The position numbers were made by a program, and so were the translations under genes. A stretch of DNA of 20,000 nucleotides from Phyllosticta citribraziliensis (Eukaryota). Position 1 is the stretch's first letter. Each line of letters starts with the position of its first letter. Location: the NCBI RefSeq assembly GCF_038025025.1, contig NW_027117355.1, positions 116,721 to 136,720 on the forward strand, in the 5' to 3' direction. The notes under the pieces are model-generated. The model did no database searches. It had not been told where the DNA came from and saw only the letters and a program-made list of their open reading frames with translations. Below, one piece after another: positions 1 to 20,000 of the stretch.

Positions 1-180
1 GACCGAGCCGAACGCATGAGGAGGAGCCGGCTGTGGATTTGGGAGGTGCGTCAGTTGATTGTGTTGGTGCTGAAAATGCTCGGGATGATCCATGTCGCGC
101 CCCTCTTGGTCGCCGCAGCCCAAGACAGTTTGCAGAAAGCGGAATGCGCTCAAGGCCCAATCGACGGTACGCGACAACAT
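1..180 (-). CDS. Possible 5' end of a gene running off the left edge (hypothetical protein, partial)
   Basis: ATG at 180 (minus strand) opens 60 stop-free codons to position 1: MLSRTVDWALSAFRFLQTVLGCGDQEGRDMDHPEHFQHQHNQLTHLPNPQPAPPHAFGSV. No family recognised. Confidence 0.3.
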   Translation of the reverse strand, partial: MLSRTVDWALSAFRFLQTVLGCGDQEGRDMDHPEHFQHQHNQLTHLPNPQPAPPHAFGSV

Positions 181-586
181 GAATCGGGTTCTATGGAGTT
201 GCGAGGCTACGGCCTTGTCGCCATTTTTGATGGAAACCGCTTGACGCGGAGAAAGGTTGAGAAGAGCGTCGAAGTCGGCCTGAGACCAAATAATTCCTTT
301 AGCAACCATGTGGAGAATCGACGGCTGGAAGAGCCTCGCAGCCCGGCGGCAAACGCAACTTTGAGAAAAAACAGAAGTCAATGGAATCTGGAGCAAAAGA
401 TAGTAGATGATGCGGCAAAAACAACGAAGTAACAATGCGACGACGTTAAACTCAGTCCACTGCAGGGCAAGAAATCTGCTCTTGGAATCTTCTGGCTTTC
501 CTTGACGACTCGAAACTCCAGGCCTTCCGCCGTGACGGAGTACCCCAGAATCATCTTGACTCGTCCATGTCGAAACCGGGATGGGA

Positions 587-1228
587 CTAGAACAAGCCGG
601 CAAGCATTGCCGGCGAGCCCAATCTCAATTGGAGCAGATACCATTCCCCGTCTGGATGCCTTTGAAAGATTCTTGCCCTATGTATCAAAGCTTTCCAAAA
701 GTCCGAAAATGGGAGCCATCCAGGGGCGAGTTCCCCCAGCCGGGGTTCTGAACGCCAAGCTGTCCAAGGTGCACTCGGAAAACACTGTGTGCATCTGAAA
801 GGTGTAGAGCTCATGCGGCCACGACCGCAGTTCTTGCAACCCATCATCATAAACCACGGCAGGAATTTTTCCCAAAGCGCGCTGACCCGTTTGTCAATCT
901 CTTCGGCTCCACAGGAGAAGCAGGAGCGTCCTGTACCGTCAACGCTGTGCACGGCGCTCTGTGCTGGAAAGTGGTGTCTTTCTTTTACGCGGAAGCAGGT
1001 AAAGCAGGCGGGTTTGTGTCTGTTTTGCTCCAGGAAGCACAGCGCGTACCGGAGGAAGACGAGTTTGTCCTCGTCAGAGACCTGTGTCAGAGGGTTGACC
1101 ACGCGGCGGAAGTAACGGTTGGTAGAGGCGAGTAACATGGCCGCCGGATAGTCGAGATGCTTGAAGATTTCGTTTTGGAGCTCGCCCGGGAGTGCCCTCA
1201 GAGGATCGGTTGCGTTGCGTTCTGCCAT
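587..1228 (-). CDS. F-box domain protein with Cys-rich C-terminal region (213 aa)
   Basis: N-terminal F-box motif LRALPGELQNEIFKHLDYPAAMLLASTNRYFRRVV, then CxxC pairs CFTC, CFSC, CKNC and CTQC. First in-frame ATG is at 1228; the ORF track start at 1246 is not an ATG. Confidence 0.85.
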   Translation of the reverse strand: MAERNATDPLRALPGELQNEIFKHLDYPAAMLLASTNRYFRRVVNPLTQVSDEDKLVFLRYALCFLEQNRHKPACFTCFRVKERHHFPAQSAVHSVDGTGRSCFSCGAEEIDKRVSALWEKFLPWFMMMGCKNCGRGRMSSTPFRCTQCFPSAPWTAWRSEPRLGELAPGWLPFSDFWKALIHRARIFQRHPDGEWYLLQLRLGSPAMLAGLF

Positions 1229-3322
1229 GATGGTGGATTGGAGCAAAAGGCTGTGGGGGGGAGAATCCCGCGTCTTGCTCTCCCTTGTAATGCGCAGAGA
1301 ATCAATTTAATGGTAGCAAAGGCGGGAGCTCATGCGTTGAGTCAGTGTTGGTTGAGATGGAGAAGCATGTGCGGAAGTACCGGGATAGCTCGCAGCACTA
1401 AGCCTATTTGGGCATGGCGGGTCGTTGATGTCGTCAAAGTCGGGGCGTACCTTACAAACGGAAGCACTGCACTTTCCTTTCGACACGTCGGCCAAGAAAA
1501 GGTTTGATTCTGACTACATGTACATGTACCATGGATGGGTGCTTTCATTCTCTCGAGTCCCCTCAACTGAAGCAGCTTGAAAGTTTGCTTTTGATCGCCG
1601 CGAAGACTTTCAATGCTCTTGCTGCACTACTTTCATATTGGTTTGGCGAGCATGGACAACGACATAGGCCGGGAAGGGAGATGAGGGAAGCAAGAGCCAA
1701 GTGCTGACACAAGTGATTGCTGCTAGAGAGCACTTGAGAGATTTCCAAAAGGTTGAGTTTGCAGCACAGAAGACTGCTGTTGTGATCTCTGACCTGGCTC
1801 ACAGATCTTGTCTCGCAATATTCATCCGAGCTCCGAGTTTCATCATGTCCAAAGGGCTCTACTCAGCACCCCTGGGCACAGACTCGCTGCAGGAGCTTGT
1901 TTGACCGTCCTTCCAGAAATGTTGGGTTGGAGAGGAAAGATTTGGGCAACGAACGTAACAATTCTATCGCCAGAGGCCATACATGACCTGCGCAAGTCGA
2001 GATGGCGTTCAGTGCCACGTGGAACAAGTACCACGCGAGGTACGATACTCCGCCCACTGTCCCGCAATCCAGGGAGCCTCACTGGAACCTGAAGGCGGAA
2101 AATCCCGATTACTTCCAGCCCGGAACATCTGCCTGGTTCCTGCACAAAAGTCTGGGTCGGGTCCAGCTCGTGGTTGAGAGGAAGGACGACGCAGGGCCGA
2201 GGCCGCTAAACTCGTCTTGACCTCGCGGACCAAAAAACGTCGACCAAACAACACCTTGGCCTTCCACGCTCATTGGGCGTCGGCTGTGATTCTCCAAGAG
2301 GCTTCGACATCCGCGAGCCGAGATTGCTACTATCGTATCTTGGTGGGAGATGCTGAGGCGGCTCGATCCCGAAAAGGGCATGGGCGCCAAAGGTTGTTGG
2401 CCGCTCGTCGATGGCAAGCTCCACAAGCTCTTCTCGTCGCAGTCTAGTCTTTTGTCTTGGGAGAGCTCGTTGACAAAAAGCGACGGCTGCAGATTGAATC
2501 CGTGGAGAATCGGCCTCTCCAAGTCAAGTCCAGATCTACCGTGGAGAACCACTCTTTGGTGTCGAAGCTTTCCAGAATCTAGCCAGGCCTGTCAACTATC
2601 GGCCAGAGCGCTAGCGTCAACGCCACGCTCCAAACATTTTGTCACCACGAGTCCAAGTCCTGCAAAGTCCCGTGGTGACCTTGTCGACGCGGTCATTCGG
2701 GGCTGTCGTTGGCACAAGACTTCTGAGCATCCTTTCTCCGTCGGTTCATGTCCAACTATGACGCTGGTGCTCTAGTGCATCCTCAAAATTAGGACTTCTA
2801 TTTCCAGGACTCTTCATTGCTTCTACGACGGCTTCTCGTATCTCTCGAGTTCCGCGCAGTGTCGGCGGCTCAAAATAGCCCACTTGAAGATAGAGAATCC
2901 GTATCCGATATCCGCGCGGAACCAAATCCCCCACAATGCGGTTGGCGCCGTCTGGAGTAGCCACATTGTACCTAATGAGGCAAAAAGGCCAGCTTAGTGT
3001 CCTTTCGGACAGGTCCCAGGCCATGGCCTAGCGGCTCGGTTAATCCAGTGGTACTGAAGAATACGGATGGAAGCTGGAAGCTATGCCGGAGTCCAGGTCC
3101 ACGGCAATGCCGCCTTGTAGCGCCTGGTTCACGGCACCGGACAGAGGGCCCTGTGCCTGGACCTCGAGGCTTCTTGTATATCAAGGCCGGCCTTCCCTTC
3201 TGTTTCTCATCATCAGCTTCATCCACAGTCTCTTGTGTCCTCGTTCAGTCCTTCTTTCTTCACTCTTTGAAGAGCATTCGTTCCAAGTCAAAGTCAGTCA
3301 CTACCAGACCTCGACCGTCGAA

Positions 3323-4555
3323 ATGAAGAATTCCGTTTTCGCTCTTTCGGCCCTTGCTGGCATTGCCATGTCCTCGCCTTTGGCGGCCAGGGACAACGGT
3401 ATTACCGTCGACCCTGCCTGGCCAGCTGCCCCATCTCTCAAGGCGGACTCGACTGCATCCTACGTGCAGGCGGCCGCCGCGAGCGCTGCCAGCAACCTCG
3501 TTGCAACCCCAGTCACCACGCTGAAGAAGCGTAACTACTGGTATGCCAACTGCGCCAGTACCACCGTTGCAACCACCATCACCAGCATCGTCAGCAGCGC
3601 TTCTGCTACCATCACCAGCGTCATTACCACGAGCAGCGTTATTACTGTGCCTACAACCACGGCGCCCATCATCACTTGCTCCATCAGGCCAACTGGTGCT
3701 GGCATTGTCCCGACTCCTGACACGGACGCGGCTTTCCTGGCTGACCAGGAGTTCCATGACGATGCCAACAAGGCTCCTCTTGCCGTCACAGGTCAGAGCG
3801 GCATTTACACCCAGACATTCAAGGACCTCCAGGGAGCGACGGATATGAACACGTACATGGGCTACAAGACGCTCGACAGCTACGACGTCGCCGGGTGCGC
3901 GGCCTTCTGCGACAACACCAAGCTGTGCCAGTCGTTCAACATCTACGTCGAGCGCGACCCGCTGTACGAGCAGAACGACCCCAGCTGCAGCAACGCGTCG
4001 ACCATCTACTTCAAGTGCTCGCTGTACGGCTCGTACATTGACGGAAAGTCGGCGACCAACGTCGGCCAGTACCAGGGCCCCTTCCACGTCGTCATCACCG
4101 GCTCCAACGGCTACAGCATGCCAAACGTGACGACGACCAAGCCGCCGACCTGCAACCAGCCCGGCAGCAACACGTGGGGCTCGGGCAAGCCGTGCAACGG
4201 CGGCGGCATCGTCAAGAAGCCCGGCAATTGCATGGGCTCCAAGTTCTTCCCGGGCCCCTTCGACCCCATGGTGTGCTCGGCGTACGCGTCGGCCCAGGTT
4301 GCGCTCAACCGCAAGACGGGCAACTGGTGGAACCCCAGCAGCTGGCTGCCGTGCAGCAGCTTCAACGCCTACACGGTCAAGCGCAACGGCGTCGCCATCG
4401 GCATGCAGTGCGTCCTCTTCTACAACGCCGTCTCCCCCTCCACCGACGTCGTCCCCTTCAACCCCTCGTCCGGCTCCGACTCGTACACCTGCGAGAGCTC
4501 CCTCATCTACACCGTCACCAACGGCTGGTGGACCTGGCTCAGCAGCTTCTTCTAA
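3323..4555 (+). CDS. Secreted Cys-rich protein with a PAN/apple-like (putative carbohydrate-binding) domain and Ser/Thr-rich linker (410 aa)
   Basis: Signal peptide MKNSVFALSALAGIAMSSPL, dibasic KKR site and a Thr-rich tract. Carries the fungal family pattern YMGYKTLDSYDVAGCAAFC...CQSFNIYVERDP...KCSLYG...ATNVGQ...FHVVITGSNGY. Strong codon bias. Confidence 0.85.
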   Translation: MKNSVFALSALAGIAMSSPLAARDNGITVDPAWPAAPSLKADSTASYVQAAAASAASNLVATPVTTLKKRNYWYANCASTTVATTITSIVSSASATITSVITTSSVITVPTTTAPIITCSIRPTGAGIVPTPDTDAAFLADQEFHDDANKAPLAVTGQSGIYTQTFKDLQGATDMNTYMGYKTLDSYDVAGCAAFCDNTKLCQSFNIYVERDPLYEQNDPSCSNASTIYFKCSLYGSYIDGKSATNVGQYQGPFHVVITGSNGYSMPNVTTTKPPTCNQPGSNTWGSGKPCNGGGIVKKPGNCMGSKFFPGPFDPMVCSAYASAQVALNRKTGNWWNPSSWLPCSSFNAYTVKRNGVAIGMQCVLFYNAVSPSTDVVPFNPSSGSDSYTCESSLIYTVTNGWWTWLSSFF

Positions 4556-5155
4556 GCGGAGCGATTTCGGGCGTAGACGACGACGACACACTTGCGGGCG
4601 CTTGGGACTTGGAGTTTTGTGGACCGGTGGGAAAATATCCTGGGGTGTTTGGTAGAGTGGGTTTCAAAATTCTCGTCAATCCTTTGGACACTTTTTGATT
4701 TGCTGGATTTGATGCTGGTTTGGTTGCTTGGACCTCTGGCTTTTCGCTGGCATTGAGCCGAACTCTCCTTCCGGCCTTTGTGCCTGGGTTGCTTTGGCTT
4801 TTGGTTGCGTTCTGATTTTGCTCATCTAGATAGCACGACTTGGAATGGACTGCTATAGAAAACAGCTCGTGCCGTGACGATGCAGTGAAGGGCGTCTTAC
4901 CTGAGAGTCAACTGATGATAAATGGCCTAGAGAATAGCCTGCGCGTCAGAGCCCCCCCAACTCGATGACCAAAGCTTGGGCACGCCACTGGTCCCAGGGT
5001 GCCACTATTGACCTATTAATTTGTGCAGTGCGCGGCGCGGAACGATATGTACAGAAATGAGATACCGGATGCGAGAATGATGAGAGCACTAGACTGTACG
5101 CATCAGCAGCAGAACAAATCTCGAGTTGTGACCGATATTCCAAACACAGGCGTTT

Positions 5156-6075
5156 CTACACAAGTGCGCCACGATTCATCAAAACCTCTTCCTTCTGCCT
5201 TCGACGCTCCAGCTTCTCTTCCAGGACTTTCTTCTTCTCGTCGCGTACCCGGTACCACTCTTCTTTGGCTCTTTGACGCAGTGTCTTCCGTTGGTTTTCT
5301 TTGATCTCCTTGTCCCTTTTGGCCTGCTGTTCTCGGCTGTACCTCCTGTCCAACTTTGCTTGGTCTTTCGCAGACAAAACCCAGGGTTCCTGCAAAATGT
5401 CCCGCATGTATTTTGCGGTCCCGACCCAGTTCCTGATCTCGTCGGCCGTGCTTTTGATCACCGAACACTGTTTCAGCTCTAGCTGGTTGATTTGGCGGTA
5501 CGAGTCGAGGGAGCATTGGACGCGGAGGACCGTTCCGATGTCGACGACCGTCCCATCGACCAGGACGTTGAGGAAGCCGATGCCACTTTCGACGCGGACG
5601 TTGGGGACGACCGTGTTGCTTTCGTGAGTGCCCGTTTTGTCGAGCTGGTCGGGCCGCAGCCGTTCGAGCTTGACTTCAACCGTAGCGCCAGAGCCATCGT
5701 CGAGGGTGAACAGGACGAGGAGGGGCGTGGGCGCTCCAATCTCGACGACGGTTCCAACGACGCGGACGAAGCGGATGGGATGATTCAGGTAGTAGAAAAG
5801 TCGGAAGAAAGGTTTGTGTGACATAACGCTGCTAATATAGGTGGAGTGACCTAAGCAGAAGAAGAAGTGTAATGTTAGCGAGGAGCAAGGAGACTTTTAG
5901 GAGCGACTGAGCGGGAGGTTGCATGTCGTGTTTACCTACCCAGGCCGGGCGGCGGTTTGCGCAGCGCGTGGACGCCGGCCGCAGTGAGTTTGGCCCATGA
6001 GTGGTACGTCGGAGACAGGTCGAAATAACGCGGGGGATAAAAGGTCAGACTCTGTCGTTCCGGTTGGGTGGTCAT
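5156..6075 (-). CDS. STN1: CST complex subunit Stn1 (OB-fold telomere-capping protein); complement(join(5156..5850,5940..6075)), 276 aa
   Basis: Exon 1 reads MTTQPERQSLTFYPPRYFDLSPTYHSWAKLTAAGVHAL. The 89-nt intron (5939-5851) is GTAGGT...GCTAAC-pyrimidine tract-TAG and joins in frame. Exon 2 has FYYLNHPIRFVRVVGTVV...TLDDGSGATVEV...VDIGTVLRV, typical of fungal Stn1 OB folds, and a coiled-coil-like tail. Confidence 0.88.
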
Positions 6076-6266
6076 GACATGGCTATCGAGCTGTGTTGGA
6101 AATCATTCAAGGCAGACGAGACGCGTCAAGAGGGGTCCCCGCTCCGGCGCGAGGTCACATGGCAGATTGATAAGATTAGATGCGTATCCCAAAGCTCCAA
6201 CCCATGCCTGCCCTCAACCTTCCCCAAACAACAGCCCTGAAGCTGAACGACATCATTACAGCTAAC

Positions 6267-6860
6267 ATGTCCGCCTCATTTGTCCCGTCGTCCTCGCAAT
6301 CCGTCTTCACTCCATCCTATTCCATCCCCATCAATGCGCATCCCGGCGCTGTTTTCGCCCTTTTGACCTCCCGCTCAACATGGAAAGATTGGAACGGATT
6401 CGTACCACACGCGCACGTTCTGAAAGCCTCCCCGAACCCTTCAGCTCCGCGGTCTGGACCACAAGATGATGCGCTACAAGTTGGACAAGTGCTCAAGTTT
6501 GAGGTGCGAACACGGATTTGGGGACATGAGGTGACGGTTCCTGGAGGCAGTGCCGAGGAAATAACGTCCCTCTCTACACCCGAAGACACAGGATCAAGCG
6601 AGCGTGGCGTCTATCGTGTATGCTGGGATGTTTGGGGCATGCCGCCTTGGTTGCTCAAGACTTGCCGAGTGAACGAAGTTGTTGTCGAAGGAGACGGGCA
6701 GGGAACAGAGGGCGAAAGATGCACGTACAGGACGTACATGACATTCGAAGGCCCGATGGCTTACTTTGTCAAGTGGCTCACAGGATGGATGGTGAAAGAC
6801 GGCCTGAAGGTCTGGGGAGAGGGCTTGAAAAAGGCGGCCGAGGCAGGACTGAGAGCATGA
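6267..6860 (+). CDS. SRPBCC/START-like (polyketide cyclase/dehydrase-like) family protein (197 aa; alternative upstream ATG at 6180)
   Basis: Helix-grip pattern SIPINAHPGAVFALLTSRSTWKDWNGFVP...CTYRTYMTFEGPMAYFVKWLTG...GLKVWGEGLKKAAE. Confidence 0.82.
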   Translation: MSASFVPSSSQSVFTPSYSIPINAHPGAVFALLTSRSTWKDWNGFVPHAHVLKASPNPSAPRSGPQDDALQVGQVLKFEVRTRIWGHEVTVPGGSAEEITSLSTPEDTGSSERGVYRVCWDVWGMPPWLLKTCRVNEVVVEGDGQGTEGERCTYRTYMTFEGPMAYFVKWLTGWMVKDGLKVWGEGLKKAAEAGLRA

Positions 6861-7746
6861 GGCAGAGGCAGGTGACGGACGCAGAATGGCGTTACGGATA
6901 CGCGGTTCTACAACTACTCAGCAGTACGAATTGGTCCTCCAAGAAGGTGTCCGAATCCGGACTTTGCAGTTCAGCAATAACAGCACAGGTTGCACACTGC
7001 CTTCATGGACCGGATTTGGCTACACGAGCCAGCGGGTTTGCATCCTTCGAGTGGATCGAAGCCGTTCATCTTCCTGCCAAAGGACCTTCTCGGATCCACC
7101 CTTCCGAGCAACGAATGGCATGGAACGCCTTGTCGGACAATCTCGTCGATCTCCTCACGGAACCTCAGCCGTCTGACTGGACTTTTCCAGCTCTAGACTA
7201 ACCCACGTTGCACGTCGCATCGCAACGGAGCCTCCGAGCGTGTTGCACAACACTTGTCCAGCATTGAGCTCCTGGAAAGGGGCACAACATCCCCAATATT
7301 GACCAGATCTCGCGGACACCAAGCCAAAGAAGGACGCGATTCCAACCAGGACCGGGTTTTCGAGACAACTGAACAGTCAGACTTGTTCTTCTCGGCTTGT
7401 ATCTGCCGCAGACAGCTACTTCTACTTGCAGTAAGCTAAACAAGCCAATGTCAAGGCGGGGTCAGCAACAGGGCTCAGCCTCCGCAAGGGGAGCAGCGCA
7501 TCAGCGCTAACCCCCACAATGAACGATTCTGGTCCTTGTGGCGCCAAGTGACGGCCTAGCTCACCCCAAATAACACGAGCACTGCTGGTTCTCCCTACTG
7601 GAACGTTGATGTCATTTTGATTTTGTTTGGATGCCGCTCACTTCCAGCGCAATACAACAGATCAGGTTGCAGTTGTCCGTAGCAGATCGTGTCAGCAACG
7701 AACCACGGGGCGACGCACGGCGTGGTCGCAAGAGATGACGAAGACA

Positions 7747-7753
7747 TATAAAA
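7747..7753 (+). promoter_or_regulatory. TATA box of the downstream secreted-protein gene
   Basis: TATAAAA about 130 nt upstream of ATG 7884, which sits in a good fungal start context (CACAATG). Confidence 0.5.
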
Positions 7754-7883
7754 GAGCTGAGCAAAGGTCATGGGCTGGCTGGCAGTACAACACAACTGCC
7801 TCTTCCGTCCCTGCCAACATCAGGAGTTTTTCAGAAACGCATCGAATCATTTCCTCGATTAAAACATTCCCAACACCATCACA

Positions 7884-8483
7884 ATGTTCCCTCAGCCCGC
7901 CACATTTCTCCCGCTGCTCCTGCCTCTCGCGGCAGCCGCTCCAGCAATACTCGATTCTCGCGGCCTGCTCAATCCCGCGCCCTTCAAGCTTGTCGCCAAT
8001 GTCACGGCCTTTCCCATCACGCCCAACGTCACCTCGTACGAGGCTGCCTTCAAGCCGTTCACAGACAAGTCCTGCATGGGTTCCGTCTATCTCGTCCCGT
8101 CCGGCGGCGAGAAGTGGGCGCAGTGGACGCTCACCGACAACGGCACTACGTATACGACTGTCAACCGCGACCCGAGCGGAAACGGCGATGGCAGGGGTAG
8201 CACAGGTGGTATAATCGTGACGCCTGGTGGCACGGCGACGGTTCCCTCGGCCAACACTGTCAATGTCAACGCGTGTGGCGTGGGAAGTCCTGGGGTTGGT
8301 ATCGTGAACAATGAGTTGCTTGGATGGAAGGACGGATGGACTGGGGGCTGGATGGCCTGCCCAGTGTCGCTTGTCCCCGGATCGTACGGCAAGGCTGGAG
8401 ATATTGTCCTGAGCGTCAAGAATGAGGGTCAGAGGACCATCTACGGGTGTTCGAATGTCGACTTGAAGGTCGTGTATGTTTGA
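7884..8483 (+). CDS. Small secreted protein (199 aa), cell-wall protein PhiA/IgE-binding-protein-like
   Basis: Signal peptide MFPQPATFLPLLLPLAAAAP, then PFKLVA, a GGWMACP motif and a C-terminal GCSNVDLKVVYV, resembling fungal cell-wall/secreted proteins. Four Cys. Family assignment is by resemblance only. Confidence 0.75.
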   Translation: MFPQPATFLPLLLPLAAAAPAILDSRGLLNPAPFKLVANVTAFPITPNVTSYEAAFKPFTDKSCMGSVYLVPSGGEKWAQWTLTDNGTTYTTVNRDPSGNGDGRGSTGGIIVTPGGTATVPSANTVNVNACGVGSPGVGIVNNELLGWKDGWTGGWMACPVSLVPGSYGKAGDIVLSVKNEGQRTIYGCSNVDLKVVYV

Positions 8484-8887
8484 GAAACAGGACGAATCCC
8501 TCGGTTACAGGATGCACGCAGGGAGAATTCAAGTCTTCGGCGCTTGGAAGGGACAGCTAGGAGTCTTTCAAGAGTGTCATGATGTTGCGAGGCTAATTCT
8601 CGAAAAAGACGAATTGATCAGAATTCCCGACATACATGCAGCAAGCTAATCGTGGCCGGCATTTTGCCATTTGAGCTTGCGTTTCTGAAGAGCTTCCTGT
8701 GGCTTGCGTCTTCCACTGGGTCCCAGCCGAAAATGGATTCTGGTCTGGACTCAAGCTCTCAGCTGTGGCTGAACCGACGACTCAACCAACTCACAAGAAC
8801 ACTCCAGCTAACATAGGGATTGTCACAAAACTACTGATTCTTTACGTTCGCCTTGTGCTGCAGGTCAAATTTTAGACAGCGGAAAAC

Positions 8888-9653
8888 ATGCCGCGAAATC
8901 CAGAGCACGAAATCACAGGGCGTCTATTCCAACCATGCGCAGAAGCTGAAGCACTTACCCCCACTGAACAAATCCGCGCGTGTCCAGAATGCGGGCTCTT
9001 CTTCTTCCACTGCTGCGCGCACCCGGACACTATCTGCCACCAACGAAGCGTCGTCTTCATCGACGGAGCCTGCACCAACAACGGCCAAAACGACGCCGCA
9101 GCCGGCTACGGCGCCGCGGTGGGAGTGAGAGAGGACCAACAGTTGTCCCAGCAGTTTGGCTACGCTGTTGTGACAACTAAACAAAGAGCAGACCTGATTG
9201 GCGCCGTTCTGGGTATCGACCAGGGCGAGAGCTGGTGGAGGCGCGAGAGGGCGCATCAGAGGCAGAGGGGTGCGCAGCATCACGAGAAAAAAGAGCTCAT
9301 CATCGCGACCGACTCCGAGTACGTCATCAAGGTGTCGACGGAGACGCTGCCGCGCTGGAAGGTATGTGTCGTGAGCACTATCAAGTCTCGCCCAACTAAC
9401 TTGTTCTTCTGAACAGCAAAATGGTTTCGCCACTCCAGACGGCAGAGGGCCGGCCAACGCCGACTTGTTCATGCAGATTGACTCGCGGGTTGAGAGGATG
9501 CACGATGTGCTGGCTGTTGGCTTCATGCACATTTCCAGAGAACTGAATGGGCTTGCTGCCAGCTTGGCTCAACGGGGAGTTGAAGTGCATCGGGAGTGGC
9601 AGGAGATGGAGAGGGCGAAGATGCCTGCTTATGGTGCCTTCGATGCGCTTTGA
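8888..9653 (+). CDS. RNase H1-like protein, paralog A; join(8888..9361,9417..9653), 236 aa
   Basis: Motifs VFIDGAC, TKQRADL, IATDSEYV, LPRWK|QNGF, NADLF and HISRELNGLAASLA. The 55-nt intron GTATGT...ACTAAC...CAG joins in frame. Confidence 0.88.
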
Positions 9654-10118
9654 GGGAGTGTTCTTTGGCGTCGCATTGGGAGACTGAGCATGGCTGAATC
9701 ACTTCAAAACTAACTGTCCTTCGTTCAAACATATGTTGGGGCGAACATGGTATAGAGAGCAAATCTCCAGTTGGTGCAAGAGGGAGCATCATGCCTGGCG
9801 ATGATGACATTCGGCGGCTGCAATGCTTATAGACTGATTCTGGGGTGATGTCACTTGTCAAGGGGGAAAGGATGGAAGAAAACGCTCAACATTCGATTAA
9901 CGGACAACTGCTAGTCTACCATCCAATCAAAAGCACATATTGAAAAAATGGTGGTTCGACTGGACCACTTTTTTGACTCGGCGTCCTCGCAGCGTTTGGG
10001 CGTCGACCAATTGCCTGACTCAGTTAGCGCGTCCTGCCTTCGACGCGTTTTCCATCCGATGTGATCCGCTCCCTGTCAACTCTGACATCGCACGTCTCTC
10101 GCCCGTCAAATCACCAGC

Positions 10119-10913
10119 ATGTTGAGGAAAAAAGCACCAGTACCGCCGCCACAGGAAGAGCTTGGAGTCATCGGGCGCAAGTGGCTCCTCTGTCCCTTTA
10201 TCCAGCAACACCAGGTCGAGGAAATCATTCGGAGCTGCGAGTGGTGCGGGGAGTACTTCTCGCTGTGCTGCGTGCACCCCTTGAGCGGCCAGAACAACCA
10301 GCGCGACAGCCACGTCTGCCACCACCGCTCGCTCGTCTTCACCGACGGCGCCTGTCTCAAGAATGGCAAGGAAGAGGCGCGCGCTGGCTACGGCGTCGTT
10401 GTGGGAACGGCCGAGGACCAGTCATACAGCGTGCCCCTCGAGGACGAACACGTGACCAGCCAGAGAGCCGAGTTGATTGGGGCGTACGAAGGCATTGTGA
10501 AGGGCATGAAGCACTTTCGGGAGAGGAAGACGCATCCGATGCCCGTGGCCCAGGAGAAGCGGACGGAGCTGGTCATCGCAACCGATTCCGAATACGTCGT
10601 GGCGGGCATGACCGAGTGGCTGCCCAAGTGGAAGGTGAGCACTCATCGAGCATTCAAAGTGGGCGGCGCAAGAGATCTCGGGCTTACCACGGTGCGCGTG
10701 TAGGTCAAAGGGTTCAAGAACTCGTCGGGCAAGGCGCCGAGCAACCTCGACCTTTTTCTCAAGATTGACGAGAAGATCAAGGAGCTCGAGGAGCCCGAGG
10801 ATATTGTCATTGGCTTTTGGCACGTACCGCGCAAGTACAACGTCTTGGCGGACAGACTAGCCAAAGGCGCTGCTGAGGGGCCGGCGGAGCCCGTTGACCA
10901 GGCCGAAGTTTGA
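10119..10913 (+). CDS. RNase H1-like protein, paralog B; join(10119..10634,10704..10913), 241 aa
   Basis: Motifs VFTDGAC, TSQRAEL, IATDSEYVVAGMTEWLPKWK|VKGF, NLDLF and WHVPRKYNVLADRLAK give a full D76/E118/D156/D222 set. The 69-nt intron GTGAGC...TAG is at the same codon position as in paralog A. Confidence 0.9.
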
Positions 10914-11480
10914 GGGCAACATGCCGTTGACAAGTGATGAATGCTCCTTGGTGGTGCCGTTGTGACCGAGCTGGTTCTGTCGAGCGTCATCAACCCATGC
11001 AGGTGACGGGAAGTAGCGGCAGCTGAGGTTGAGGAAGAGCCGCGAGCCGCATCGCGATTGAGGCGAGAGTCGGGCGCAAGCTGGCGCCGAGCGCATGTGC
11101 GGACGCGCCCGAGACGTGGAGAGTAAAGAGCAGGTAGACATGTGGCGAGAGGGAACACTGCCAGTCGTTGGAAAATACGGCGTGTCCAGGTCGTAATGTT
11201 GCTCTCCACCATGATCTCGGGCACAGTGCGAGGATGCCAGCAAAATGCTGGCATCATGTTGATCCTGTCGAAGAGCATCAAGCCGAGGGAAAGCAAGTAT
11301 ATGAAGCAAGATCACCTGAGAGAAGGCCAAGAGCACTACATAGAGGAAACCCGAAATCCAAACCCATCCATCATGATCTGCGCGTGCCAAACCCCAAAGT
11401 CCTCTTCCACCAGCACACTGACCTGACCCCTCAAGCCTGCAAACCACCCGCTATAAGGCAATAAAGCCAGACAGATATGC

Positions 11481-11557
11481 GGGTGGATTGAGAGGAGCAG
11501 AGGACGTCGGCCCACTTCAATCCTGGGCATGCCTCTTCTGGTCCTCTCAATCCACTC
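11481..11557 (+). ncRNA. Putative hairpin RNA 1 (pre-milRNA-like)
   Basis: 11481-11504 pairs with 11534-11557 (21 WC, 2 G-U, 1 mismatch). Inner stem GCCCA/TGGGC closes a 9-nt loop. Followed by TTTATTTTAATTTTT. Confidence 0.5.
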
Positions 11558-11606
11558 CTTTATTTTAATTTTTGGTCTCCTCTTGTGCGCCATGGCCGAA
11601 AAGGGA

Positions 11607-11653
11607 AAGTCCATGTGCGCAGGTTCGAGTCGCTGAGCGCGCCGTATTCTTTT
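11607..11653 (+). repeat. 47-bp repeated element, copy 1, with B-box-like core GGTTCGAGTC
   Basis: 41/47 identical to 11905-11951 (offset 298 bp). Confidence 0.85.
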
Positions 11654-11722
11654 TCGTGGCGTAGTCTTGCGCTGCACTGAAGTGTTCTGAGGGCTGCTCT
11701 ACGGCGTCCCCCAACCACGGAC

Positions 11723-11750
11723 CTATAAATAATCAACTGCCCTATATAAA
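11723..11750 (+). promoter_or_regulatory. Tandem TATA-like boxes upstream of hairpin 2
   Basis: TATAAAT and TATATAAA, the latter ending about 22 nt before the stem starts at 11773. No protein-coding gene follows. Confidence 0.45.
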
Positions 11751-11772
11751 GCCAAAAGTGCGAATAATTCCC

Positions 11773-11856
11773 AAGTGGTAATTTAGCGTCATGGCCGTAC
11801 CTCCCTGAAGCACAAGGAGGCAGGTACGGCCATGACCCTAAATTGCCACTTTTTTT
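11773..11856 (+). ncRNA. Putative hairpin RNA 2 (pre-milRNA-like) ending in T7
   Basis: AAGTGGTAATTTAGCGTCATGGCCGTACCT (11773-11802) pairs with AGGTACGGCCATGACCCTAAATTGCCACTT (11822-11851): 28 WC, 1 G-U, 1 C-C mismatch. T7 at 11850-11856. Confidence 0.55.
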
Positions 11857-11904
11857 CCCTCACTACTTTGTTGATTTGCTAGAAGCGAAACGTCCTAAAA
11901 CAGC

Positions 11905-11951
11905 AAGTGGATGTGCGCAAGTTCGAGTCGCCGGGCGCGCCGCATTCTTTT
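11905..11951 (+). repeat. 47-bp repeated element, copy 2, with B-box-like core AGTTCGAGTC
   Basis: 41/47 identical to 11607-11653. Confidence 0.85.
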
Positions 11952-12001
11952 GGATGGTGCGCTGTGACGAGAGAGAGGTTTCTGGCCAGAGTAAGTGTCG
12001 A

Positions 12002-12212
12002 AAGAGATGAGACTTTCTGGCAACGTGTGTGCATCTTGGGAGCTTTCATTTGCTCCGTAGATGCGCTTAAGGAGCATTCATTCGCTGCCAGAGGTGCACT
12101 CAAGGAGCATTCATGCACTGCTCTCATTGCACTTGGGAAGCAGTCGCTCATTGGTGCACCCAGACCAAGGAAGTCTCATTTCTTCCTGTGGCGGTGGTTA
12201 TCTTGCTTTTTT
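12002..12212 (+). ncRNA. Putative structured RNA 3 (long basal stem enclosing a multibranch region)
   Basis: 12002-12017 pairs with 12169-12184 over 16 contiguous bp (2 G-U), extended by TGG/CCA and GTGCATC/GGTGCAC. T6 at 12207-12212. Confidence 0.4.
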
Positions 12213-12638
12213 GCCATTGCGTCTACCTTGTCGTCATATCATGGCCTTGGTGTTCTACGCCCGCGGGCCCAGATCTGAAAGTTCAGAAGCAAGATCTCCG
12301 ATCCGCCGCCCTAATGACACCGGACTGGTCGTTGCTGTGTGATCGTCTCTGCGACCCGTCTCGATTCTTGACGTCGTCTGAGCATTCCTCACGAATCGAA
12401 TCAACCCATCCCATCACGAGCAATTCACTGGCGTGAGGCTGCTTCTGTGAGGTACGAGAATTGTGGTATACCCATCCTAACGCCAGCCCGTTTATATGCA
12501 CATTTTAAACAAACACTCTTGCTCTTTCTGAAAGTGTCTCAAATTCTCCCACCCGCCTCCGCAAAAGTGCTGGACCGGGTGTGGAGATTGTGTACGAAAA
12601 AATGCGTCGCGTGCCAAATCCAATGCTTCCTATTTCCT

Positions 12639-13157
12639 TTATTTCCGCTTGTGGGGTCCGACGAGCTTGGGGTACATGCGCGACAGGTGGTAGTTGATGT
12701 TGTTCGTCTTGGTCACGTTGGATTTCTGGAGTCTTCTGGTTAGAGTTGCGACGAGTTGGCGGACTGGCTGAAGTGCTGTTACCGGCGCGTCCATGCACAT
12801 TCTCAGTTGTTGCTCAACTGCTGCGCAGCCTGCTACGTTGTATCCGTGCGAAGCCCAGCAACCTGCATGTTGCACATCAGCACATCTTTCCTGGGAACAG
12901 TTTCAAGACAGAGCTGTCGAGCGTCCAATCCAACATGCTGCGCCCACAGCTCTTCCATGACCATCACTCCTGAGTGTCTCTCTCCAAGTCTTTCAATGTA
13001 TCCGGCAGCAAGAAAGCTTCGACGTACCCAGCACTGACGACATGACACCCAGGCATGGGTTGGGCTCGACGATGTTCGGGTTCTTGACGCGCAGCTTCGG
13101 CAGAGGAGGCAGCGGGCGCTTTGGAAGCTTCGGTCCGTTGGCCTTTGGCGGAGGCAT
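12639..13157 (-). CDS. MRP10: Mitochondrial small ribosomal subunit protein mS37/Mrp10 (twin CX9C); complement(join(12639..12725,12783..12862,13028..13157)), 98 aa
   Basis: Spliced product MPPPKANGPKLPKRPLPPLPKLRVKNPNIVEPNPCLGVMSSVLGCWASHGYNVAGCAAVEQQLRMCMDAPKSNVTKTNNINYHLSRMYPKLVGPHKRK has the twin CX9C and the INYHLSR motif. Introns are GTACGT..CTGAT..CAG (165 nt) and GTAACA..CTAAC..CAG (57 nt). Confidence 0.93.
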
Positions 13158-13462
13158 TGTCGATGTCTGCGGTCCAAGTCGTGGCAAAGGTGCGAAGGTC
13201 GGTGCAATTGAATGTCGTAGAGCGACGGCGTGGTCCCAAAATCCAGCCCGGCCCGGCAGAAATTCGGCGTCTCGGCAACGGCCACGCTGCGATCGGCACG
13301 CCCATGTTTACATCGCAGCGTCAACGAAAACATCACTACCCGAACTGCGCCCACACGTCGACATCTTCTACCCTTGCGCCGGCTGAGTGAGACTGGATCG
13401 AGTGGTGTCCAGTCTTCTCGAATCTCCTCCATCTGCAGGTTTTCAGTGCGCTTTTGCGAACC

Positions 13463-16400
13463 ATGACCGACTCCTCAACAACGTCCACACCGCCGCCCGC
13501 GGAGCAAGGACAACCCACGCGACCTCCGTCCTTCGACGCTTCTTGGGATGCCACCGACGCGTCTGCCTTTGATCCCGCCTCTCTTCCCCTGGCCAAGGCG
13601 CCGCGCGCTTGGGAACGCCAGCCGCACTCGCCCTTTGCGCGCACTGGCAAGTACCGCAAGGTCTGGAAGCGCAACGAATTGCGAACGACTCGATCGCAGA
13701 CCAAGACTGGCGATGGGAAGGAGTCGCTGAACCAGGACGAGGACGGTGGCATGCAGAGTCCCAGGAAAATCGTCAAGAAACGCGTTCTGGACGCGCCGCC
13801 TGAAGACCCAACTGCGACGCCGGGCAGGGTCCGCCCAAAGAGCAAGGCTTTCGCGCCGACGCGGTATGATGATTCGCCGCGAAGACACAGTGGGAGGATC
13901 GCACGTATGCAGCAGCGCTCTTGGATTTGTGATGTCGAAGGCTGACAGACTCAGGCAAACTTGTTTCCATGGACCACTCCGAGTCGAGCTCTGCCACCTA
14001 CGGCTCCGTTTGGACTGGCGAACAGGCAAAGGGTAGCATGGGATCTAGGAGGGCTTCTTTGCAAATCATCAAGAAACGAGACTCGCTGTCTTTGGACAAC
14101 ACGCTTTTCGAGACGACGACGGCAACCGTACAAGACTCTGCGACCTCAGAGACCGCGCGTGAGGAAACCGCTGATGAGGTCGATCAAGATTCCGCATCAT
14201 TGTCGATTACTAGCGAACAAGAGGCGGAAGAACAAGTGGTTGAGCAGGCAGCTGAAGAGGATGAAGGTAGCCCCACCCGCGAGGTGAATGCGAAAGACGA
14301 AAACCGGGACATATCTTTTCAGGCAGATGCTGCCTCCCGCGCTGCTCCTCTCGAGGCTGTTGACTCGGAGGCCTCTGGTCAAGACACAATGCCTGAGAGC
14401 GGCGTTGCCGATACTGGGAGTGAAGAGACCCTGGAGCTGGAGAACGCTGCAGAACAGCTAGGCAGTGCCGATGCGCTGCCAATCGCAGCACCGGAAGACA
14501 AGCCGCAGCACCGAGTTGTTGAAGTTTCGGAAGAGCAGGATTCAGATGCCCTACAGCCAGAGACTGCGCCAGAAATCACCTCTCCCGCCACGGCTGCCCC
14601 CGGCAGTGCGCCAACTGAGGCCATTGCGGACTCTGATTCGATTGTTCATGATGGAACCACTGGTGGTTCGGAAATGCTTGCGCAGAGTCGATTGGAAGCA
14701 GATAACCAGGATCGTCAACAATTCGAGACGGCGATACCAGAGACCGACACCATCAACCATGATGCCCAAGAGCCAGAGGCTGAGGTTTCAGTGCAAGAAG
14801 CTGTGACTGAATCAAATGAAGAAGGCACCGCGGACGCGTTTGAAGAGGGATCTGTCGCCCAAAGGCCGGACGTTCAACAAGACGAGGAGCAGGAGGAGCC
14901 CGATCGATCCGCGCAACTTGAAAACGAAGTTGAGGACTCTACCCAAGATGCTGGCTTCTCCACGAGCCCAGTGGAACCGCCTCGAAGACCCAACCTAGAA
15001 TTCAGCGCTAGTTCGTTGTTCGGCGAAGCTCTTGACACGGATGACGGAGAGAAGGAGCCAGAAAGTGCAGAAGCGGACTTGAATGAGACCGGTAGCGACG
15101 GATCTGAAGATGCGGAGGATTCGTTGATCGACATGCCATCGCCCTCGCTTTCAAATACCGAGTCACCCAGGTTCGCTTCTGTTGCGGACACTTTGACGCT
15201 CCACCTTCCGGAAAACCTGTCATCTAGGGAAGAAGATGGTTCAGAAGAGGATGCCTCACTGGAATCACCCACGGATGCCGACACTGCCTATCTGAAGGAA
15301 TTCCTCTCTCGAAGCGATGCGGCAAAAGCAAACCGAACGGCTTCAATGTCGAAACGCGAGTCCTTCACCAACCGCCGGGATTCGGGTCGCGTTCGGCAAG
15401 CTCTTGCGTCGCCACGAGTGGCCCTCGAATCAAAGGATCCCAACTCCCCTCTCAGCGGCGACTCTCCATCGAAGCGATCAAGATCGGAGGAAGAACTAAA
15501 GCCCTCGATTAAGAAACCGAGACTGGAAGCAGAGGCCAAAGTTCTGCCTGCCGAGACGGCCTCGCAGCCGAGCGAAGACATTACTGCAGATCTAACGTTG
15601 GATCAAACTCCGACAGAAAAGAAAGAACCTACCCCAGAACCCAGATCTACCCGTCGCAGCTCCAGGGCACGAACGACGCGCATCCCTTCGACTGCAGCAG
15701 CACCGGCGCCGAACCGCATTCCTGTCCGCCGTGCAGATGGAAACGAGCCAGTCGTGTTGAAGAAAACTGAGGCTCAAGAGCTTGCAATCGCCACGCGCAC
15801 GAACACCCGCCGCAACAAGGGCGGTGCTGTAGCTGCACCGGCTCGACTCAAGAAACTCCAGGCTGAGGCGCTCAAAGCCGAACCTTCACCAAGCGGTTCT
15901 CCGCTCGTCTGTTCCAACCCCGATATTGAAATATTCGAGGCGAGCATGATCAAATGGGACCAGCAACTTGTTTACTTCCAGGACATGGAGAATCCCACTC
16001 CGGAATCTTTGTCGGACGATGAGCTGGCCAGCGGGGGCGTTGACGAGAGCCTGAAATCGAAAAGGGCTACTACACCGCGTGCAAGGCGCACACGGGGCCT
16101 TGGTGCATCCAACGGGACCCCCGCAAAAGGTCTGCTCGCACCGGCAAATCTGCTCCCCGAAAGTGTACAAGCAGAAGTTGAGGCAACAAAGTCTGAAGCT
16201 AAGAAGCCCGCCAAAGTGGGCAGGCCAAAGAAGGCCAGCACTCCAGCCAAACAGACGACTACGGGCCCGCCGACAAACTTGGATCCATTGGCATCCCTCG
16301 TGGAGAGCGCCGAGAAGCCGCGAAAAGAAACTCCCATTCCCCTTCCCAAGCCCAACCCACCGAAGTTTCCTCCGTCACAACTTCCCACTCCAGCTCCGGT

Positions 16401-16632
16401 TACGGCCAGGAAGAGCCGTCTCCAAAGTCCCAAGAAGATCAAGCTGCCTGGGCCTGTACAGCCTGCTGCCAAACAAGCACAGAGCAAAGCAGGTGGGGTA
16501 GGGATTACGGGCGGTACACCTAAGAAGATGCCGGTCACTAGGCTAGGTGCGACGAGTGGCGAGAACACCGCGAACGCGACGGGAAGCAGCATGAGCATTG
16601 GACAGCGGAGACGCGCAGGGAGAAGGGCGTAG
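13463..16632 (+). CDS. Large, largely disordered uncharacterised fungal protein; join(13463..13904,13955..16632), 1039 aa
   Basis: The 50-nt intron GTATGC...GCTGAC...CAG (13905-13954) joins the two ORFs in frame. Basic N-terminal motif PRAWERQP...KVWKR, very acidic middle, K/R/P-rich C-terminus. Confidence 0.82.
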
Positions 16633-17513
16633 ACGGGAAGGCGAAGCCACACAGCAGGCGAGAGAGCATAGGTGCAGTCGATGAAATGGACTTGCATGGG
16701 CTGTTTGATTTCGGCGCGTGGGTAGACTGGATACCCCTTATCAATACCATCCAGGGACATTTTCAGGCGTTTGAGACCACGGAACACGGTTATGCGGCGT
16801 TTCGGGAGGATTTGGGCAGGGCGTGGCTGTGTTGTCTGTTTCTCCAACGATTTAAACGCTTGTTTTGCATAGTGTAGCAGCGCGATTTTGCTCTTCTGCT
16901 GTGCTTCTTTCCGACAAGCTTTTCCCCGGGCGTACGAATTGGGTTTGTCTGTGCAACGCGTGCTGGGCCGTCGTTAGATGAGAAGCCGGAGATGATTGAC
17001 TTGTTCAGCAGTGCCCAATGTCGGTGGAGACGCAAGGGGAATATGGATGATTGGCGCAGTGAGGCGCTTGGGAAGACGGCTGACCACGGTTCCCTTTGGG
17101 GAATAGCGCAAGTGATTGGTGTTGTTCACCCAACGTCGAGTCGACTCTGCCTCTCGCACTGATCCTGCGGCCGGCTCTGCGACCACTCGATTAGACTACC
17201 AACAGCAGCCACATCACTGCTTCTGCGCGGCGCTGCAGCTGCAGACACACATCACTCGAACCACCGGGGTGTTGTGGTGCAGCCGAGCGTGAAGACCATG
17301 GGCGGGCGCTTACAGCTCGCCAATCAGCTCCCACGATGCACGAGCTCACCTCTCACTGGCCCAACTTTCACGCTTCCCGTCTGCTGCTTGTTCGCATTCC
17401 CTGATATATACAACGTTTCCCATGCAGCCCCCGAGTCCCGTCGTCGCTGTCGCAGCTCTGTCGCGACTTGGTCGTCAGCCACCGCACACCAACCCGCTTC
17501 GGCATGAGTGATC

Positions 17514-19223
17514 ATGTTGAGAGCCACTTGTGGACCGCTGAAACGAAAAGTCGCACTACTATTCCTCCTCACCATTATTCGACCCGCAATCTCGACCCCA
17601 GGAGCCTTTGACGTCGACTTTACCAAAAACGTCGCGCCGGCCGCGAAGAACAGTCTGGACGACAAGAGCCGGCTTCCCGCTCAGGTCTGCGGCATTATCG
17701 GCGCCTACCTGGCCTTCGTTTTCCTGGTCGGCGTTTCACTGCTCACGTTTGGACGCAAGATGCGGCGCGCGGTGCATGAACGAATCGACGTGGTCAAGGC
17801 CAACCAGTCGAATGGTTTCGAGCTGTCGCCCATGTCGCCCGGCTCGGCGACGCGGTCTAGATGGTGGGCGCCGCAGAGCCCCAGCCGTTTGAAGCAGGCG
17901 TTCAAACGAAACCCGGGGACTACAAATCCTGAGAGCGTGCCCACGAGTCCGCTCAGCGCAACCGAGAGCATGGCGTCTTTTGACCAGCACTTTTTGCGGA
18001 ACCAGCAGGAGCAGCGCCAGCGCGAGATGGAGAAGCTGTATGCTGCCGTTATGGAGCATGATGAGGAGAGGAGGAAGCAAAAGATCCGCGAGTCGGCCGA
18101 AGAGCTTGCTGATGAGGATGCCATTCAAAAGGCGGCCAGAGAAGCTGTTCAGAGTCCGGCGAGGCTCAACACCAACTCGCTTTACCCACCCAGTCCGGCC
18201 AGCCCCTCACCACAGAGTCCTGTGCGCGCCATCCATTCATCTGGTGGCAGCCGTCGTCAATTCTCTGGACCTCCACCAACTCTAAGAGAAGGACAGGGGT
18301 TTGGCATGCAACAGGAAGAGCCGCAATCTCTGTCGCCGCGTGGATTCTTCTCAAGGGCCAGGACACCATCCTACGGGTCGTCAGAGAGCAAACCACGCCG
18401 CTCGATCCGCAACCTCCGCATCAGCAGCCCCATCCCGCGCTTCTCAGCCGCAGAGCGTGACGAAGAAGCCAGGACGCCGCTCTCTCCACGGCACTACACC
18501 CCCGGCCCACCCCCTGAGCCGCCGTCCGCCACGACGGTCGACACGCCCACGACAGCCGAGTCGCTGGGGCCCTTCCGCTACGACGACCTGGACCGCCCGC
18601 CAACATACTACCGGCCAGACGTGCCGCAGCAGTTCGCAAGCCGCCGCTCCGCATCCAGCCCCATCAAGGACCCCTACCGCAACAGCACGAACAACAACAG
18701 CCCTCCGCCGCACTTCCCGCTGCAAACGCCCACCTCGCCCACCGCCGCTACGGTGCCCGTCCTCCTCGACCGCCCGCAGCACCACCAGCCGCCGCCGCCC
18801 GCCCTGCGCCTGGCCACCGCGACGCACTCGTCCCAGCAGGGCCCGCCGCAGCACTCGGCCGCCTCGAGCACCAGCACGCTGCCCTTCCGCGCGCTGCACC
18901 CCGACACCGACGCCTACTCGCCCGTCGCGACCAAGACGACGGTCCTGGAGACGCGGCACCGCGGCGGCGGCGGCGGCGGCGGCGGTTTGCTGTCCCCTGC
19001 GTCGCGGCTGCGCACGCCTGGCACCGCGGGAGGTGGAGGCGTGCCCATGACGCCGTATTCGCCGTATATGCCGTTTACGCCCATCACGCCTGTTACGCCG
19101 CACTTGGTGACGCGTAAGGAGCGCAAGATGCGGGAGAAGGAGGAGAGGAGGGCTAGGGGACGGGCGGGGGTGGTTGATGAGGAGGATGAGGTGGGCGCTG
19201 TGGATTGGGGTGATGCTTATTAG
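17514..19223 (+). CDS. Predicted single-pass membrane protein with long Ser/Pro-rich cytoplasmic tail (569 aa), uncharacterised
   Basis: Signal-like N-terminus (VALLFLLTIIRPAIS), TM helix VCGIIGAYLAFVFLVGVSLLTF followed by GRKMRR, and coiled-coil-like QQEQRQREMEKLYAAVMEHDEERRK. C-terminal PYSPYMPFTPITPVTPHLVTRKERK. Confidence 0.85.
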   Translation: MLRATCGPLKRKVALLFLLTIIRPAISTPGAFDVDFTKNVAPAAKNSLDDKSRLPAQVCGIIGAYLAFVFLVGVSLLTFGRKMRRAVHERIDVVKANQSNGFELSPMSPGSATRSRWWAPQSPSRLKQAFKRNPGTTNPESVPTSPLSATESMASFDQHFLRNQQEQRQREMEKLYAAVMEHDEERRKQKIRESAEELADEDAIQKAAREAVQSPARLNTNSLYPPSPASPSPQSPVRAIHSSGGSRRQFSGPPPTLREGQGFGMQQEEPQSLSPRGFFSRARTPSYGSSESKPRRSIRNLRISSPIPRFSAAERDEEARTPLSPRHYTPGPPPEPPSATTVDTPTTAESLGPFRYDDLDRPPTYYRPDVPQQFASRRSASSPIKDPYRNSTNNNSPPPHFPLQTPTSPTAATVPVLLDRPQHHQPPPPALRLATATHSSQQGPPQHSAASSTSTLPFRALHPDTDAYSPVATKTTVLETRHRGGGGGGGGLLSPASRLRTPGTAGGGGVPMTPYSPYMPFTPITPVTPHLVTRKERKMREKEERRARGRAGVVDEEDEVGAVDWGDAY

Positions 19224-19320
19224 ATGCGAAGCAGGGAGTTGCTGTTCACAAAATGTGGTGGCGTGTTGGAGAGGGGATGTTTCCTGTATTGCATTCTTCC
19301 GTTGGATTTTATTTGTTGGC

Positions 19321-19343
19321 GGCTGGCTGGCTGGCTGGCTGGC
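19321..19343. repeat. (GGCT)5 microsatellite between convergent genes
   Basis: GGCTGGCTGGCTGGCTGGCTGGC. Confidence 0.85.
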
Positions 19344-19437
19344 ATTCTGTCGAGACGGGTTGGATTGTCTAGAAAAGCCATAAGGCTCTGCCTTGCAGAA
19401 ATAGCTGCAGTAAATTGTACTCCCATTCGATGTATAT

Positions 19438-20000
19438 CTACGCCAAAGCAAACTCGACCACGCGCTCCTCGCCCCCATCAACCTCAACAGCACCCTCCCC
19501 CTTCACCTCCCTCCCCAAAACACTCACGCGCCCCTTCGTCCCCGCCGGTGCCTTCACCTTCACCTGAATCTTGCCCTCGTCCTCCTCCCACGTCCACTCC
19601 ACCTCCACGCTCCCTCCAACAACCGGCACCCTTCCCCTCGCCCACCTCACGCCCAACGCGCCCCTCACAGCCTCGACAGCCGGCACGACGACCTCCCACG
19701 CCGCGAACCCCGGCGCCGTCGGCCGCACGCCGAGGACGTACATGGGCAGCACGTAGCTGGGCGCGCCGCCCCACGGATGCGCGAGCGATGTGTACGCGTC
19801 GAGCGCAGGCACGGGCGCCGCGCCGTCCAGGCCGGGCGTCATGTACTCCCAGCTGGCGCCGGAGGCGTAGGTTGGGTCGAGCATGGCGGGCCACTCGCGC
19901 GTGAGGAGGTGCGTGAGGGCGTCTTCTGCTGCGGCTGTCGCGGTGCCTGCTGGGGAGGCGGCAGTGAGCGCGGCGAAGATGGCGTGCAGCAGGAAGTGAC
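19438..20000 (-). CDS. Alpha-L-rhamnosidase (GH78 family), 3' part; gene continues beyond the window
   Basis: Frame is open to the edge: HFLLHAIF...LLTREWPAMLDPTYASGASWEY...YTSLAHPWGGAPSYVLPMYVLGVRPTAPGF...WARGRVPVVGGSVEVEW, matching the GH78 six-hairpin end and C-terminal domain. Confidence 0.88.
   Translation of the reverse strand, partial: HFLLHAIFAALTAASPAGTATAAAEDALTHLLTREWPAMLDPTYASGASWEYMTPGLDGAAPVPALDAYTSLAHPWGGAPSYVLPMYVLGVRPTAPGFAAWEVVVPAVEAVRGALGVRWARGRVPVVGGSVEVEWTWEEDEGKIQVKVKAPAGTKGRVSVLGREVKGEGAVEVDGGEERVVEFALA

What the first reader, a model, noticed from the sequence alone, without database searches (positions are those of the whole stretch)
11450..12215. Candidate Pol III small-RNA (milRNA-like) cluster: three unrelated long hairpins alternating with a repeated B-box element
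Seen: in a gap with no convincing CDS the order is TATA-like/ATAAAGCCA (11452-11469), hairpin 1 (11481-11557), T-rich tract, 47-bp repeat, TATATAAAGCCA (11743-11754), hairpin 2 (11773-11851), T7, 47-bp repeat, stem 3 (12002-12184), T6. The flanks are shared between the first two units (period about 285-298 bp) but the hairpin sequences are unrelated, so the layout is a constant cassette with variable cargo. Of the eight non-WC positions in the main stems, six are G-U on the plus strand (they would be A-C on the minus strand), which favours plus-strand RNA structure over DNA palindromes. Known: the major Neurospora crassa milRNA genes are Pol III-transcribed hairpins with TATA-like elements and poly-T ends, and yeast SNR6 uses an upstream TATA with a downstream B-box. 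Inference: this is a tandem cluster of hairpin-RNA genes.
Basis: partly seen in the sequence, partly recalled or inferred. Interest (0 to 1): 0.8.

Follow-up and report, generated by a model that had tools for sequence, protein, structure and literature searches.

The report
Two candidate Pol III hairpin-RNA genes
Between two convergent genes of a Phyllosticta fungus lie two unrelated, near-perfect 78-base hairpins, each framed by the same TATA box, T-run and downstream conserved element, which look like small RNA genes read by RNA polymerase III, though their expression has not been shown.

Summary
Hairpins 11481-11557 and 11773-11851 are the only long short-loop inverted repeats in the 20 kb. 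They fold far better than shuffles, with z -7.2 and -10.3.

Each hairpin base lies 29 or 28 nt after one of the only two TATAA[AG]G sites in the window, both strands counted. Each is followed at once by T-runs, including the window's only T7. A conserved element follows 56-60 nt later, 67 nt at 79% identity with a 41-nt core at 90%. It carries GGTTCGAGTC or AGTTCGAGTC and shows no RNA-fold signal, so it looks like a DNA-level site.

The cluster lies between the 3' ends of a plus-strand RNase H-domain gene and a minus-strand spliced gene.

The third "stem" is different. It has no TATA or B-box, holds a 33-nt tandem and dispersed repeat, and runs into the neighbour's mRNA contig.

Best reading (0.45): two Pol III hairpin-RNA genes with an SNR6-like promoter layout. 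Expression, strand, ends and Dicer processing are untested. Neither the genome nor relatives' DNA could be reached.

The parts
11452..11469 (+). TATA-like element of unit 1 (TATAAGG at 11452, ATAAAGCCA at 11461), 29 nt before the first paired base of hairpin 1
   Evidence: TATAA[AG]G occurs only at 11452 and 11745 on both strands of the window. ATAAAGCCA occurs only at 11461 and 11746.
11481..11557 (+). Hairpin 1: 30 pairs, 9-nt loop, 3 G-U pairs
   Evidence: plus strand -53.4 kcal/mol, z -7.24; minus strand -45.8 kcal/mol, z -6.07.
11559..11573 (+). T-rich tract T3-A-T4-AA-T5, candidate Pol III terminator of unit 1
   Evidence: T5 begins at 11569.
11587..11653 (+). Conserved downstream element, copy 1. 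Holds GGTTCGAGTC at 11622-11631 and ends in T5 (11650-11654). B-box-like candidate TFIIIC site plus back-up terminator.
   Evidence: No RNA-fold signal: z +0.76.
11743..11754 (+). TATA-like element of unit 2 (TATATAAAGCCA; TATAAAG at 11745), 28 nt before hairpin 2
11773..11851 (+). Hairpin 2: 32 pairs, 11-nt loop, 1 G-U pair and 2 C.C mismatches
   Evidence: plus strand -53.4 kcal/mol, z -10.26; minus strand -53.6 kcal/mol, z -8.38.
11850..11856 (+). T7. Its first two T close the stem; the rest is the candidate terminator of unit 2.
   Evidence: the only T7 in the window on either strand.
11885..11951 (+). Conserved downstream element, copy 2. Holds AGTTCGAGTC at 11920-11929 and ends in T4.
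   Evidence: No RNA-fold signal: z +0.09.
12002..12184 (.). NOT part of the cassette. A 17-nt inverted repeat encloses a 33-nt tandem array (12039-12121) that has diverged copies elsewhere in the transcriptome. It overlaps the neighbour's mRNA contig.
   Evidence: (records 2-7, 9, 14-17 at under 90% likeness, within 12062-12187).
10119..11347 (+). Left neighbour: RNase H-domain gene. First exon 10119-10634, second coding exon from about 10707, stop near 10911-10913. RNA contigs end at 11347.
   Evidence: PF00075, E 3.1e-14; contigs of X2 and X5 both stop at 11347; adapter letters follow in X2.
12639..13157 (-). Right neighbour: 98-aa protein gene on the minus strand, with two GT..AG introns (12726-12782 and about 12863-13027). 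Its mRNA contig reaches down to 12099.
   Evidence: (joint with CT..AC ends in X1 and X2). 'Mrp10/CHCH-like' is my recall and was not tested: the three exons scanned one by one gave no Pfam hit.

Best explanation
Units 1 and 2 are two independent, tandem, plus-strand small-RNA genes transcribed by RNA polymerase III.

Proposed mechanism (all steps inferred):
1. TBP/TFIIIB binds the TATAA(G/A)G box.
2. Transcription starts about 28-30 nt downstream, at the base of the hairpin. The start would be a purine after a C, at about 11481 and about 11773.
3. The polymerase runs through a 77-79-nt hairpin and stops in the T-run that directly follows the 3' arm. The product would be an 80-95-nt RNA with a 30-32-bp stem and a short U tail.
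4. The conserved 41-67-nt element 56-60 nt beyond each hairpin acts at the DNA level. It would be a downstream box-B-like TFIIIC site, as in yeast SNR6, with its own short T-run as a back-up terminator.
5. The hairpin RNAs are then the likely substrates of Dicer, giving milRNA-like small RNAs.

Shown: the anatomy, its statistical non-randomness, its orientation, and its place between the 3' ends of two convergent genes.
Inferred: Pol III use, start and stop sites, and TFIIIC binding.
More weakly inferred (about 0.3): Dicer processing and any target.
Stem 3 is not a member.
For: 1. The two hairpins are the only long short-loop inverted repeats in 20 kb. Their z-scores are -7.2 and -10.3.
2. TATAA[AG]G occurs only twice in the 40 kb of both strands, 29 and 28 nt upstream of the two hairpin bases. 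The only T7 of the window directly closes hairpin 2, and T4 and T5 runs follow hairpin 1 within 17 nt.
3. In the same script, only 0.18% of plus-strand positions have a TATAA 26-32 nt upstream, and 1.2% have a T5 in the matching downstream window.
4. The flanks are conserved while the hairpins are unrelated in sequence yet alike in size. The downstream element is 79% identical over 67 nt and 90% over 41 nt. The hairpins are 77 and 79 nt. The two hairpins share no blastn-short match at E up to 50.
5. Spacings are kept. Hairpin start to GTTCGA is 142 and 148 nt. Hairpin end to the repeat core is 56 and 60 nt (from the coordinates).
6. The conserved element has no fold signal on either strand (z +0.76, +0.09, -0.80, +0.87). 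This fits a DNA-binding site better than an RNA.
7. All 4 wobble positions in the two hairpins are G-U on the plus strand, with no A.C. Hairpin 1 is 7.6 kcal/mol more stable as plus-strand RNA. No A-run of 5 or more lies upstream of either hairpin, as a minus-strand Pol III unit would need.
8. The locus lies between the 3' ends of convergent genes, so no Pol II promoter is expected there.
9. Precedent. The Neurospora milR-1 to milR-4 genes all carry a T cluster immediately downstream. milR-1 depends on TATA-like elements for Pol III transcription (PMC3547838, passages). The printed milR-2 and milR-3 hairpins run straight into U6. SNR6 has TATA at -30 and box B beyond the terminator (PMC9136082, passages).
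10. The region is present without a difference in one RNA-derived contig of run X1.
Against: - No discrete transcript has been shown. The X1 contig is one 2738-nt piece bridging both neighbours, so it could be read-through RNA or traces of DNA. It gives no strand, ends or level.
- The other run shown to be RNA (X2), and X3 and X5, have no contig over 11348-12049. This blank is not evidence either way.
- The box-B consensus alone is at chance level in this window: 1 match against 0.82 expected. Copy 2 has A at the first G.
- Box-A-like matches are not above chance: 107 found against 96.6 expected at up to 2 mismatches. An SNR6-type promoter is therefore only partly matched.
- Hairpin 2 folds equally well on the minus strand. 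Four of four G-U is weak statistics (two-sided p about 0.125).
- The two units are duplicates, so their agreement is not two independent observations.
- Upstream similarity is limited to the TATA motif. Blast finds only the 9-mer.
- No conservation test was possible. No fungal relative's DNA could be reached: no genome is held, and the metagenome scan gave only unrelated matches.
- Whether this fungus has Dicer or Argonaute was not tested. One literature search found 3 papers, none on Phyllosticta RNAi by title or abstract start.
Confidence: 0.45

Rival explanations
1. The hairpins are made by Pol II. They lie in read-through or antisense transcripts of the two convergent neighbours, or in a TATA-driven Pol II non-coding RNA. 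They act as double-stranded RNA or Dicer substrates, or as fail-safe termination signals. On this reading the T-runs and the conserved element are ordinary 3'-end or terminator-region sequence.
For: - In run X1 a single RNA contig runs from the RNase H gene through both hairpins into the spliced minus-strand gene.
- The region is a convergent 3'-3' spacer.
- Hairpin 2 folds equally on both strands.
- The Neurospora paper reports Pol II at several low-abundance milRNA loci (passages).
Against: - Read-through does not explain why the only two TATAA[AG]G sites sit 28-29 nt before the hairpin bases. Nor does it explain why T-runs, including the only T7, directly follow the 3' arms on the plus strand.
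- It does not explain why a 41-nt core is kept at 90% at a fixed distance.
- The wobble pairs and the energy of hairpin 1 favour the plus strand.
Confidence: 0.2
2. The hairpins are DNA-level inverted repeats. They would be relics of small foldback or MITE-like insertions, or palindromic repair products, in a tandemly duplicated spacer. No dedicated RNA is made. The TATA and T-run context would reflect AT-rich insertion sites.
For: - The neighbouring stem 3 is demonstrably built of a dispersed repeat.
- A 5-nt TTCCC stands left of hairpin 2 and again 3 nt beyond its right end (my reading).
- Both hairpins also fold well as minus-strand or DNA palindromes.
Against: - The two hairpins are unrelated to each other and have no second copy in the window.
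- At 80% likeness or more, no other contig of X1 (94.5 million letters of contigs) or of X5 was laid on 11439-12006. Several were laid on stem 3. This covers transcribed sequence only and is not a genome census.
- Hairpin 1 has no flanking direct repeat.
- Pairing runs along the whole length with a 9-11-nt loop and no internal unique region, which is unusual for MITEs (established knowledge, recalled).
- This reading does not account for the kept spacing to the conserved element.
Confidence: 0.15
3. The conserved GTTCGAGTC elements are stand-alone TFIIIC or other factor sites, like ETC sites. They would serve as a chromatin boundary between the convergent genes. The hairpins beside them are unrelated to Pol III.
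For: - The element shows no RNA structure and is conserved as sequence.
- It contains the core GTTCGA of box B.
Against: - This leaves the hairpins, the TATA spacing and the T-runs unexplained.
- Box B alone is at chance level.
Confidence: 0.08

Closest known systems
Neurospora crassa Pol III-transcribed milRNA genes (milR-1 to milR-4; Lee 2010, Yang 2013)
   Same: - They are intergenic stem-loop precursors with a T cluster immediately after the 3' arm.
- milR-1 needs TATA-like elements for Pol III transcription (PMC3547838, passages).
- The printed milR-2 and milR-3 hairpins end directly in U6.
   Different: - There is no sequence similarity. An 11-nt resemblance to the milR-1 forward primer did not extend.
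- The host is a Dothideomycete, not a Sordariomycete.
- Here two units stand in tandem with shared flanks and a conserved downstream element. The passages I read do not describe this for the Neurospora genes. milR-1 is said to have no A or B box.
- Small RNAs, Dicer or QDE-2 dependence and Pol III dependence are unshown here.
Saccharomyces cerevisiae SNR6 (U6) promoter architecture
   Same: An upstream TATA at about -30, a T-run terminator, and a box-B-like element placed beyond the terminator (PMC9136082, passages).
   Different: - The product is not U6. Rfam gives no match at gathering score, and none to U6 at E up to 10.
- No box A is detectable above chance.
- The distance from the start to the candidate box B is about 142-148 nt, shorter than in SNR6, where A to B is 202 bp.
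- The second box-B copy departs from the consensus at its first base.
tRNA-linked Pol III microRNAs (murine gammaherpesvirus 68; Neurospora milR-4)
   Same: Pol III elements are combined with pre-miRNA-like hairpins that end in T-runs (PMC3547838, passages).
   Different: - No tRNA or tRNA-like fold is present. ARAGORN found 0 at default and relaxed settings, and Rfam found no tRNA at E up to 10.
- The box-B-like element lies downstream of the terminator, not upstream in a tRNA moiety.
Laboratory shRNA expression cassettes (TATA-containing Pol III promoter, hairpin, T-run)
   Same: The geometry matches: TATA, about 28 nt, hairpin, then a T5-7 stop that gives a U-tailed hairpin. The comparison rests on recall.
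   Different: This is a natural locus in a wild-type fungal genome. Its stems are 30-32 bp with mismatches and G-U pairs. It has no known promoter sequence.

Membership tests
Pol III-transcribed fungal milRNA genes (Neurospora type) | Stem-loop precursor in an intergenic region | tested here: met
   two hairpins with z -7.2 and -10.3; no coding signal in the gap.
Pol III-transcribed fungal milRNA genes (Neurospora type) | T cluster immediately downstream of the hairpin | tested here: met
   T3-A-T4-AA-T5 after hairpin 1 and T7 after hairpin 2. The feature is as stated in PMC3547838.
Pol III-transcribed fungal milRNA genes (Neurospora type) | Discrete 19-25-nt small RNAs from the arms, bound by Argonaute and mostly Dicer-dependent | not testable with these tools
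   No small-RNA data could be reached. The look-up of sequencing runs listed no holder on record as RNA. The contigs laid cannot show small RNAs.
Pol III-transcribed fungal milRNA genes (Neurospora type) | Pol III dependence (inhibitor sensitivity, Pol III ChIP) | not testable with these tools
   This needs an experiment.
Pol III-transcribed fungal milRNA genes (Neurospora type) | Sequence homology to a published milRNA hairpin | tested here: not met
   the Neurospora rows were read; two hairpin motifs are absent from all 9 supplementary files of the 2022 compendium; 0 papers hold either motif.
SNR6-type Pol III promoter | TATA box about 30 bp upstream of the start | tested here: met
   TATAA[AG]G lies 29 and 28 nt before the hairpin bases. 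The true start site is not known.
SNR6-type Pol III promoter | Box B (GGTTCGANNCC-like, consensus recalled) downstream of the terminator | tested here: inconclusive
   - Copy 1 matches GGTTCGANNC and copy 2 has AGTTCGAGTC.
- The consensus alone is at chance level.
- The 19-mer around it occurs twice against 0.03 expected.
SNR6-type Pol III promoter | Intragenic box A (TRGCNNAGTGG, consensus recalled) near +20 | tested here: inconclusive
   hits at up to 2 mismatches are at chance level (107 against 96.6). Hairpin 2 has 2 such hits. Hairpin 1 has none on the plus strand.
tRNA genes or tRNA-derived SINEs | Cloverleaf or tRNA-like segment containing the B box | tested here: not met
   ARAGORN 0 genes at default and at -ps80; no tRNA match at E up to 10.
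MITE or foldback transposon | Many related copies in the genome, with target-site duplications | tested here: inconclusive
   - Hairpins 1 and 2: no second copy in the window, and no extra contig laid on them in 4 runs. The genome itself was not available. There is no consistent flanking duplication.
- Stem 3: diverged copies in other contigs.

The most novel reading that the evidence does not exclude
The locus is a natural modular 'shRNA array'. It would be a conserved Pol III frame of TATA box, terminator and downstream TFIIIC-type element, in which the roughly 78-nt hairpin cargo is replaced rather than slowly mutated. New hairpins of fixed size would be installed into a constant expression cassette. 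Such hairpins could, for example, be inverted copies of transposon, virus or host-plant targets. This would give a Dothideomycete a heritable, exchangeable set of guide-RNA genes.
Probability: 0.1. Interest if true: 0.85.

Novelty: new variant of a known kind. Interest (0 to 1): 0.55.

Why it matters
Pol III-made hairpin small RNAs in fungi rest almost entirely on four Neurospora loci. Their promoters are poorly defined, and milR-1 is called 'non-conventional'.

This locus would be a tandem pair with a clear TATA / 28 nt / hairpin / T-run / conserved downstream element grammar, in a distant class (Dothideomycetes). If real, it would do three things:
- It would give a searchable promoter signature for finding such genes genome-wide.
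- It would show that the SNR6-style split promoter is used for hairpin RNAs.
- It would offer a natural case of conserved frame and diverged cargo, for asking how fungal miRNA-like genes are born.

No paper in the held library prints these sequences. By the title listing, none of the 15 listed of 28 papers holding 'Phyllosticta' and 'small RNA' is a small-RNA study of Phyllosticta. Only 1 paper holds both 'milRNA' and 'TFIIIC', and it is a review.

Tried and rejected
- WHOLE GENOME. None is held for this window. Copy number, other cassettes, the species' own U6, 5S and tRNA promoters, and hairpin targets could not be examined.\n- RFAM. At gathering score there are 0 matches in the window. At E up to 10 on 11300-12350 there are 9 weak matches. 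The best is mir-1296 at 25.4 bits against a gathering score of 100, and it scores on both strands, so it reflects generic hairpin likeness.\n- ARAGORN. It found 0 tRNAs at default and relaxed settings. The mitochondrial mode gave 16 calls that tile the region on both strands; I took these as noise.\n- HOMOLOGY TO NEUROSPORA milR-1. I suspected it from an 11-nt resemblance to the milR-1 forward primer. The primers have 0 matches at up to 3 mismatches, and the printed milR-1 hairpin is unrelated. Rejected.\n- METAGENOME SCAN with the 19-mer of the repeat. It returned 46 loci with G+C 0.51-0.76. None extends into the repeat's flanks by eye. L021 shares 10 further letters after a 1-nt shift but has no hairpin or tRNA nearby. 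All were taken as chance matches in unrelated, mostly high-G+C DNA.\n- VIRAL-CONTIG SCANS with one motif from each hairpin. They gave 3 matches without flank extension for one motif and 0 for the other.\n- EARLIER FINDINGS OF THIS SCAN. Four look-ups returned nothing.\n- SEQUENCING RUNS. No RNA holder is listed. After laying the runs, X2, X3 and X5 have no contig over 11348-12049. This is a part without cover, not evidence.\n- RNA STRUCTURE IN THE 67-NT REPEAT. The consensus fold is weak (-12.6 kcal/mol) and rests on 2 sequences. Single folds have z near 0. The idea that the repeat is a structured RNA or a tRNA remnant was rejected.\n- BOX A. At chance level.\n- HAIRPIN ARMS AGAINST THE WINDOW. 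The longest exact match is 11 nt. One 14-nt and one 17-nt match have mismatches at E above 1. There is no local target.
Full report
WHAT IS THERE

The window is fungal. An 887-aa ORF at 13969-16632 is 100% identical to a protein named from Phyllosticta citribraziliensis. Its next relatives come from other Phyllosticta species at 87-54% identity. Pfam finds Stn1 and DUF7907 elsewhere in the window.

In 11450-11960 the sequence shows two units with the same order of parts.

Unit 1:
- TATAAGG at 11452 and ATAAAGCCA at 11461.
- Hairpin 11481-11557.
- T3-A-T4-AA-T5 at 11559-11573.
- A conserved element at 11587-11653, which ends in T5.

Unit 2:
- TATATAAAGCCA at 11743.
- Hairpin 11773-11851.
- T7 at 11850-11856.
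- The conserved element again at 11885-11951, ending in T4.

IS IT MORE THAN CHANCE?

The hairpins have arms of 32 nt (81% complementary, 9 nt apart) and 34 nt (91%, 11 nt apart). As plus-strand RNA both fold at -53.4 kcal/mol, with z -7.24 and -10.26, and 0 of 200 shuffles do as well. They are the top two of only 7 inverted pairs in the 20 kb at these settings. The other five have arms of 19 nt or less.

The flanking motifs are just as rare:
- ATAAAGCCA occurs twice against 0.04 expected.
- TATAA[AG]G occurs only at 11452 and 11745 on both strands together, 29 and 28 nt before the first paired bases.
- T7 occurs once, directly after hairpin 2.
- Only 0.18% of plus-strand positions have a TATAA 26-32 nt upstream, and 1.2% have a T5 in the matching downstream window.

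The downstream element is 79% identical over 67 nt and 90% over a 41-nt core. Its 19-mer occurs twice against 0.03 expected.

The two hairpins share no detectable sequence with each other. They are nearly the same size, at 77 and 79 nt.

One caution applies throughout. The two units are evidently duplicates, so they are not independent trials.

WHICH STRAND?

All four wobble positions in the two hairpins are G-U on the plus strand, and there are no A.C positions. Hairpin 1 is 7.6 kcal/mol better on the plus strand. Hairpin 2 is equal on both.

The T-runs lie 3' of the hairpins on the plus strand. No A-run of 5 or more lies 5' of either hairpin. The orientation signal is therefore consistent but statistically modest.

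THE CONSERVED ELEMENT

It shows no RNA-fold signal on either strand, with z between -0.80 and +0.87. Its two-sequence consensus fold is weak. No tRNA-like fold is found by ARAGORN at default or relaxed settings, or by Rfam at E up to 10. It therefore behaves as a conserved DNA site.

It contains GGTTCGAGTC in copy 1 and AGTTCGAGTC in copy 2. Taken alone, the box-B consensus is at chance level here: 1 match against 0.82 expected. A box-A search is also at chance: 107 matches against 96.6 expected. The resemblance to box B is thus a lead. It is supported by conservation and fixed spacing, not by the motif itself.

CONTEXT FROM RNA CONTIGS

Laying four coded runs on 10800-12900 showed that X1 and X2 are RNA. 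Both carry a contig that skips 12726-12782 with CT..AC ends, which is a GT..AG intron of the minus strand. A second intron (about 12863-13027) follows from the loose end.

The spliced gene encodes a 98-aa protein with ATG at 13157 and stop ending at 12639. I recall it as Mrp10/CHCH-like. That name is not tested, because the exons scanned one by one gave no Pfam hit.

The left neighbour is a plus-strand RNase H-domain gene (PF00075, E 3.1e-14). Contigs of X2 and X5 both stop at 11347, and in X2 adapter letters follow. I read 11347 as the 3' end of that mRNA.

The hairpins therefore lie between the 3' ends of two convergent genes, where no Pol II promoter is expected.

Only X1 covers the hairpins. 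It does so in one 2738-nt contig that bridges both neighbours without a difference. That shows the sequence is present in an RNA library. It does not show a discrete transcript, a strand, ends or a level. X1 is also far deeper than X2 (contig depth 2600 against 60-282). Low-level read-through would be assembled there and not in X2.

THE THIRD 'UNIT' IS SOMETHING ELSE

Stem 3 is a 17-nt inverted repeat (12002-12018 / 12168-12184) with 149 nt between the arms.
- It has no TATA motif before it and no repeat copy after it.
- It folds at least as well on the minus strand.
- Its interior is a 33-nt tandem array of 2.5 copies at 12039-12121.
- Several other contigs of X1, X2 and X5 match 12062-12187 at under 90% likeness, so it is a dispersed repeat.
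- A 14-nt core of the unit recurs at 10937-10950 on the minus strand.
- From 12099 it is continuous with the spliced minus-strand mRNA contig in X2.

BEST EXPLANATION

The grammar here is TATA, 28-29 nt, hairpin, immediate T-run, then a conserved site beyond the terminator. That is what a TATA-dependent Pol III gene with a downstream TFIIIC site would look like.

The passages I read give two precedents:
- The four abundant Neurospora milRNA genes share a T cluster immediately downstream. milR-1 uses TATA-like elements for Pol III transcription and has no A or B box (PMC3547838).
- SNR6 has a TATA at -30 and an extragenic box B beyond its terminator, 202 bp from box A (PMC9136082).

The printed milR-2 and milR-3 hairpins run directly into U6 (supplement 8 of PMC9757828).

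TATA boxes at about -30 of Neurospora 5S genes and of fission-yeast Pol III genes are my recall. I saw no paper for that.

I put 0.45 on 'two Pol III hairpin-RNA genes' and about 0.3 on the further step of Dicer processing into milRNA-like RNAs.

Rivals:
- Pol II read-through or non-coding RNA hairpins (0.2).
- DNA-level foldback relics (0.15).
- Stand-alone TFIIIC-type boundary sites with unrelated hairpins (0.08).

COMPARISON AND NOVELTY

The hairpins are not homologous to any published fungal milRNA that I could check:
- I read the Neurospora rows of the 2022 compendium.
- Two hairpin motifs are absent from all 9 of its supplementary files.
- They are also absent from the main text of the whole paper library.

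In the held library:
- 28 papers hold 'Phyllosticta' and 'small RNA'. By title, none of the 15 listed is a Phyllosticta small-RNA study.
- 1 paper, a review, holds both 'milRNA' and 'TFIIIC'.

If real, this is a new variant of a known kind. It would be Pol III hairpin genes in a Dothideomycete, arranged as a tandem pair with a conserved frame and unrelated cargo.

WHAT REMAINS OPEN

No genome and no relative's DNA could be reached. Copy number, conservation, covariation, other cassettes, the species' own Pol III promoters and its RNAi genes are all untested. Expression rests on one uninformative bridging contig.

Noticed in passing
window 12027-12187 and 10937-10950 (minus strand): There is a 33-nt unit (consensus GGAGCATTCATTCGCTGCCAGAGATGCACTCAA by TRF) in 2.5 or more tandem copies. 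Diverged copies stand in several other RNA contigs of three runs. A 14-nt core recurs inverted in the 3' UTR of the RNase H-domain gene. This is a dispersed minisatellite-like family that sits in 3' UTRs.
   Followed up: partly
window 10119-11347 (+): The RNase H-domain gene has a long 3' UTR of about 430 nt. The RNA contigs of X1 and X2 begin at about 10135 and 10153, downstream of the first ATG at 10119. Either the true start codon or the 5' end of the mRNA differs from the simple model, or the contigs break at the CCGCCGCC stretch.
   Followed up: no
window 12099-12638 (-): The 98-aa protein gene appears to carry a 3' UTR of 540 nt or more, judged from a contig that is continuous from the spliced coding part down to 12099. 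That is unusually long for so small a fungal gene. A separate transcript is not excluded.
   Followed up: no
window 18501-19000 and 19501-20000: Two 500-nt bins have G+C of 0.74 and 0.71, against 0.50-0.65 in the rest of the window.
   Followed up: no
window 5156-5824 (-) and 7884-8483 (+): There is a Stn1 (telomere regulation) domain ORF and a DUF7907 ORF. The 887-aa and 490-aa ORFs gave no Pfam hit.
   Followed up: no
window 11768-11772 and 11855-11859: The 5-mer TTCCC stands directly left of hairpin 2 and again 3 nt beyond its right end. It could be a target-site duplication or simply chance. Hairpin 1 has nothing similar.
   Followed up: partly
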